Of a stretch of DNA of 64,000 bases, positions 1 through 64,000 are shown piece after piece. The position numbers and the translations under genes are program-made. The notes under the pieces are model-generated. The model was given only the letters and a program-made list of their open reading frames with translations, ran no database searches and had not been told where the DNA came from. The DNA is taken from the IMG/VR virus record IMGVR_UViG_3300013383_000004, positions 1 through 64,000 of that record; one strand, given 5' to 3'. Each line of letters begins with the position of its first letter. Position 1 is the stretch's first letter. Source of the DNA: a virus. Taxonomy: Duplodnaviria; Caudoviricetes.

Positions 1-11
1 TGTTCTTTACG

Positions 12-314
12 TCAATCTCCATTTTCTATTAACCAATTAATATCAATTGCATATACAGGGTTATTCATCTCCTCCACATAGTCAAGAAGATATGCGTTGT
101 CATCAAATCCTTCCTTATCCATATATTTTTGAACTTCGGGCCATGGAATTAGGTTATACAAAGAAATTGATTTCAACATCCACTTTACACCTGCTTTAAA
201 ATCCTCCTCACAAGCTTCTTTTATCTCCTTGATAGAAATAGGATAATTCTCATCCTCAAGGCGGTTTATCATATACTCGTGAGCTGCTTTCTCTAAAAAT
301 TCTTTATTCATCAT
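12..314 (-). CDS. hypothetical phage protein
   Basis: 100 aa ORF co-oriented with the minus-strand arm. Confidence 0.6.
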   Translation of the reverse strand: MMNKEFLEKAAHEYMINRLEDENYPISIKEIKEACEEDFKAGVKWMLKSISLYNLIPWPEVQKYMDKEGFDDNAYLLDYVEEMNNPVYAIDINWLIENGD

Positions 315-484
315 TCATTTTTATTTTCAATTATTCCAAAAGGACTTCCATCCATAAAATGATATAATTCAGAGGATTCTTTATAGCTTAGATCTCCTTC
401 CCAATTAAAGGTTATTATATTTTCTTCAATGTGATTTGCACTATCAATCACATATGAATCTTCGTTAATCCTTTTAGTCACCAT
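311..484 (-). pseudogene. short ORF/remnant paralogous to the C-terminus of 1260..1652
   Basis: Manual translation MVTKRINED...YHFMDGSPFGIIENKNE*; ends like YEFLDGTPFGIKEEE of the 130 aa ORF. Confidence 0.45.
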
Positions 485-611
485 ACTTCTGAAATGCTAT
501 AAGAGCATTACCAGTATTGTGAATACCCTTTCTATTACTTAGAAAAACAAATATATCATTTTTTCCTAACTGGTAGTCATCAGATAGTCTCCTTTCATAT
601 ATCTTCTCCAT
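474..611 (-). pseudogene. truncated remnant resembling the N-terminus of the phage 'IFVFGSNxxGxHGxGAA' (A1S_2505-like) family
   Basis: Manual translation MEKIYERRLSDDYQLGKNDIFVFLSNRKGIHNTGNALIAFQKYGD* (45 aa); family recalled from motif only. Confidence 0.4.
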
Positions 612-904
612 CTTTCAACAAGATTATGTCTACATCCTTGTAACCAACTATATAGACTGATATAGTCTACATGTTTTAAATTAGCATTATTCCATTCAAA
701 GAACTCTTCTTTAGACATATTATTCTCTAATATTAGAATCATATCTTCTACAGTAAGAAAGGATGTGATACCAAAATCACATACTCCTCCTATTCTATCA
801 GAAACCCATCTATAAGAATGTTCTGAATCAAATAAGTGCTTATTAATAGAATCTGCAATCTTATTACAGGTGTCCTTATATAGTTTTACTAATTCATCAT
901 TCAT
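566..904 (-). CDS. hypothetical protein
   Basis: 112 aa ORF, overlaps neighbours as in an operon. Confidence 0.6.
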   Translation of the reverse strand: MNDELVKLYKDTCNKIADSINKHLFDSEHSYRWVSDRIGGVCDFGITSFLTVEDMILILENNMSKEEFFEWNNANLKHVDYISLYSWLQGCRHNLVERWRRYMKGDYLMTTS

Positions 905-1256
905 AATCCAATAAATAATTCATTTGCATTCCAAAGAGGAAATGTTGTAGTTCGTGAATATAGGATATTTCTATTATTGGTTTATGATTGAGCATTAATT
1001 GCCATTTTCCATTTATCAAATAGTATATATCAAGGAATGTGCTCCCCTTGCTTTTATAATGTCCATTCACTATTTCTTCCCATTCATTATTTATTAGAAT
1101 TTCCTTTGTTATATTAATTGGCTTGAGATCTTTCTCATCAATATAATTAATATCACCGTCTTGACTACTCCACACTGTGTAGTAGCCAAAGCCTACTGCT
1201 ATTATTTTTACAATATCATCTTTTAATAACAAAATGTCTCCTACAATGTATTTCAT
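897..1256 (-). CDS. hypothetical protein (Bacteroidota phage family ending YIHELQH)
   Basis: 119 aa ORF; GDI...PI.IT.EIL..N...HELQH pattern. Confidence 0.6.
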   Translation of the reverse strand: MKYIVGDILLLKDDIVKIIAVGFGYYTVWSSQDGDINYIDEKDLKPINITKEILINNEWEEIVNGHYKSKGSTFLDIYYLINGKWQLMLNHKPIIEISYIHELQHFLFGMQMNYLLDYE

Positions 1257-1259
1257 AAT

Positions 1260-1652
1260 TCATTCTTCTTCTTTTATTCCGAATGGTGTTCCATCCAAAA
1301 ACTCATAATCTACTGCTGCTTTAAGGAATGATATTTCACCGCTTGAAGGTGAATAAAATCCATCATTGTTTACACGGGTTATTTGGAACTGTGTGTCATC
1401 TATTTTTTCTTTTTCTTGAATCCAAAGCATTGGCTCATGCTTCTTCACCTCATTCCAAAACTCCTCTTTGCTCTTAAATGGCTGATATTGGGGGTTTGGT
1501 TTAATACGATAAATACAAGGGATGCTTAATCTTATATCATTTTCATCTAAATTATACCAATTATTGCTACCTTTAAGACTCCATTGTATTTCTTTACCAG
1601 CAGCATATGCTTGTAAAACAGGCAGCATCTTCTTTACTTCTTCTCTTGTCAT
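1260..1652 (-). CDS. hypothetical protein
   Basis: 130 aa; MTREE..LP..QAYA.GK.IQ, YRIKP, DGTPFG motifs typical of Bacteroidota phage small proteins. Confidence 0.7.
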   Translation of the reverse strand: MTREEVKKMLPVLQAYAAGKEIQWSLKGSNNWYNLDENDIRLSIPCIYRIKPNPQYQPFKSKEEFWNEVKKHEPMLWIQEKEKIDDTQFQITRVNNDGFYSPSSGEISFLKAAVDYEFLDGTPFGIKEEE

Positions 1653-1832
1653 GATAGTTTATTTTTTGTTCCCATAATTGTTTTGAATTTTATGATTGTT
1701 CGGTAGGAATATATCAAAATAAGATGTCAGAAAAATCAAGACTATTCATTTGATTTTAGCAAATCAAAGAAATGACTTTGACAAAGCAAACCGTCCTAAA
1801 AGAAGTGAATATTTCCACCGAACACACATAAT

Positions 1833-2255
1833 TTAATTCCACCAAGATTTTGTTTTCTCTTCTCGAATTTTCCAATATAACCTCCAGCATTTCTCCTCGT
1901 ACCAGTCATATTGAAACATTCTATCATTTGCTTTCTTTTCCCAAATAGAACCTTTAGGAGCATTCTTCATATTAATATAAAGAATAGGCTGGTTTACCTT
2001 ATATTCATATGCCCAATAATCAGTTACTTTATCTATTTGTCTAAGAAGATTAACAGCAAGTCTTAAATATCTTGCAGAATCTACATCAGAAATAACAATA
2101 TGAGATTGTTCATAATAATTTCTCATTTCTAACATTGCTGTTTTCTCTAACTCCATTAGAAACCAGTAATCATATGGTCTGAATTTCCAGACAACAGGGA
2201 AAAAAGTAATAAGATTATAAATATTCTCTTTTAATTGTCTAAACCATTTTATCAT
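1833..2255 (-). CDS. hypothetical protein
   Basis: 140 aa ORF. Confidence 0.6.
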   Translation of the reverse strand: MIKWFRQLKENIYNLITFFPVVWKFRPYDYWFLMELEKTAMLEMRNYYEQSHIVISDVDSARYLRLAVNLLRQIDKVTDYWAYEYKVNQPILYINMKNAPKGSIWEKKANDRMFQYDWYEEKCWRLYWKIREEKTKSWWN

Positions 2256-2362
2256 TTCTCACTGTTTTTTCGTGAATAAGTTGTTTGTCGTCTTGTTCCT
2301 ACATCAAACCATAACAAGATAATCAACTGCTTCTTGAATATCTCTATCTACACTCCATTCCA

Positions 2363-2812
2363 TCATCCAAAATTAGTAAATGTGCTAAATTTTAATCCAT
2401 TAGTATAATAGAACTTCTCTATACATAATTCATTTATATCTTCCTTAGTATAAAGAGAATCTTTAATTTCAGATATAAATTCTTCTAATGTAAGTCTATG
2501 ATTATAATCATTTAAAATGACAACATTCTTCAATGCTTCTTTAATATCTTCTATATTAATATTTACTTCTAATTCTTTTGGTTGAACAAGATTAATAATA
2601 GAAGGGCCATCCCAAATAAATTGTCTATTATCTTCTTTCTTACCTAAATGTATCTTCTTAGGGATAAGTATATCAAACTGCTCTTCATATGTTTCCCAGA
2701 CATCTGGAATGCTGCAATCATTACGTTGAAAATCAGCACTCATGTCAGCAGCAAGATTTACTATATCATTAACTTGGTCTTTACTAATTGTATAATATGC
2801 GTAATAATTCAT
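2363..2812 (-). CDS. hypothetical protein
   Basis: 149 aa ORF. Confidence 0.6.
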   Translation of the reverse strand: MNYYAYYTISKDQVNDIVNLAADMSADFQRNDCSIPDVWETYEEQFDILIPKKIHLGKKEDNRQFIWDGPSIINLVQPKELEVNINIEDIKEALKNVVILNDYNHRLTLEEFISEIKDSLYTKEDINELCIEKFYYTNGLKFSTFTNFG

Positions 2813-3033
2813 TCTTTTATAATTTCAAAATCATCAATATTCCAATCTTTATATTTATCACATGGAAGATCTACTTGTGAGAGGACCTCATCTCTGAAGT
2901 CCTCCTCATTACTAATATCTACAGAAACTGTCTTACTCATTGTAAGAGATATAGTAACATCCATTGGAGTAGTTTTATCATTCCAAGGAGCACTATCTTC
3001 TTCTGATTGAGTTAAAATAGGTGTATTACTCAT
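2809..3033 (-). CDS. hypothetical protein
   Basis: 74 aa ORF with ATGA-type overlaps. Confidence 0.6.
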   Translation of the reverse strand: MSNTPILTQSEEDSAPWNDKTTPMDVTISLTMSKTVSVDISNEEDFRDEVLSQVDLPCDKYKDWNIDDFEIIKE

Positions 3034-3215
3034 ATTCTATTCTTCTTAACTACAGCATCTAATATTTCTAAAGCTTTTCTAAGAGTTTTCTTTTGGGCTA
3101 TTGTACAATTATTTAATTCCTCATACTCTTGCTCAAAAAGATATGATCTAAAGGAATTAGCCATATTTAAAGTTTCCTTGGCTTTTGTTTTAATATTTAC
3201 TCTAATTTCACTCAT
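3030..3215 (-). CDS. hypothetical protein
   Basis: 61 aa ORF with overlaps. Confidence 0.55.
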   Translation of the reverse strand: MSEIRVNIKTKAKETLNMANSFRSYLFEQEYEELNNCTIAQKKTLRKALEILDAVVKKNRI

Positions 3216-3519
3216 TGTAATCTTGTTTATTTAACCATATAATTGTCATAATAGCATAATTAGCCATATCTAGTAAAGTATCTTTAATAGACTCATCTTT
3301 TACTTTAGCTTCCTTTTTAATAAGAGATTTGAATCTATTAATTTTATCTCCTAGTCTTATTGCTGAAGCAGTCACTCCAAACTCATTAAGGGACTGTTCA
3401 AAACTATTGCCATAATCATGATTCTTAGTAGCATAAATATGCTCCATTTTTTGAACAATAGAGTCAAATTGTTCAATATTATCATATTTAATTAACTTCT
3501 CACCTTCTATATTTTCCAT
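3208..3519 (-). CDS. DUF1599 / nucleotide-modification-associated domain protein
   Basis: KNHDYGNSF...IRLGDKINR...DESIKDTLLDMANYAIM signature. Confidence 0.75.
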   Translation of the reverse strand: MENIEGEKLIKYDNIEQFDSIVQKMEHIYATKNHDYGNSFEQSLNEFGVTASAIRLGDKINRFKSLIKKEAKVKDESIKDTLLDMANYAIMTIIWLNKQDYNE

Positions 3520-3540
3520 ATTAAATACTTTTATAAATAA

Positions 3541-6451
3541 TTAATGAATCCAATGATCACTTACTTCCGCTTCTGCTGGAATGGGTAGTGATTTGCAAAA
3601 TTTAGCTGCTGCTTTTTCCATAATACTTTCCAGCTTTTTAGGAAATTCTTTTATTTCCTTAGGATAATCACAACAAATTTCATCATGTACACTTGCACAT
3701 ATATTAATAGTGCCAAAATAACCTCTATCAACTATCCAATTAAATAAATCAGTCATTGCAGTCTTCATAATAATAGCTCCAGTACCTTGTGTTACACTAT
3801 TTCTAGCTAATCTATCATATTTACCTGCTGCTTGAAAATGTTTTCTTACCATTACAGCTACATCATCATTAGTTCCTTTATGGTATAATCTGTATTCTTC
3901 CCAAAACTCTGGTGTGAATGATTTTTGTTTTTCTTTCCATTTATTCCAATCCCACCAATACATCTTATGTCCTGTAATAGGGTTTATAAGAATATACCCA
4001 TGAGACCTGACAAACTTTGAGCCTCTTTTAGCAAAAGAAGACATTCCTATAAAAGCCTTATCAAGAGTATTGATGTAATTCTGTGCTTCTTCAACAGTAC
4101 AATTTGCAGAATTACTAATAGTTGGGGCAGCTGCTCCAAACATATATGCAAACTCCACACTCTTCACTTTTTTTCTCCATTGAGGAGCAAGTTTTTTAAC
4201 ATCTGCAACACTCTTACATCCACAACTTTCACATTCTTTACGAAAAACCATCCATGCAAACATTGAATGAGTGTCCCCAGAACCTTCTATAAATTCCTTT
4301 AAAAACTCTTTGTCTTGATAAATATCTGCACCAAGTCTTGACTCTTCAGCACTAAAATCTGCACTTACAAAATTATATCCTTGAGGAGCTACAAAGGATG
4401 CTCTGGTTAATTCATCAGATGGTAGCTGTTGAATATTAGGATATGTACATTTAGAAGGCTTTACTTTATTTATTTTTGCTAAAGTTTCATTAGACTGTTG
4501 TGATCCACAAGACATCCTCACCGCTCTTACGGTGGACTATACATTTACCATATAGTAACTTACAACTGTTACTACTTAGGTATTCCGTTTCTAGTCTCTG
4601 CACCTTCCAATTATAGGCTTGGCTCAGTCTAATGGTATAGCCTCCCCTTGACTGAATTTACGGAATAATACTCATTCAGTTTCCTGAATGATGGGCAGAA
4701 ATTTATCGTGTTTTCTTTTTAGAAAATACGAGCTACCTTTATATAATTTATAATAGACTTTCTTTAAATCTGATTTTTGAAGTATATTAATTTTGTATAA
4801 ATTTCCCTCTTTATAAATATGTGCTTTTAGACCTTCTGATATATAGAAATCATACAATTGATATGTGAATTTTTCACTTACAGATACTATTTCAAATTTC
4901 CATGAATTGCATCTTTTATCTTTTACTAAGCATCCATCACCATCAAAAGCCCCTCTTATAATGCTCCAGTTTATATATGGAAGCTCTAATATGAATGTTT
5001 TATTAGGTACATTTTAGAATCATAGTCTTTAAGGGTGTACCCTATAATATGCATATTCTTCAATCTTGTATGTCTTATTACTCCATATTTTCTCAACCTA
5101 TCAATAATTCCAGATTTAGATACTTTTAAATAATTGGCTATATATGTACTACTATAACCATTCTTATACATCTTTAATATTACATCATCAAATTGTCTAA
5201 TGTTCTTCATACCTTCAATAATTTTATTGCAAAAATAACAATAAAATTTTGATTTGTATTTATGCATTAATACAGTCCTTATACATTATAAGAGTTTCAT
5301 TTACCCGATGCTGCTCCTAGTTGCTTATAGATAGTGTGTATTCTACCATCAACAGGACAAACAGCATTAAGATGGCCTTGTCCAAAAGATGTTACTACTT
5401 TTTTATATTCTTGGTAATCAAAATATAAATTAAGAAACTCATCACATATTCCCTTTTGTCCTCTAAGTTGCTTTTCAATAACACTATCAGAATCTTCTCC
5501 AGTTTTTTTATTTTTAATAATAGTATTAAATCCTAGTATTTTAGCAATTTCTACTACTTGTATAGGAGAGGACCAATTAATAGTAACTTTTGGCTCTAAA
5601 GAAAATCCATTAAATAAATCTCCTTGTCTATCAATATAAAGATATTTAGAGAAAGTATTAGGTGAGATAAATTCATAAAAAGTATTGCCTATATCATCCT
5701 TTGTAGGTCTTTTATATCCTTCCTTAGATAATTTTATAATAAAATCATTTAAAACTGAAACAGCCTTTTCTAAAGACTCTTTATCTTTAATCATTTTATT
5801 CTTCCATTTATCTATATCTAATTTAATACCACACCATTCAAGATATGCTATTGCAGGAACAGCATCACACTCTAATTTAGCTCCTATGATACATCCTTGC
5901 CTCTTACAATCATTTATTTGAGATTTCATAATATCATATAAATAAACTACATCAGAAGCAGCATATTCTATTACTTTTTCATCAAGTCCTCTCCATATAA
6001 TTTGTCCCCTAATAGTTTTATCAATATCTATCCCTAACCTTCTTTTTGCTATAGCTTTAAGACTGTATGATACAGTACCACTAGGATAACCAAGATGTAG
6101 AAGTTGTTCTACAATCATAGTATCATATATTTTTCTAGGTACTATATTATAATTATAAAAGAATTGCAAATCAAATTTTCCATTTTGAAAAATAAGATAT
6201 TTACTCTCTAGTATCTCTTTATAATACCTTATATTTATAGTAGAACAATCAATTACTATTTGTATAGTTTTATCATCATTTCCAAATTGTACACATAACA
6301 ATTTATCCAATTTAGCAAAAGTACCATTAGTTTCTGTATCACATTGTATTATATCCCAATGTTTAAGTAGTTCTATAGATTTCTTAATATCAATGATTTT
6401 ATATGTTTCACTATTTATAAAAGAAGCCTGACTAGTAACTAAATATATCAT
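3541..6451 (-). CDS. polA: family A DNA polymerase, two exons (6451-5303, 4518-3541), 708 aa spliced
   Basis: Exonuclease motifs DTET, FQNGKFD, YAASD; motif A ADFSAEESR, motif B RKKVKSVEFAYMFG, motif C VHDE; splicing restores GAASG|RMS (the TGRLS motif). Confidence 0.9.
4519..5302 (-). mobile_element. group I intron in polA (784 nt), endonuclease ORF in the P1 loop
   Basis: Exon ends in U (GGT), intron ends in G; IGS TTCTGCCC near 4693-4700 gives the U.G pair and P10; P2 CATTCAG-GAAA-CTGAATG; P3 TATTCCGT/ACGGAATA; R GTGCAGAGACTA; S TATAGTCC. Confidence 0.9.
4672..5267 (-). pseudogene. disrupted HTH-LAGLIDADG homing endonuclease
   Basis: HTH-like N-terminus in one frame (5267-4986); VPNKTFILELPYINWSIIRGAFDGDG...FLKRK in another frame continuous with 4857-4672. 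Confidence 0.75.
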
Positions 6452-6457
6452 TATAAT

Positions 6458-6955
6458 TTAATTTTTTGTATATACTTCTAGTGATTTAAAATCAATAATA
6501 TATTTATATTTTTGTAAAAAATCAGTTCCTAAAAGTCCGTGAATTTCTACACCAGTATTATCCTTAATATATCCTACAGTATCTTCCAGCTCTTTTGATA
6601 TGGATAATTGAATTTGATATTCCTTACTAAGACAATCCTTAAATACAGCAGAACATATTGTTACTCCTTGATTCATTGCTCCTAAACCTGCAATTTGTGT
6701 GGTTGTATTAGATCCAATGTGTGTACACTTTATATCCTTTACAACAGAATAGCAGATATGGGATATATTACTTCCTGTATCAATAAGAAAATTAAGAGCT
6801 ATTCCATTATTTGATAAGGTAATAATAGGTAAATCCCCAGGCATATATTTTTTAAGAGAAATACTCTTTTGATTCATCCTATTATTACTTATAAAAATAT
6901 TAATAATGTTACCTACAACAGCTGCTCCTGCTAATATCAAAATAGTTTCTATCAT
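6458..6955 (-). CDS. retropepsin-like aspartyl protease with N-terminal TM segment
   Basis: FLIDTGSN catalytic motif and GLLGTDFL motif. Confidence 0.8.
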   Translation of the reverse strand: MIETILILAGAAVVGNIINIFISNNRMNQKSISLKKYMPGDLPIITLSNNGIALNFLIDTGSNISHICYSVVKDIKCTHIGSNTTTQIAGLGAMNQGVTICSAVFKDCLSKEYQIQLSISKELEDTVGYIKDNTGVEIHGLLGTDFLQKYKYIIDFKSLEVYTKN

Positions 6956-7479
6956 TATTTTACTCCTGTTTTACCATGCCCTCCTCTAGGCTTATTATTT
7001 AAATTATTAACCCACTTAAACTTAATTCTACTTGAAAATACCCATTTAATTTTTTGCCAAATTGTAGCAAATTGATTAGGCTTTATTTCAAACTGACAGA
7101 TTCTGTCTCCTTTATGAATTGTAGTTTTATCTATTGCAAAGCAATAAAACATCCATTCATCTGTATTCCCACAATAAGATGTATCAATAAATCCAGAAGT
7201 AGCCATTAACACTCTAAGTTTCTTTGTAGTAGAACTTCTTTGTCTAATAATAGCACTATAACCTTTAGGTAACTGCATAGCAATTCCTAACTTAATGAGT
7301 TTTTCATCAAATCTAATATTATTATTATTATCTATTTGGGGAGCACTAAATTCATAATCTTCTGCTGCTCTTAAATCTATACAATCTCCAATAGGGTTAA
7401 TAAAAGGGATTAAATTATCTTTTTCATCTTTAGCTTCTGTATAAAGCCCTTTAGTTAATTCTTTTATTTTAATTATCAT
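6955..7479 (-). CDS. dut: trimeric dUTPase
   Basis: IDLRA, RSS, GFIDTSYCG, GDRICQ, RGGHGKTG; likely start ATG 7479. Confidence 0.9.
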   Translation of the reverse strand: MIIKIKELTKGLYTEAKDEKDNLIPFINPIGDCIDLRAAEDYEFSAPQIDNNNNIRFDEKLIKLGIAMQLPKGYSAIIRQRSSTTKKLRVLMATSGFIDTSYCGNTDEWMFYCFAIDKTTIHKGDRICQFEIKPNQFATIWQKIKWVFSSRIKFKWVNNLNNKPRGGHGKTGVK

Positions 7480-7654
7480 TTTTAAATCCTTTAATAATTG
7501 GTTGTTCTTTTGTTGTAAACAATGATACAGTATCATTGTTTGATGTTGTATACTTATATTTATATATGAGTATACTAAAGAAGGTAACAGAAACAGTTCT
7601 CACTGCCTTATTACCTTCTTTATATTCTTCTATACTAATTTTGATCATTTCCAA
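7469..7654 (-). CDS. hypothetical protein
   Basis: 61 aa ORF filling the gap between nrdG and dut. Confidence 0.5.
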   Translation of the reverse strand: MEMIKISIEEYKEGNKAVRTVSVTFFSILIYKYKYTTSNNDTVSLFTTKEQPIIKGFKNDN

Positions 7655-8115
7655 AATTTGGATGTTATATCTTTAGTAAAAACTTTTCCTTTAATAATAT
7701 CTACCTTTAGCATAACTTGATTAGTAGTTTTACTATTAAGTGGTCCTCTTTCTTTAATATAAGGACCTAATTTTATATAATTAAAATTATGTAAATCAAT
7801 GTCTTTACTAATTTCTTGTTTACCACTATACCATCCTACTTTAAGTTCTGGATAATATTCTTTAATATCTTGTGCTATGTCATTTACTTCACTAGGATTA
7901 ACATCCCCTCCCATAATACAAACACAAGTAATGCCTTTATTAGAATCAATAAGATAGGTTAAATTCTCTAAATCTAATGGCAAACCTATATCATCTGATA
8001 AGTAAGGAGAGTGACAACCCTCACAATGACAAGGACAGTTAGTAATATTAATACACAGAGTTACTTCATCAGGAATCTCTGCAAATGTTACTTGTGAATT
8101 AAAATATTTAAGCAT
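7645..8115 (-). CDS. nrdG: anaerobic ribonucleotide reductase activating protein
   Basis: Radical SAM CPCHCEGC, GG motif, adjacent to nrdD. Confidence 0.9.
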   Translation of the reverse strand: MLKYFNSQVTFAEIPDEVTLCINITNCPCHCEGCHSPYLSDDIGLPLDLENLTYLIDSNKGITCVCIMGGDVNPSEVNDIAQDIKEYYPELKVGWYSGKQEISKDIDLHNFNYIKLGPYIKERGPLNSKTTNQVMLKVDIIKGKVFTKDITSKFWK

Positions 8116-10264
8116 CTTTATTAAATTTACTATAAACTCTAGTCTTCTGCTCTATTTGTCTTCCTTTAGACCAATTCTTTATTTTGGTTAAATATCCAAT
8201 TACTCTGTCCCACAATGACACATTAGTAGAACCACACTTAGGACATTTAGTAAAAGGCTGTTTAGCTATATAATGACAGTCTTCACACTCACAATTAGGA
8301 ACATTAAAAGTGAAATATTTGCATCCTACTTCTGCTGCATATTTAAGTAGTTTTCTATATTGCTCTATACTTAAATGAGAATCTAAATTAAGATGAGCAC
8401 TAGAACCTCCATCAAGGTTATCTCCACAGAAATCTCTACCATGAAGATATATTTTATCTAAAATTGATATATTTTTATCATTGGGCTTATAAATATAACT
8501 AGCATAAAGATTAGTATCTGTGGGAGTCCAATATCCATCTTTTTTATCTCTATTATAAAGTTTAATGGCAGCACTTTCACAAGGAGTAAATTCTGTATTA
8601 AACATTAGCTCCTTTGTTTTATGCTTCTGATTTTGCTCTTTAATAGTAGTGAAGATTAAATTACAGAACTTTTTATATTCTTTATTTTTGTTACATTCTA
8701 TTCCTAAGTATTCAGCAGCTTGATTCAATCCATTAATACCTATAGTAAGATATTGTTTCTTCATATTAATGAATCCTGCTTTATACACAGTAAGTAAATT
8801 ACTATCATATAACTCTTTTAGTACTTCATTATAAGCAGTTTGATATTTATATATTCTAGAAAGGATATTTATAATATAGGTTTTCAAAGATATAAAATCC
8901 AGTGGATAATTTCTATTTATGTTATTTTGTCTAACCCAGTCTTGAATTATTCTATTAAAATTAAGAGTAATAACATTCTTTGAACCTGTCATTTCACTAA
9001 GTTGCCCATTAGTGAAATTAAATTGAGGTTTTTCTATTTTGGAGGAAAGCCTACAACAAGAACTCAAACTATCTGCACTATCACTTATATAAGTAAAGAA
9101 AGAATTGCCTTGAGCATATTCTTCACATAGATATTCATAAAGCTCTTTATCTAAGAATTTATTATCTTGATAAATAAGGCAAGCAGATACTACAGGAAAT
9201 GTAAGAATGCACTTTAATCTTTCTTGGTTCAACCAATGTAAAAAGTCTTTTTGTAACCAGTTAATAGAGTTCCATTGTGCCTTAGAGCCATCAGGATAGT
9301 AGAAATCACCATACATAGCATCAAAGAAGGGTTTATCAAATATACTACAATTCCAGAATACTGCTTGATTTCCTCTAGAACCACTAGGTTGCATTAAACT
9401 ATAACATATTTGTTGAAAGTATTGATGAACTTGTTTATGTATAGTTTGTTTTCTGTTTGTATATTCAGAACTTATTATAATATCTTTCTTTTGATAATAA
9501 TTATCTCCCCATTCTTTTCTAAGATACCAGTCCATAGCTACAAAGATTCCCGGAGTGGCTACAGCTCCTTTAAATTGAGCAGCTATTGCAAATACAAGAT
9601 TTACAAACATGCCACAGAAACTATCAATATTTTTAGGAGCTATACTTAAGCCCCCAATATCCTTTATACCATTCAGTATAAAAGGATACATAGTAATAGC
9701 AACACAATAAGGCATTCCTATTTGAGAATTTAAATCATGAGGATAACATATAGTATTAAAGTCATCTCTCATGGCTTTATGATTAAACTCGGGATACAAT
9801 TCCTGTAATTTTAATTCCCAGATTCTAAGGTTTACCTCTGCATTATCCTCTTTATGTATTTCTGAATTAAGTACAGCTATATTATGATTAGAAACATTTG
9901 AGTTATCATCTATAGTGGCATTTGCTGTATTGTCTGATTTTTTATAAGTATTGATAAAATCAATTTTTCTTTGTGCAAAATCTCTAATTTTCTTTCTATG
10001 CTCTCTATATACAATATAAGCTCTAGCTACATCATATGGGGCTATCTCCATTAAAATCTTTTCTACTTCGTTTTGAATAGTCTCAACTCCAATAGTACTG
10101 GCTCCCTTATGATGATTTGGAATTTCATATAATTCTTTAATTACTGATTTACTAAGAATTTTTCCTTGAGCAACATAAGCTTTTCTTACAGCAGTAATTA
10201 TTTTATTTATATCAAAATCCTCAAGTTGATTTCCGTTTTTCTTTGTTCTTTTTAATACTTTCAT
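8108..10264 (-). CDS. nrdD: class III anaerobic ribonucleoside-triphosphate reductase
   Basis: ATP cone, SCCRL, C-terminal Zn site CEDC...CPKC and glycyl radical RVIGYL. Confidence 0.95.
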   Translation of the reverse strand: MKVLKRTKKNGNQLEDFDINKIITAVRKAYVAQGKILSKSVIKELYEIPNHHKGASTIGVETIQNEVEKILMEIAPYDVARAYIVYREHRKKIRDFAQRKIDFINTYKKSDNTANATIDDNSNVSNHNIAVLNSEIHKEDNAEVNLRIWELKLQELYPEFNHKAMRDDFNTICYPHDLNSQIGMPYCVAITMYPFILNGIKDIGGLSIAPKNIDSFCGMFVNLVFAIAAQFKGAVATPGIFVAMDWYLRKEWGDNYYQKKDIIISSEYTNRKQTIHKQVHQYFQQICYSLMQPSGSRGNQAVFWNCSIFDKPFFDAMYGDFYYPDGSKAQWNSINWLQKDFLHWLNQERLKCILTFPVVSACLIYQDNKFLDKELYEYLCEEYAQGNSFFTYISDSADSLSSCCRLSSKIEKPQFNFTNGQLSEMTGSKNVITLNFNRIIQDWVRQNNINRNYPLDFISLKTYIINILSRIYKYQTAYNEVLKELYDSNLLTVYKAGFINMKKQYLTIGINGLNQAAEYLGIECNKNKEYKKFCNLIFTTIKEQNQKHKTKELMFNTEFTPCESAAIKLYNRDKKDGYWTPTDTNLYASYIYKPNDKNISILDKIYLHGRDFCGDNLDGGSSAHLNLDSHLSIEQYRKLLKYAAEVGCKYFTFNVPNCECEDCHYIAKQPFTKCPKCGSTNVSLWDRVIGYLTKIKNWSKGRQIEQKTRVYSKFNKDA

Positions 10265-11313
10265 AGTTTATTTAACCACTCTTTTAATGAATTTGGTTTA
10301 TCAATATTAATATCTTTAGGTACTTTAGGTTTATCTTTCAAATATTTTTCTAATTCTTCTCCTATAGTAAATGGATCTCTACAAATATATTGAAGGTTTT
10401 TTCCATAAAGTAAATTTCCATAACTATCCATATCCTCAAAGGACCATACTAAAGGAGTTAATGTATGTTTGTTTACTACTATAAATTTATAAGGAGCTAT
10501 AGTAAAATTTTTAAAATAATTATCTTTTCTTATATTATCTTTTAAAATTCTATAATAGAGCCTGCCTTGAATCATATAGTTCCACTGAATAAAACTCTGA
10601 GCAAAATCCCATTCTGTATGGCTTGAAGTTTTAAGATCTATGGGTACTATAAGTTGTTTATCATGTAGAACAATCACCTCATCCATCATACATCTATAAT
10701 CTACATTATTAAATGTAGCTTTAAATTTTAATTGATAAAACCTTTCTATACTACTATCAAATATATTATTAGGCTCAAAATAAAACTTAGTTGCAGAAGA
10801 TGATTTTAAAGAATCTACTGTTTTCAATACTTCATTATATATTTTTGTACTGATTATTGTTCTATCATTAGCTATATATAATAAGCCATAATATCCTGCA
10901 CAGTCTTCTTTTATTTTCTTAACTCTAGTTTTTGGTAGCCAGTGATTATTCCATTGTATATTTTCAATAGACACTAAAATATCATTATCCGGTATATCTT
11001 TCAAAGTATTATATTTATCTTTGAAATCATTAAACAGCTTCTTTACTATTGTAACTAAAGCATCAGATAAATTATTATCTAATTCTGCTACCATAAATAA
11101 CTTGTTAAACTCTTCCTCATTACCTGTGATAAGAGTATCAACACAAGAGCCAAAAGTAAGAGAAGGTGATTCTATTTTATCAAATAGTTTATTTAAGTTA
11201 TTAAACCCCTCTCTTTCATATCTAGAAAGTGTGCTGTAGGATAAAGCATGGTCTGCTCTATAAGTAGTTTCAGTCACTTTCCAAGATATGTTATATAAAT
11301 TTTTTCTTTCCAT
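10261..11313 (-). CDS. PD-(D/E)XK exonuclease (RecE/exonuclease VIII-like)
   Basis: ALSYSTL, FGSCVD, MD...IDLKT, Y..Q..LY motifs. Confidence 0.7.
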   Translation of the reverse strand: MERKNLYNISWKVTETTYRADHALSYSTLSRYEREGFNNLNKLFDKIESPSLTFGSCVDTLITGNEEEFNKLFMVAELDNNLSDALVTIVKKLFNDFKDKYNTLKDIPDNDILVSIENIQWNNHWLPKTRVKKIKEDCAGYYGLLYIANDRTIISTKIYNEVLKTVDSLKSSSATKFYFEPNNIFDSSIERFYQLKFKATFNNVDYRCMMDEVIVLHDKQLIVPIDLKTSSHTEWDFAQSFIQWNYMIQGRLYYRILKDNIRKDNYFKNFTIAPYKFIVVNKHTLTPLVWSFEDMDSYGNLLYGKNLQYICRDPFTIGEELEKYLKDKPKVPKDINIDKPNSLKEWLNKL

Positions 11314-11314
11314 A

Positions 11315-11566
11315 TTAAATATATAAATAAGAGGTATACTCTCTAACGTCTAGAACAAGTTGTTCTAAATAATCTATGTTTACATTTAGCCATTTATCCT
11401 TATGAACACTTTTCTCGTCATCCCTTCTTTTCATTATTAAACAAGATTCTACTATCTCACTAAGTTCTTCTAAATTCCTGTTTTTTAAAAACTGCTGACA
11501 TAATTTCATGTCTTTAGGAGGCAGGCATTGTAAACCCTCTTTAATTCTTTGATAAAGCTGATTCAT
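11315..11566 (-). CDS. hypothetical protein
   Basis: 83 aa ORF. Confidence 0.55.
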   Translation of the reverse strand: MNQLYQRIKEGLQCLPPKDMKLCQQFLKNRNLEELSEIVESCLIMKRRDDEKSVHKDKWLNVNIDYLEQLVLDVREYTSYLYI

Positions 11567-12053
11567 ACTCTTTGATTATTTTAATAGCTTGGAGCAGCTG
11601 CTTTTTAGTATAAACCTCAAAATATATAGAGTGTTGTCCTGTCTTAATAAGAATATCATCTAAATATTTTCTAAACAATTTCTTTTTAATATAGAAGACT
11701 TCATTCTCAAATCCTTTAGTTTCTATATATACATCTAATTTGCCGTATCTAAAATAAAAATCTGGAGTATATCTTATCCCAATAACTTTATTTGATTTTA
11801 GTACTAATAATCTGTTCTTGATAGGGTCTCCACTTTCTATCCTCTTATTTTGTTGAGTGTCTGTTTCTTTATCATAAAATGGAGTATAAGGCATAAAACT
11901 ACTCCATAATTCATAAGTTTTATACTCGTATTGAGGCTTGAATCCTAGCTCAAAAAGAGTATTATAAGTACTCTTTTCAAGCTGTGATTTAAAAGTTAGA
12001 TTACCAGATTTACATTTTGTGGCATTTCTAATCTTTTTATTATTTTTACTCAT
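11541..12053 (-). CDS. T7 endonuclease I-like / Holliday junction resolvase nuclease
   Basis: FKSQLE...YTPDF...YIETKG. Confidence 0.75.
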   Translation of the reverse strand: MSKNNKKIRNATKCKSGNLTFKSQLEKSTYNTLFELGFKPQYEYKTYELWSSFMPYTPFYDKETDTQQNKRIESGDPIKNRLLVLKSNKVIGIRYTPDFYFRYGKLDVYIETKGFENEVFYIKKKLFRKYLDDILIKTGQHSIYFEVYTKKQLLQAIKIIKEYESALSKN

Positions 12054-12582
12054 TAGAGAAAAGGGATTTTAGATTATTTCTTAAAAGACTACAAGCAATC
12101 TTAGCGTCCTCTATACTTCTAAAAGCAGGAAAAGCCTTATAATTTTTAATATGAGCTTTATTTATTTCATGAATCCTACCATCTTGAGGAGAAATAGCAT
12201 AGATATGTTCACTTTCATTAATATGATCTTTATAGTTTTTATCCAATTCAATAGCTATCTCTTTAAGGATAATTTGAGTTACTGCCCAAAGATTAACTTT
12301 CTCAAGATTCTCTAAGATACCAGACAATTTATCTTCCTTCCAACCTGTTTTTTCCATAAGGTTGTAAATAGCAGCATTCCATATATCATCATAATTCTCA
12401 TTGTATTCTACTATTTTAACTATCTTATTTTTAATAAGGACATCAAGAGTCTTCTCATCAATAATAGTTCTATACGAAGTTTTTACTTTCCCAAAGTTAG
12501 GGATATTACTATAGGATGTAATTTCTATAGTATCTCCCATCTTTACTTCTTTACCATTCAAAGTGTTAACAAATTTTTTCAT
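12046..12582 (-). CDS. hypothetical protein
   Basis: ORF; likely start ATG 12582, downstream of a promoter. Confidence 0.65.
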   Translation of the reverse strand: MKKFVNTLNGKEVKMGDTIEITSYSNIPNFGKVKTSYRTIIDEKTLDVLIKNKIVKIVEYNENYDDIWNAAIYNLMEKTGWKEDKLSGILENLEKVNLWAVTQIILKEIAIELDKNYKDHINESEHIYAISPQDGRIHEINKAHIKNYKAFPAFRSIEDAKIACSLLRNNLKSLFSNE

Positions 12583-12614
12583 ATTACTATCTTTTAATAA
12601 ATAATTAAGCAAGA

Positions 12615-12646
12615 GCAAAGGTACTTATAATTTATGAAGTACCAAA
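12615..12646 (-). promoter_or_regulatory. Bacteroidota sigma70-type promoter
   Basis: -33 TTTGG and -7 TACCTTTGC on the minus strand. Confidence 0.7.
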
Positions 12647-12660
12647 ATCTTTAACTATAT

Positions 12661-13620
12661 TTATATTTTTCTTTGAGTAATGCACTCTTTAGCTATTTCA
12701 AGTAGTTTATCTTGAATACTTTCAACAGTAGTTCCAGGCAGTTCCGGTATTTTAATTTTGTATGCAGAGTCTGTTTCTGTACCCATAATACCCTCATAAA
12801 TTACTTTAGTTACATAGCTACAATCAAAACCATCCTCTACATTTAGAGGAATAACTTTGTCACCATCATAATTTATAATCTTCATAGGAAGATAAGCACA
12901 TGTTCTAAGTTTTCCATATTCTGAATTATGAGGCACTGCAACTACATCTGCAGGATTAACTAAACAAGCTATACCTGTATTTCCATAATAATTCTTTTTA
13001 AGCCATTTAGCAGAAGCACAATGTAGACCCCTACTGCACTCATGAGAGCTGTCACAATCACATTTATTTCTATCAAGAGTCACTACTTCTCCTATTTTAA
13101 TTACAGTTGAGTGACTATGATAGTCAGTATATACTCCTTCCTTTGGAGTAGTATCCACATTTCTGTAAGCTACAAAGAAGCCACATTTAGCAAGTTTTAA
13201 ACCATATAATTGTAGAAACCAATATAAATTATTTCTACATTCCTCATTAGTATTAAGAGACATTAAAGTCCAAAAATTCCTATATGTAGTAATTTTTAAA
13301 TAATCATGATTAAACTCAGCATCTAAAATAGAATTTGCTAAATCTATAGGAACTGATAAACTAGATACATTATCCCAATAAATAGCATTATTATATACCC
13401 TAAGAATTTTAGATTGTCTTAATTTTTCTATAGTAGAAAGCGCTTGTTCCCTTTCTTTCTTTATTTTATAAAACTCTGGGTTTAGTATACTGATAATTTC
13501 ATTATCTGTCTGAGCTTTGACTATTTTATTAAATTCTTCATCTGTAATTTTTTTCTCAATACAATTACCATTATTAAGAATTATTGTTACTTTATCTCCT
13601 ATTTTGATTATTTTTTGCAT
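12661..13620 (-). CDS. rIIB-like protein
   Basis: GFFVAYR, YTDYHS, CSRGLH, LVNPADVVAVP, KLRTCAY; follows rIIA. Confidence 0.8.
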   Translation of the reverse strand: MQKIIKIGDKVTIILNNGNCIEKKITDEEFNKIVKAQTDNEIISILNPEFYKIKKEREQALSTIEKLRQSKILRVYNNAIYWDNVSSLSVPIDLANSILDAEFNHDYLKITTYRNFWTLMSLNTNEECRNNLYWFLQLYGLKLAKCGFFVAYRNVDTTPKEGVYTDYHSHSTVIKIGEVVTLDRNKCDCDSSHECSRGLHCASAKWLKKNYYGNTGIACLVNPADVVAVPHNSEYGKLRTCAYLPMKIINYDGDKVIPLNVEDGFDCSYVTKVIYEGIMGTETDSAYKIKIPELPGTTVESIQDKLLEIAKECITQRKI

Positions 13621-15785
13621 AATATTTTTAAAATTTTATTGTTTTTAATTTCATAATATGTTGAATAGTTTATTCTAAAAGTTTTAGTCCTTAAAATAAT
13701 AAGTGCTATTATAAGGTTATTTAGTGAACTTTCATACATATTTATATTACACATTTTACATATTTTATTATACAGAGTATTATAATGTTTTAGTTTTTCA
13801 CATATTTTTATTGTATAAGGATCTGTTTTTTTACATTTATATGCTAATGCTGCATAAGTACTGTTTTTGTATTTATTATTAAAAGTCATTATATCTTTAA
13901 ATGGTTCTTGCAATAATAAAGGTACTATTTTTAGAAATTCTTTACTATAATATAATGAAGGACAATCAACATCTGTAAATACTTGTTGTATAGAATGTAA
14001 CTTTATAATAGAAGGGTCATCTGAAAGAAGCCGATTCTTATCTACAATACAAGAAACCTTTGTTTTGTTAATAGCTTCCACTATACTTTTTCTTGCTTTA
14101 ATAAATTTAAATCCTTTAACTTTAGCTAACCCCATATAAAACTCATTATCAGCACTCATATCAGTAAGTATAATTCCTGTTTTGAAACTTTTAAGATATT
14201 TTATACAATCAGCAATACTATTACAATATACTTTTATAGCTCTAGGGTACTCCTGTTTATACAGTATAATATTTTTTATTGTGGGTATTGATTTTGTATA
14301 TTTTATTTTTGATTTATAAGATAAAAAATCAGAATCTGACTCTATATCCACTACTTTAGCTATTGATATTAAATAATCATACATAAACTTAATTAAAACA
14401 TTAGTTTCTTTATTCTCCTTAAATCCTATAATAGCTGAAGATACGTAGTATTTTAAATCAGATTCATCAAAATAGCTAACTATAGTATAATCTTTGTAAT
14501 TATTATAAATCCAATCTTTAATAGTCTGTGTTACTCTATTACAATGTTTTAATATAAGTAGTTTTTCTGCCTTCATAGAAGATCTGTCATAAGCTGCTTG
14601 AGGAATCTTGTATCTATAAAATTTTTCATTTTCATATAGACCTATAAAATTTATTAATATAATATTAAAAAAACTATTTATATAAGAAATAGACAATTCA
14701 CTAAAAGATTTTCCTTTAAACATAATATCATTAGGAGCCTTAGTAACAAAGTCATTTCTATCTCTATATTTAAAATTGTTATAATAATATTTATTATTTA
14801 TAAAGTCATATCTAATATAAAAGTGAGTAATTTTCCAAAATTCACGAAAATTATCATAATTTGATGGGACTGCTTGTTTTATTATATGCTGTATTTCTTC
14901 TTTTGCAGCTTGTATTCTATTATTAATTATATTAATAGTATTCTTATTATATATAATATTCTCTCTATTAGGGGTAATTTCTAATTCTCCTATATTGAAC
15001 CTAATAGTAATTCCTGTCCTTCTAATTGAATAAAGGAAATCACTGTTTTCCCTTGATAGATATTCATAATTACAAGGATACAATACATTTCCTAAAAGAA
15101 TTTTATTATCAACTATTGTAGATGCAACAGCAAAATTATTATACCACTTTATCTTAATTTCATTAATTAACTTAGTTTTAGCAGGACCATCTATATATAT
15201 ATTAGGAAAGAATACTACATATTTCAAAGCATCTATATAAGGATTTATATCTGTAATATTTTTTATAGTAATAGCTATACCATTTTTTTCTTCTGTAACT
15301 TTTTCTATAACAAGATTAGTAGTAATAGTATTACCATCTTTTATCATAATATATAGACGCATTATACCATTGTAGTATGAGGTTATATATACAGTATTAC
15401 TACAAGCTAATGAACTATACCTGCCAATACCGAATCCACCAATAAACTCATTGCTTTCTCTTTTAGTACTACTTCCAATATTACAAAATATTTTTTTAAA
15501 TCTTTGAGGACTAAGTCCCGTACCAAAATCTCTAATAGTTATTTCCCAGCTATTATCACTATAACTAAATTTAATAATAATAGGTGTATTGGTAGTTTTT
15601 GCTTCTATATGACTATCCCAAGCATTACTTACAATCTCTCTAATAAAAGATTGCTCAGGGTTAGAGTATAAATTAGACGATAATAATGTAGTAATATACT
15701 CAATATTCTTTGGATCTATAGATGTTTTAAACTTTTGAACCTCTCCTATAATTTGTACATTACTTTGTGCTGTTTCTACTATCAT
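13608..15785 (-). CDS. rIIA-like protein (GHKL ATPase N-terminus)
   Basis: LYSNP..FIREIVSNAWD, IRDFGTG, STK, GGFGIG, ITPNRE. Confidence 0.85.
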   Translation of the reverse strand: MIVETAQSNVQIIGEVQKFKTSIDPKNIEYITTLLSSNLYSNPEQSFIREIVSNAWDSHIEAKTTNTPIIIKFSYSDNSWEITIRDFGTGLSPQRFKKIFCNIGSSTKRESNEFIGGFGIGRYSSLACSNTVYITSYYNGIMRLYIMIKDGNTITTNLVIEKVTEEKNGIAITIKNITDINPYIDALKYVVFFPNIYIDGPAKTKLINEIKIKWYNNFAVASTIVDNKILLGNVLYPCNYEYLSRENSDFLYSIRRTGITIRFNIGELEITPNRENIIYNKNTINIINNRIQAAKEEIQHIIKQAVPSNYDNFREFWKITHFYIRYDFINNKYYYNNFKYRDRNDFVTKAPNDIMFKGKSFSELSISYINSFFNIILINFIGLYENEKFYRYKIPQAAYDRSSMKAEKLLILKHCNRVTQTIKDWIYNNYKDYTIVSYFDESDLKYYVSSAIIGFKENKETNVLIKFMYDYLISIAKVVDIESDSDFLSYKSKIKYTKSIPTIKNIILYKQEYPRAIKVYCNSIADCIKYLKSFKTGIILTDMSADNEFYMGLAKVKGFKFIKARKSIVEAINKTKVSCIVDKNRLLSDDPSIIKLHSIQQVFTDVDCPSLYYSKEFLKIVPLLLQEPFKDIMTFNNKYKNSTYAALAYKCKKTDPYTIKICEKLKHYNTLYNKICKMCNINMYESSLNNLIIALIILRTKTFRINYSTYYEIKNNKILKILCKK

Positions 15786-15800
15786 GTTTTATAAAATTAA

Positions 15801-15828
15801 AGGTGAGTAGGACACAGTCTACTCACCT
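15801..15828. terminator. intergenic hairpin (terminator or processing site)
   Basis: AGGTGAGTAG-8nt-CTACTCACCT. Confidence 0.5.
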
Positions 15829-15839
15829 AATATTATTAA

Positions 15840-16076
15840 CTAAGAATTAATATAATCCACTTCAGAGTCAAGGAGGATATGTTTCTTCTTTAAAATTTCA
15901 ATTAATTTATCACATTTACACCTCCTAGATTCAGATTGGTTTTTTGTAGTACACTCTGATATAATTGCTTCAAGCTTGACATTAGATACTTTTGTATAAT
16001 CAATCCCATATCTTTTCTTAATTTTTTCTTGAAGTCTAAGGTTTCTAACCTTTACAAAAAGTTCTTTTCTATTCAT
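15840..16076 (-). CDS. hypothetical protein
   Basis: 78 aa ORF. Confidence 0.6.
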   Translation of the reverse strand: MNRKELFVKVRNLRLQEKIKKRYGIDYTKVSNVKLEAIISECTTKNQSESRRCKCDKLIEILKKKHILLDSEVDYINS

Positions 16077-17056
16077 TTGAATAAATTTAAAATTGTTTGT
16101 TTAAAAGTTTCTTTGTTATTTAAAATTTTATAATAGTCACTTATATCTTTCCCACCTTTAAAGTAAGGTAATATAATATTAGTAAAACCTGTCCTGTTAG
16201 CTAAATTAACAGCATCCTGCAAACCGACTTTATCATTATCTAAACATATATATATTTTATTAAATCTTTTTTTTAAGTTTTCTATTGCAGTATTGCTTAT
16301 ACTATAGCCTTCCCCTTGAATTGCTAATGATGGAATATTTGTATTAGCCCATAGACATAAGGCATCTTTTAAAGATGAGCAGATACAAAGCTTTTCCCCT
16401 TTTTTAGGCACTTTAGTCCATAAGCTAATGACAGATTTATCGTGACCATTAGACCATTTATAACCACTTTTATTAAATGGTTGATATATTTTTAATGTAA
16501 CTTTTTTCTCTTTAAATTCTACATAAGTATAGGCATATTTATCAGCTTTAAAAAATAATTTTATGCCATTCTTAATAATAATTTTATGAGAAATAGGGTA
16601 TACATCAGCATATTTTAACCACTTCAATGATATTCCATAGCTATTCCAATATTGAATATCATAGTCTTTCCATTTTCTTACCTTACATTTTAAGATTGTC
16701 TGATTATTAATTTTACACTTACTTATAGTATAACTGCCTTTTCCTATTTTAGTATTATAAGGAAAATTACCTAAATCTTTATACACCCTATTATTTACTT
16801 CCCTATAGTCACAATCCCACATTTTACTAAGTAATGTCCATATAGATCCTGATTCTTTAGTACTAAAGTCTATATAATTAACTTCGGTATCCTTAGGACA
16901 ATATAGAGCAAATGAAGGGTGCTTATCCTCCCTTAGAGGACTATGTATTAAACAGGGTATAGATTTAATATTTAAGTAAAAGGCAGCAATATCAGCTTGG
17001 GATAAATTACTTAAATCCCAATAAGGTTCTTTTGATTTACTGCCTTTACTTATCAT
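16073..17056 (-). CDS. DNA primase (TOPRIM)
   Basis: SPLREDKHPSF, SSLKD, LDNDKVG, KDISD. Confidence 0.85.
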   Translation of the reverse strand: MISKGSKSKEPYWDLSNLSQADIAAFYLNIKSIPCLIHSPLREDKHPSFALYCPKDTEVNYIDFSTKESGSIWTLLSKMWDCDYREVNNRVYKDLGNFPYNTKIGKGSYTISKCKINNQTILKCKVRKWKDYDIQYWNSYGISLKWLKYADVYPISHKIIIKNGIKLFFKADKYAYTYVEFKEKKVTLKIYQPFNKSGYKWSNGHDKSVISLWTKVPKKGEKLCICSSLKDALCLWANTNIPSLAIQGEGYSISNTAIENLKKRFNKIYICLDNDKVGLQDAVNLANRTGFTNIILPYFKGGKDISDYYKILNNKETFKQTILNLFK

Positions 17057-17061
17057 ATTTA

Positions 17062-18006
17062 TTAAGCCCAGGGATCTGACGTGTTGTCTGATGGCATATC
17101 AAAGGGTAAATCCTCTGATGCCATAGTAGAAGGTGCAGAAAATGTAGTAGGTGTTACTGTATATTCATGAACAGGCTCTGCGGAATACTCTGTATTGAGA
17201 GTTTTACTATGCTCTTCTGCATAAGCAATATCTTGTTGAAGCATTCTACTTAGACTACTGTAATTAGTAGCATTATTAACATAAAATTTCTTAGTATATA
17301 CAGATTGATACAATCTACCTGTATTACTATCAGTTCTTACACCCAAACAAACTTTTATTTTATTAGTAGGTTGGAATCCAAGAATACCTCTAATTTCTGA
17401 GAAATCACCCTTAAAAAGTTTATCAAAACTTTCTAATTCTAGTCTACATTCGCATTCCTCAGGTTTAACATCAGTATTAGGAACTGTGCATTTATTTATA
17501 TTATCCCATTTAGTAATATTAGGAATACACAAGAATATTCTAATAAAGTTAGTAAGGTCTTCTTCCCCAACATAAGCAATTCTATAGTCATTACTAATAT
17601 CTGCTTTTCTTCCAGTGGCATAAGTAGGAATCTCTTTTGCAGAAATCTCTGCTTCTGTTGCCCAAGCAAATCTACCATACTTATCTACTACTTGATACTT
17701 GCCAGAGTTAGCACCAAACTGCTTCTGATTAGTAATAAACATAGGCATTGTTACAAGGGGCATTTCAAAGCCGATCCTCTCTATATCTGGTTGAAGAACC
17801 AAACTAATTCTTACATTCTTGTAGGACTTACCTTCTGCATCCTCTTTATCTTGCACATAAACAGGAGCTTCCTCCAGTGTAGTATTAAAGAGTTTCTCAT
17901 GCTCCTCCTTATTAGGATTTACTGCCTTTACAAATACTGGACAAATGCCAATATACCTCTTAAATTCCTGAGCCTCCTTTGAGGCATTACCTTTTGAAAT
18001 TGCCAT
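17062..18006 (-). CDS. putative single-stranded DNA-binding protein
   Basis: Position in the replication module; acidic tail EDLPF...DPWA. Confidence 0.55.
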   Translation of the reverse strand: MAISKGNASKEAQEFKRYIGICPVFVKAVNPNKEEHEKLFNTTLEEAPVYVQDKEDAEGKSYKNVRISLVLQPDIERIGFEMPLVTMPMFITNQKQFGANSGKYQVVDKYGRFAWATEAEISAKEIPTYATGRKADISNDYRIAYVGEEDLTNFIRIFLCIPNITKWDNINKCTVPNTDVKPEECECRLELESFDKLFKGDFSEIRGILGFQPTNKIKVCLGVRTDSNTGRLYQSVYTKKFYVNNATNYSSLSRMLQQDIAYAEEHSKTLNTEYSAEPVHEYTVTPTTFSAPSTMASEDLPFDMPSDNTSDPWA

Positions 18007-18051
18007 TTTATTATTATGTTTAAATTGTTTATATTATATATTTATTATTAA

Positions 18052-18447
18052 TTAAAGACTAAAATCTCTTTCAGTTATTTCATTGCTATTGTTTTCTGCA
18101 AATGAATCATTGCCTACTATAGATTCCTCTTGTTTATCTTGTATAGGAGGAATAATAGTATCGGGATAAATAAACTCAAAAGTAGTTTTCTTGATAATAT
18201 TACCATTCTTATCTACTTGATCAGTAGGTGTAACTACCTTTTTAATAATATCCTCTGTATGATAGCCTGTCATTGCTACAGTAGGAGCATCAGTTAATTC
18301 AATTTGCTCATTGACTTCCTCTAGTTCTTCGTCAATTTTAGCTTTCTTTTCTACCAATTTGTTTTTTCTTTTGAGAAAACCCTCAACATTCTGAGCTGTT
18401 CTTTTTAGTCTTGCCAGCTCAAACTTAGTAAATTCTTTTTTTGTCAT
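18052..18447 (-). CDS. hypothetical coiled-coil protein
   Basis: 131 aa ORF. Confidence 0.65.
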   Translation of the reverse strand: MTKKEFTKFELARLKRTAQNVEGFLKRKNKLVEKKAKIDEELEEVNEQIELTDAPTVAMTGYHTEDIIKKVVTPTDQVDKNGNIIKKTTFEFIYPDTIIPPIQDKQEESIVGNDSFAENNSNEITERDFSL

Positions 18448-18459
18448 TGTTTATATTAA

Positions 18460-19266
18460 TTAATTGTTAATAAATATTTTAGAAGTGTCAAATTTCACTT
18501 CATTATTCTCATCTGATTCTGCTACTAAAATTTTCTTACCTCTAAGGTGAGGACATCTAGCTTCTCTAATAGTATTATCTCCTCCTTCAAAAGAAATGTA
18601 AGTTTTATTACCTTCTCTGTAAATTAACCCTATAGCATCTGCTTCTCCACAGATAATATCTCCTGTTTTTCCAGCTAAATCCATAGATAATTCAGACATT
18701 TCTTGTGAATCTTTTCTTATTTGTTTATCTTTCACATGAGTAACCAAAATAAGAGTTTCACAAAGAGGTTTAAACATATCTATCATCTGTCTGATTGCTT
18801 TTCTAAGATACAGATAACCTGAACCATTAGGTAACATTCTTACATCAGCTTTAGGATCTAATACTGGTTTACCTGTTTTAGGATCTTTATAGACCATTCC
18901 TTTAGAGTCTTTTAGATACCCCCATCCTGCACCCATAGGAGTATTCCTATATAATTCTGCTGCATAAGGAATGCTTATTTCCTCCAATCTTGTAGCATTG
19001 TCTATAGTTATAAACCTATATGGAGCTTTGTGAAGTTCTTTACCTTTAGCTATGATTGCATCTTTAATTTCCTGCAAGTCTTTCATTGACCTTGCTTGTA
19101 CTTTCATTACTGACAAAGCTCTATAACCATCCTCCAAGTCAATGATAAGATTGTCATCAATAGCTGCTACAAATGAGCTCTTTCCCTGTTTTGGCCTGCC
19201 CATAATAATAAGCAGCTTAGGATTATAATTAGTTACTGCACTTCTTTCTGTTGGTAATTGTATCAT
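18460..19266 (-). CDS. AAA-domain ATPase (Sak4-like)
   Basis: Walker A GRPKQGKSS, IDLEDG, ITIDN, LVTH. Confidence 0.8.
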   Translation of the reverse strand: MIQLPTERSAVTNYNPKLLIIMGRPKQGKSSFVAAIDDNLIIDLEDGYRALSVMKVQARSMKDLQEIKDAIIAKGKELHKAPYRFITIDNATRLEEISIPYAAELYRNTPMGAGWGYLKDSKGMVYKDPKTGKPVLDPKADVRMLPNGSGYLYLRKAIRQMIDMFKPLCETLILVTHVKDKQIRKDSQEMSELSMDLAGKTGDIICGEADAIGLIYREGNKTYISFEGGDNTIREARCPHLRGKKILVAESDENNEVKFDTSKIFINN

Positions 19267-20453
19267 ATTATTTTATTATTAAAAATATTATTTACTTTAG
19301 TAATCATAAAAGACAAGAGAGTAGTTTTAGTAATTCCTTTTCTCTTGTTTTCTATAGCTTTATATACTCTTTCTAACTCTATTGAATCAGATGGCTTAGG
19401 TAACTCTTTATAATAATTTATTGCACCATTAAAATAAAGAGGACATATAGCATTTGATTCTCCTCCTCTATTAAGAACTATTTCCAAACATCTAAAATTA
19501 CCTTTTAATATTCTAATGTTATACTTTAAATACTCGGGGAGTTCAAAACTGAAAGGATTAGTTATTCCTAACATGACATCTACAGCCTTGCCTGTATCTT
19601 TACTATCTGCCAATCCTGCTAAAGTTGGTCTTATTTTATTACTTTTAAAAGCATCTAATCCTATAGTTTCAATGTTCTGTTGTTGAACTACTACAGGTAT
19701 ATAATGATATTTATTTCTAGCTAAAATTAAGTATTCACATAATTTATTAATAGTTTCTCTTAAAGTAAAACCTCTTTCAGTATCAAGTAATGATACATGG
19801 TCTATTATAAACATTACATATTCATTTTCTTTATAAGGTTTATAATAATCAAAAGATTCTCCAATTCTTTCTATTCCATCAGCATCTTTATATTTATATT
19901 TCTTTTTATGAATTATACCATGATTTTTAGCATAATTACAAATATCTTTCCATATTCCTGTAGGATTCTTAGCTTCACAAAATTCTACATGATGTTCATA
20001 AAAACTAAGTATCTCTACTATTTCTTTAGAATCTAAAAGATCTAATACTTCTTGCTTTACAGGTCTTTTTGTATTAGTAGAGGATAAGTCTGTAGGACTA
20101 ATCTCTATATTATATACTGTATACAGCAGATAACATATAAACCTTAAAGTAATATTCTCTTTTGTTTCTTCTAAAGGATAATAAAATATTTTAGGAGTTA
20201 TAATATTAGGATTCTTATAAGCAAAAATAATAGTATTATATAGAAACAAATAATTCATTATTTGAGTTTTTGAAGCTTTAGATGCTCCACTAATCAAATA
20301 AAATTTACCTTGTTCAATACCGGGAAATTGCTCAGAGAATCTTGGAAAGGGAGTAGGTATACAATTAACTTCTCCATTTAATACTTTATTTCTCCTTGAT
20401 TCTAAATAATGTTTTAATCTCTCTCTTAAACTTATAGTAAGGTGCTCGTCCAT
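19263..20453 (-). CDS. DnaB-like replicative helicase
   Basis: GASKASKT, YPLEE, IIDHVSLL, VVQQ, LNRGG. Confidence 0.8.
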   Translation of the reverse strand: MDEHLTISLRERLKHYLESRRNKVLNGEVNCIPTPFPRFSEQFPGIEQGKFYLISGASKASKTQIMNYLFLYNTIIFAYKNPNIITPKIFYYPLEETKENITLRFICYLLYTVYNIEISPTDLSSTNTKRPVKQEVLDLLDSKEIVEILSFYEHHVEFCEAKNPTGIWKDICNYAKNHGIIHKKKYKYKDADGIERIGESFDYYKPYKENEYVMFIIDHVSLLDTERGFTLRETINKLCEYLILARNKYHYIPVVVQQQNIETIGLDAFKSNKIRPTLAGLADSKDTGKAVDVMLGITNPFSFELPEYLKYNIRILKGNFRCLEIVLNRGGESNAICPLYFNGAINYYKELPKPSDSIELERVYKAIENKRKGITKTTLLSFMITKVNNIFNNKII

Positions 20454-21025
20454 TCTTCTTTTTGATTATCTAATTGCCCTTCATTTTCTATAAGAGACAT
20501 TAATTCAGATTTTATTTCTACATTACCATCAGCATCTCTAACAGACTTTAGTATAAAGTACTTAAGTAATTGCATATATTTATAATTACCATTAAATGAA
20601 TTTACATATTCTTTAGTAGCCTTTATAACTTTTTCTGCATTAAGAGAAAAGCCATATTTTACAACAAGAGTTTTAAGTTTCTTTGCTACCTCTGTTGTAG
20701 TTCCTCTCCACATATAAGTAGTCCCGGCCTTCCTTCCAGAAGGATATATTTCTCGTAACTTAACAGCTAAATTTGTATATTCTGAATCTGCATCAATAAC
20801 ATTCTTATCAGAGTCTATAACAATAGTAGATATTAAATCCTTTATTTTATCACTTATAACTATTTTATCTTTAGAGAACAAATCTCTATTGGCAAATCCT
20901 TTAGCTATAAGAGATAGAGTAACAGATTTAATATCTACTTCTTTAGCATTAAGAAACAAGACCAAGAACTCTTCAAGTGTAATATTATACTTATTAAGGA
21001 TTGTTTGGTCTATTGTTAACTTCAT
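20432..21025 (-). CDS. hypothetical replication-associated protein
   Basis: 197 aa between the two helicases. Confidence 0.6.
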   Translation of the reverse strand: MKLTIDQTILNKYNITLEEFLVLFLNAKEVDIKSVTLSLIAKGFANRDLFSKDKIVISDKIKDLISTIVIDSDKNVIDADSEYTNLAVKLREIYPSGRKAGTTYMWRGTTTEVAKKLKTLVVKYGFSLNAEKVIKATKEYVNSFNGNYKYMQLLKYFILKSVRDADGNVEIKSELMSLIENEGQLDNQKEEWTSTLL

Positions 21026-22197
21026 ATTTTTATATCTTTATAATTATCTACGACATGAATGAATTGAGGATTATAATTTTCTAACATGTTTTTTACTAAC
21101 TCTTCTTCTCTAGTATCTTTAAAATAAGGAATTATAAGAATAGGTTCTTTGTGTCTAAGTAATCTACCCATTCTTTGTTTTATAATAGTTTCAGAACTAT
21201 TTAAATTAGCATAAATACCTATTTGACAATCTACTAAGTTCATACCCTCATTAAGGATGTTACAGGCAGTGATATGATTTATTTTGTACTCATTAAATAA
21301 TTTAAGATTAATTACAGAGTCTTTATTTTTACTATTAATACAATATTCCCCCAGCTTTTCTGTTTGCTCTATACTATTACAAAATATCAAAGTTCTGCAC
21401 TTATCAAAATAGCATAACATTTTTTGTATATAAGAAACTTTTTTATCACTTAACCATCTTAATCTATTATTACACAATCTAAGCCACTTATGTTTAGCTA
21501 TTTCACTTCTTCCTCTTAAATATTTTGTTTTCCAAAACTCAATCTGTCTATTTAAATCAATTAAGTATTGTTTTTGAGTACAATATATTTTTATAGGATA
21601 TTGCTTTTGCTTTAAATAATTCCACCTTGTAGCCCATGATGTTTCTATAACTCTGCCTTTACTCCTTGTATTTTTTAGTATAGTTTCTGTAGGTATTGAA
21701 TTACCTAAATGCAAAGGTAATAAATAAACTTGAGGATCAGGTAAAATATCATTATCAATAGCATTTCTAAGAGTTTTTTTATAAACAATTAATCCTTTAA
21801 ATGTCTTTTTTAACTCTTCTTTTAAAAACTTACCTACTGTAGCGGATAGTAGAATACTGTATTTAATATTAAAATTAGACAATGCCTTTCTACATCTTTC
21901 TGATAAATGATGACTTTCATCAAATATACAAACATCATAGTTACCTGCATACTTAGGTAAAGAAACATAAGTTGTCATAGTTATATTAACATCCCTATCT
22001 TTCCACCATTTATTAAATTCTTCCTCCCAATTTTGTTTATGTACTATTCTATTAACTACTAATAAAATATTTTTAGCTTTAAGTTGTTTTATTTTCTCAA
22101 TAGCTATTTTTGATTTCCCAAATCCTGTAGGCAGCTCTAATAACCAGTTATTACCTTTGAGAGAAAGAATCTCTTGTAATATATCTTCTCTTGTCAT
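21022..22197 (-). CDS. superfamily 2 helicase
   Basis: PTGFGKS, DESH, LSAT, EGMN, QRMGR. Confidence 0.9.
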   Translation of the reverse strand: MTREDILQEILSLKGNNWLLELPTGFGKSKIAIEKIKQLKAKNILLVVNRIVHKQNWEEEFNKWWKDRDVNITMTTYVSLPKYAGNYDVCIFDESHHLSERCRKALSNFNIKYSILLSATVGKFLKEELKKTFKGLIVYKKTLRNAIDNDILPDPQVYLLPLHLGNSIPTETILKNTRSKGRVIETSWATRWNYLKQKQYPIKIYCTQKQYLIDLNRQIEFWKTKYLRGRSEIAKHKWLRLCNNRLRWLSDKKVSYIQKMLCYFDKCRTLIFCNSIEQTEKLGEYCINSKNKDSVINLKLFNEYKINHITACNILNEGMNLVDCQIGIYANLNSSETIIKQRMGRLLRHKEPILIIPYFKDTREEELVKNMLENYNPQFIHVVDNYKDIKI

Positions 22198-22723
22198 CTT
22201 CTTCTTTTTGTTTTACTATTTTTCTTAATAATTTTGTATACCTCTCACTCTCTGCATAATTTATTTTCTCCAAGAAAGTGTAATAGTCATTAGGATATTT
22301 ATAATTCTTTTGAATCCATTTTTTATATGCTATTATACTTTCTGTCCAATGATTAAACTTATAATAGCTGTTTGTTTTACTATTATATAATCCAAAAAGA
22401 TTATTATGTTTTATACATACTTTAGATTTAAAGTTTCCTGTTTCTAGTATAGCTTGTGCATAAACAATATTTTTATGTTTTATATCATAGTAAATCAGTG
22501 CTTCCTCTAAACCTTCTTCAGGAGATTGATAAAAGAATTTAGGTATAGTATTTATTGATGCAGTATCTATTTGTTTTTTATTGATAGTATCAATAATTTT
22601 TACAGTATCTTTTGTTTTTATAGTTTTTGGTACTGTTTTTTTAGTTTGTAGTAGTAATATTGCTATTACACTCCAAGGTATTATTGATATTACTGTGACT
22701 AATACTTTTATTTTATTTTTCAT
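22151..22723 (-). CDS. membrane-anchored glucosaminidase (GH73) peptidoglycan hydrolase
   Basis: N-terminal TM; AQAILETG, NNLFG, YA...Y. Confidence 0.85.
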   Translation of the reverse strand: MKNKIKVLVTVISIIPWSVIAILLLQTKKTVPKTIKTKDTVKIIDTINKKQIDTASINTIPKFFYQSPEEGLEEALIYYDIKHKNIVYAQAILETGNFKSKVCIKHNNLFGLYNSKTNSYYKFNHWTESIIAYKKWIQKNYKYPNDYYTFLEKINYAESERYTKLLRKIVKQKEEDDKRRYITRDSFSQR

Positions 22724-22914
22724 ATTGTAAATAGGTGTATATAAGTTCTTATTTTTTCTTGATTATGATACTTGTAATACCATAATACAATCTTATATTT
22801 CCTATCTTCAATTATTATATCTATAAATGGTTTAAAATACTTTTGTAAAGATAGGATTATCACGAATATTATAGAAATTATTATAAATATTTTCATATAG
22901 CATAATTTTAAGAC

Positions 22915-22954
22915 AAAAAAGAAAGCTAAGCAAGATATAACCTTGCAAAGCTTT
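22915..22954 (-). terminator. intrinsic terminator
   Basis: AAAGCT..GCAAG/CTTGC..AGCTTT stem with U-tract on the minus strand. Confidence 0.55.
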
Positions 22955-22964
22955 GCTTTGTTAA

Positions 22965-23363
22965 TTAATCATCAAGAATAAAAAAGTAAAAATCAGTAGC
23001 CCCAGCATCATGAGCTATAAGTTCACAATGCTTTTTAATTCTTGCTTCTTCTGACATATTACTCCAAATTGTAATAGGGTTGCCATTTCTTTTAGCTATT
23101 ATCTTATTATATTTTGGAGTTGTAGGTGTTTTAAGCATATAATCATATGCTTCTTGAGACATTTTTAATACCTGTTTTGCAGGTTTTGATTTTCTTGTCT
23201 CAAATGAAATAGTCTTAGTTTTATATCTTTTTTCTTCTTCATCAAAAGTTCTAAAACTAAGGTAGTTCATGTCATTTAATTCTGGTTTGTTTTCAGCCGC
23301 CTGCTGGCTTATCATAACACCTCCTGGAAGTGTCATGACAAGGCTTAATTTTGGTTCTGTCAT
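22965..23363 (-). CDS. hypothetical protein
   Basis: 132 aa ORF. Confidence 0.65.
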   Translation of the reverse strand: MTEPKLSLVMTLPGGVMISQQAAENKPELNDMNYLSFRTFDEEEKRYKTKTISFETRKSKPAKQVLKMSQEAYDYMLKTPTTPKYNKIIAKRNGNPITIWSNMSEEARIKKHCELIAHDAGATDFYFFILDD

Positions 23364-23366
23364 AAT

Positions 23367-23570
23367 TTATTTAATTAAATCTTCCCATAAATAGGCTTCA
23401 AATTCACGTTTGAGTTCCATTTCAGCTTGTTTTGCTTCATCCAAATATATTTTTAAGAAATATGAGCATTCATTAAAGTTTTCAATATTTCCATCAAACT
23501 CTAAATAAAGCCATTTTTCACAATATTTTATTGCCTCTTGTTGTTTTTTTGTTGCTTTTCTTGTCCTCAT
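23367..23570 (-). CDS. hypothetical protein
   Basis: 67 aa ORF. Confidence 0.55.
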   Translation of the reverse strand: MRTRKATKKQQEAIKYCEKWLYLEFDGNIENFNECSYFLKIYLDEAKQAEMELKREFEAYLWEDLIK

Positions 23571-23736
23571 AGTTAATTTGATAATAAAGATAGTAAATCT
23601 TCAGTAGTATATTCTACTTTATTTATATCTTTTGATTGATAATATAATTTAATAACCTCTGTAACTTCTTTATTTAATAAAGAGTTATTTATTGCAAAGT
23701 GATATAGTTCTTTTATAGTCATAACTATTAATATTG

Positions 23737-23810
23737 TACACCCAGTGAGACTCGAACTCACAACCCTCAGTTTAGAAGACTGATGCTCTATCCAGTTGAG
23801 CTATGGGTGT
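23737..23810 (-). tRNA. tRNA-Arg(UCU)
   Basis: ACACCCA/TGGGTGT acceptor, TCAGT-CTTCTAA-ACTGA anticodon arm, GTGAG-TTCGAGT-CTCAC T arm. Confidence 0.95.
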
Positions 23811-23817
23811 TTTATAA

Positions 23818-24120
23818 TTATATAGTTTCTATATTATAAAATTTAGCATACTTAAAATTAAACTTAAACCCTTCAGGAAATTCTTTAAAGAATTTATCGG
23901 CTTCTTCCTCATTGCAACACCAATCTAAAATAGCGTTTTTTATATCAATGGAGCCTTTAATTATCATATTATCTTCTCCTTTTTTTGCTTTAGAGATAAA
24001 GAAATTTTCATCTCTGGTAAAGTCTTTTAAATATAATTTTAAAGCATAATATTTCTTTAAAATGTAATCCATGTTTAAGTTTGTTATTGTAACTCCTAAG
24101 AAAATTGTTGATTCTTTCAT
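23818..24120 (-). CDS. hypothetical protein
   Basis: 100 aa ORF between tRNAs. Confidence 0.55.
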   Translation of the reverse strand: MKESTIFLGVTITNLNMDYILKKYYALKLYLKDFTRDENFFISKAKKGEDNMIIKGSIDIKNAILDWCCNEEEADKFFKEFPEGFKFNFKYAKFYNIETI

Positions 24121-24151
24121 CTTGTTTTATTTTTTAATCTTGTTAAACTTG

Positions 24152-24225
24152 TGGACCAATAGGGACTTGAACCCTAAACCTTCACATTATGAGTGTGCTG
24201 CTCTAACCATTTGAGCTATAGGTCC
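24152..24225 (-). tRNA. tRNA with CAU anticodon (Ile2 or Met)
   Basis: GGACCTA/TTGGTCC acceptor, loop CTCATAA, TAGGG-TTCAAGT-CCCTA. Confidence 0.9.
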
Positions 24226-24233
24226 TATGAGTA

Positions 24234-24455
24234 TTATTTAATATTAATTAAGTTGTTAAACCAATAATAACCACTTAATATAATAAATTCTCTTTTATTG
24301 ATAAAGGCTGTACAGATGGATATGAACAGAGTATTTATTGCTATTATACTTAAAAGAGTAAGAAAACTTACATTGTTTATACAAATAGATAGCATAAATA
24401 TTATAGCTGTAATCCATAAGAAGATACCTTTTATTGCTAATTTTATAGTTTTCAT
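24234..24455 (-). CDS. small membrane protein
   Basis: 73 aa, two hydrophobic segments. Confidence 0.55.
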   Translation of the reverse strand: MKTIKLAIKGIFLWITAIIFMLSICINNVSFLTLLSIIAINTLFISICTAFINKREFIILSGYYWFNNLINIK

Positions 24456-24603
24456 TGTTTTTTCTTGTTAAAATAATAAATAAATGTATGTAAACTAAGC
24501 CACAAAATGAATAAAATGATTAAAAAGTTTGCAGCTTCTATGAGATAATTTATGAGAAAATCTAACATTATAGTAAGTTAAAACAGTAAAAAGAGTTATA
24601 ATT

Positions 24604-24633
24604 AAAAGAGGGAGAGTTAAATACTCCCTCTTT
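24604..24633 (-). terminator. intrinsic terminator
   Basis: AAAGAGGGAG/CTCCCTCTTT stem just after 24641. Confidence 0.75.
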
Positions 24634-24640
24634 GTTATGC

Positions 24641-24949
24641 TTAAAGGCCGAGGGAAACGATTTCCCAACTATCCTGACCAGCCTTACATAGCTTATAGCT
24701 CCCACTGGCTAACTCAACTACCTGTAAATCATCCTTTTGTGCTGCAATTTGTTTAGGAGTCAGTTCTCCTAAATTACTGCTAAATCCTACAAAAGTAACA
24801 TCATCTCCTCTTTGAAAAACACAGCTCTTGAAAGCCTCTCCAGTCTCACTGTTCACAAAAGAGCCTACCTTCATGATACCATTGGCCTTAGCAAAGCTAA
24901 TAAGACTCCAAGAATCAACTATTCCATTATCCATGATAATAAAAGCCAT
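24641..24949 (-). CDS. small early protein, paralogue A1 (start may be ATG 24934)
   Basis: Strong similarity to 26579..26920 (GIV.SWSLISFA, GEAFKSC, FSSNLGELTP, LQVVEL, GSYKLCK). Confidence 0.85.
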   Translation of the reverse strand: MAFIIMDNGIVDSWSLISFAKANGIMKVGSFVNSETGEAFKSCVFQRGDDVTFVGFSSNLGELTPKQIAAQKDDLQVVELASGSYKLCKAGQDSWEIVSLGL

Positions 24950-25038
24950 TTCAGACTTGCTGTATAAACTAAGGTGTTATACTACCCAGCTGCAATATTA
25001 CATTAGATTACCAGAAACAGCTAACTTCCAAATAATCT
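24947..25038 (-). ncRNA. structured 5' leader (pseudoknot plus hairpin), copy 1
   Basis: Compensatory changes versus copy 2 in three helices. Confidence 0.65.
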
Positions 25039-25060
25039 TATTATTATCAAACTATAGGTG

Positions 25061-25077
25061 GAGTTCTGTTTAGATTA
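25061..25077 (-). promoter_or_regulatory. repeated motif TAATCTAAACAGAACTC (candidate early promoter)
   Basis: Identical copy at 25604-25620; variants at 27048 and 27823. Confidence 0.55.
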
Positions 25078-25316
25078 GAGTTAACACAATACAAGCTTAA
25101 TACTAAGCTATTGTGGTGATTAGATTAGTTAGGTTTAAGATACCGACACTTTTAATATAGTCTAACTTTTCTATTCTATGTAATAGTTCACATGATTTAA
25201 ACCCAATAGAGCAGCTCTAAGAAAGAAAAGAACCAAAAGAAAGAAACTATTATTTATTATTAATTTATATATTCCTAAAAGAAAGAAATATATAAAGAAA
25301 GAAAAGGGTTAAAAAT

Positions 25317-25341
25317 AATGCAGAGCACAAAGCCCTGCATT
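25317..25341 (-). terminator. intrinsic terminator
   Basis: AATGCAGAGC/GCCCTGCATT stem, U-rich tail on the minus strand. Confidence 0.65.
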
Positions 25342-25345
25342 ACTC

Positions 25346-25588
25346 TTATTTCCACAACAAGCTATCCAGTTTAGCTTTAGACTCATAGTAATCTTGAGGG
25401 TCAAAAGCATCAACCCAGTCATACTGACTATCTAAAGTATCAAGAAGTTCTTCAGTAGCTTTATTATAAGCATCATAAGCCTCAAGATACTTAACTGATT
25501 TAACTGTAGCAACACTATGCCCTGCTACAAAGCCTGCAATCATACCTAAGACAATAGATAAGATGCAAATAATAAGAGATTTTTTCAT
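25346..25588 (-). CDS. small membrane-anchored protein, paralogue B1
   Basis: N-terminal TM; KYLEAY...LLD.LDS.Y.W.DAFDPQDYY...KLDSL shared with 26285..26512. Confidence 0.85.
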   Translation of the reverse strand: MKKSLIICILSIVLGMIAGFVAGHSVATVKSVKYLEAYDAYNKATEELLDTLDSQYDWVDAFDPQDYYESKAKLDSLLWK

Positions 25589-25603
25589 ATCAAATGATAG
25601 GAA

Positions 25604-25620
25604 GAGTTCTGTTTAGATTA
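25604..25620 (-). promoter_or_regulatory. repeated motif TAATCTAAACAGAACTC
   Basis: Exact copy 15 nt upstream of the B1 start. Confidence 0.55.
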
Positions 25621-25795
25621 GACTTTATAAGTAATTAGATGATTGTTTAGACTATAGATTTTTAAGAGTAAATATTGTTTAGATTAAGGAGTACTTCTAA
25701 ATATTATTTACTCACTTTAGAATCAAAAGGAGTAACATCATCAAGGCTATCTATAATAAGTTTAATTATACCTCTCTTAATATTCCTTTTAATTA

Positions 25796-25829
25796 TTTGG
25801 TTATATCATTTTTTTTACTTACCTTTGCA
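25796..25829 (+). promoter_or_regulatory. Bacteroidota sigma70-type promoter driving an ORF-free region
   Basis: TTTGG...TACCTTTGCA. Confidence 0.75.
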
Positions 25830-26210
25830 CCAGTATACTTAGACTACATAAGTATGGTACAGATGGAATACTAGAATAAGACCTTCTGAAAGTCCCATTT
25901 AGCCTAGGTTTAGGAACTGCAGATATGAAATAATTATCAAACATAGCGGGGAGGTTGAGCCTAACTAAAAAGCTTAGTTATAAAGTCTATTTGCCCACCA
26001 AGTAGTTGTGAAAAGGTAGAGAGTAAAGAGGCCATAGGGGAATAAAAGTCAGCAATGACATAATAAACTCGCGGTAGACTGAAGATTCTAAGCAAGACTT
26101 ACCGAAAATTTTTATAATGTAAGGTAAGTGTGACAGGGGTGTTGCAATCGCTGGAGTATTTCTATGTCTCTTAATTAAAGAGTTAATAAAAGTTAATGCA
26201 ACACCTAAGA
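25830..26210 (+). ncRNA. candidate structured non-coding RNA
   Basis: Promoter upstream, terminator downstream, no ORF, several helices including a GCAA tetraloop. Confidence 0.55.
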
Positions 26211-26250
26211 AATAAAGAGTAACCTGTTAAATCAGTATGTCTTAAATATA

Positions 26251-26286
26251 AAAAAAATAGCAAGACGAATCTTGCTATTGTTTTTT
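26251..26286. terminator. bidirectional intrinsic terminator
   Basis: A-tract, AATAGCAAGA/TCTTGCTATT stem, T-tract. Confidence 0.75.
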
Positions 26287-26512
26287 ACATAAGGGAATCA
26301 AGTTTCTCATTATATATATAGTAATCTTGGGGGTCAAATGCGTCAGTCCAAGAGTACTTACTATCAAGAGAATCTAAGAGAGTTTCAGAGGCTTTATAAT
26401 AATTACCATAAGCCTCAAGGTATTTATTGGCTGTTTTAGTTGCATAGTTATTTCCAGCAACAAAACCTAATATAGAACCTAATATTAATGAAAGGATTAT
26501 TTTCATGTTCAT
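26285..26512 (-). CDS. small membrane-anchored protein, paralogue B2
   Basis: Paralogue of 25346..25588. Confidence 0.85.
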   Translation of the reverse strand: MNMKIILSLILGSILGFVAGNNYATKTANKYLEAYGNYYKASETLLDSLDSKYSWTDAFDPQDYYIYNEKLDSLM

Positions 26513-26542
26513 TTAGAATTTCAAGTTCATTTAGAATTTCAA
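26507..26542. repeat. 18-bp tandem duplication GTTCATTTAGAATTTCAA x2
   Basis: Exact direct repeat over the B2 translation start region. Confidence 0.85.
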
Positions 26543-26545
26543 GAT

Positions 26546-26572
26546 AAAAAGGGGAGCTCATGCTCCCCCTTT
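26546..26572 (-). terminator. intrinsic terminator
   Basis: GGGGAGC-TCAT-GCTCCCC with U-tract on the minus strand. Confidence 0.8.
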
Positions 26573-26578
26573 GTCATT

Positions 26579-26920
26579 TTAGAGTCCCAGGTCAACGTCT
26601 TCCCAGGAGCTATTGCCCTGCTTGCAGAGTTTATAGCTGCCCGTTTCAAGTTCCACGACCTGTAATTCGTCTTTAAGGTCAGCAATCTCTTGAGGAGTCA
26701 GCTCTCCCAGATTGCTACTGAAGGAGACAAGAGTCACCTCCCCTCCATCAACAAATGCACAGGACTTGAAAGCTTCCCCCGTTTGACTGTTTACAAAGGG
26801 GGCAACTTTCATTTGCCCATGCATTCTTGCAAAACTAATAAGACTCCAAGAATTGACAATCCCTACACTCTGTGTTTGAGGCTCTTGTGCTTGTTGTCTT
26901 TTAGCTTTAACGTTTCTCAT
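26579..26920 (-). CDS. small early protein, paralogue A2
   Basis: Paralogue of 24641..24949. Confidence 0.85.
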   Translation of the reverse strand: MRNVKAKRQQAQEPQTQSVGIVNSWSLISFARMHGQMKVAPFVNSQTGEAFKSCAFVDGGEVTLVSFSSNLGELTPQEIADLKDELQVVELETGSYKLCKQGNSSWEDVDLGL

Positions 26921-26930
26921 AATTTTTCCT

Positions 26931-27024
26931 CATTTCAGAGGCACTGCATGAATTAAGGCATCATGCTATCCTGCTGCATTACTATTATTTAGATAATTAA
27001 GAACAGCAAGCTCTTAAGTTATCT
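26931..27024 (-). ncRNA. structured 5' leader (pseudoknot plus hairpin), copy 2
   Basis: Covaries with copy 1. Confidence 0.65.
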
Positions 27025-27047
27025 TTTCAATTATCAATAAATAAGAA

Positions 27048-27063
27048 GAGTTCTGTTTGATTA
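27048..27063 (-). promoter_or_regulatory. motif variant TAATC-AAACAGAACTC
   Basis: 1-nt deletion variant, same spacing to the leader as at 25061. Confidence 0.5.
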
Positions 27064-27104
27064 AAAAGAAAGGGCAAGAAGACTGGTGTCTTCTCACTCT
27101 AAGC

Positions 27105-27383
27105 TTAGATGTCTGATGGAATACTATGTATTTCACAGTAATCTACGATAATACCATCATAGCAAAAATCACCCCACTCTTCATAGGGTTCACCACATTC
27201 AGTTGTTCCCCAATGACAGCAATTAAATGCCTTAAACAGTTTATTCTGTGCATACAGAATATATACATACTCAGCATGATAGTCTCCACCATTCTGAATA
27301 ACATCCAACACTACAGCCTTAATAGGCTTTTCTACATTAGGCACTTTAATTTTAATGATAGTGCCCTTTTCAACCTTTTCCAT
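27105..27383 (-). CDS. hypothetical early protein
   Basis: 92 aa ORF. Confidence 0.65.
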   Translation of the reverse strand: MEKVEKGTIIKIKVPNVEKPIKAVVLDVIQNGGDYHAEYVYILYAQNKLFKAFNCCHWGTTECGEPYEEWGDFCYDGIIVDYCEIHSIPSDI

Positions 27384-27440
27384 AATTATTTATTTTTTAA
27401 GTAGTATAGAGTTAGTGCTCTACACTACTTGTTATACATG

Positions 27441-27782
27441 TCACCACTCACCTTTTAAAGTAGCAATGAGTTCTTCTCTCACATAGGCAGGAAGTTCTAC
27501 ACCATAAGCTTCATCAGTAAGCATACCCAGTGTGAGTACAAAGGTGTTAGTTACCTCATTAATAGTGCCTACTGTGAAGTATGTATTATAGCCATCTACA
27601 AGGATAAATTCTCCCTCTTTAGGTACAGCATAGCCATTAAACTCTACCATATCACCCTGAAAGCAAGCTGTACTATTCAATGGGTCATCAAAGTGATACA
27701 TCATAAAGTCTTTTAACTCATCACAGTTGTTGAGATACTCAAGAGTTGGAATGTTATCTACTGTTGTTGCTGTTGTTGCCAT
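27441..27782 (-). CDS. hypothetical acidic early protein (first gene of the left arm)
   Basis: 113 aa, D/E-rich. Confidence 0.7.
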   Translation of the reverse strand: MATTATTVDNIPTLEYLNNCDELKDFMMYHFDDPLNSTACFQGDMVEFNGYAVPKEGEFILVDGYNTYFTVGTINEVTNTFVLTLGMLTDEAYGVELPAYVREELIATLKGEW

Positions 27783-27822
27783 AATGTTTAATTTTTAAGT
27801 GTTAATGTTCAAAATTATGTAG

Positions 27823-27839
27823 GAGTCATATTTAGATTA
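27823..27839 (-). promoter_or_regulatory. motif variant TAATCTAAATATGACTC inside a 9-bp inverted repeat
   Basis: 14/17 match; TGTAGGAGT (27818-26) / ACTCCTACA (27842-50). Confidence 0.5.
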
Positions 27840-28012
27840 AAACTCCTACAAATGACCCATGGGGGAATATCCCCATTGTCAAAGGCTGGGTGGGGTGTTG
27901 GTTAGATTATCCCCCATCTTCACCTCTATTTCATTTTAAAAAAAATAAAATAAAAATTAAATTTATAATTATAATAATTTATTAATAGTATTATTACAAT
28001 TATATAATATAG

Positions 28013-28046
28013 TTTGGTAGTTACAATTATTGTTTGTAACTTTGCA
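28013..28046 (+). promoter_or_regulatory. Bacteroidota sigma70-type promoter starting the right arm
   Basis: TTTGG...TAACTTTGCA. Confidence 0.75.
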
Positions 28047-28090
28047 CCAGTGAATAAGAAATATACTATAAACATATAATCTCTGATTAT

Positions 28091-28357
28091 ATGAAGTGGT
28101 TATTAAAATTAATACAGAATAATACTGGCATCAGCTCAAAGAATTTTTTCTTAGTAGCTGTTACAATAGTAGGAATATTATTATTGATAGTCCCTATTAT
28201 AGTGTTAATAATAGAAGTTATTAATACAAAAACTATACATACTGACCTTCATGGCATGGCAGCATATATAGGTTCAGTAGCAGGAATATTTGCTTCAGCA
28301 GGAATAACTAAAGCATGGTCAGAGAAATATGAAAAAAAGAATAAACCAACATTATAA
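28091..28357 (+). CDS. two-TM membrane protein (holin-like)
   Basis: Two hydrophobic helices, charged C-terminus. Confidence 0.65.
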   Translation: MKWLLKLIQNNTGISSKNFFLVAVTIVGILLLIVPIIVLIIEVINTKTIHTDLHGMAAYIGSVAGIFASAGITKAWSEKYEKKNKPTL

Positions 28358-29384
28358 TAATAAAATATTAGTTTCTGGTAATGACAGATGTGATGTTAAC
28401 ACATTAGAGAATAATGAGTTGTTGTTATATTCACGGAATAATAAATCTATTCCTAGTAAATTAATAGCTAACGAGAATGGTAAAATTACTGAATATAAAG
28501 TAGGGGAAACTTCTACTATTATAAAGGTAAAAAGAAAAAATCCTCCTTTCCCTAATACAAATACATATGAGGAAGAACCTGTTTTGCCAGTAACGTATGT
28601 ACGTGCAAAACTAATTGATGAGAATGATAATTCTCTACTCATTAAAGATCTTAAAAGATATAGAAAAGATAAACATAATACCATTTTATTTGTTGTGTGT
28701 TATGTTATAGGTCTGAAAACTAACTACCGGATAATAGAGGAGGGTGTGCCAATTCCTGTACGGACATTACAGTATGGAGTTTTAGCGCAAGATTACTATG
28801 ACAATAATATCTATTCTAGAATAGTGTTTCTTTATGATTGTGTAAATAGGAAGATTCTTGATTTTAAAAATCAAGGAGGAGGCAACCAAGATGGATATAA
28901 ATATTTTTATATAAAAAATTTTAAAAAATATATTCATATTGAATGGCTTGAAAATACTAACCTTACTAGGGATCCTATTCTTATTTATAAAAATTTAGGG
29001 GAGACCGTAAAAATAGCAAACCTTAGAGGTGCAAAAAAGGCAAAAATTTTTAATGTAACAACATCGGAGTTTGCACAGTACCAGGGGACACCTTCATATA
29101 TTGAAATTGTAAATTGGCTCATTAAAAAAAGATACTCAACAAGTTTTTATGACGAGTGGATTGCCGTAAGTAGCAATAGTGGTGCTGGTCATTGTTGTGT
29201 TAAACATCACGGTTCTGATAAATTTGAGGAAGGCCCCATTTTATCAGCAACAACAAAAAGTACGGCATTCCGAATTTATTGTAGTATTTTTATTAAATAT
29301 TGGGCTCCACTTGATAGTGGAAGTAGAAATAAACTGATTATAAAAATACAAGTATCTAATATTTGTATAGAAGAACTTAATTAG
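28329..29384 (+). CDS. hypothetical protein; N-terminus resembles 43131..43349
   Basis: 351 aa ORF. Confidence 0.7.
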   Translation: MKKRINQHYNNKILVSGNDRCDVNTLENNELLLYSRNNKSIPSKLIANENGKITEYKVGETSTIIKVKRKNPPFPNTNTYEEEPVLPVTYVRAKLIDENDNSLLIKDLKRYRKDKHNTILFVVCYVIGLKTNYRIIEEGVPIPVRTLQYGVLAQDYYDNNIYSRIVFLYDCVNRKILDFKNQGGGNQDGYKYFYIKNFKKYIHIEWLENTNLTRDPILIYKNLGETVKIANLRGAKKAKIFNVTTSEFAQYQGTPSYIEIVNWLIKKRYSTSFYDEWIAVSSNSGAGHCCVKHHGSDKFEEGPILSATTKSTAFRIYCSIFIKYWAPLDSGSRNKLIIKIQVSNICIEELN

Positions 29385-29421
29385 TAGTAGTCTATTTATT
29401 AATATTTATATGATTTATATT

Positions 29422-29495
29422 AGGGTGAAGGAGCATTACGTTATATTAGGTATATTCACGAATACCCTATAATAACCCTATGTCCTTCACCCTTT
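29422..29495 (+). terminator. long imperfect hairpin with T-tail
   Basis: AGGGTGAAGGA...TCCTTCACCCT TTT with inner pairing. Confidence 0.55.
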
Positions 29496-29514
29496 ATTAA
29501 TATATACACTTAAT

Positions 29515-29745
29515 ATGTGGTTAAAAGAAAGTAACAGATTAAAACATTTACTCTATGCTATACCAGCAGCATTTATAGGAACTATATTCTTTGCTCTAGG
29601 TTTAGCATTTGGTATGGAGTTTAAGGATAAACAATATGGTGGTAAGTTTGATTGGTTAGATATAGTTGCCACTGCTATAGGTGGTATAATTGGTCAATCG
29701 TTATATTTATTGTGCATGATAGGAGTCCATTTAATTTTTGATTAA
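29515..29745 (+). CDS. small membrane protein
   Basis: 76 aa; KH...GMEFKD...FDWLD..AT..GG pattern. Confidence 0.7.
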   Translation: MWLKESNRLKHLLYAIPAAFIGTIFFALGLAFGMEFKDKQYGGKFDWLDIVATAIGGIIGQSLYLLCMIGVHLIFD

Positions 29746-29752
29746 TCACAAT

Positions 29753-29836
29753 ACCTCCATGTTGGAATCGGTATACAAGTTGGTCTTAAACACCAATGGT
29801 CATAAGACTATGTGGGTTCAAGTCCCACTGGAGGTA
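29753..29836 (+). tRNA. tRNA-Leu(UAA)
   Basis: ACCTCCA/TGGAGGT, TTGGT-CTTAAAC-ACCAA, long variable arm, GTGGG-TTCAAGT-CCCAC. Confidence 0.95.
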
Positions 29837-29840
29837 CAAT

Positions 29841-30150
29841 AATAGCTCTTGAAGGGTGCAGCAAAATTATAAATTACTGGACTATTTATACAATCTATTA
29901 TTTATGATTCCTTATAGTTATAAAACAGCTATTTAAAAGCAAGTATTCATGAGTTAAGTTTTAAAAGCATACTGTAAGGATTTTATTTAACACAACAAAG
30001 CTATAAATTCTAGGATAAGTAGCAACGTAACATACAGAAGGCTTCTTACTTTATTTAGTATAGCACAAAGTTCTGTTGGATGTCGTAGAATCCACCTGCT
30101 CTTCTAGGGATGATATGAAGATAAAACCTCTAGGTGGAATATACTAGAGC
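29841..30150 (+). ncRNA. candidate structured non-coding RNA downstream of tRNA-Leu
   Basis: ORF-free, several helices, closed by a terminator. Confidence 0.45.
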
Positions 30151-30151
30151 C

Positions 30152-30176
30152 AAACCCAGCTTTTTAGCTGGGTTTT
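30152..30176 (+). terminator. intrinsic terminator
   Basis: AAACCCAGCT-TTTT-AGCTGGGTTTT. Confidence 0.8.
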
Positions 30177-30238
30177 ATTGTTTCTATACCTTAGTATAAA
30201 CAATTAATAAAAAATAATTATAAAAAGTTGTTAATTTA

Positions 30239-30272
30239 TTTGGTATTGTTAAATAAATTATATACCTTTGCA
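30239..30272 (+). promoter_or_regulatory. Bacteroidota sigma70-type promoter
   Basis: TTTGG...TACCTTTGCA just before a tRNA. Confidence 0.75.
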
Positions 30273-30284
30273 ACTGTTAGAAAT

Positions 30285-30357
30285 GGTCTCTTAGTATAAA
30301 GGTTTAATATCCTTGTTTTGTAACCAAGGGATGTAAGTTCGATTCTTACAGAGACCT
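30285..30357 (+). tRNA. tRNA-Thr(UGU), atypical
   Basis: GGTCTCT/AGAGACC, loop TTTGTAA with U31.C39 mismatch, GTAAG-TTCGATT-CTTAC. Confidence 0.75.
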
Positions 30358-30451
30358 CTACTATAAATAGATTATATAAGTTAAAGGTGGTAATACTTAT
30401 ATACTCTACGCCCACTAGGGGAACTATTTATGGTTTGTTGTGGGCTTTTTA

Positions 30452-30507
30452 TTACAAGGAGTAGGCACTGTCTTTTTAGACTGAAGGTTCAATTCCTTCC
30501 CTTGTAA
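30452..30507 (+). ncRNA. 56-nt miniature tRNA-like cloverleaf
   Basis: 8-bp closing stem, two mini arms, canonical T arm GAAGG-TTCAATT-CCTTC. Confidence 0.6.
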
Positions 30508-30521
30508 CTAATATAAGTGGT

Positions 30522-30659
30522 ATGATAAAAATACTTAATGCACTTAACCTTAGACAGCTTATAAAACAAGCTAATAGTATAGGTTTAAAGAGAGAAGAAA
30601 TAATAACTATCCTACAATCACAAGGACAGTTTTATTTAATTTATTATAATAAAGGATAA
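30522..30659 (+). CDS. small hypothetical protein (45 aa, not in ORF track)
   Basis: MIKILNALNLRQLIKQANSIGLKREEIITILQSQGQFYLIYYNKG*, abuts the next gene. Confidence 0.55.
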   Translation: MIKILNALNLRQLIKQANSIGLKREEIITILQSQGQFYLIYYNKG

Positions 30660-30661
30660 CT

Positions 30662-30865
30662 ATGGAGGACACTAATACATATAATGATGAAATGGTTTTT
30701 TACTGTAAGAAGTGCTTATCATTGAGAATTAAATCAGTACCTGACATGGAAGATTTAAACTATTGTGATGAGTGTGGAGCTACAAGTATTGGTGAAACTG
30801 ACATTGAGACTTGGAGACAAATGTACAAAGATAAATTTGGTTTTGATTATTTAGATAAATATTAA
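30662..30865 (+). CDS. zinc-ribbon protein
   Basis: CKKC...CDEC. Confidence 0.7.
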   Translation: MEDTNTYNDEMVFYCKKCLSLRIKSVPDMEDLNYCDECGATSIGETDIETWRQMYKDKFGFDYLDKY

Positions 30866-30867
30866 TT

Positions 30868-31125
30868 ATGGAAGAGAAGAAAATGACAGTAGAGCAGGTA
30901 CAAGCTGCTGCAAATGAACAAATTAACCTTCTTTACAAGAAATTGCAAGAAGCTAATATGTCTAATACTTTTAAAAGACTTGATTACCTATTTATGATTG
31001 TTGAAGGAAAGTTTGGTGAGGCTTTGAAGGATAAAGCTAGGGCTGAAATTGACTACATTGTATTTGGTAATCCAGAGTCAAAGGAAGAGTCTGAAGACAT
31101 TAATACTTCACTAAAGGAGGACTAA
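30868..31125 (+). CDS. hypothetical protein
   Basis: 85 aa ORF. Confidence 0.65.
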   Translation: MEEKKMTVEQVQAAANEQINLLYKKLQEANMSNTFKRLDYLFMIVEGKFGEALKDKARAEIDYIVFGNPESKEESEDINTSLKED

Positions 31126-31514
31126 TGATGCAAGGGAAAGTCAATAATGTTATTGGACTTTCCCAAACACCATTAGGAGATGAGTTTTTTAGGTATTGGT
31201 TTATCTTTCTTAGGCCCTTACATCATCTTACTGATAGAGAAATAGATGTTATTGCCTCATTTGCAAAACATAGGTACAAACTATCAAGAGTGATAAAAGA
31301 TGAGAATCTTCTTGATACAGTACTTATGAGTGAGGAAACTAAGAGAGAAGTGAGGAAAGACTGTAATATTACCTTAGTTCATTTTCAAGTTATCATGGGC
31401 AAACTTAGAAAGAACAATGTTATAGTAAATAATAAAATAAACCCAAAGCTAATTCCTAATATTAGTGAAGACTCAAAAAGTTTACAACTTTTAGTTATAT
31501 TTCCAATAAAATAA
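31125..31514 (+). CDS. hypothetical protein (possible winged HTH)
   Basis: 129 aa; LTDREIDV motif. Confidence 0.6.
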   Translation: MMQGKVNNVIGLSQTPLGDEFFRYWFIFLRPLHHLTDREIDVIASFAKHRYKLSRVIKDENLLDTVLMSEETKREVRKDCNITLVHFQVIMGKLRKNNVIVNNKINPKLIPNISEDSKSLQLLVIFPIK

Positions 31515-31786
31515 TGGATAAAAATATCTATTTAGAAGTAAGTAAAACTTTGGGAATATCTTCTGATGTTGTTGAGAAAGTCTATAAAGCCTATTGGTTG
31601 TATATTAAAACAACTATACAGGCTTTACCTTTAAAAGAAGATCTTACAGAGGAGGAGTTCTCTAAGTTAAGAACAAACTTCAATATTCCTTCTCTAGGAA
31701 AACTTAATTGTACTATAGATAAATATAAAGGTACTAAAAAGAGATTTAAATTAATAAAGAAATTAAGAAATGCTAAAGATAAATAG
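31514..31786 (+). CDS. HU/IHF-like DNA-binding protein
   Basis: Helical N-terminus and FNIPSLGKL. Confidence 0.55.
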   Translation: MDKNIYLEVSKTLGISSDVVEKVYKAYWLYIKTTIQALPLKEDLTEEEFSKLRTNFNIPSLGKLNCTIDKYKGTKKRFKLIKKLRNAKDK

Positions 31787-32189
31787 TATTAAGCCCTTGT
31801 TTAATAAAATTGTCACTACTTGTGATGTGTATGAGAAAGGAAAGACAGAAGGTAATATTATAGTAAAAACAGAAGGAACTATTAAAGAGTATCAAAGAGT
31901 AGAGGCAGTAGGCTCTACAGTTAGAGATATTAAAGTTGGTGATTTAGTCCTTATTAATCCTAAAAGATATGTGGTTCCTAATCATAAAGATAAGAAAGAT
32001 AATTCTATAAAAGGTGTAATAGGAGATGATTTAACATTGGGAGTAAGTTTTCCTATAATTGAATATGGAGGTAAGAAGCATCTTCTCATTTATGACCAAG
32101 ACATTGATTATATTATTGATGGGGAGGAGATTAAGGAGGATTCAACAAGTTCTTTAGTTCTCCCAAGAGAAAAAAAAGTCATTGTTTAA
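31770..32189 (+). CDS. GroES-like co-chaperonin
   Basis: IKPLFNKIV, VEAVG...IKVGDLV, LLI...DI. Confidence 0.7.
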   Translation: MLKINSIKPLFNKIVTTCDVYEKGKTEGNIIVKTEGTIKEYQRVEAVGSTVRDIKVGDLVLINPKRYVVPNHKDKKDNSIKGVIGDDLTLGVSFPIIEYGGKKHLLIYDQDIDYIIDGEEIKEDSTSSLVLPREKKVIV

Positions 32190-32195
32190 TATATA

Positions 32196-32224
32196 GCTCA
32201 TGGTCAATTCCATGAGCTTTTTTA
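32196..32224 (+). terminator. intrinsic terminator
   Basis: AGCTCATGG/CCATGAGCT followed by T-tract. Confidence 0.75.
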
Positions 32225-32235
32225 TTTTATATATT

Positions 32236-32787
32236 ATGAAATTATTTAAATATGAAGGATATAAAGTAGTTATTTCTGAAGAAGCATTTGGACTTAAAGT
32301 ATTTAGGCAAATATGGAATAGAGATAGAAGTGTTCATAAAGACAAAGCTATAATGGAGTTGTCTTATATATATTTTATGGAAGATCCTAGAAGTGATTAT
32401 CAATATATTATAGATAAAGAAGAAAGGTCTAAGGCTATTATTGAAGGAGAAGGCCTATCTGATAAATGGAAACCTGATAAAGTAGTAATAGAGGCTATAG
32501 AATTTTACTCTAGTTTTAAATCTACATCAGCTTTGTTATTGGAGGATACTAGGATAGCTATTAATAAAGTAAGACAATTTTTAAAGACTGTGGATTTAAA
32601 GGCTGTAGATGACAAAGGAAAACCTATATATACTATTAATAGTATTACATCTACTATTAAAATGATACCTCAATTGATTAAAGATTTAGATGATGCAGAA
32701 AAAGCTATTAAAGCTGATATGCAAAACAACTTAGGTAAAGTAAGAGGACAAAAAGAAAAATCATTATTAGAAGACGGGATATTATGA
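32236..32787 (+). CDS. conserved protein upstream of TerL (possible small terminase)
   Basis: Position; start ATG 32236 after the terminator. Confidence 0.5.
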   Translation: MKLFKYEGYKVVISEEAFGLKVFRQIWNRDRSVHKDKAIMELSYIYFMEDPRSDYQYIIDKEERSKAIIEGEGLSDKWKPDKVVIEAIEFYSSFKSTSALLLEDTRIAINKVRQFLKTVDLKAVDDKGKPIYTINSITSTIKMIPQLIKDLDDAEKAIKADMQNNLGKVRGQKEKSLLEDGIL

Positions 32788-33053
32788 TACAACAATTAGT
32801 AAACACTCTTAATAATGTTTTGAAAGGCAGTAATTTAATTCTTCATATTGAGGAGGAACAAGGTAGAAGTATTAAATCCATAGTGTATGTTACTTATTCT
32901 GTTTATATTAATACAAAGAGTAATCCTAAACCAATAAAATTAGTTTCCCTCACTAGAACTAAAAAATTAAATGAGGATAACTATGCTATTGAAAAGGAGT
33001 TTACAGAAAGTTTTCTTATATATATAATAAATGGAGGATTACAGAATCTATGA
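32784..33053 (+). CDS. hypothetical protein
   Basis: 89 aa, ATGA overlaps. Confidence 0.6.
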   Translation: MIQQLVNTLNNVLKGSNLILHIEEEQGRSIKSIVYVTYSVYINTKSNPKPIKLVSLTRTKKLNEDNYAIEKEFTESFLIYIINGGLQNL

Positions 33054-35263
33054 ATAAATATCAAACAGAATATACCACAGAGTATTTAGATTCCTTACCT
33101 AAAGAAGTACAAGAGCAGTATTATGATTTTGTGACATCTGTACCTTATATTAAAGAGTTAATATCAAATGACAGATTGTATGCTAAAGATCTTTCTAGAG
33201 ATTCTGAAAATAAGATTATTATAGACGTTACTAAGCCTCATATTTTAGAAGATACTGATTATTTTAGACCTTCTGCTATTCATTTTCAAAAATATGGTTG
33301 TTATACTAAATTAAAACCTAATGCTAATCCTAATAGTGAATATGGTAAATGGATTAGGGAGGAGGTTAGAAGATGTTGGGAAGGGTATATAAGACCTTCT
33401 GATGGTGAATGGGTTACAGGAGATATGTATTTTTTTCTTAATTATTGTCCCATACAACTTATTAAACATAATGCTAAAGGTAACTCTATTAGAACTATTG
33501 ATTTTCCAAAGTTTTGGGATGGACATTATTATAAATCTCATTACTTGAATCAATGTAGATTGAGTGGATGTCATGCTGCAGAATTAGCAAGTAGAGGTAG
33601 AGGAAAGAGTTATTTTGCAGCAGCTATGTTGGCTAAAAGATTTATACTAGGAGAATCTAAGGAAGTAAAGAAGAAAGTACAATGTGTAGCCACTGCATCA
33701 GAAAGAAAATATATTCAAGGTGCTAATCAACTGTTAGATATGTTTCAATACTATATAGATTTTTGTGCTAATAACACTGAATTTCCTAGACAAAGAATTA
33801 CCTCTTCTTTGCAGAATTTAGCATGGACTATGGGATATATAGACAGTGAAACAGGTACTAGAAGAGGTACTGAAAATAGTGTTATAGGCATTACTTCTAA
33901 GGATGATGAGTCCAAACTTAGAGGTTCCAGAGGTGTTTTATATCTCCTTGAGGAGGCAGGTTCTTTCCCTAGATTACTTAATCTTTATCAAGTGTTAAGA
34001 CCTTCTGTAGAGGATGGTAATAGTGTATGGGGATTAATATATCTTTATGGTACTGCTGGTGATAATGACAGTGACTTTAGTTCTATGCAAGAATTAATGT
34101 ATAATCCTGCTGGTTATAATATACATTCTATTTCTAATGTTTATGATAAAGAGGGACAAGGTAGAAAGCAGTTTACATATTTTTTTCCTGGTTATATGAA
34201 TAGGGCCGATTGTTATGATAAAGACGGTAATAGTGATGTAAACAAAGCATTGATTGAAATCCTTCTTGATAGATACAAAGTAAAGTATAATAGTACAGAT
34301 ATTAATGCTATTACTAAGAGAATAGCAGAGATTCCTATCACACCTCAAGAGGCTATATTAAAGACTAAAGATAATATATTTCCTATAGTAGAGTTAACTA
34401 AAAGACTTAATGAAATAGATAACAATCCTACCTTTTTTGATGATGTTTATATAGGAGATTTAGCTTTTAATAAGCAAGGTAAAGTAATATTTGATGCTAA
34501 TACTCTAGATATTCCTATTAGGAATTTTCCTATTAAGGATAACAAAGTTCAAGGAGCATTGGAAATATATGAAATGCCACAAGAAACACATGGTAAAATA
34601 CCTAATGAAAGATATATTTTAAGTCTTGACAATTATGAAAATGACTCTGCTCAATCCATGTCATTAGGTTCTATTTTTGTCCTAGATTTATGGACTGACA
34701 GAATAGTAGCTGAATATACAGGAAGACCTATGTTTGTGGATGACCTTAATGAAATATGTAGAAAATTATGCATATTTTATAATGGTAAAGTAATGGTAGA
34801 AAATAATAAAAAAAATACTTTTGCTTACTTTAGTAGAATGAATAGCTTACACTTAATGGCTGATACTCCAGAATATTTAAAAAATAGGCAGATACTAAAA
34901 GCTAGTACTTTTGGTAATGCAAGTAAGGGGTGTCCTGCTACAGTGCCTGTAATAAATTTCGCTATGGAAAGATTGAGAGATTGGTTGTTAAAGCCTATAA
35001 CTACTACAGAGGAAATTAATGGTGAAGTTATATCTACTACTATTCCTAATTTACATTTTATTAAAAATAGGGCTTTACTTAAAGAATTAATACTTTATAA
35101 CCCTGCTATTAATGTAGATAGGATTATGTCTATGTGTCAACTAATGTTATATAGAGAAGAAAAAATGATTATCTATCAAGGAAATCCCCAAAAAGCAGAG
35201 AAAAGAATAAACTTTAAATATTTAGGTAATGATCCCTTCTTTACTAATAATTACAAGCAGTAA
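33050..35263 (+). CDS. terL: terminase large subunit
   Basis: Walker A ASRGRGKS, Walker B LLEEAG, GTAG coupling motif, nuclease LD...VENN...DR. Confidence 0.9.
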   Translation: MNKYQTEYTTEYLDSLPKEVQEQYYDFVTSVPYIKELISNDRLYAKDLSRDSENKIIIDVTKPHILEDTDYFRPSAIHFQKYGCYTKLKPNANPNSEYGKWIREEVRRCWEGYIRPSDGEWVTGDMYFFLNYCPIQLIKHNAKGNSIRTIDFPKFWDGHYYKSHYLNQCRLSGCHAAELASRGRGKSYFAAAMLAKRFILGESKEVKKKVQCVATASERKYIQGANQLLDMFQYYIDFCANNTEFPRQRITSSLQNLAWTMGYIDSETGTRRGTENSVIGITSKDDESKLRGSRGVLYLLEEAGSFPRLLNLYQVLRPSVEDGNSVWGLIYLYGTAGDNDSDFSSMQELMYNPAGYNIHSISNVYDKEGQGRKQFTYFFPGYMNRADCYDKDGNSDVNKALIEILLDRYKVKYNSTDINAITKRIAEIPITPQEAILKTKDNIFPIVELTKRLNEIDNNPTFFDDVYIGDLAFNKQGKVIFDANTLDIPIRNFPIKDNKVQGALEIYEMPQETHGKIPNERYILSLDNYENDSAQSMSLGSIFVLDLWTDRIVAEYTGRPMFVDDLNEICRKLCIFYNGKVMVENNKKNTFAYFSRMNSLHLMADTPEYLKNRQILKASTFGNASKGCPATVPVINFAMERLRDWLLKPITTTEEINGEVISTTIPNLHFIKNRALLKELILYNPAINVDRIMSMCQLMLYREEKMIIYQGNPQKAEKRINFKYLGNDPFFTNNYKQ

Positions 35264-35322
35264 ATTTAGTAAAATGTTATTATTAAATCATTTAAACTAT
35301 TGTTTAATTAATTTTTTCTATG

Positions 35323-35332
35323 TAAATTTGCA
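35323..35332 (+). promoter_or_regulatory. Bacteroidota -7 promoter element
   Basis: TAAATTTGCA upstream of portal. Confidence 0.6.
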
Positions 35333-35352
35333 GTATATAAATATATAGAACT

Positions 35353-37746
35353 ATGAGTGAATTTTTGCAGTTTCCATCTCAGCAACTTCCTATGAGTAAG
35401 AAAACTAAGACTTGGAGAAAGCAAATTCTTGATTGGGGTTCTAGTAGAGCTACTATTAATAGTTCATTAATTAGGAAAAGTGTTATACATAAAAGAATTA
35501 ACTATGATCTATTGAATGGTATAGTGCATCTTAATGATATGGCAGCTATAATTAATCCAAATGATATTAAGGCACAGTTTATCCCTTCAAAGATACAACA
35601 TTATCCTATTATGAACTCTAAACTCAATGTTCTGAGAGGAGAGGAATCTAAAAGAGTCTTTGATTTTAGAGTTATTATCACTAACCCTAATGCAATCTCA
35701 GAAATTGAAGATAACAAGAAACAAGCTTTACTTCAGGATATACAACAAGCAGTTGCTGACACTTCTCAATCAGAGGAGGAGTTTAATGCTAAGTTGGAGA
35801 AACTAAATGATTATTATACATTTGAATGGCAAGATATGAGGGAATTAAGAGCCAATGCTCTCCTTAATCATTATGCCAAAGAATATAATATGCCTTTATT
35901 ATTTAATAGAGGTTTTGTGGATGCTATGACAGTAGCAGAAGAAATATATCTATGTGATATAGTAGGAGGTGAACCTGTTATTGAAAAGCTTAATCCTAAT
36001 AAAGTCAGAATATATAAGTCTGGCTATTCTAATAGAATTGAAGATGCTGATATAGTAGTTATAGAAGACTATTGGAGTCCTGGCAGAGTAATTGATACTT
36101 ACTATGATGTTCTTAGGAAGAAAGATATGGAGTATATAGAGAAACTTCCTAATAGATTGGATCAAGGTTCTATTGACTCTATGGATAATATAGATGAAAG
36201 AGATGAGTTTATTAGAGCAGATGATACTTCTATAGGAGATGCTATTTTCAAAGATGGATTCTTTTGGTCTCCAACAGGCAATGCTCATGGAGAGGAAAAC
36301 TCAATGCTACCTTATGATATTGAAGGTAATATCAGAGTAGTAAGAATGTTTTGGAAATCCAGAAGAAGGATTAAAAAGATTAAATACTATGATGAGCAAG
36401 GGGAAGAGCAATTTAAATTTAGAGATGAAAACTATGTTACCAATAAGAATTTAGGAGAAGAAGAGCAGATTCTTTATATTAATGAAGCTTGGGAAGGTAC
36501 TAAAATAGGGGAAGATATTTATGTTAATATGAGGCCTAAGACAGTACAATATAATAGACTAAGTAATCCTTCAAGATGTCATTTTGGTATTGTTGGTTCT
36601 ATTTATAATTTAAATGATGACAAGCCCTTCTCTTTGGTAGATATGATGAAGCCTTTTAACTATCTATATGATGCTATTCATGATAGACTTAATAAAATAA
36701 TAGCTAAGAACTGGGGGAAAATAGTCACTCTAGATTTAGCTAAAGTTCCTACAGGATGGGATGTAGAGAAATGGCTTTATTTTGCTAAGACTAATAGTAT
36801 TGCAGTAGTAGACAGCTTTAAGGAAGGTAATATTGGTGCAGCTACAGGTAAATTAGCTGGTGCTATGAATAATGCTTCTAGTGGTGTTATTGATGCTGAA
36901 TTAGGTAACTCTATACAACAGAATATTAATTTACTTGAGTTTATTAAGATGGAAATGTCTGATGTGGCAGGTATATCTAAACAAAGAGAAGGCCAGATTT
37001 CCAATAGAGAAACTGTTGGTGGTGTAGAAAGAGCTACTCTTCAATCTTCACATATTACAGAATGGCTGTTTGTTACACATGAAGATGTAAAGAAGAGAGT
37101 ACTTGAATGTTTTCTTGAGACAGCTAAGATAGCTCTAAGAGGTAGAAGTAAGAAATTTCAATATATCCTTTCTGATGGCTCAATGAAAGTCATGGACATT
37201 GATGGCGATGAGTTTGCTGAGTGTGACTATGGTTTAGTAGTAGATAATAGCAATGCTATACAAGAGCTTCAACAAAAGATGGATATGCTAGCTCAAGCAG
37301 CTCTACAAAATCAAACATTAAATTTCTCTACTATTATGAAATTATATAATAGTTGTTCTATGGCTGAGAAACAGAGAATTGTTGAGAGAAATGAACAAGA
37401 AATGATCCAAAGACAGCAAGAGACACAACAGCAACAGTTACAACAACAGCAACAGCAAGCTGAAATGGAAGCTCAAGCTAAGGAACAAGAGATGCAATTA
37501 AAAGACCAAATGAACCAAAGAGATAATGAGACTAAAATTCTTGTGGCTACTATATCTGCTGATAGTAAAAATGATGGTATTGAAGAACCTACATATTCTC
37601 AAGAAGCCAAAGATAAACTAATGGAGTCAATGAGACAATTTGATGAAAGACTTAAATTAGATAAAGAAAAACTTGAGTTTGATAAAACCAAAGCGAGAAT
37701 TGATGCTCAACTTAAAAAACAAACATCTAAAATAACAAAGAAATGA
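35353..37746 (+). CDS. portal protein
   Basis: 797 aa after TerL; GISKQREG, ETVGGVER, Q-rich C-terminal coil as in crAss-like portals. Confidence 0.85.
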   Translation: MSEFLQFPSQQLPMSKKTKTWRKQILDWGSSRATINSSLIRKSVIHKRINYDLLNGIVHLNDMAAIINPNDIKAQFIPSKIQHYPIMNSKLNVLRGEESKRVFDFRVIITNPNAISEIEDNKKQALLQDIQQAVADTSQSEEEFNAKLEKLNDYYTFEWQDMRELRANALLNHYAKEYNMPLLFNRGFVDAMTVAEEIYLCDIVGGEPVIEKLNPNKVRIYKSGYSNRIEDADIVVIEDYWSPGRVIDTYYDVLRKKDMEYIEKLPNRLDQGSIDSMDNIDERDEFIRADDTSIGDAIFKDGFFWSPTGNAHGEENSMLPYDIEGNIRVVRMFWKSRRRIKKIKYYDEQGEEQFKFRDENYVTNKNLGEEEQILYINEAWEGTKIGEDIYVNMRPKTVQYNRLSNPSRCHFGIVGSIYNLNDDKPFSLVDMMKPFNYLYDAIHDRLNKIIAKNWGKIVTLDLAKVPTGWDVEKWLYFAKTNSIAVVDSFKEGNIGAATGKLAGAMNNASSGVIDAELGNSIQQNINLLEFIKMEMSDVAGISKQREGQISNRETVGGVERATLQSSHITEWLFVTHEDVKKRVLECFLETAKIALRGRSKKFQYILSDGSMKVMDIDGDEFAECDYGLVVDNSNAIQELQQKMDMLAQAALQNQTLNFSTIMKLYNSCSMAEKQRIVERNEQEMIQRQQETQQQQLQQQQQQAEMEAQAKEQEMQLKDQMNQRDNETKILVATISADSKNDGIEEPTYSQEAKDKLMESMRQFDERLKLDKEKLEFDKTKARIDAQLKKQTSKITKK

Positions 37747-38759
37747 AAATTTTGAAATATATTTCAGAGGGTGCAATAGAGCCCACACATAATAATTTAT
37801 GGCTATATAAGGGAGAACTCAAATACTATGGAACTAATGGATGGACACCTGTACTTAGTGCTCCTTTAAACATTCCTACAGCCTCTGCTTCCACTTTAGG
37901 AGGTATTAAAATAGGTTCAGAGTTTTTAGTTAATGATAAGAAAGAACTTACTATAAAAAGTATCCCTCAGGATAAACTTCCTGTAGCTAGTATCTATAAG
38001 TATGGGGCAGTTAAGTTAGGTGACGTTGATGATTCGGGATTATATATTGATGAATCTGATGGGACGTTAAGGATAAATCCACGTGTCGCTATCTTTTCTA
38101 CAGTTTATCTTCAAATGAGTTCTTTTATTACACATATGAATAAAGTTGAGGCAGAGATAGATAAAAAAGTAGATAAAGAGTCTGGTAAAGGATTATCTAC
38201 TAATGATTTTACTAATGCTTATAAAACTAAACTTGAAAATATCTCAGAAGGTGCTACTAAGGTTATAGTAGATAGTAAATTAAATTCTGACTCTACTAAT
38301 GCTATACAAAATAAAATTGTAACTTCAAGTCTTCAAGGAAAAGCTAATTTAGGAGCTGACAATAAACTATCTCCTGATGAATTTCTTTATAATATGGTTA
38401 CTTGCCCACAGTTTTCGGGACTACTAGTTGATCCTGTAACACTGAATCTAATCTCACCTCCTTCTGAAAATGGAGATGTAGTAGCCTGCGTAGAGAAAAC
38501 CTCTGAAGATATAATATTTGCCTATAGAGTTGGAAACTCGGAAGGGTCTTACACATACTATAATAACTGGTCAACACGTGCCCAATACTGTAATTCTGAC
38601 TTAAGGCCTTATGAAGGTAAGCTCTATTATAATAATGCTTACGTTGGAAACCTGGCAAAAGGTCTTTGTTTAGGACACTCTGTGATGGGTATGATTGGGC
38701 CTATTATACATGCAGTCGAAACTTGCACAGAAGAAGAGATTAATAATATATTTAAATAA
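37743..38759 (+). CDS. fibre-like virion protein
   Basis: IPTASASTLGGIKIG and KVDK..GKGLSTNDFT fibre repeats. Confidence 0.65.
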   Translation: MKILKYISEGAIEPTHNNLWLYKGELKYYGTNGWTPVLSAPLNIPTASASTLGGIKIGSEFLVNDKKELTIKSIPQDKLPVASIYKYGAVKLGDVDDSGLYIDESDGTLRINPRVAIFSTVYLQMSSFITHMNKVEAEIDKKVDKESGKGLSTNDFTNAYKTKLENISEGATKVIVDSKLNSDSTNAIQNKIVTSSLQGKANLGADNKLSPDEFLYNMVTCPQFSGLLVDPVTLNLISPPSENGDVVACVEKTSEDIIFAYRVGNSEGSYTYYNNWSTRAQYCNSDLRPYEGKLYYNNAYVGNLAKGLCLGHSVMGMIGPIIHAVETCTEEEINNIFK

Positions 38760-38767
38760 TAATTATT

Positions 38768-39106
38768 ATGAAAGTAATAGATTTAAATGCACTTAAAATA
38801 TTTTATACAAAGATTAAAACTGATATACTTACTTTGGTACCTGTTTTTAAAGGGCCTAGTGGTAATAAAGAAGGTGAAAGTGGCCTTGTACCAGCACCTC
38901 CAATAAATCTTGGACAGGTTTGTTTTCTAAGAGACAATGGTAATTGGCAGGAACTCCCCTCAGCAACTACTGATACTAAAGGCTGTGTAAAAGCTGCTGC
39001 TAATATAACAGATGTAGTAAATGAATCGGACCTATTAAATGCTTTTAATGCTCTCTTAGAAAGTTTAAGAAATGCAGGAATACTAAAGACAAAAATTAGT
39101 AGTTAA
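38768..39106 (+). CDS. head-fibre-like protein
   Basis: GLVPAP, FLR..G.W, ATT...G.VK, FNALL.SLRNAG. Confidence 0.65.
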   Translation: MKVIDLNALKIFYTKIKTDILTLVPVFKGPSGNKEGESGLVPAPPINLGQVCFLRDNGNWQELPSATTDTKGCVKAAANITDVVNESDLLNAFNALLESLRNAGILKTKISS

Positions 39107-39264
39107 ATTACATTTAATATAATAGGTTAATTTAATTTATTAATGATCCCTAATGTATTATTTTTAAAGTAAAGATATAGAAATACTGAAGTTACTTTTT
39201 ACTTTAATACAAAAGCATTATGGTTTATTATTGTAAATTCATTTAAATATATAATTATTGTAAT

Positions 39265-42192
39265 ATGTTTTTTACTAGAGAAGATATAGAAAAAATTCAT
39301 CAAAGTTTATTAAGCCTTGGTGTTAAAGATAGTGAGCTTCCTTCTACTACTAATATTAATAGTGATGATGTTTTAACTGTAGTTCAAGAAGGTAAAAATA
39401 AAAAGATTAATATTGAAGAGTTCTTTAATAATATATCTCTTTTTAAAAAAGAAGGCTTTATTAATATTACTGATAGATTTAATAAACACTCAATATCATT
39501 AATAGAAGCTATTCAAACTGTACCAGCCCATCAGAAAATAGATGGGTTGGTCATTACATTTGAAGATATTAATAGAGACTGGAGAATATATCAGTTTAGG
39601 GGAGACACAGCAGACTTTTTTGACGAAAGTAAGTGGACTGATTTATATGATTATACTAATTATATAGTAGATTCTATTACTCCAGATGAAGAGGATTTAA
39701 CTGTCTCTAAACCTGATAAAGAGGGTAATGCTGTAGTATCCTTAAAAGACAGAGTTTATGATGAATCCAATTTTAGTGGTAAAGGATATAGAATAGTAAG
39801 AAAAAATATTTTAGAAATAGATGGTACTAGAAAAAATATCCTTACTCAAGATATGATTAATGAACCTAATACTGTATATGAGATTAGGTATAATTTTGAT
39901 TTAAATAACAAAGAGATTATTATCCCTAAAGGTTGTACATTAAAATTTAATGGTGGAAAACTAACAAATGGCAGCTGGAGATATAGTTCTAAATATAATA
40001 AAATAGTAAAAGCTTCAGAAGTAGGATTTTTAGAAGAAAACTCTAAAGGAGCCAATATTTTTAATGGCACTTTATTTGTAAATCTAATGGCTGCAAATAT
40101 AGGTATAGATTTTGAAAATAATACCTATAATTTTGAAATTACTTCTGTTACAAATTGTAATTTTATATATATAAAAAATGGTACTATTAATATAACATTA
40201 AATAATAATACTTATTATGTGTTTAAAGTAACGAGTGACAGTAAAGACAATCCTATTATACATATAGAGAATATTACCATTATAAATAGTGGAGTAAAAG
40301 ATGTTACATCTTTGCTATTATCAGAAGATAATCTTGATTTTTATTATGACTATATTTTATGTAAAAATAGTACTTTTAAATCTTTTGGTTTTGCTAGATT
40401 TAATTTTGGGGATTTTAATTCTGATGTGCATAAAGTAGGAGTCAGTAATACTATTATCAGAGATTGTGTATTTCAAGATTTATTAGGTACTTTTTATATA
40501 TGTAATGATGCATATTATAATAGTGTCTCTATAGAAGGAAATTATATTAGAAACAGCAAATATACTGTATTTTATTATGCTGTAACTAATGAATATAAGA
40601 ACCATAACTTAGATAAGAAAGGAAAGTTTATTTTTAAGAATAATAAACATATAAACGATTCTAATTTCTTAGCTTCATCTACAGGTGGAGGATATATATG
40701 CTCTCTTTTAATAGAGGGGAATGAAGTATATATGAGTAATAATGTATTTGAAAACATCAGAGCTTTTAATAATGTAGTTTATGCTTTTTATGTTTCCTCA
40801 ACTTATTTTGAATGCACTAATAATACAATTAAAAATGTTTTCAATTTTAACCAATGCACATATCCTGTTGTTAAATTAAATTATGAAAATTCATATAATG
40901 AAATATTCAAAAGCAAAGGAGGATTAGGTACTTGGGAAAAGCCAGATACTCGTATTTTTACTAACAATACTGTTATAATTGAAAGAGACAATTATATAAA
41001 TGCCATGAAGCTATCTTCTGAATTTCCAGAAGACTATGCCCATTATAATGAAGTTCAGCTTTTTACATCTTTATTTAGGCCAATGCAACCTCAGAATATA
41101 ACTTTTATTAATAATGATATAAATATTGAAGGAGTATTATCATTGGCTACTTCCACTGAAGATATTTGTAATATTAAATTTAATGATAATAGACTTAAAT
41201 TTTTTAATGCTTCTATATTTAATGGTACTAACCCTCTTTCTGTCTTAGATAACACCTATCCATATTCTTTGATTAATTCAGTACAATGTAAGTATGTTAC
41301 ACAATTTGAAATATGTGGGAATATCTTTGAATGTACTAATTCTAATAACTATTCTTTGTTAGCTTTTACCTCTTTTTCTGTTTTAGATTCTTTTCCAGAA
41401 GATAATTCTATAATGCAGATAAAAATCACAAATAATATTGGAAATAATGTTGTTTTTTATTTGCCACAAAGACAATTTTCATTAGAAAGTACAAAAGCAG
41501 TTAAAGATATATTAGTAGAAAATAATACAAGTAATTTATCACAAAAGACTATTCAAATTAGATCTTCATTAACACAATCTGTTTATCCTACTATAGGGAG
41601 TGTAAAAATAAAAGGGTCATATATTATAAATACTGTTTTTCTTTCTAAACTTCTAGATTTAGACTTGGATATTTCTAGGGTTATAAGTATTCAGAGCGGT
41701 GATTATAAAGCGTTATCTTTCCCATTTATTTGTCCAATATTAGATTCTGAAAATGAGTGTTATTTGTTGGAATATACAAGAAAAGATGGTATCTCAGATA
41801 CTTTGGAAATATATAGAAAGAATAGGGCTATTTATGTTACGGCTAAAAATAATATAGAAAAACCAATAAAAGAATATCTTCTATCTAACAATATATATCT
41901 TGTAATGAAATCTGATCAATCATATGCATACTCTGGTATTGTATTAAAAGAGAAAGACTCTTCTAAGATAGAAATAAGTATATGGATAGGGATTAATAAT
42001 TTTTTACAATCTTTTAAGTTAAGATATTATCCATATAGAATGAATATAAAAGCCCTTAAAGGACAATCTTCTCTCAGACCATCCTTAGATACTAATGATG
42101 AAGGGTATGAATTTTATGATTCTACTCTGAAAAAGAAAATCCTATGGAATGGTTCAACGTGGACTAATTTAGATGGATCAGTATTGACATGA
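39265..42192 (+). CDS. tail spike / receptor-binding protein with beta-helix-like core
   Basis: N-terminal anchor to IPKGCTLKFNGG, N/I-rich repeats, C-terminal RP....GY.FYD.TL.K.I.WNG..W module. Confidence 0.7.
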   Translation: MFFTREDIEKIHQSLLSLGVKDSELPSTTNINSDDVLTVVQEGKNKKINIEEFFNNISLFKKEGFINITDRFNKHSISLIEAIQTVPAHQKIDGLVITFEDINRDWRIYQFRGDTADFFDESKWTDLYDYTNYIVDSITPDEEDLTVSKPDKEGNAVVSLKDRVYDESNFSGKGYRIVRKNILEIDGTRKNILTQDMINEPNTVYEIRYNFDLNNKEIIIPKGCTLKFNGGKLTNGSWRYSSKYNKIVKASEVGFLEENSKGANIFNGTLFVNLMAANIGIDFENNTYNFEITSVTNCNFIYIKNGTINITLNNNTYYVFKVTSDSKDNPIIHIENITIINSGVKDVTSLLLSEDNLDFYYDYILCKNSTFKSFGFARFNFGDFNSDVHKVGVSNTIIRDCVFQDLLGTFYICNDAYYNSVSIEGNYIRNSKYTVFYYAVTNEYKNHNLDKKGKFIFKNNKHINDSNFLASSTGGGYICSLLIEGNEVYMSNNVFENIRAFNNVVYAFYVSSTYFECTNNTIKNVFNFNQCTYPVVKLNYENSYNEIFKSKGGLGTWEKPDTRIFTNNTVIIERDNYINAMKLSSEFPEDYAHYNEVQLFTSLFRPMQPQNITFINNDINIEGVLSLATSTEDICNIKFNDNRLKFFNASIFNGTNPLSVLDNTYPYSLINSVQCKYVTQFEICGNIFECTNSNNYSLLAFTSFSVLDSFPEDNSIMQIKITNNIGNNVVFYLPQRQFSLESTKAVKDILVENNTSNLSQKTIQIRSSLTQSVYPTIGSVKIKGSYIINTVFLSKLLDLDLDISRVISIQSGDYKALSFPFICPILDSENECYLLEYTRKDGISDTLEIYRKNRAIYVTAKNNIEKPIKEYLLSNNIYLVMKSDQSYAYSGIVLKEKDSSKIEISIWIGINNFLQSFKLRYYPYRMNIKALKGQSSLRPSLDTNDEGYEFYDSTLKKKILWNGSTWTNLDGSVLT

Positions 42193-42809
42193 AAAATTTA
42201 GTAATTTTATTCTTTACAATCTTTTTCTTATGTACTATATACACATTATGTCAAAAAAATATTAAACTAAATAAAGAATTATCTATAAGTAAAACTAATG
42301 AGAAAGCATTTTTATCTGAGAACTCTACTCTAAAAGATAATAATAAGGCTTTTCAATTTACTATAGATCAGCTTAATTACTTTAATGATTCTTTATTACA
42401 AAAGATGAATGAAGTAAGAGAGAGTTTAAACATTAAAGACAAAGATGTAAAACAAATACAATATATTACTTCAGAGGTTGTAAAAAGTGACACAGTAATA
42501 TTTAGAGACACTCTATTTAGAGATACTCTATTTAAAGAAAGAAAAGTAAGTATAGATACTATTATTGGCAATAAATGGTATCAAACAAAAATTGAGCTAA
42601 GGTATCCTAATACAATTATTACTATACCTAAATTTATTAGTGAAAAATATATAGTAGTCAATTATAAGAAAGAAACTATTAATCCCCCTAAAAAATGGTG
42701 GATTCTTAGATTATTTCAAAAAAAGCATAAAGTAGTAGAAGTTCATGTAGTGGAGAAAAACCCTTATATTACAACTAAAGAACAAAGATTTATTGAAATT
42801 ATAAAGTAA
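42189..42809 (+). CDS. spanin-like membrane coiled-coil protein
   Basis: N-terminal TM, coiled coil, FRDT repeats (15-bp tandem near 42500-42538). Confidence 0.55.
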   Translation: MKNLVILFFTIFFLCTIYTLCQKNIKLNKELSISKTNEKAFLSENSTLKDNNKAFQFTIDQLNYFNDSLLQKMNEVRESLNIKDKDVKQIQYITSEVVKSDTVIFRDTLFRDTLFKERKVSIDTIIGNKWYQTKIELRYPNTIITIPKFISEKYIVVNYKKETINPPKKWWILRLFQKKHKVVEVHVVEKNPYITTKEQRFIEIIK

Positions 42810-42811
42810 CA

Positions 42812-43183
42812 ATGGTTAGTTTAGATATATTAGTTACGGGAGGGGTAGGAATTACTACTACAATACTTAGTAGTTGGATTTCTTGGTTTTTTGCAAGGAA
42901 GAAATATAACTCAGAAGTAGATTTAAACTTAGTAGAAAAGATGGAAAAATCTCTAGAGTTCTATAGGTCTTTATCAGATGATAATAGGACTAGACTTGAA
43001 GAGATAACAGAAAGAAATAATGAATTAGAGAAAGAAGTGCAGGAGTTAAGAAAGCAAGTTCTAAACTTAACCATGAATATATGTATGGACTTAACTTGTG
43101 CTAATAGAGTTAGAGAAACAGTTAGAAAATATGAGAAAAATAAGAGTAGGCTCGATGAAACAGTTAACCCTAGTAGAGGGTGA
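42812..43183 (+). CDS. single-TM coiled-coil protein (holin-like)
   Basis: TM then coiled coil ending C...C..R, in the lysis cluster. Confidence 0.55.
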   Translation: MVSLDILVTGGVGITTTILSSWISWFFARKKYNSEVDLNLVEKMEKSLEFYRSLSDDNRTRLEEITERNNELEKEVQELRKQVLNLTMNICMDLTCANRVRETVRKYEKNKSRLDETVNPSRG

Positions 43184-43349
43184 TGTTAATCTGTTGGCAA
43201 AAAATGAAATTCTTATTTCTGAAGAAGAAGGGTATACTATTCTCAGAAAGAGACTATACAATGGTGAAATAGAAACTTATATAGTAGTACCCCTAAAAGA
43301 CTTTAAGAAAGATGGAGATAGTACTGAACAGAAAGTGGAAGAAACCTAA
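43131..43349 (+). CDS. small hypothetical protein
   Basis: Likely start ATG 43131; LVEGDVNLLAKNEILI. Confidence 0.55.
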   Translation: MRKIRVGSMKQLTLVEGDVNLLAKNEILISEEEGYTILRKRLYNGEIETYIVVPLKDFKKDGDSTEQKVEET

Positions 43350-43767
43350 TTACACAATAGGTGTACTCTCAATAGATGGAAAGTTCTTCTGTAATACACT
43401 CGAAGACACTGACAGAGACCTTAAAGATACAATGGATGTAAGTGAAATTAAAGCTATAAAGAAGCCTCATATTACTGCTATTCCAACAGGGACTTATCAA
43501 GTGACACTTAATACTGTTAGTCCAAAGTTTGGTTCTAGAAAGTTCTATAAAGAGGTTTGTAATGGTAAAGTACCTAGGCTTCTTAATGTAAAGGGCTTTG
43601 ATGGTGTATTGATTCATGCTGGTAATAAGGCAGAAGATACTGATGGGTGTATCCTAGTAGGGAAGAACAAGGTAGTAGGACAGGTAATAAACAGTCAAGC
43701 TACATTTAGAGAATTATATAAACTACTATCAAGTAGTAGAGATAACATAACAATTAAAATCATGTAA
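43312..43767 (+). CDS. DUF5675-family putative endolysin
   Basis: TIG.L, CNTLED, TAIPTGTY, GVLIHAGN, DTDGCILVG. Confidence 0.75.
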   Translation: MEIVLNRKWKKPNYTIGVLSIDGKFFCNTLEDTDRDLKDTMDVSEIKAIKKPHITAIPTGTYQVTLNTVSPKFGSRKFYKEVCNGKVPRLLNVKGFDGVLIHAGNKAEDTDGCILVGKNKVVGQVINSQATFRELYKLLSSSRDNITIKIM

Positions 43768-43769
43768 TT

Positions 43770-43880
43770 ATGGCTAAGGCAAAAAGAACATCAAAGAAGA
43801 AGTCAAAACCAATGTCTCCTAAGTCTGGTATAGGCGGTGGAACTAAATATGGTTGTGGTGGAAAAATCAAAAGAAAGTAA
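43770..43880 (+). CDS. 36-aa highly basic peptide (not in ORF track)
   Basis: MAKAKRTSKKKSKPMSPKSGIGGGTKYGCGGKIKRK*, starts 2 nt after the previous stop. Confidence 0.6.
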   Translation: MAKAKRTSKKKSKPMSPKSGIGGGTKYGCGGKIKRK

Positions 43881-44073
43881 GTATAAACTGCTAATAATAG
43901 TTCTAAAGTTTATACCAATGCTTATTGCTCTATGTTATATGTCAAGTACTGTATTTAACTACTTTGGCTATAACATAGAGCCATTAAGTAACATAGGAGG
44001 TATGTCTTTATTAACTTGGCTGTTTATATATCTAGTATCTGTAGTTTTTAATTTCTGTGCTTATCATAGATAG
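43849..44073 (+). CDS. membrane protein, possibly truncated
   Basis: Two TM segments, abrupt end at FCAYHR*. Confidence 0.55.
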   Translation: MVVVEKSKESKYKLLIIVLKFIPMLIALCYMSSTVFNYFGYNIEPLSNIGGMSLLTWLFIYLVSVVFNFCAYHR

Positions 44074-44294
44074 TAGAAGTTATTAAGTTTTATACTGATA
44101 AAACACAAAAACTTAGTAAGTATCAAGTTTGTCAGAAGCTTAATATAAGTAGGACAACCTTTGACAATTTAGTCAGAGAGGGAGTAATACCAAAAGGTCA
44201 GAAGGTAGCAGGATTTAAGGAGTTATTTTGGACTGAGAAAGACCTGAATAAAGTAGTAAAGAGTAGAAGAAATAACAATAAAAAAGATAATTAG
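44070..44294 (+). pseudogene. start-less AlpA/excisionase-like HTH reading frame
   Basis: IVEVIKFYTDKTQKLSKYQVCQKLNISRTTFDNLVREGVIPKG...LFW; in-frame TAG immediately upstream. Confidence 0.6.
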
Positions 44295-44368
44295 AATACC
44301 TATTAGTACTCCTTTTGTTATATTATAAGTGAATTTATTATATACTTGTTTAGTAAATTTTTTTTCAC

Positions 44369-44378
44369 TACCTTTGCA
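44369..44378 (+). promoter_or_regulatory. Bacteroidota -7 promoter element
   Basis: TACCTTTGCA upstream of the capsid operon. Confidence 0.7.
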
Positions 44379-44404
44379 CAGAAGTTCAATAAAGAAGTAA
44401 AAAC

Positions 44405-45547
44405 ATGGAAGGTTTATCATTGGATAATATTATGACTGGGGATGAGGCTGCTGCTTTGTTTGACCCAGAATCTAATCAAGAAAAAAAGGAGGAAAAACCT
44501 CTTGATAATTTTGATGATAGTAAAGAAGAAAAGAAAGAAACTACTGAGGTTGTTGACGTAGATAACCTATTTACAGAAAAACCAGAGAGCGTAGGTAGTG
44601 AAGAAGATAATAAGGGTAAGGAAGGCACCTCTTCTAAAGAGGATACTTCTCCCAACTTCTACTCTTCCATTGCCAAAGCCTTTGTAGAAGATGGTGTCTT
44701 CCAAGACCTTAATGATGAGGAACTTTCTAAGGTTACTGATGCCGAGTCTTTTAGAAACATGATTGAGCAAACTATTCAATCTCAACTTGATGAAAGACAA
44801 AAGAGAGTTGATGAGGCTCTTAATGTAGGCATTGAACCTACTCAAGTTCAAAGATTTGAGAATAGCATGAAAATACTTAATAATATTACAGAAGATGCTA
44901 TTGCAGAAGAAGGAGAGAAAGGTGAAAATCTTAGAAAGAATATTATTTATGAGGATTATATCCAAAGAGGTTTCAGTAAAGAGAGAGCTATAAAGGCTGT
45001 TGAAAGGTCTATAGCTGCTGGAACTGACATAGAAGATGCTAAAGAATCATTGCAAAGTTGTAAAGAACAAATATCAAAATCTTATAATGATGCAATAAAA
45101 GAAGCAAAGGAAGAGAAAGCAAGAGAAGATGAAGAATTAAAAGAACAAGCAGAAGCTCTGAAGAAATCCATTCTTTCTGATAAAAAACCTTTTGGAGAAT
45201 TAGATTTAGATAAAAAAACTAGACAGAGAGTTTTTGATGCTATTTCTAAACCAGTATTTACTGATCCTAAAACAGGTGAAAGGTATACTGCAATTCAAAA
45301 GTTTGAAGCTGATAATCACAATGATTTTATGAAATATGTAGGACTTACTTATGTACTTACAGATGGATTTAAATCATTGGATGGCTTGGTTAAAGGCAAG
45401 GTTAAGAAAGAGATTGGTAAAGGACTAAGAGAGTTAGAGCATACTTTAAATAACACTGCTAGAAACTCAGATGGTACACTTAAATTTACAAGTGGTGTAG
45501 GCACAGACCCAGAGTCTGCTTTTAGAAAATTTACACTTGATATTTAA
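44405..45547 (+). CDS. putative capsid scaffolding protein
   Basis: Acidic, coiled-coil, immediately upstream of MCP. Confidence 0.65.
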   Translation: MEGLSLDNIMTGDEAAALFDPESNQEKKEEKPLDNFDDSKEEKKETTEVVDVDNLFTEKPESVGSEEDNKGKEGTSSKEDTSPNFYSSIAKAFVEDGVFQDLNDEELSKVTDAESFRNMIEQTIQSQLDERQKRVDEALNVGIEPTQVQRFENSMKILNNITEDAIAEEGEKGENLRKNIIYEDYIQRGFSKERAIKAVERSIAAGTDIEDAKESLQSCKEQISKSYNDAIKEAKEEKAREDEELKEQAEALKKSILSDKKPFGELDLDKKTRQRVFDAISKPVFTDPKTGERYTAIQKFEADNHNDFMKYVGLTYVLTDGFKSLDGLVKGKVKKEIGKGLRELEHTLNNTARNSDGTLKFTSGVGTDPESAFRKFTLDI

Positions 45548-45572
45548 TTTTTAATGTTTAATTTATTTATTT

Positions 45573-48500
45573 ATGGCTGGACAATTAGGTAAGTTTCAGA
45601 TGGTTGGATTTGATGGTTGGAAAGGTTTGACAAAGATGAATCATTTGTCATCCATTTTTCAAATGGCACCTCAGAAAGCCTCAAATCTAATGGTACAATT
45701 ATTGGCAGCAAAGAGAGGTAAAACACTTGATACATTCCTTTCTCAATTTCCCGTTAAATCTTAGCGGCTTAATAAAGTAATTTATTAATGATAAGACATT
45801 AAATTGCTGGAAGTTCTTTAGAGCTTTTCTGCTAGTAAGTTATTTTTTAACATGGGCAAATATTATACAATTAAAGAGTATAAAGAGTACTTTACTACAA
45901 AGAATGGTAAGAAAGCTTTCATTACAAAAAATAGAGTAATGCTTAAGCGTTATAAAAAATTAAAGTATAAAAAAACAAATAGACTCTCTGTAGAAGATCA
46001 AGAAATAGAAATTCAAAGAGGCTTAAGAAAGATACTGTGGAAGTATTATATAGAACATAAAAAGATTAAAACTATTAAGAGAGAAACAGGGTTTTTTTAT
46101 AGTTATATTTTACAGATAGTTAAAGGCAAAAGATACCCAGAACAAGTTAATAAATATTTATTAGAAATAAAGAAAAGATTAGATAATCAGCAGCCAAACC
46201 TTTTATAGGGAGGTTCAACGACTATAATATGTCTATCCTACTTTTAGGATAATGGTATAGTCTGAACTGTATAGAGATATACAGGTAACATAGTGTAAGG
46301 AATTTGAAGATGATAATGAGTACTATTGGGATGTAGTAGGTTCTAGTAAAAAGAACATTCCTCTTGTTGAGGCTAGAGATGAAGATGGTAATAAGGTAGA
46401 GGCAACATCTAGCCCTGTAGGTGCTGGCACTGCTCCTTTTTATCTTGTTTTTGCAGAGGATTATTTTGCTGATGGTGAAGTAATCTTTGGTAATCTTAAT
46501 CAAGTTTATCCTTTTAGAATCCTTGGTAATGCAAGGATGGAGGGGACAAATGCTGTGTATAAGTGTGAGCTTATGGGTGGTAATACTACAGGATGTCCTG
46601 CTGATAGACTTCAAGCAGGTGAAAGATTCTCTGTAGGTTTTGCTCCTGTCGAAAAAGAATTAAGCCGTAGACAGACCTTGCGGCATATACTAGTAATAGT
46701 ATATTAAAAATGGGCAAAATCGGTGAAACTCCTTAAATAATAAGGACAATACCGAGCTAACTTAAAAGTAATAGTTTTAAGTAGTGTAGAGAATAGAATT
46801 TGAAAATAAGATAATTGTAAAATGGAAGGGTTCATTTATAAAGTCACCAACAAGGTGAATGGAAAATCTTATATTGGTCAAACAAGAAATACAGTAGAAT
46901 TTAGGTGGAGACAACACTATAAGGCCAAAGATAATAAGTATTTTCATAGAGCCATACAAAAATATGGTAAAGAGAACTTTGAAATTATAACATTAGAAAA
47001 ATGTGAGGTAGGAAAACTTAATGATAGAGAAATCTTTTATATTAATAAATATGATACATTTAATAATGGATATAATTTAACCAAAGGTGGCTCTACTTAC
47101 ACTCCTAATAAAAAATGTCTGAATGGGTATATTGAAGTAGATGATAAATATGAAGAAATAAAAGGTATGTACTTAGCAGGATATAGTACAGCTAAAATAT
47201 CATGTTTATACAATGTTGATAGACACTGCATTTCTAATATACTTAAAAGTCTAGGAGTTAAAGTAAGAAAAAGTGAAAAAATTAATATTAATGCACAAGA
47301 GTTTGAAGAACTTGTAAGCAAATATCAAACAGGCTATTCTTTAAAATCTTTAGCTAAAGAATATGGCTGTACAGATGTTGGTTTAAAAGAATATCTTCAA
47401 AAAAGAGGGATTGATATTAAAAAGAAATTTTCAATATTAAAAGATGAACCCAAACAAAAAGAACTAATAAATGATTATTTAAAAGGTACTTTAAAGTTAA
47501 AAGAAATTCAACAAAAGTATCATTGTGAATATAGAACATTTTTAAAAGTTCTTTCCAATCATGGTATTAAACAAAGAGGTTGTAGTGGTAATTTTAAATT
47601 ATCTGACAAAGATAGTTTAGAAATCATTAAACTTTTTAAAGAAGATAAAAAAGTCATTGAATTAGCAAAACTTTATAATGTTGATAAATGTACTATATAT
47701 AATCTTCTAAAAAGGTATCATGTTAATTATTAAAATATAATAATTCCACGAGTGTCCAAATCCTAATATTAAGTTAAGGGTTAATATTTATTCCGAACTA
47801 TATGGTAACATATAGAACTATAGGATAAAGAGCCTATAGGATAACATCCGAGAAGGTCGGAGACATTAGATTTAGTACACCTGTTTCTATGAGAAATGAG
47901 TGGACTACAATCAGAATCCAGCATAAAGTTACAGGCTCAATGCTGGGTAAAAAACTTGCGGTGGGTATTCCTATACTTGAGGAAACCACTGATGGAAATA
48001 AGGTAAGAAAAGTGGCAAACCTTTGGATGCACAATGTTGATTGGACTCTTGAACAGCAATGGGGTGATTACAAGAACATTGCTATGGCTTGGGGCACATC
48101 CAATAGAAATGCTAACGGTAGATTATTTGCCGCCTAATAAAGTAATTTATTAGTGTAAATTCTTAATATAATTTAAGAAGAAAAATTGGGAAAAAACGGT
48201 GAAGTCCATTACCTTTGTATTAAAAAATAATATGGAAATTTGGAAAGATATAGAGGGATTTAGAGAACTTTATCAAGTTAGTAATTTAGGTAGAATTAGA
48301 AGAAAGGATAATCATAAAGTTTTAAAGCCTTTAATTTTAACAAAAGGCTATAAAGGAGTAAGATTATACTATACAAAGAAAGATGCTGTAACTAAAAAAA
48401 TACATAGACTTGTAGCTAAATATTTCATTGGAAATCCACTAAATTTACCACAGGTAAATCATAAAGATGGAAATAAAAATAATAATAAAGCTATAAACTT

Positions 48501-50494
48501 AGAGTGGTGCAGTAATGAATATAATATGAATCATGCTATTACTAATGATTTAATAAAATTAGGAGAGGATAGAACTTCTTCTAAGTGTACAGAAGATTCT
48601 TTGCAATATATACAAAAATTAATAGATTGTAAATTTACAATTAAACAACTTAGTATAGTCTATTGTATATCAAAGAATAGTATGAAAGATATTATAAGAA
48701 ATAAATCTTACACTCATTTACATTTGAATATAAAATATAATAATCCTACTGAAAAAAGATTTAACCATAAAATTATTGATAAAGATTTATATAATAAATT
48801 GAATAATTCTCTAAAGGATAATACCGTGCTAAATACACTTATTAAAGAAGGGTATATAAGTGTACAGTGTAACGCATAGTAATTGAAATAATATTACCAA
48901 GAGTTCCCAAGTTCCTTTTTAGTAAAAGGAATAAAATATATGCTGAACTATTGAGATAATAAATCAATAGAATTAAAGGATAAAAAGCCTTTAAGATAAC
49001 ATACTTGGAATATCTTAATTATGGCAAGTCAGGTGAAGTTATCAGAATGGGCGATGGTTTGTTTGCCCAGATGGAAGTAGCTAATACTATGTACTACAAT
49101 AACTTCTCGCTTAAGCTTCTTGAAGATGCTCTTTATGAGCTGTCAGCAGCTAAACTTAATATGAATGAAAGAATCTTTGTTATTAAGACTGGTGAAAGAG
49201 GAGCTATTCAGTTCCACAAGGCTATCCTTAATACAGTGTCTGGTTGGACTCAGTTTGTACTCAATGGGGATGCTCTTAAGGTAGTAGAGAAAACACAGAG
49301 TAATCTCCATGTTAACTCTCTTGCTGCTGGCTTCCAATTTGTAGAGTACAGAGCACCTAATGGTGTTAGAGTTAAGGTAGAAGTAGACTCATTTTATGAT
49401 GATCCAGTACAAAATAAGATACAGCACCCACTTGGGGGTCCTGCAAGCTCTTATAGATATGACATCATGGATATTGGTTCTATGGATCAACCTAATATCT
49501 TTAAGTGCCAAATTAAGGGTATGCCTGAAATCAGAGGCTATGAGAGTGGCTTAGCTGCCTAAGGTCACTTTAAACAAGGTTAATTGCTGGAAACTCTAAA
49601 ACTTAATACTTCAAACATTTAAATATGGAAGAACAATGGAAAGAAATCCCTTATACTAAAGGATACTATATATCAAACTTTGGTAGGGTGAAAATTGAGA
49701 AATGCCATAAATATCCAAATGGTGTTATCAAAGATAACAATTCTGGATTTTATGAGGATAAGGACGGTTACTTTAAATTATCATATAGGATGATTAATGG
49801 TAAAAGCACAGCTTCTTTTATACATAGATTAGTAGCTCAAGCTTTTATAGGCAATCCAGATAATAAGAAGATTGTTAATCATATAGATAGTAATAGAAAA
49901 AATAATAAAGTAACAAACTTAGAATGGTGTACTGATAAAGAAAATGTATATCATGCCTTTATTAAAGGTAATAGAAAACATTGTTTAGATGTTCCTAAAC
50001 AATCTAAATTAACACCTTATCAAATATCTCAAATAAATAATCTGAGACAATATTATTCTTTAAGAAAGATTGCAGATTTGTATAATATAAGTTATACTTC
50101 AATGAAGAATGTAGTAATTAGATTAAAAAGATTAAGTCATGACAATCAGCAGCCAAGCATCTATGGTGAAAGCTACCACATAGATGAAGGTTCAACGACT
50201 ATCCCTTATGGGAGTATACTACAAGCTAATGGTAGTGGAAATGCCTTGCCCACTAAATAGTGGTGAAGATATAGTCTAAACACTAGAGGAAACCTAGTGG
50301 AGTTAAACTCAATATAGAAGTTGCGTTCTATATAAAAATGTAATGTTAGGAATCCTTTCACTGGAGAGGTAAATATCCAGTATATGTCTCATGATGAGGA
50401 TAGTGCAACAATTCATAAAATGGCAACATTTGGTATTTGTGTATTAGACCCAACGAGAACAATGTCATTAATTCCTGCTATTTTACAGGGTTAA
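45573..50494 (+). CDS. major capsid protein, five exons (45573-45754, 46296-46668, 47853-48119, 49008-49551, 50346-50494), 504 aa spliced
   Basis: Exons sum to 1515 nt in one frame: FPV|KEFEDD, ELSR|KVGDIRF, NANG|EYLN, YESGF|RNPFTG...AILQG*; position after scaffold. Confidence 0.9.
45755..46295 (+). mobile_element. group I intron MCP-i1 (541 nt)
   Basis: P1 CCGU/GCGG, P AAATTGCTGGAA, Q AATCAGCAGC, R GTTCAACGACTA, S GTATAGTCT, terminal G. Confidence 0.9.
45852..46208 (+). CDS. intron-encoded basic protein with no recognisable nuclease motif
   Basis: 118 aa, HTH-like C-terminal half, ends in the intron Q element. Confidence 0.6.
   Translation: MGKYYTIKEYKEYFTTKNGKKAFITKNRVMLKRYKKLKYKKTNRLSVEDQEIEIQRGLRKILWKYYIEHKKIKTIKRETGFFYSYILQIVKGKRYPEQVNKYLLEIKKRLDNQQPNLL
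46669..47852 (+). mobile_element. group I intron MCP-i2 (1184 nt)
   Basis: P1 GCCGU/GCGGC, P10 GACCTT/AAGGTC, P AAATCGGTGAA, Q AATACCGAGC, P7 GAATA/TATTC. Confidence 0.9.
46822..47733 (+). CDS. GIY-YIG homing endonuclease with repeated HTH domains
   Basis: FIYKVTNKVNGKSYIGQT, RW..H, E...I, NGYN. Confidence 0.9.
   Translation: MEGFIYKVTNKVNGKSYIGQTRNTVEFRWRQHYKAKDNKYFHRAIQKYGKENFEIITLEKCEVGKLNDREIFYINKYDTFNNGYNLTKGGSTYTPNKKCLNGYIEVDDKYEEIKGMYLAGYSTAKISCLYNVDRHCISNILKSLGVKVRKSEKININAQEFEELVSKYQTGYSLKSLAKEYGCTDVGLKEYLQKRGIDIKKKFSILKDEPKQKELINDYLKGTLKLKEIQQKYHCEYRTFLKVLSNHGIKQRGCSGNFKLSDKDSLEIIKLFKEDKKVIELAKLYNVDKCTIYNLLKRYHVNY
48120..49007 (+). mobile_element. group I intron MCP-i3 (888 nt)
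   Basis: P1 CGGU/GCCG, P AAAACGGTGAA, Q AATACCGTGC, P7 GCATA/TATGC, terminal G 49007. Confidence 0.9.
48232..48879 (+). CDS. NUMOD4-HNH homing endonuclease
   Basis: EIWKDI.G...YQVSNLGRIR, HRLVA, VNHKDGNK.NN...NLEW. Confidence 0.9.
   Translation: MEIWKDIEGFRELYQVSNLGRIRRKDNHKVLKPLILTKGYKGVRLYYTKKDAVTKKIHRLVAKYFIGNPLNLPQVNHKDGNKNNNKAINLEWCSNEYNMNHAITNDLIKLGEDRTSSKCTEDSLQYIQKLIDCKFTIKQLSIVYCISKNSMKDIIRNKSYTHLHLNIKYNNPTEKRFNHKIIDKDLYNKLNNSLKDNTVLNTLIKEGYISVQCNA
49552..50345 (+). mobile_element. group I intron MCP-i4 (794 nt)
   Basis: P1 AGTGGCU/GGTCACT, P10 CCTAA/TTAGG, P AATTGCTGGAAA, Q AATCAGCAGC, R GTTCAACGACTA, S AAGATATAGTCT. Confidence 0.9.
49625..50260 (+). CDS. NUMOD4-HNH homing endonuclease
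   Basis: EQWKEI...YYISNFGRVK, HRLVA, VNHIDSNRKNN...NLEW. Confidence 0.9.
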   Translation: MEEQWKEIPYTKGYYISNFGRVKIEKCHKYPNGVIKDNNSGFYEDKDGYFKLSYRMINGKSTASFIHRLVAQAFIGNPDNKKIVNHIDSNRKNNKVTNLEWCTDKENVYHAFIKGNRKHCLDVPKQSKLTPYQISQINNLRQYYSLRKIADLYNISYTSMKNVVIRLKRLSHDNQQPSIYGESYHIDEGSTTIPYGSILQANGSGNALPTK

Positions 50495-50497
50495 TAT

Positions 50498-50534
50498 AAA
50501 AGGGGGAGGTATTCTCCTCTCCCTTTCATTTTTT
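50498..50534 (+). terminator. intrinsic terminator after MCP
   Basis: AAAGGGGGAGG/CCTCTCCCTTT then T-rich tail. Confidence 0.75.
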
Positions 50535-50557
50535 AATTTTATTGGAGAGGTATAAAG

Positions 50558-51541
50558 ATGGCAACAGAAACTAAAATTATAGTAGATGATACTATGGAAG
50601 AGAATATGATTGAAAAACCTATTGAGAAGTCTAAATCCAAGCAAAGAGTTAAAGCAAAGGAAAAAATAGAAGAACAAGGGCTTATAAACTGTCTTAGAAA
50701 TGAAAAAGTTATTATAAGACATATCCCAAGACAAAGTAGGATGGTAAGTAATCCAAAACATATTTTATATGGAGGTATGGCAGAAAATGCTAAAAGAACA
50801 TTTGTAGTACCAAAACTTTCCTCTGGAAGATATGTTAATGTTCTTACGGATGCTGAGAAAGACTATCTTGAAGATATTATGGGTCTTGAAGTTAATGCAA
50901 TGAGTATTTATAATAAGGTCAATAATTTTTGGGATGATAGTAATGAACAGGGTGTTTCTAAAGTAACATTAACTAAACAAGATAATTTTCTTAATCTTAG
51001 TGATCCTGAAGATTATATTAGATATAAAATACTTTTAGCTAATAAAGATTATATCGCACCTTCAATGAAGGAACTTGAAGATAATCCTAAAGCAACTTAT
51101 CAATTTGTTATTATTTCTGAGGGAGACGAGACCAGGGCAGCTAAGAAGGGAATGACTACTATTATGCAATGTTATACTTTGTATGGTAAACTTGAAGATG
51201 ACGTAGATGCCCTTAGAGTAATTGTTGAAACTCTTACAGGTGTAACTATTCATCCTAATACAAAGAAAGATTTCCTTCAAACTAAAGTCAATGAGCTAAT
51301 TCAGAGTAATAGTAAAATGTTCTTAAAAATAGCTTCTGATCCTCTACTTCAAACTAAAGTGCTTATTAAAAAGTCTATTGAAGCAGGATTAATTGCTCAT
51401 AGGGGCAACCAGTATTATATTAAAGAAGGAAATATTCCTATGTGTGATAATGGCGAGCCTACATTAAATGTAGCTTCTCAATGGCTCAATCAGCCAAAGA
51501 ATCAAAATATTAAATTTAGTTTAGAAGCTAAACTTAAATAA
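50558..51541 (+). CDS. conserved structural protein downstream of MCP
   Basis: 327 aa; synteny only. Confidence 0.6.
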   Translation: MATETKIIVDDTMEENMIEKPIEKSKSKQRVKAKEKIEEQGLINCLRNEKVIIRHIPRQSRMVSNPKHILYGGMAENAKRTFVVPKLSSGRYVNVLTDAEKDYLEDIMGLEVNAMSIYNKVNNFWDDSNEQGVSKVTLTKQDNFLNLSDPEDYIRYKILLANKDYIAPSMKELEDNPKATYQFVIISEGDETRAAKKGMTTIMQCYTLYGKLEDDVDALRVIVETLTGVTIHPNTKKDFLQTKVNELIQSNSKMFLKIASDPLLQTKVLIKKSIEAGLIAHRGNQYYIKEGNIPMCDNGEPTLNVASQWLNQPKNQNIKFSLEAKLK

Positions 51542-51552
51542 ATAGCTAAGAA

Positions 51553-52704
51553 ATGAATACTGAAGAATTTAGTAATGAGTTTGATATACTTTATAACAGT
51601 ATAACAAGTAACCAAGCTCCAGGACTAGATGAATATGAGAAAAGTGTATTTCTAACTAGAGCACAAGAAGAATTAATTAGAAACTATTTTAATCCCCTTC
51701 ATTCAAAAGATGGACAAGGGTTTGATGGTAATCAAAAGAGACAATATGATTTTAGCACACTATTATGTACTGCTGAACTTCAAGATGTTACAATGCTTGC
51801 AGAAGATGTTATTCCTAGTATAGATCCAAGTTTTAACTTTACATCTTTTGATTCTAGATCTTATATTTATAAAGCCCCTACAGATTTATTTTTATCTGTA
51901 AATGAGAGTATTGAAGATAGTGCTAAAAGAAAATATTCTGTATTGCCTATATCTTATAATGAGTATATAAGACTAATTAGTAAACCCTATGGGTATCCTC
52001 TTAAAAGACAAGCGTGGAGATTAATAACTAATACTTCTTCTATATTAGCAGGATGGGGATGCCATACGTCTAGGAATAGAGGATTCTATGCTTTTAAAAG
52101 TAAGTATAATAAACCATTACTTATAACTGTAAATGTTTATTCTTCTACAAGCACTTCAGATTCTCTTATTGCACCTACCATTACAGAAAGTAGTGATATT
52201 GTAGATATAAAATTACAAGTTCCCTCTAATAGGTTTGTACAATATTGGACTAGTTATTTAGCATCTGATTCTGCCTTAAAGAAGGCTGGACTAGATAAAT
52301 ATCTTTATCCTCTTAATTCTTCGAGTGGATTGTTTCCTACAAGTGATGATGTAAAAACATTTACTATAAATATAAGTAAAGCCTATAATGAGGATGCTTC
52401 TAAGGTTAAAGAATTGTTCTTTGAAATTATAGGTAAATTTAGTGGAACCTTTGATTATACTATAAGATATGTAAGAACTCCTAAACCTATTATTTTAGTA
52501 AATTTAAATAATATAGGAGAGGGGCTATCTATAAAAGGGTATAACACTATTTCAGAATGTGAGCTTCCTGTCAATACTCATTATGAAGTACTTCAAAGGG
52601 CAGTAGAATTAGCCAAGGCTGCTTATCAAGGAGATGCTGCCTCAATACTTCAAGTAGGAAGTGCTAGTGGTACTGATATGGGCTATGTTAGTCAAAAGCA
52701 ATGA
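51553..52704 (+). CDS. tail ring / head-tail connector protein with internal insertion
   Basis: MNTEEFSNEFD...DEYEKSVFLT.AQE and YVR.PKPIIL...H..L.RAV.LA shared with the next gene. Confidence 0.7.
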   Translation: MNTEEFSNEFDILYNSITSNQAPGLDEYEKSVFLTRAQEELIRNYFNPLHSKDGQGFDGNQKRQYDFSTLLCTAELQDVTMLAEDVIPSIDPSFNFTSFDSRSYIYKAPTDLFLSVNESIEDSAKRKYSVLPISYNEYIRLISKPYGYPLKRQAWRLITNTSSILAGWGCHTSRNRGFYAFKSKYNKPLLITVNVYSSTSTSDSLIAPTITESSDIVDIKLQVPSNRFVQYWTSYLASDSALKKAGLDKYLYPLNSSSGLFPTSDDVKTFTINISKAYNEDASKVKELFFEIIGKFSGTFDYTIRYVRTPKPIILVNLNNIGEGLSIKGYNTISECELPVNTHYEVLQRAVELAKAAYQGDAASILQVGSASGTDMGYVSQKQ

Positions 52705-53390
52705 ATACAGAAGAATTTTCTAATGAATTTGATACTCTATTAAATAGTTATACTAATACTTATCAAGGAAATCTTAATTTTGATGAGTATGAGAAGTCTG
52801 TATTTTTAACTAAAGCTCAAGAGGATATAGTAATAGGATTATATGATGGTAATAATATATTATCAGATACTATAGAAAAAACTGAAGAGAACAGAAGGTA
52901 TTTAAGTAATTTAATACATACTTATATAACTTCTGACAAGAAAGAAGGTCCTATAAAAATATCTAAGGACTCAGTGTTCTTTCAGTTACCTGATGATTTA
53001 TGGTTTATTACCTATGAGTCTGTAACACTTAAAGATGATACTTTAGGATGTAAGAATGGTGAAAATATTCCTGTAATACCTGTAACTCAAGATGAGTATA
53101 GTATAATTAAGGAAAATCCTTTTAGAGGAGCAAGTAATAGAAGAGCTTTAAGATTAGATGTAGATAATAATATTGTAGAGATAATATCAAAATATAATAT
53201 AGACAAGTATCTAGTTAGGTATTTATCTAAACCATCTCCAATTATATTAACTGACTTTACAGACTCTCTGTCTATTAATGGAGAAAAAATAAAAACAGAT
53301 TGTAATTTAAATCCTGTATTACATAGGTCTATACTTGAAAGAGCAGTTAAATTAGCTGTTATGAGTAGAGTAAATAGAACAGGATCTTAA
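52701..53390 (+). CDS. tail ring / head-tail connector protein (paralogue)
   Basis: Paralogous to the preceding gene. Confidence 0.7.
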   Translation: MNTEEFSNEFDTLLNSYTNTYQGNLNFDEYEKSVFLTKAQEDIVIGLYDGNNILSDTIEKTEENRRYLSNLIHTYITSDKKEGPIKISKDSVFFQLPDDLWFITYESVTLKDDTLGCKNGENIPVIPVTQDEYSIIKENPFRGASNRRALRLDVDNNIVEIISKYNIDKYLVRYLSKPSPIILTDFTDSLSINGEKIKTDCNLNPVLHRSILERAVKLAVMSRVNRTGS

Positions 53391-53416
53391 AAGTGTATAA
53401 TTTAATTTAAATTAAA

Positions 53417-54481
53417 ATGGCAACATTTTCAACAAATCAAGTAAGACAGCTTTATGTAGCAAAAAGCACAAAGAGTGATGTAACTTCTGTAGATAGTGCC
53501 GGCACTATTGCAGTTAAAGGAAGTACTGCAAAGGGTACTTTATACTTTAAGTATAAAGGTGCAGATACTATAATGAGAAGTGATTTAATTAATATTGATA
53601 ACATTCTCTATGCAAAGGCTACTGATGCTGATAATATGGCTTATCAGATGAGTACTTTCAAAGTAACTCTTGATAGTGCTATTAATGGTGGTGATCTTAT
53701 TATAGGTCAAGATTACATCCTTAGAGTGGCATTTAAACAATACATAGGAATATCTGACAAAGACCAGTACTTTAAATATGGTATGGTTCATGCTTATAAA
53801 GGTATGACAGCGTCTGATTTTTACAAGGTTCTTGCAGAGTCATTGGCTAAAAATTTTGTTAGGGAGGCTGTTCCTTTGGTAGATATTTCTTTGGTAGATC
53901 ATGATACTTCAAAAGGAGATACCACTGATACTGATGTAGTAACTCCTGTACTAAAAAAAGGTGAAATACAAACCCTTACTACTCTTGCAAGTGGACATGC
54001 TTATACAGCAGTACTTATTAGTGAGGTAGAACAACCATGGGAATTGGGCATTAAAAAGCAAACTCCTGTAATCTTTGATGTTTATGCTACTAGCATTGTT
54101 TGGGATGGAGATGATGTTATTTGGGGCAAAGCAGAGAAGATAAACAGTAATAATAAAATAGAGAATGGCCATATAATTGCAGATCTTGAGTACTTCTGTA
54201 TGGGAGAGAGAGGAGATCAGTATAGAAATATGGGATGGCCCAATGTTATTAAGACTAAATATCTTGTAGATCCAACTCAGAAGTATAATACTATTGACAT
54301 TCACTATGCTTATGTAGGTGATGGTATTAGTGTACAGAAATCTGAGAAGGATATTACTATTGTTGTTCCTAAGGTTGGTGCAACCAATAGTGTTAGCAAT
54401 GCACTTACCAATACTATTATTGGGGCTATTAACACTGCTACAGGTCTCAGTATTGCTGAACTTGACAAGTCAGCAGGCTAA
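53417..54481 (+). CDS. probable auxiliary capsid protein
   Basis: 354 aa with its own terminator; synteny. Confidence 0.55.
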   Translation: MATFSTNQVRQLYVAKSTKSDVTSVDSAGTIAVKGSTAKGTLYFKYKGADTIMRSDLINIDNILYAKATDADNMAYQMSTFKVTLDSAINGGDLIIGQDYILRVAFKQYIGISDKDQYFKYGMVHAYKGMTASDFYKVLAESLAKNFVREAVPLVDISLVDHDTSKGDTTDTDVVTPVLKKGEIQTLTTLASGHAYTAVLISEVEQPWELGIKKQTPVIFDVYATSIVWDGDDVIWGKAEKINSNNKIENGHIIADLEYFCMGERGDQYRNMGWPNVIKTKYLVDPTQKYNTIDIHYAYVGDGISVQKSEKDITIVVPKVGATNSVSNALTNTIIGAINTATGLSIAELDKSAG

Positions 54482-54488
54482 AAATAAT

Positions 54489-54523
54489 ATAAGGTAGGTA
54501 TAAAAACCTACCTTATTTTGTTT
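54489..54523 (+). terminator. intrinsic terminator
   Basis: ATAAGGTAGGT/ACCTACCTTAT then TTT. Confidence 0.75.
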
Positions 54524-54540
54524 AATATAAACATTAAACC

Positions 54541-55095
54541 ATGTTACATTTTAATAATCTATATATTACAGAAGATGGTAAAAATCTTGTTATTGATGTA
54601 GCAATAGATGATATGTCTTATTTTAAAGATGTTTACTTAAATTCTATTGCTATTGATACTCAAGATTCTTATGTTGAAGGAGGCCCAAGTAAAAAAGCTG
54701 TTATATTTCAATTTTTAAAAGATAATAAAATAAAAGAAAAGCAACTTATAGTAGATGCTACAGCTTTAGGAGGCGATTTAAATAAAAAAATGTTTTTTGT
54801 TTATGCTACTACTATAGGTACTCCAACATCAGACACTCCCTGTGGTTATGATGAAAATATTATATTAGGTGTAGTATATAACACTTATCCTATATATAAC
54901 TCTATTATATCAATAGTAAAAAATTTAGAAGAAGATTGTTCTGAACCAATACCTCTTATTAATAGAGTATTACAAGTAAAAGTTATAGAATATGCTATTA
55001 AAACACATAGATATTCTATAGCAATTAAATATTGGAAAAAATTCTTTATGGATGATTCTACTCTATCTATAAATAAATGTAAGTGTAATGGATGA
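54541..55095 (+). CDS. tail-associated structural protein
   Basis: 184 aa, Cys-containing C-terminus; synteny. Confidence 0.55.
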   Translation: MLHFNNLYITEDGKNLVIDVAIDDMSYFKDVYLNSIAIDTQDSYVEGGPSKKAVIFQFLKDNKIKEKQLIVDATALGGDLNKKMFFVYATTIGTPTSDTPCGYDENIILGVVYNTYPIYNSIISIVKNLEEDCSEPIPLINRVLQVKVIEYAIKTHRYSIAIKYWKKFFMDDSTLSINKCKCNG

Positions 55096-55429
55096 ATTTA
55101 ATTATATAATATCAGATAACTTAGACAAGTTATTCTCTAAATTATCAAGATTAGGTACTTTAGATTCATGTACTATTAATAATAGTATAGCTGTCATATT
55201 TCTATGGGAATTACTCGATAGTTATAGTGCATATATAACAGAAGAAGATTATACATCTATTTTAAGGGCTATTAACTGTATCTCTAGTAATATATGTTCT
55301 ATAGCTCTTCCTACATTCAATCAGTATAAAACATACTTAAATACAAGAACTATACCTAACACAATAAAACTTACTGAAGACTCATTAGGAAGGTTCTTAG
55401 AAAATGGTAGACAAAGAGTATTAGATTAG
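55088..55429 (+). CDS. tail-associated structural protein
   Basis: 113 aa; synteny. Confidence 0.5.
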   Translation: MDEFNYIISDNLDKLFSKLSRLGTLDSCTINNSIAVIFLWELLDSYSAYITEEDYTSILRAINCISSNICSIALPTFNQYKTYLNTRTIPNTIKLTEDSLGRFLENGRQRVLD

Positions 55430-55474
55430 TCTTAATTAATTAATTAACCTCTTGTATATAAGATATATATTTAG

Positions 55475-55484
55475 TATCTTTGTA
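55475..55484 (+). promoter_or_regulatory. Bacteroidota -7 promoter element
   Basis: TATCTTTGTA upstream of ATG 55509. Confidence 0.55.
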
Positions 55485-55508
55485 CAAGAGTTTTTTATAT
55501 ATAGTAAT

Positions 55509-56228
55509 ATGACATACAAAGAAATAATATATATGTGTTTAGATGCTCTGAAGATTACTTCAGATGACTCTGTTTATAATGAAATGCACATTCTTTTCTT
55601 ATTAAATAAATATAGAAGTCTTTTCTTGCAACAAAGATATTCAGATGTAAGAAAACCAATGCCAGAGAGTAATTACCAAACAATATGCTTAGATTTAATT
55701 CAAGATAGCTCACAATCTATAGATAATTGTAATCAAAATATTCTTAAATCTAAAGATAAGATACCTAGCTTATTAAATGTAGGTAATGCAGAAGTGTTTC
55801 CTTTAGATTATTATTTAGGGAATATTACTTTAGTATCTTACAATAGAATGAAATTTGTAGGATACAATAAATGGTTAAAAAATATTATTTACTGTTCTAT
55901 AGGCCCAGATAATTACTTATATTTTAAGTCTGCTGCTCCTACTTACAGTCAACTAGAAAAAGTGCAATTAAAAGGTGTTTTTGAAAATCCTGAAGAAGCA
56001 AGCAAGTTAACTTGTAATGAATCAAATATTTGTGATGCTTTTGATAAAGAATATCCTATTGAAGAAGCCTTAGCCTCTCAATTAATAGAGACAGTAGTTA
56101 AGTTTATGACCAGTGGCTTGTATAAACCGGAGGATACTGAGAATAATGCTAGTGATGATATGTCTTCTATGGTAGCATTTATTAGAAAATATATGAAGTC
56201 TGACTTACAGAAACAAATAGAAGGATAA
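55509..56228 (+). CDS. tail ring protein
   Basis: Start ATG 55509; SDDS, GVFENPEEA, YPI, D..NNA.D. Confidence 0.65.
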   Translation: MTYKEIIYMCLDALKITSDDSVYNEMHILFLLNKYRSLFLQQRYSDVRKPMPESNYQTICLDLIQDSSQSIDNCNQNILKSKDKIPSLLNVGNAEVFPLDYYLGNITLVSYNRMKFVGYNKWLKNIIYCSIGPDNYLYFKSAAPTYSQLEKVQLKGVFENPEEASKLTCNESNICDAFDKEYPIEEALASQLIETVVKFMTSGLYKPEDTENNASDDMSSMVAFIRKYMKSDLQKQIEG

Positions 56229-56761
56229 TGGATGACTTTAGAAAGAAAGTACTTAAGGTAGACAAACATAGGACTCATAAGATAAACAATTCTTTAGGAG
56301 TGTATGATGCCTATAAGTGGCTAAGAAAGAACAGATGGTTAAATGTTGGAGCTATTTCAGAGCATAATTATTATGCTATAATAAGAGCTGTGAATAAATC
56401 TATGGCACTTAAATTTCTGACAATAGGATCTATAAGATTACCTGAATACATGGGAGAAATAACTTTAAGGAAATATCCTACTAAGATAACTTTAAGTAAT
56501 GGTAAATTACAAACTAATCTTCCTATAGATTGGGATGCTACTCTTACTTTATGGGCAGAGGATAAAGAGTCTTATGAAAAAAGAACTTTAGTCAAAGCAG
56601 AGGAAAAAGAAGTTTTTAAAGTACTCTATAATAAAAATAAAGCACTATATAACAATAAAACTTTCTACAGCTTTGAGCTTAATAGAACTATTAAAAAGGC
56701 TCTGAAAGATAAATTAAAAACAGGACAATTAGATGCTTTTATGTTATGTGGAAAGATTTGA
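56228..56761 (+). CDS. IHF/HU-like protein
   Basis: IRLPEYMGEITLRK, PIDW..T..LW. Confidence 0.55.
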   Translation: MDDFRKKVLKVDKHRTHKINNSLGVYDAYKWLRKNRWLNVGAISEHNYYAIIRAVNKSMALKFLTIGSIRLPEYMGEITLRKYPTKITLSNGKLQTNLPIDWDATLTLWAEDKESYEKRTLVKAEEKEVFKVLYNKNKALYNNKTFYSFELNRTIKKALKDKLKTGQLDAFMLCGKI

Positions 56762-57708
56762 ATATGAAAGAAAAAGCAGCATTTATTAGAGTTGCGGTAA
56801 ATAATGGCATAGTTGATATTGATGATATAGCAAACAGATATAATGAAATTATAGCTGATAGAGAGGATACTCTTAGCTCTCCAAAGGAAACAGAAAGTAT
56901 AGACAATGACACAAGTTATATATATGCTAAAGGAGGAAGAAAATCAAGAGGAAATCCTAATGCTGCTAGAGCATTGCAGTTTTTTATGAATAAAGGATTA
57001 ACTAAACAACAAGCAGCAGGTATAGTAGGCAATTTTATGGTAGAATCTGGAATGAATGCCTCTGCTGTAAATCCTTATAGTGGAGCTTATGGTATAGCTC
57101 AATGGTTAGGTGGTAGAAAGAAGGCATTATTTAAGAGATATGGCAACAAGCCTTCATTAGATCAACAATTGGCTTTTGTATGGGATGAATTAAACTCTTC
57201 ACATTCTAATGGATTGAAGATGATAAGGCAGAGTAAAAATGTTAGCGATGCTGCTGCTAATGCTTTTGGTTATTATGAATTTAGTGCGGGTCCTCAAGCT
57301 GCTGTAAGAGCAATGAATGCTAGTGGAATGAATACTAAATGGAAAAATCCTAATGGTACCAAAAGACTTAATCAAGGAATTAAAAATGCTAATATACTAT
57401 TAGGAATGAATCCCAATTACAACCCTGCATATAATATTCCTCCTATAAGTACTACTATAAATCTACAATCTCCAATAAACTTACCTATTGACAATGAGCC
57501 TATAGAAATACCACAATTAAAATTTGGGGTAGCTACATCTGATGAACCTAAAGATAATAAAGAGGATTTATTTGAAACAGATATTCTGCAAGAAGAGCCT
57601 CAAAATAATTTCAATGACTTATATAATATAATGGGATTATTAAAAAGTATAGGAAGGCCTTCTGAGAGACAAAATAATGGAATTAATAATTATTCAATAC
57701 ATATATAA
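56746..57708 (+). CDS. virion protein with phage tail lysozyme domain
   Basis: GLT..QAAGIVGNF..ESG, GAYGIAQW...R, QL.FV..EL. Confidence 0.8.
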   Translation: MWKDLNMKEKAAFIRVAVNNGIVDIDDIANRYNEIIADREDTLSSPKETESIDNDTSYIYAKGGRKSRGNPNAARALQFFMNKGLTKQQAAGIVGNFMVESGMNASAVNPYSGAYGIAQWLGGRKKALFKRYGNKPSLDQQLAFVWDELNSSHSNGLKMIRQSKNVSDAAANAFGYYEFSAGPQAAVRAMNASGMNTKWKNPNGTKRLNQGIKNANILLGMNPNYNPAYNIPPISTTINLQSPINLPIDNEPIEIPQLKFGVATSDEPKDNKEDLFETDILQEEPQNNFNDLYNIMGLLKSIGRPSERQNNGINNYSIHI

Positions 57709-58382
57709 TGAATGAGTTTATATCAATTAGAAGAATATTAGATGACTTGCTAGACAATCCTCTACTTCAAGATTTAACACTTGAAAGAGTAGTAAACTAT
57801 ACTGTAGAGTTTATTAGAAAAGTAGGAATGCCTAAAGTATACTTAGATAAAACTGTAGAATTAAATATTAAAGACTATAGAGCACCACTTCCTTGTGATT
57901 TAGTAAGTATCATACAAGTGAAAGATAAGAAGCTTGATTTGGCATTAAGATCTAATTCAGATAGTTTTTATTTGTTTAGTAAAGAATCTAATGGTTATAC
58001 TTATAAAGTACAAGGAGGGATAATTTACACATCAATGAAAGAAGCTGTACTCATAGTAGCTTATAAAGCTATTCCTATAGATTGTGATGGATACCCTATG
58101 ATATTAGATAATAGTTCCTTTATTGAAGCTTTAGAATTATACATTACTAAAAAGAGATATAAAATACTATTTGATGTAAGTAAGTTGAGAGGAGATGTGT
58201 ATAGTTCTACTTGTCAAGATTATGCTTTTGCAGTAGGACAAGCACAGAGTAGTTTAATTATGCCATCTATTGATGAATTGCAGAGCATTAGTAATATGTG
58301 GAACTCTGTTTTAGCTAGAGTAGATGAACATACTAATGGCTTTAGTAATAATGGCTCTAAAAATGTTTTAAAAGTACAATGA
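57708..58382 (+). CDS. tail tubular / ring protein
   Basis: LPCDL, YKAIP.D.DGYP; precedes muzzle. Confidence 0.65.
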   Translation: MNEFISIRRILDDLLDNPLLQDLTLERVVNYTVEFIRKVGMPKVYLDKTVELNIKDYRAPLPCDLVSIIQVKDKKLDLALRSNSDSFYLFSKESNGYTYKVQGGIIYTSMKEAVLIVAYKAIPIDCDGYPMILDNSSFIEALELYITKKRYKILFDVSKLRGDVYSSTCQDYAFAVGQAQSSLIMPSIDELQSISNMWNSVLARVDEHTNGFSNNGSKNVLKVQ

Positions 58383-61300
58383 TAAAGCAGGATAACCATG
58401 TTTTTCAAGGAATAAAACAAGATAGTTCTCCTATTACACAGGAGTCTAAATTTCTTTGGGATGCATTTAATATAAGATTTACAATCAGAGATTATAACAC
58501 CTCTACTTTAACAATGACTAATGAAAGAGGCACAACATTTGTAAGTGAAATGAAAGGTGTTTATGTTGGTTATTGTACAGTAGGCAGTTATCTAGTTGTA
58601 TTTACATCCTTTACAGAAAATAATGAGCATACAAACTATATTTATAGAATAGGAAACAATGCTTTAGGAAGGGTAGATAATATATATATAGGTAATCTCA
58701 ATATAAGACCTGAGAATGAGTTACAAACACTAGGAATCTATGAAGGAGATTTAGTACAAAAAGTATATTGGGTAGATGGTGTAAATCAGCCTAGAGTAAT
58801 TAATATTATGGCTGATAAATTACTTTACAATAAAGATTACCCAGATTTATCTGTGATAGAAAAATCAAAACTTTACCCAAAAGGATGTTTTGATTTTGTA
58901 CAGGAGCTTTCTCTTGATGAAGAAATTTCTGTTAAAAGAGAAGAAGGGGGAGGTACTTTTTCACCCGGTATTATACAATATGCTTTTTCTTATTATAATA
59001 AATATGGTCAAGAGAGTAATATTTTTTATACTACTGAGTTATTTAATATTTCCTATGTTACTAGAGGAGGAAGTCCAGAAGATGTTGTATCTAATTCTTT
59101 CCATATATCTGTAAAGAATCTTGAGACTAATTTTCAATATTTAAGAATATATTCTATACATAGAACATCTCTTAATGCTACACCTAATGTCAAGATAGTT
59201 ACTGACATAGAACTTAGTAGTGCAGGGGCATCTGAGTCTGCTGAAATATTATATATTGATACAGGCACAACAGGTGATAACATAGACCCTTCTAAGATGT
59301 TATATATAGGAGGAGAATCTATTATTGCAAGTACTATTACTGAGAAAGATAATACTTTATTTTTAGGAAACATAGAACTTAAAAAAGATTATATTCCTAG
59401 TGCTGTAAAAGAAAGTCTTAGGGAATTATTTAAAAATGATAATGTAGAACATACAACAAGAACTATAACATTTAAAAATATTGATGATGATAGTTCTTTA
59501 TATGATTATAATAATCAATTAATAGCAGGTAATACATCTACTTTTAAAGTAGGAGATACTTATAGATTAGGATTACAGTTTCAATATAAAAATGGAAAAT
59601 GGTCAGAACCTTGTTGGCTAGGTGATTACACAGTACCAAGATATAATAAACCACATAGAGGTAAAGATAAAAGTGGTAATGATACTCTTACAGTCCCTAG
59701 TATGTTCATTAGTAATTTAGGCAAATCTAATATTGATACATTAAGCGAACTAGGCTATAAAAAAGTTAGACCTTTAGTTGTTTTACCAACTACTTATGAC
59801 AGAACAGTGTTAGCACAAGGGATATTATGTCCTACTGTATTTAATGCAAAAGAGAGATACTCTAATACTCCTTTTGCTCAATCATCATGGTTCTTTAGAC
59901 CTATATCTGCACAAGCAACTAATAGTACAGGAATAGAGAATGGAGCTACAGTAGCATTTAAACATCTAGAGCCATTATTCAGTGAAGATAATAGAGGAGC
60001 AGAAATTCAAAATATGCCTTATCTTCCATTTGATTATGTTAATAGAGAAGTAAAAAACAATAATACTTCTATCAATGCTTTTTATGTAGATCAATCTATA
60101 CTTACTATGCACTCTCCTGATATAGAGTTTGATGATAGTACAAAACAAGCATTAGAGGGCAATGATTTTGAACTTGACATAGTGGGAGTAGCATCTTTTA
60201 AAAATAATGCTGGGGATATATCTATTCAAACTTCTTCTGCTGTACCTGCACCTGGTGATGAAGGATTTTTTCATAAGTCTTTCTTTACTACTAACTATGA
60301 AAATAAAGGAATGGTAGCAGGAATGTTTTATAAAAGTCATCTTGTAGATGAGAATGAGAATGCAGCAGAGTATTCTCCTTACTTAGCTAATGATAAAAAT
60401 TGGGAATTTAATTTTCTTGTTTACCCTTGGCATAGAAGTGGATCTTTAAATAATGATTGTACTAGACCAGAAGGAAAGGGTGTTAGGACATCTGTTTTAA
60501 AGAGAAAAGTAATATCTAATCTTAGATTTTCTCCAGATACTGCATGGTTAGATAATATATGGACAGCAGAGAAAACAGAAGGCAGTGCAAAAAATGGTAT
60601 AACTCCAGTATCTATATTTAACAGCAATGAAGTGTCCCTCATTAAAATTCCTGTACCAAAGAACTCTGGTATAAAGGCTTTAAATTATTATGGTAATATT
60701 GACACTTTAGTTACAACAAATATAGATTATAGTTTTTATGTATGCCCTTCTAATGTTGTAAAAGATCCTTTTACATCAAGTTTACAAAATATTAGTAAGG
60801 ACTATGCATCTTTATCTTCAGGAGGTAGTTTTGTAGGAGATTACAATCCTCAATTAAAAACTACAAAAGAGCCTGTCAGAATGAAATATAAATCTACTCC
60901 TCATGCTGTCTTTGCTTTTAATTATAGTGATGTGGAAACTCCTGTAATATTACCTAAATTAAATGACCTTAATGTATTTGATACTGTTCTTATTAATCCA
61001 TTTTGGAGTAGTAATCAGTCTGTAGACCCTAGATTTGATAATCCTATAATAGCTGAAATAGCAGATAGTACAATATCTATGTCTTGGGAAAAAACACCTA
61101 GTGAAATAGAGAAGGAAATTAAAGAAACTTTATTAAAAAAATATCCTAATGCAGAAAATGGATATTATGCTATATGCAGTTGTTCTTCAAGACTGGGAAA
61201 TGTATCTTTAGCAGATCTTTATAAACTAACTATAACTACAAAAACTGATCAAAATAGTGCAGGGGGGCAAACTATAACCACTATTAAATCATGGGATAAG

Positions 61301-62923
61301 ATAAAATTAGAAGAGAAAGATGTTGGTACTATATACCAATATAAAGGTACTAATTTATTTTGGGAAGTGAGTAAAGAGAGCTTCGGTTATTGTCTACAAG
61401 CGGCTGATAATAATAGTACTAAATATACTGTATCACAAGATAGTATTAATTATGATGGTTCTGCAAAAGCCTTCCTATACATAGCAGAGTTAAAGAGAAA
61501 GTCTACCCCTATAAACAGGTTTGGAGGAGATACTTCCGAAGCATTGAGAAATAATTTATGGCTTCCTGCTGGAAAAGCTGTTAGCTTACAAGAGGAGATT
61601 AACTTTGAGTATGGAGATACTTACTATCAAAGATATGATTGTTTAAAGACATATCCATTTACTTCAGAAGATGAAAATAGTGTGGTTGAGATAGCCTCTT
61701 TTATGTGTGAGAGTAGAATTAACTTAGATGGAAGATATGATAGAAACAGAGGGCAGCTAAGTAACTTAAATATGTCTCCACAAAACTTTAATTTAATTAA
61801 TTCTGTTTATTCTCAAAAAGATAATTTTTATAATTATAGGATTCTTGATGATCAATATTACAGAACTATTAAATATCCTACCCAAGTATTATGGTCTTTA
61901 GAAAAAACTAACCTTGAGGATATAGATACATGGACAAACATTACTTTAGCTAATTCCCTAGACCTTAATGGTAGTGCAGGCAGTGTTACCTCACTTGCAA
62001 CATTTAATGATACTCTTTTTGCTTTTCAAGAAAAGGCTATAAATCAAATACTATTTAATAGTAGAGTGCAAATTCCTACAGCAGATAATATTCCTGTAGA
62101 AATAAGTAATAATTATAAAGTTGATGGAACTAGAGTATTAAGTGATATTATAGGATGTCAAGATAAAAGGGCTGTAGTAAAATCCCCTTATGGCCTTTAT
62201 TTTATAGACAAGTTTACTAATGCTTTATATTGTTTTAGTGGGGAATTAAAAAATATCAGCATACAAAATGGAATGCAGAGATATATGATTCTTAATAAAT
62301 CCAATATTTTAAAATTATATTATGACTCAAAGAATAAAGATCTTTATATTACATCTAGTGGATCACCTTCATTATGTTACTCAGAACAATTAGGTTGCTT
62401 TACATCTTATTTTGCATATACATATAAAGATGTTATGTTTTCACTTGGGGATAGGTTCTTTACCTTAAGAAATAGTAATGAAACTACTCTTAAATTATGG
62501 GAGAATTTTACAGGGGATTACAATAATTTTTATGATGAGATCTACATGCCTTTTTTTACTTATATAAGTAATGAGGACCCATTGTATACTAAGATATTTG
62601 ATACTATAGAATATCAAGCTGATTTCTATGATGCAGAGGGAAATCCTTTACCTAATAAATCATTTGAAACTATTCAAGTTTATAATGAATATCAAGATTC
62701 TGGAACACATAATTTTAATCAATTAAGAAGGATTATTAATAATAAAGACAACTCTCTTAGAAAGAAGTTTAGAATATGGAGAGGTCAAATTCCTAGGGAT
62801 GGAAGAGAAAGGATTAGAAATCCTTGGGCTGCTATAACTATAGGCTTTAAGCCTTCAAGTAGTGAAGAAAGTAGTAATTTCTATTTTACTCTTCATAATA
62901 TATCCACTAAATATACAATATAA
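58379..62923 (+). CDS. muzzle / tail stabilisation protein
   Basis: 1514 aa beta-rich; A.NIR, NERGT, VYWVDGVNQPRVINI, GDTY, KKFRIWR..IPR. Confidence 0.75.
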   Translation: MIKQDNHVFQGIKQDSSPITQESKFLWDAFNIRFTIRDYNTSTLTMTNERGTTFVSEMKGVYVGYCTVGSYLVVFTSFTENNEHTNYIYRIGNNALGRVDNIYIGNLNIRPENELQTLGIYEGDLVQKVYWVDGVNQPRVINIMADKLLYNKDYPDLSVIEKSKLYPKGCFDFVQELSLDEEISVKREEGGGTFSPGIIQYAFSYYNKYGQESNIFYTTELFNISYVTRGGSPEDVVSNSFHISVKNLETNFQYLRIYSIHRTSLNATPNVKIVTDIELSSAGASESAEILYIDTGTTGDNIDPSKMLYIGGESIIASTITEKDNTLFLGNIELKKDYIPSAVKESLRELFKNDNVEHTTRTITFKNIDDDSSLYDYNNQLIAGNTSTFKVGDTYRLGLQFQYKNGKWSEPCWLGDYTVPRYNKPHRGKDKSGNDTLTVPSMFISNLGKSNIDTLSELGYKKVRPLVVLPTTYDRTVLAQGILCPTVFNAKERYSNTPFAQSSWFFRPISAQATNSTGIENGATVAFKHLEPLFSEDNRGAEIQNMPYLPFDYVNREVKNNNTSINAFYVDQSILTMHSPDIEFDDSTKQALEGNDFELDIVGVASFKNNAGDISIQTSSAVPAPGDEGFFHKSFFTTNYENKGMVAGMFYKSHLVDENENAAEYSPYLANDKNWEFNFLVYPWHRSGSLNNDCTRPEGKGVRTSVLKRKVISNLRFSPDTAWLDNIWTAEKTEGSAKNGITPVSIFNSNEVSLIKIPVPKNSGIKALNYYGNIDTLVTTNIDYSFYVCPSNVVKDPFTSSLQNISKDYASLSSGGSFVGDYNPQLKTTKEPVRMKYKSTPHAVFAFNYSDVETPVILPKLNDLNVFDTVLINPFWSSNQSVDPRFDNPIIAEIADSTISMSWEKTPSEIEKEIKETLLKKYPNAENGYYAICSCSSRLGNVSLADLYKLTITTKTDQNSAGGQTITTIKSWDKIKLEEKDVGTIYQYKGTNLFWEVSKESFGYCLQAADNNSTKYTVSQDSINYDGSAKAFLYIAELKRKSTPINRFGGDTSEALRNNLWLPAGKAVSLQEEINFEYGDTYYQRYDCLKTYPFTSEDENSVVEIASFMCESRINLDGRYDRNRGQLSNLNMSPQNFNLINSVYSQKDNFYNYRILDDQYYRTIKYPTQVLWSLEKTNLEDIDTWTNITLANSLDLNGSAGSVTSLATFNDTLFAFQEKAINQILFNSRVQIPTADNIPVEISNNYKVDGTRVLSDIIGCQDKRAVVKSPYGLYFIDKFTNALYCFSGELKNISIQNGMQRYMILNKSNILKLYYDSKNKDLYITSSGSPSLCYSEQLGCFTSYFAYTYKDVMFSLGDRFFTLRNSNETTLKLWENFTGDYNNFYDEIYMPFFTYISNEDPLYTKIFDTIEYQADFYDAEGNPLPNKSFETIQVYNEYQDSGTHNFNQLRRIINNKDNSLRKKFRIWRGQIPRDGRERIRNPWAAITIGFKPSSSEESSNFYFTLHNISTKYTI

Positions 62924-62927
62924 TTTA

Positions 62928-62962
62928 ATAGGGGTATAAGAGCAATCTTATATCCCTATTAT
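62928..62962 (+). terminator. intrinsic terminator / hairpin
   Basis: ATAGGGGTATAAG/CTTATATCCCTAT. Confidence 0.6.
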
Positions 62963-63001
62963 TGTTATAATTAAATACTTGCTGATTTAATATATTTTAT
63001 A

Positions 63002-63011
63002 TATCTTTGCA
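63002..63011 (+). promoter_or_regulatory. Bacteroidota -7 promoter element
   Basis: TATCTTTGCA upstream of ATG 63030. Confidence 0.65.
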
Positions 63012-63029
63012 CTAATAAATATATAAATT

Positions 63030-64000
63030 ATGGCTTATAAAATTAATAAAGGAAAATATAATAAATTATTAAGTTATAGAAATCGCTATTATAATTTAGG
63101 AGGTGATATTAATGAACTACCTCTGTTTTATCAATATGCGGATTCTAATGATAGTTTTATAGGAAATCCTATCTCTAATATATATCAAGGAGATAGTGCT
63201 ACAGATGCTTTAGTACAACAAAATATAGTTCCCTCACCTCCTCCTTTACAAAGAGTAGATATTCCTAAACAACCTAATAAAACTCTTCAATCCCTTGAAG
63301 ATATGTTTAACTCAGGAGCTTTAAATAATGCTGCTACTGCATTAGGAAGTATGGCAGGCAGTGGTATAGCAGGGGGTTTAGAAAGTGGAGCAGGTAGTGT
63401 TTTTAGTAGCCTAGGTAATATTGCAAGTACTATCCCTGGACCTTGGGGTGCTATCGCAGGAGCAGGACTTAATGTTATAGGAGGCCTTACTAATAGAATG
63501 TTTGGCTCTAAATTGAATCAAGAAAATATTAATGCTACTAATTCTACTATAAACAGACTTAATAATTTTCAATCAAATGCCAATAGCTTTGATACTTTAG
63601 CGGATATTTGGGGAAGTACAGCTTTAGGTACTAATTTCTCTGATAGTTATATAGGCAAAGATGGATGGTTCTCAAATAAGGCAAAAAATAAAGCTAAACA
63701 ATTAAGAGAAAGGATGAATCTATCTAATGCCTTTGCTGAAAACTCATTACAAAATAATGCTGACAATCTTACAGAAACTACAATGAACAATCTAGAAGCT
63801 AGTTATGCTGCTCTTGGGGGTCTCTTGAATCAATATGCTAATGGTGGTGGAATACATATAGACCCCAGAAATAAAGGTAAGTTCAATGCCACTAAAGAGA
63901 GAACAGGAAAAACTACAGAAGAGCTTACACATAGTAAGAATCCACTTACAAAAAAGAGAGCTATATTTGCTCAGAATGCAGCAAAGTGGCACCATGCTTT
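63030..64000 (+). CDS. cargo/ejection protein, 5' part (runs off the window)
   Basis: Open frame MAYKINKG...; Gly/Ala-rich segment IPGPWGAIAGAGLNVIGG; YxxGG motifs. Confidence 0.7.
   Translation, partial: MAYKINKGKYNKLLSYRNRYYNLGGDINELPLFYQYADSNDSFIGNPISNIYQGDSATDALVQQNIVPSPPPLQRVDIPKQPNKTLQSLEDMFNSGALNNAATALGSMAGSGIAGGLESGAGSVFSSLGNIASTIPGPWGAIAGAGLNVIGGLTNRMFGSKLNQENINATNSTINRLNNFQSNANSFDTLADIWGSTALGTNFSDSYIGKDGWFSNKAKNKAKQLRERMNLSNAFAENSLQNNADNLTETTMNNLEASYAALGGLLNQYANGGGIHIDPRNKGKFNATKERTGKTTEELTHSKNPLTKKRAIFAQNAAKWHHA

Follow-up and report, generated by a model that had tools for sequence, protein, structure and literature searches.

A pseudoknot-bearing leader RNA precedes a family of small-protein genes in crAss-like phages

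Results

We found that two small-protein genes of a crAss-like phage are each preceded by the same folded RNA, an element of roughly 115 nt that lies immediately 5′ of the small-protein gene in crAss-like gut phages. The leader is a previously uncatalogued RNA family of these phages. A first-pass annotation had proposed a structured RNA, not described before, that contains a covarying pseudoknot and goes with a small protein. The analysis presented here supports that part of the proposal; the annotation also suggested that the RNA may act early in infection, as a ribozyme or together with the protein. Few viruses of human and animal guts are as abundant as crAss-like phages, and their post-transcriptional regulation is almost unstudied.

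Two modules and their flanks

The window analysed here is a 64-kb stretch (64,000 nucleotides) of a crAss-like phage genome of 96.7 kb (96,755 bp), for which the nearest public record is cr116_1. It contains two minus-strand modules, A and B, each composed of a promoter-like box, a structured leader, a gene for a protein of 100–113 aa and a terminator. The two leaders are ~79% identical and the two proteins 71% identical. Everything that had been described for the two copies in the first-pass annotation was found on the minus strand where it had been placed. The features of the modules are given below in descending order of position; R1 is the covariance model described further on.

27074–27097, minus strand: terminator-like hairpin with a T-run, closing the upstream unit just ahead of module B (terminator scan)
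27033–27061, minus strand: promoter-like box of module B, a putative promoter; the 17-nt motif at 27061–27045, then TTAT..ATTGAT
26918–27035, minus strand: leader RNA copy B (model R1 match, 58.8 bits, E 6.6e-11)
26579–26920, minus strand: small protein B, 113 aa, with the acidic C-terminus ..WEDVDLGL
26552–26569, minus strand: terminator-like hairpin 3′ of protein B (terminator scan)
25046–25074, minus strand: promoter-like box of module A, a putative promoter; the 17-nt motif at 25074–25058, then CTATAGTTTGAT
24932–25049, minus strand: leader RNA copy A (model R1 match, 63.6 bits, E 5.1e-12)
24641–24949, minus strand: small protein A gene (102 aa from 24949 or 97 aa from 24934)
24612–24628, minus strand: terminator-like hairpin 3′ of protein A (terminator scan)

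The 17-nt motif occurs in three minus-strand copies, at 25074, 25617 and 27061. The box at 25617, likewise a putative promoter, precedes a small membrane-protein gene that lacks such a leader. In modules A and B the first helix of the leader, P1, starts 19–20 nt after the motif, a distance that had been put at 22–23 nt in the first reading. The terminator scan found no U-run after a leader hairpin between the promoter-like box and the AUG of either copy, which makes transcription attenuation unlikely. The open reading frame of copy A may start at 24934, the consensus AUG, rather than at the in-frame AUG 24949, which lies inside the last leader hairpin, P4.

Fold of the leader RNA

From 5′ to 3′ the leader is built of P1, its loop L1 (part of the knot), the 3′ strand of the knot, a conserved junction, P3, P4 and the AUG. 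P1 is a long hairpin broken by either a bulge or a 2×2 internal loop. L1 is 9 nt long, (G/U)UU followed by RNNNGU, and its last six bases pair with GCNNNY ~12 nt 3′ of P1 to form an H-type pseudoknot. The unpaired bases at the knot are near-invariant (UUG in L1 and UAUUGC before the knot 3′ strand), and the junction between the knot and P3 is short and conserved, reading UUAG or GUAG. P4, a fourth hairpin that was overlooked in the first reading, has a U·U closing pair and a GNRA tetraloop cap; its loop sequences, UGAGAU, UGAAAU and UGGGAU, all consist of a GNRA tetraloop flanked by two U's. P1 and the knot are universal and the 3′ half of the RNA varies among lineages. In the window the elements are positioned as follows, all on the minus strand.

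Copy A, P1: outer helix 25038–25033 with 25010–25005; 1-nt bulge at 25032; inner helix 25031–25026 with 25016–25011
Copy A, L1: 25025–25017; pseudoknot 25022–25017 with 24993–24988 (AGCUGU with GCAGCU)
Copy A, P3 and P4: P3 24982–24977 with 24967–24962; P4 24957–24954 with 24947–24944, GAAA tetraloop
Copy B, P1: outer helix 27024–27019 with 26996–26991; bulge at 27018; inner helix 27017–27012 with 27002–26997
Copy B, L1: 27011–27003; pseudoknot 27008–27003 with 26977–26972 (UGCUGU with GCAGCA)
Copy B, P3 and P4: P3 26966–26961 with 26951–26946; P4 26941–26938 with 26931–26928, GAAA tetraloop; AUG at 26920

The sequence TCTGAAATG, previously taken for an invariant stretch after the third helix, belongs to P4, where it comprises the last base of the 5′ stem, the U-GAAA-U loop and the first base of the 3′ stem. 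The pseudoknot had originally been drawn with 8 bp. Six of these pairs are backed by covariation, but the two extra U·G/U-A pairs do not covary (88% of their cells are compatible) and the 8-bp extension was rejected for that reason. Three further candidates were also set aside. A putative upstream ORF beginning at the UUG/AUG in the knot 3′ strand differs between lineages in both frame and peptide; P4 does not behave as a Shine-Dalgarno-sequestering hairpin, its 3′ arm covarying freely (GGAG, GAAG, GAGG, GGCU, GCUG, ACAG); and a switch of the knot with the ACAGU that follows P3 is not retained in the GACAGU and GGUAGU lineages.

In each of the 43 leaders that bear P4, 7–10 nt lie between the end of this hairpin and the AUG; the distance is exactly 8 nt in 35 of these leaders. 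This spacing bears on the idea that the RNA acts on the transcribing polymerase, as in put-like antitermination, or is released from the leader as a stable small RNA or RNP partner, its linkage to the gene then reflecting a shared function. The leader does lie directly 3′ of a repeated phage-specific promoter-like box, with a terminator and then more genes on the same strand beyond it, and the crAss-like phage phi14:2 produces abundant non-coding RNAs whose role is unknown (bioRxiv 10.1101/2020.03.07.982082). However, a fixed P4–AUG spacing has no role in antitermination, and neither a terminator nor a 3′ boundary lies between the RNA and the ORF. We consider such a function very unlikely.

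Covariation across phage lineages

Only leaders from other phage lineages, 17 in all, went into model R1, and the pseudoknot was left out. The model matches both window copies across model positions 1–114 (63.6 and 58.8 bits, E about 1e-11), and helices P1, P3 and P4 are present in both in the same order, together with the conserved sequence of L1 and the junction. There are no further R1 matches in the 64-kb window or in the rest of the 96,755-bp phage genome. Applied to 840 kb of control viral DNA, the model found only one further true copy, L047, on the same contig as the fetched locus L013. Nearly all of the matches listed for a loose DNA pattern run over viral contigs were chance, and a filter for knot complementarity left known copies only.

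The case for the RNA was said at the outset to rest on two copies only; it now draws on an alignment of 55 leaders that form 27 clusters below 85% identity, and the covariation, whose absence from a larger alignment had been named in the first reading as grounds for refutation, holds there. Among the 55 leaders 97.6% of base-pair cells pair, compared with 72% in shuffles and 32–59% with slid partners, and both sides change in 23 of the 25 pairs. A structure-blind MAFFT alignment gives 95.5% paired cells and double changes in 20 of 25 pairs. For the pseudoknot, which is absent from the model, 99.7% of cells pair, four of the six pairs covary and at least 10 complementary sequence versions are found, including GACUGU/GCAGUC, AGCUGU/GCAGCU, UGCUGU/GCAGCA, GACAGU/GCUGUC, GGCUGU/GCAGCC, GGUAGU/GCUACC and GAAGGU/GCCUUC. 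We conclude with high confidence that both window copies are genuine members of a real structured cis-acting leader family.

Covariation is also informative about a self-cleaving ribozyme or processing signal that would shorten the mRNA from its 5′ side. Phage-like contexts are a common setting of pistol ribozymes, and the order P1, loop pseudoknot, hairpin recalls the first half of the pistol fold, in which the loop of a hairpin likewise pairs over 6 bp with a strand farther 3′ and a second hairpin follows. Pistol also has a P2 helix that encloses the 3′ strand of the knot and P3. The candidate for it here is UAUU with AGUG; 89% of cells can pair, without covariation and without rising above shuffles, and the helix was set aside for want of covariation. 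The dinucleotide after P3 varies (GU, GC, AU, GG, GA), which leaves no conserved site for cleavage. The leader differs from pistol further in its extra P4 and much longer P1, and the Rfam pistol covariance model gives no match at E up to 10. The P4 loop departs from the hammerhead core as well: CUGAGAU does not fit CUGANGA and is missing from one lineage, and a hammerhead assignment was discarded. Self-cleavage is, on these grounds, highly improbable.

Relation to described RNA families

Against Rfam 15 at gathering thresholds, the whole window yields 4 tRNAs and nothing else, and at E up to 10 the interval 24400–27400 gives five chance-level matches, none of them on either leader. The Rfam comparison that the first-pass annotation had called for thus leaves the leader without a match to any described family, and we found no paper in the literature that describes it.

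Several properties of the RNA would fit a riboswitch. Its near-invariant unpaired bases cluster at the knot, the GNRA tetraloop is fit for a tertiary contact, its length falls in the usual range of aptamers and the tie to a single gene family is tight. Like the SAM-II, preQ1 and fluoride riboswitch aptamers, the leader has a compact pseudoknot with conserved loop bases at the junction and occupies a 5′ leader near the start codon; the defence-island-like settings of homologous protein domains (see below) would suit a knot core with a small-molecule or ion ligand, such as a host-state signal derived from a nucleotide, and P4 as the expression platform. In contrast to those aptamers, the leader is ~2x larger and phage-only, and it has no Rfam riboswitch match and no linked metabolic or transport gene, nor does its context suggest a ligand. 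Moreover, only P1 and the knot are universal, the 3′ half being lineage-variable, and we know of no precedent for a phage-only riboswitch class. We regard a riboswitch of this kind as quite unlikely.

Linkage to one gene family

The RNA is directly 5′ of the matched gene in 49 of 80 metagenome loci, all of which were fetched via the protein. Five extra strong copies (L007, L008, L009, L144 and L150) each precede a second paralogue of the small protein, and every strong copy of the RNA is followed by a gene of the small-protein family. Paralogues in other phages carry different leaders, so members of the family can do without the long one. The RNA is absent from the fused bacterial homologues of the small protein.

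This distribution argues against a leader that works independently of the protein, in which P1 and the knot would shield the mRNA from 5′-end-dependent decay, or make its start region available to ribosomes that do not use Shine-Dalgarno pairing, and so give constitutive high expression. Shine-Dalgarno pairing is little used for translation initiation in Bacteroidota, the units are monocistronic with a box and a terminator each, the P4–AUG spacing is fixed (mostly 8 nt) and P1 begins within roughly 10–20 nt of the promoter-like box, which would put it at the 5′ end of the transcript or close to it. However, a generic stabiliser or enhancer would be expected before other strongly expressed phage genes, yet the RNA is found only before one family, with two copies in the 96.7-kb genome, and the membrane-protein gene behind the box at 25617 does without it. 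A protein-independent role is therefore rather unlikely in our judgement.

The small protein

At 90% identity the small-protein family falls into 1,231 clusters, and 340 representative clusters are obtained at 50% identity. The window copies have a pI of 4.5–4.9 and the family median is 5.6. The C-terminal tails of the family are acidic, of the form ..(E/Q)D(V/I)DL(G)(L/I/F), and the final residue is L, I or F in 59 of 75. The β-clamp-binding motif is Q-phi-x-[L/M]-[F/L] or Q-phi-x-[L/M]-x-[F/L] (PMC11139829). The aliphatic-x-L-(x)-L/F part of this motif fits the family tail, which has D at the Q position.

The stand-alone proteins have no match in Pfam, PHROGs, NCBIfam, PADLOC or a PDB sequence profile. 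The AF2 model has a pLDDT of 84.6 overall and about 95 in the core, and neither of two models gave a significant fold match with Foldseek on PDB or VIA-align wide. The best PDB matches are weak (Z 4.9 or lower, Foldseek E 0.07 or higher), with OB-fold proteins the commonest among the non-significant rows. Matches in BFVD are to uncharacterised crAss-like proteins only, and the ESM Atlas leads are the protein's own cluster, OB-fold rows with TM about 0.4 and one Bacteroidota reverse-transcriptase cluster with TM 0.58. The domain is repeated in BspA-type LRR proteins, an occurrence that does not suggest nucleic-acid binding, and homologous domains are found alongside kinases, AbiH and an SLFN-like helicase, in surroundings that resemble defence islands.

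Discussion

Since its last hairpin ends 7–10 nt before the AUG, the leader most likely controls the amount of small protein made. We judge it somewhat probable that the leader acts in cis to control translation or the stability of the mRNA. Each copy would be the 5′ leader of a monocistronic mRNA transcribed from the box upstream, and its fold would set the rate of translation initiation on the small-protein mRNA and possibly the lifetime of that message. P4 would lie inside the ribosome landing zone, where its accessibility could depend on a bound factor that locks the pseudoknot core. The likeliest such factor would be the encoded small protein itself, giving autogenous feedback as for T4 gene 32, T4 gene 43 and the ribosomal-protein leaders. 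Feedback by the protein on its own leader is a tentative proposal to which we give somewhat less than even weight, and it is weakened by the acidity of the protein and its lack of a recognisable RNA-binding family or fold.

The T4 gene 32 leader carries the 5′ pseudoknot operator through which a phage single-strand DNA-binding protein regulates its own synthesis; after the knot comes an unstructured A/U-rich run to which gp32 binds cooperatively. The crAss-like leader resembles it in opening with an H-type pseudoknot before the gene of a small acidic protein, in being tied to that gene only and, in the logic proposed here, in translational feedback. The analogy to gene 32, drawn in the first reading, holds for the 5′-proximal H-type pseudoknot. 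It fails for the unstructured run, since the covarying hairpins P3 and P4 occupy the stretch from the knot to the AUG. The small protein gave no significant match to OB-fold or SSB proteins, and the two systems are unlike in sequence. Operators of the ribosomal-protein and T4 gene 43/regA types share with the leader a structure at or near the ribosome landing site that is found only upstream of the controlled gene or genes. Unlike these, the leader matches no Rfam leader family and its protein is not a known RNA binder.

The leader is thus a new and well-supported structured RNA family tied to a very widespread, uncharacterised phage protein family, and it provides a first functional clue for the small protein. 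A folded element mostly 8 nt from the AUG also offers a testable handle on translational control in Bacteroidota hosts. The leader is ready for submission as a new RNA family and could become a regulatory part for Bacteroides engineering.

A ligand-sensing or catalytic RNA could make use of the conserved junction bases and the GNRA loop just as a protein-binding RNA could. A broader proposal is that the leader is a phage-specific RNA of the former kind and no protein operator, a new riboswitch or ribozyme class in which the knot core, the junction bases and the GNRA contact would answer a host-state signal and switch on a small takeover or counter-defence protein; we hold this to be unlikely. 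The domain of the proposed takeover or counter-defence protein also occurs in bacterial kinase and LRR proteins of defence-island-like regions.

Two related transcription units

Two similar transcription units occupy 24600-27100 on the minus strand, and in each a promoter-like box is followed, after ~115 nt that contain no ORF, by a small ORF.

Features of the two units
25074, 25617 and 27061, minus strand: promoter-like box, TCTAAACAGAACTC.. then ..TAT..TTGAT, its three occurrences on this strand
24641-24949, minus strand: small ORF A, 102 aa
24628-24612, minus strand: terminator-like hairpin and T-run after the protein A gene
26579-26920, minus strand: small ORF B, 113 aa
26569-26552, minus strand: terminator-like hairpin and T-run after the protein B gene
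27097-27074, minus strand: terminator-like hairpin closing the unit upstream of module B

Proteins A and B are 71% identical. The whole virus record has direct terminal repeats, the window being its first 64 kb, and the public genome closest to it is that of cr116_1, a crAss-like phage of the Steigviridae (Crassvirales), with ~72% identity across the two-unit stretch; every cr116_1 gene in the matching stretch is annotated as hypothetical.

A leader RNA shared with other lineages

The first-pass annotation had described a pseudoknotted RNA upstream of both paralogues. All of the helices it listed were found in place, and the compensatory changes between the two leaders (copy A and copy B, 79% identical) were borne out. 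Single-sequence folding of the leaders (z about −1.5 to −1.8) is uninformative alone, and relatives were therefore examined. Clustering at 90% identity gives 1,231 relatives of the small protein, and clustering at 50% gives 340 representative clusters; DNA around relatives was taken from viral contigs, single look-ups, 80 metagenome contigs and two MAG contigs. By eye, the same upstream architecture recurs in many lineages, with helix sequences that differ in each. Alignment A6 (MAFFT) holds 17 leaders and excludes the window's lineage; the covariance model R1, built from 17 leaders of lineages other than the window's, describes the outer and inner stems of hairpin P1 and hairpins P3 and P4, with the pseudoknot left out. 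R1 matches both leaders of the window end to end.

R1 matches in the window
24932-25049, minus strand: copy A, 63.6 bits
26918-27035, minus strand: copy B, 58.8 bits

The third-best match in the window reaches only E 0.96, and no further copies were found in the entire 96,755-bp phage genome. Across 840 kb of unrelated viral loci the sole match was L047, a locus on the same contig as L013.

P1 is long: its outer stem has 5-6 bp and its inner stem 4-6 bp. What separates the two stems is a 1-nt bulge in leaders of the window's lineage; many other lineages have a 2x2 internal loop rich in purines (AA/GA) at that place. The last six bases of the 9-nt P1 loop, (G/U)UU then RNNNGU, pair with a downstream strand, GCNNNY, which is preceded by an A/U-rich linker with a near-invariant UAUU (or UAAU) at its end. 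Conserved UUAG or GUAG, P3, AG.. and P4 then follow in that order. The invariant TCTGAAATG, previously set apart as a separate element, actually belongs to this fourth hairpin, whose 4-5 bp stem carries a GNRA tetraloop resting on a U.U pair; the loop reads U-GAAA-U in the window's copies, and U-GAGA-U or U-GGGA-U in other leaders. In each of the 43 leaders with a P4, this hairpin ends 7-10 nt 5' of the AUG, the distance being exactly 8 nt in 35 cases. Only P1 and the pseudoknot are universal: by inspection, one lineage appears to have exchanged the 3' half for another P3 plus a UAAAG-looped hairpin, and in another a single short hairpin stands ~9 nt 5' of the AUG.

Covariation of the helices and the pseudoknot

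Alignment A8 contains the 55 R1 hits with E below 5e-4, which form 27 clusters below 85% identity. Standard pairs fill 97.6% of its base-pair cells, against 72% in shuffled controls and 32-59% in controls whose pairing partners were displaced by 1-3 columns, and 23 of the 25 pairs change on both sides. Because A8 was fitted to the nested helices, the count was redone on A6, which is not structure-fitted; here 95.5% of cells are paired and 20 of 25 pairs show double changes.

The pseudoknot is the cleanest test, since it is absent from every model. The 8 bp originally proposed are reduced to six: these are paired in 99.7% of A8 cells and four of them covary, the other two (G-C and U.G) being invariant, whereas the two extra pairs could form in 88% of cells and lack covariation. 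A8 contains no fewer than ten complementary versions, with three more among weaker or unaligned loci; every version requires at least one separate double change, and they are not a single inherited event. The earlier observation is confirmed.

Neither leader matched anything in Rfam 15, whether the cut-off was the gathering threshold or E 10, and a full-text literature search on crAss-like phages with pseudoknots, structured RNAs, RNA motifs or early promoters turned up no account of such an RNA. For phage phi14:2, a study (bioRxiv 10.1101/2020.03.07.982082) reports non-coding transcripts in abundance and a tripartite middle-promoter motif, and nothing in it resembles the leader RNA. We regard the leader as a new RNA family within a familiar class, the pseudoknotted 5' leader, with comparative sequence support that is unusually good.

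Linkage to one gene family and leader variants

The RNA stands directly 5' of the matched gene in 49 of 80 metagenome loci, and a MAG contig labelled Flexilinea likewise has it ahead of the gene, at 103.7 bits. Strong extra R1 matches in five loci (L007, L008, L009, L144 and L150) each lie 5' of a second paralogue of the small protein; a weaker one in L212 (29.6 bits, E about 1e-3) stands before a different ORF. Bacterial loci that encode the domain in fused form lack the RNA.

The long leader precedes each of the window's two paralogues, but a number of phages, cr116_1 among them, have a short leader of another kind before the second paralogue.

Short leader of the second paralogue
L001, 5467-5503, minus strand
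L008, 1462-1499
L144, 754-790
L147, 757-793
L152, 754-790
L210, 796-832

This leader consists of AACCU(C) and, after it, a 5-bp hairpin for which three compensatory variants were seen (GCAAU/AUUGC, UCACU/AGUGA and ACGGU/ACCGU), with AGGU in the loop. Base-pairing between this AGGU and the ACCU 5' of it might create a further type of small pseudoknot, for which covariation is no test because the two segments hardly vary. More G+C-rich leaders also precede members of the gene family.

G+C-rich leader variants
L009 1381-1497, L010 1407-1521, L154, L156, L161
L014, L201-L203, L211
L012, L148, L167

One such variant retains a covarying P1-like helix, the GUUAGCAGU loop, P3 and a GAGA-capped P4, with no obvious pseudoknot partner. 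Two others are seemingly unrelated, yet long and hairpin-rich.

The small protein

The small protein has no match in Pfam, PHROG, NCBIfam, PADLOC or PDB sequences. AlphaFold2, run with a 75-sequence alignment, predicts a core of six strands and two short helices (pLDDT about 95 at residues 21-100, 84.6 overall) and a less confident C-terminal tail. No solved structure matches the predicted fold significantly (best Z 4.9, Foldseek E 0.07); among the weak matches OB-folds are commonest (uS17, RPA, SSBs, LEF-3, HIN, aaRS anticodon domains and IF1), which is a hint only. Members of the family are acidic, with the C-terminal sequence ..W(E/Q)D(V/I)DL(G)(L/I/F), which lies at 24641-24670 and 26579-26608 in the window. 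On our reading, this tail looks similar to SSB acidic tips and, except at the first (Q) position, the beta-clamp-binding motif (PMC11139829); a PF00712 search found no clamp of the phage's own.

The domain also occurs, sometimes repeated, within BspA-type LRR proteins, and beside Ser/Thr kinase domains.

Multi-domain bacterial homologues
L218, 265-2628
L220, 6001-7587
Proteins P0158, P0294 and P0306

One example joins a Ser/Thr kinase, whose sequence matches PADLOC STK_OB, to the small-protein domain and a BspA-type LRR. The neighbours of the bacterial domain genes include AbiH, SLFN-like helicase, FRG and YhcG-type genes, which may tie the domain to phage defence or counter-defence.

Possible action of the leader

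No T-run follows the leader hairpins, which argues against attenuation. The fixed 8-nt spacing would place P4 at the landing site of the 30S subunit, and the GNRA tetraloop and conserved junction bases suggest that it is compactly folded with the pseudoknot; on these features the leader is read as a putative control element of translation, perhaps also of stability. A generic enhancer would not be expected to be restricted to one gene family over such divergence. The same confinement marks operators under autogenous control, ribosomal-protein leaders and those of T4 genes 32 and 43 among them, and by this analogy our first choice is that the encoded protein would feed back on its own leader. 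As the protein is acidic and has no recognisable RNA-binding fold, we hold this step tentatively, at somewhat less than an even chance, and a stabiliser acting independently of the protein, a riboswitch, a ribozyme, and a polymerase-directed or free RNA are kept as rivals. The first-pass interpretation, a cis-regulatory RNA, ribozyme or RNA-protein pair, is partly supported.

Other features of the region

The third promoter-like box (25601-25617, minus strand) abuts the gene of an 80-aa membrane protein, its TTTGAT running without a gap into the ATG at 25588. The mRNA would thus be nearly leaderless, or transcription would start inside or very near TTTGAT, an arrangement that bears on where the leader RNAs begin. 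The ~650 nt separating the modules (25620-26280) contain no convincing ORF and no Rfam match. Two tandem copies of an 18-nt unit, CTTGAAATTCTAAATGAA, lie at ~26510-26545 (minus strand), directly 5' of a 75-aa membrane-protein gene that follows protein B. The octamer TAATCTAA recurs on the minus strand, in this lineage only, at 25005-25012, 25070-25077, 25119-25126 and 25620-25700, sites that include the 3' arm of P1 in copy A, the promoter-like box and positions farther upstream; it may act as an operator at the DNA level, or its recurrence may be fortuitous in sequence so rich in A/T.

Follow-up and report, generated by a model that had tools for sequence, protein, structure and literature searches.

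A family of structured RNAs maintained by compensatory changes in crAss-like phages

INTRODUCTION

ROOL and GOLLD are large pseudoknotted RNAs of phages and prophages, which are often encoded beside tRNA islands and have no known protein partner. Their covarying kissing loops are the intermolecular contacts of RNA-only nanocages (PMC12286853). ROOL is approximately 580 nt long and GOLLD exceeds 800 nt. Group I introns also carry peripheral kissing loops, and their core (RF00028) is organised around a P3-P7 pseudoknot, with P8 placed between the P3' and P7' strands and two hairpin domains lying inside.

For crAss-like phages, the relevant parts of a preprint on phage phi14:2 report that the middle and late genes are transcribed by the host RNA polymerase from sigma-70-like promoters, and that a promoter motif lies ahead of a tRNA gene in 12 of 14 crAss-like genomes, including that of IAS virus (bioRxiv 10.1101/2020.03.07.982082). 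The same parts describe abundant long noncoding RNAs of phi14:2, which are ORF-free intergenic transcripts located among the early genes and present from the earliest time point, and assign to them no structure or family (bioRxiv 10.1101/2020.03.07.982082). The RNA reported here is likewise ORF-free and intergenic, but it is preceded by a host-type (middle/late) promoter; it is set apart from the phi14:2 transcripts by this description. Its carriers belong to the Crassvirales, the most abundant viruses of the human gut, and to our knowledge almost nothing is known about the noncoding RNAs of this order.

In this study, we analysed a window of 64,000 nt (positions 1 to 64,000 of the IMG/VR record IMGVR_UViG_3300013383_000004). 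The source genome is that of a crAss-like phage of 96.7 kb with direct terminal repeats, whose terminase is 88% identical to that of cr116_1 (Pamirivirus, Asinivirinae, Steigviridae). An original prediction, made from the window sequence, had proposed an independent large noncoding RNA gene of unknown class on the plus strand. This proposal was upheld by six further sequence types, by helices that are kept through compensation and by the lack of any Rfam match. Like ROOL and GOLLD, the crAss RNA is phage-encoded and, in the L083 type, IAS virus and the L093 type, tRNA-adjacent. It differs from them in its size of about 320 nt, in having no sequence or covariance-model similarity to them, and in being carried by Bacteroidota phages of the order Crassvirales. 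It adds a third and smaller case, in phages of the Bacteroidota, to the pattern of a large folded RNA beside phage tRNA genes.

RESULTS

A promoter-to-terminator unit devoid of reading frames

An ORF-free plus-strand unit (25796-26285) was found in a 696-bp gap (25589-26284) between two paralogous small minus-strand genes (Table 1). The full host-type promoter that had been described as pointing into this stretch is of the Bacteroidota type. The discriminator CACCAGT lies directly 3' of its -7 element, and TTTGCACCAGT at this place is identical to the site at 28041, as had been claimed. The twin promoter (28013-28051) heads a plus-strand operon, and the 11 nt past the promoter are identical in both copies. 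The -7 element of the RNA promoter ends 7 nt ahead of P1. At the other end, the proposed bidirectional terminator was confirmed, and no plus-strand gene follows for approximately 1.8 kb. The stretch is less AT-rich than its surroundings, again as described, with a G+C content of 0.35-0.385 versus 0.24-0.29 in the flanks, and its plus strand is rich in purines. The proposed length of approximately 380 nt has to be corrected: the conserved core is 323 nt (25835-26157) and the predicted transcript is about 450 nt.

That the stretch is ORF-free was also borne out. No credible ORF was found in any frame when it was read with table 11, TAG=Q or TGA=W. The longest open frames in the gap were at most 57 codons on the plus strand and at most 79 codons, stop to stop, on the minus strand, and TAG or TGA recoding changed nothing. 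Gene calling left the gap empty on each of more than 20 contigs, and no conserved reading frame was found across the RNA types. A protein-coding reading was therefore dropped.

The single-sequence fold of the stretch was weakly better than those of shuffled sequences (z = -2.1), and the opposite strand gave -2.5. Since this signal is weak on either strand, the evidence for structure comes from the homologues.

Table 1. Coordinates of the features of the RNA locus and of the helices of the RNA in the window
Feature	Position	Strand	Remarks
80-aa gene	25346-25588	-	left border of gap
Host promoter, Bacteroidota sigma-A type	25796-25827	+	-33 TTTG 25796-99, 20-nt spacer, -7 TAccTTTG 25820-27
P1 hairpin	25835-41 with 25849-55	+	loop GACTACA; 7/7 pairs compensatory across 6 sequence types
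K loop-loop pseudoknot, 6 bp	GACTAC 25842-47 with GTAGTT 26002-26007	+	3' strand in P5b apical loop; covarying
P2 domain	GGT 25856-58 with GCC 25902-04; P2 25863-66 with 25895-98; P2a 25872-76 with 25884-88	+	RNAalifold (GGU/GCC, P2)
P3	TAGGTTT 25905-11 with GAGCCTA 25957-63	+	two U.G pairs; compensatory CAGG/CCTG in L171/IAS
P3a hairpin	25917-20 with 25946-49	+	enclosed by P3; RNAalifold
P4 long-range helix	GCTTAG 25972-77 with CTAAGC 26088-93	+	covarying
P4b long-range helix	AGTCTA 25984-89 with 26075-80	+	RNAalifold
P5	25993-95 with 26030-32	+	variants GCUAU/AUAGC, GACCU/AGGUC, GUUUU/AAAAC, GGCCU/AGGCC
P5b	ACC 25997-99 with GGT 26015-17	+	apical loop holds K 3' strand
P6 hairpin GTCA-GCAA-TGAC	26048-26059	+	hairpin at same place in every type; 4/5 pairs compensatory
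P7	ACTC GCG 26067-73 with CGC 26149-51 + GAGT 26154-57	+	TG bulge; CUC/GAG to CCC/GGG, GCG/CGC to GCC/GGC
P8 hairpin	ACTTACC 26097-103 with GGTAAGT 26123-29	+	four different stems, all fully paired; 5/7 pairs compensatory
Window-specific 19-nt insertion	within 26130-26157	+	before P7 3' strand; holds GGTGTTGCA 26138-46; joining segment 2-11 nt in other types
3' extension	26158-26255	+	holds AGTTAATAAAAGTTAAT and TGCAACACC (26197-205)
Bidirectional intrinsic terminator	26256-26285	both	10-bp stem 26256-26279, T runs on both strands; common to convergent 75-aa gene
75-aa gene	26285-26512	-	right border of gap, convergent with RNA unit

No match to catalogued RNA classes

Rfam 15 gave no match to the RNA, either at gathering scores over the whole window or at E <= 10 when the copies of the window, L093 and L083 were searched. 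The models of ROOL (RF03087) and GOLLD (RF01998), which had been singled out for comparison, were equally silent in both searches. The RNase P model (RF00010) matched nothing in the whole phage genome at E <= 10, and it matched 11 of the 14 control genomes. A relation to RNase P had been considered for the CR-II/III-like strings in the P5 loop; it was discarded, as RF00010 is silent and the strings are not kept in subfamily B. ARAGORN and Rfam found the four known tRNAs of the window, and no tRNA or tmRNA in 25589-26284.

Diverged homologues form two subfamilies

Simple similarity searches failed to find relatives of the window RNA. No homologue was returned by blastn against 50,697 phage records, by an exact 21-mer scan of IMG/VR, or by nhmmer on the flanks of neighbouring-gene homologues (L002-L011, L079-L082, L148-L159). 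BLAST and single-sequence nhmmer in 33 related IMG/VR genomes gave chance matches of 14-34 nt at most, because the homologues are too diverged for BLAST. The first homologues were reached by another route. Contigs encoding 80-92% identical homologues of the 80-aa protein had large uncalled gaps, and two such gaps, read directly, contained this promoter and, downstream of it, an RNA that was diverged yet could still be recognised. The motifs GCCTAGGTTT, TTGAGCCTA, ATGCAATACC and GAAAnCATAA were shared with the window RNA, and the first two, which belong to the P3 domain, make up the family signature.

Motif scans of IMG/VR and a metagenome collection, followed by nhmmer filtering, yielded a family of seven sequence types in two subfamilies, which are 46-54% identical to each other. 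Subfamily A consists of the window type and the L093 type, the latter met three times on contigs of 136-152 kb. Subfamily B consists of L083 (ten loci), L163, L171, IAS virus and L077, all five in Asinivirinae crAss-like phages. The RefSeq genome of IAS virus contains the RNA gene, unannotated, at 2079-2400 of NC_049978. An HMM built from the L093 type alone had its sole match in the 64-kb window at 25834-26106 (E = 5.7e-16), and one made solely from subfamily B matched the L093 copy (E = 1.6e-10). The homology is therefore statistically independent of the window's own sequence.

The signature motif had 51 matches in 241 million metagenome records, 4 of which were real; among one genome per prokaryote species it had 34 matches, none real, and no host copy was found there. 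When 20 near-complete relatives were searched with a subfamily-B query, six carried a copy and 14 did not, and the closest relative (terminase 91% identical) is also without one. Given its absence from 14 of the 20 relatives, the RNA is dispensable.

Covariation supports a fold with two conserved pseudoknots

The fold consists of about 15 helices and two conserved pseudoknots, namely K, which joins the P1 loop to L5, and P4/P7 (Table 1). Structure-preserving variation among homologues, which the original prediction had put forward as its test, is widespread, and nearly every helix is kept by compensatory changes. For an alignment not fitted to the model, eight subfamily-B sequences were aligned with MAFFT and compared with the 15-helix model of 82 pairs. 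These pairs were 96.6% paired, versus 33-43% in controls whose partners were slid by 1-3 columns, and 24 pairs were altered on both sides, versus 0-5 after sliding. In 500 shuffles, the observed values for pairing, covariation score and count of compensatory pairs were never reached. Furthermore, unguided RNAalifold recovered P1, P2 with its GGU/GCC extension, P3, P3a, P4, P4b, P6 and P8; P4 and P4b were first revealed in this way. Since MAFFT misaligned the 5' domain between the subfamilies, all seven types were compared in a block-wise hand alignment, in which 44 of 67 pairs were compensatory; for P2, P2a and P3a, which were aligned by hand between subfamilies, these counts are biased in favour of the model.

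Three of the four hairpins named in the original prediction, ATACTTA/TAAGTAT (P1), GTCA-GCAA-TGAC (P6) and ACTTACC/GGTAAGT (P8), are supported by compensatory changes. The fourth, TAACTAA/TTAGTTA, is present in the window but has no counterpart in the homologues, and it competes with the covarying P4. Within subfamily B alone, P1 is 100% paired with five pairs altered on both sides. Four mutually exclusive versions of K were found, always at the same positions (GACUAC/GUAGUU, AUCUUA/UAAGAU, GCUUUA/UAAAGC and ACUUUA/UAAAGU). P2 and P2a differ in sequence between the subfamilies and keep their pairing in the hand alignment. The conserved U.G pairs of P3, with a change from U.G to C-G in L163, would be C.A mismatches on the opposite strand, which indicates that the RNA is read from the plus strand. 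P4 is complementary in all seven types with a different sequence in each, for example GCAUGAUUA/UAAUCAUGC in L093, GCAUUAUA/UAUAAUGC in L083, GCAUAUUA/UAAUAUGC in L077 and GCAUUACA/UGUAAUGC in L163. The window P5 retains three of five pairs, and the P5/P5b domain has a conserved purine-rich internal loop (26018-28). The P8 loop has GAAA at its start and an ATAA-like end. P7, with few changes, is the least supported helix; its 5' strand lies inside P4/P4b and its 3' strand past the P8 hairpin, so that P7 crosses P4 and forms a pseudoknot.

Two crossing long-range pairings had been proposed earlier, and these are not the conserved knots. The pairing GGTGTTGCA/TGCAACACC is a perfect 9-bp complement (26138-46 with 26197-205), located in the insertion and the 3' extension, which are absent from all homologues. 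Judged from the window sequence alone, this helix may be real. The other pairing, GGAATACT/AGTATTTC, overlaps and competes with the covarying P2/P2a. A comparable complement is present in L093, further downstream, and it is not resolvable in subfamily B, because the P2 and P7 strands are interchangeable there. Two further candidates were dropped during modelling. A GGUWCA-UGAGCC pairing showed variation at W without compensation, and an extra pseudoknot between J78 (the P7-to-P8 joining segment) and the 3' tail could be drawn in the window and L093, and its place was inconsistent in subfamily B.

In the 3' extension, AGTTAATAAAAGTTAAT is a direct repeat, AGTTAA-N4-AGTTAA (26176-26196), which is kept in the otherwise divergent tails of L083, L163, L171 and IAS virus. 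In subfamily B the repeat stands just 5' of the tRNA promoter, and no promoter follows the window repeat.

Conservation among strains

Fifteen strain contigs were retrieved from JGI, ENA and Logan assemblies via exact matches to two flanking proteins. All 15 had the same gene arrangement and no called gene in the gap, and the window RNA was identical in each. Across 22346-27065 (4,720 nt), 41 columns were polymorphic, with no substitution in 25383-26359; a uniform density would give approximately 6 substitutions in the 696-nt gap. The sole variation in the unit was the length of an A run at 26243-50, in the upstream arm of the terminator. The lack of substitutions is suggestive of constraint and no more than suggestive, as the contigs were chosen through neighbouring proteins and part of it may be due to ascertainment and linkage.

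Linkage to tRNA genes and signs of exchange

A host-type promoter stands at the same distance ahead of P1 in the L083, L163, L171/IAS and L077 types. In subfamily B, the divergent early genes are followed by a host-type promoter, the RNA, another host-type promoter and a tRNA array, with five tRNAs downstream of the RNA in L083 and 18 in IAS virus. By ARAGORN, all 18 tRNAs of IAS virus (L218, NC_049978.1, 2463-4861) share the plus strand with the RNA and its promoters; RefSeq places them on the minus strand, which is the wrong one. In the L093 type, a complete tRNA-Ile ends 50 nt upstream of the RNA, and a small lipoprotein-like ORF, an RNase H gene and a sigma-factor gene lie downstream. The idea of an intron-interrupted tRNA was rejected, since the L093 upstream tRNA is complete and the promoter abuts P1 elsewhere. 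Unlike in most carriers, no tRNA gene adjoins the window copy; this copy sits between duplicated early small genes and has its own terminator.

The relationships of the RNA do not track those of the phage terminase genes. The window RNA is 66% identical to the L093 type, 50% to the L083 type and 46% to that of IAS virus, and the corresponding terminase identities are 27%, 85% and 53.5%. The L083 and IAS virus RNAs are 83% identical. The L093-type carrier (approximately 140-180 kb), whose terminase (L220, G036:C1:104428-105969, in the 136-kb phage) has 13 in-frame TAG codons, is probably a TAG-recoded phage distantly related to crAss-like phages. From the mismatch between RNA and terminase identities and from the unusual location of the window copy, we infer that the RNA gene has been exchanged among co-occurring gut phages and is probably mobile.

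DISCUSSION

We consider it very probable that the unit is a free-standing gene whose product is a compactly folded, trans-acting noncoding RNA from a family not catalogued before; the structure of this RNA is conserved across phages with terminases 27-53% identical. Since its promoter is of the same type as those of the phage tRNA genes and the structural operon, the RNA would be transcribed by the host RNA polymerase in the middle or late phase. By analogy with ROOL and GOLLD, the folded RNA, either by itself or together with a partner from the host or the phage, would function in a process linked to phage tRNA supply or translation. Our best guess along this line is a folded RNA or RNA particle that may intervene late in infection, at the level of tRNAs or of translation. 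A more specific version, a new class tied to phage tRNA arrays, which would be either a ribozyme with a group-I-like core or an RNA-only particle assembled through K and acting on tRNAs or translation late, is put forward tentatively, as a possible but doubtful reading. K fits an intramolecular contact as well as an intermolecular one of the kind in the ROOL and GOLLD cages. We guess that K probably locks the fold within one molecule; that it joins copies into an oligomer is the less probable alternative. At about 320 nt, the compact RNA is a target for cryo-EM, chemical probing and partner pull-downs.

A derivation from a group I intron, as a stand-alone ribozyme or a domesticated relic, appears unlikely, although several features recall such introns. 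The covariation-backed strand order (P4-5', P5 domain, P6 domain, P7-5', P4-3', P8, P7-3') is that of the group I core, the loop-loop contact of the RNA resembles the peripheral kissing loops, and the conserved joining segments and the similar size, near 300 nt, would suit a catalytic core. Moreover, group I introns are also present in this phage, within the capsid gene (Intron_gpI, 50052-50299, E = 4e-8). However, the Intron_gpI model, searched at E <= 10, did not match the RNA of the window type, of L093 or of L083, and the capsid-gene intron was detected in the same mode. The segment equivalent to J8/7 is 2-19 nt and not conserved, and no P/Q/R/S-like blocks were seen. The RNA has its own promoter, which abuts P1 and leaves no 5' exon; flanking exons and a P1 5' splice site are absent, and no interrupted gene or tRNA surrounds the RNA.

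It is more improbable still that the element, rather than being an independent RNA, works in cis on the tRNA array downstream, as a leader or a processing platform that might, for instance, carry a signal for transcription or processing. The arrangement of the five subfamily-B types, with the RNA directly 5' of a same-strand tRNA array and no strong terminator between them, would suit such a role. Nevertheless, a second complete promoter separates the RNA from the tRNAs in these phages, the RNA lies downstream of the tRNA in L093, and the window RNA has its own strong terminator with no plus-strand gene to serve in the region beyond.

That the stretch has no function, being the remains of a gene or a spacer from the tandem duplication of the early module, with hairpins that arose by chance, can practically be dismissed: its place in a mosaic region, flanked by two paralogous small genes, its single-sequence fold only about 2 sd above shuffles on either strand and its absence from the closest relatives would agree with this, but the covariation refutes it, with pervasive compensatory change and a conserved promoter in phages of such distant terminases and no substitutions among the 15 strains.

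Additional observations on the early region and introns

The early region around the stand-alone RNA gene is a tandem duplication of a two-gene module, and the RNA gene lies between the duplicated small genes. The DNA of the duplicated 102-aa and 113-aa genes is approximately 69% identical (24621-24925 versus 26560-26853), and that of the 80-aa and 75-aa genes approximately 75% (25364-25493 versus 26297-26426). The 5' leaders of early genes are also repeated (24947-25000 and 26931-26984). Among the strains, a 6-nt in-frame indel at 26900-26905 distinguishes a 113-aa from a 111-aa form of the gene.

A motif of approximately 19 nt, GAGTTCTGTTTAGATTAGA on the plus strand, recurs at 25038-25082, 25581-25625, 27025-27069 and 27800-27844. 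These sites are directly upstream of four minus-strand early genes that have no host-type promoter, and the motif is a candidate promoter for the phage virion RNA polymerase.

As for the introns of the window, the Intron_gpI match in the split capsid-gene region scored 37.5 bits, which is sub-threshold but clear, and no Rfam match at E <= 1 was obtained for the other introns proposed in 45.3-50.7 kb.

In subfamily B, a conserved G+C-rich element, CCCTGGGG...CCCC followed by GGCTGGGTGGGGTGTTGGTTAGATTAT, separates the last early gene from the RNA promoter. It was located at 2975-3060 (minus strand) in L083, 3400-3470 (minus strand) in L077 and 1880-1935 in L218, and it may serve as a terminator or a leader, or be some other small structured element.
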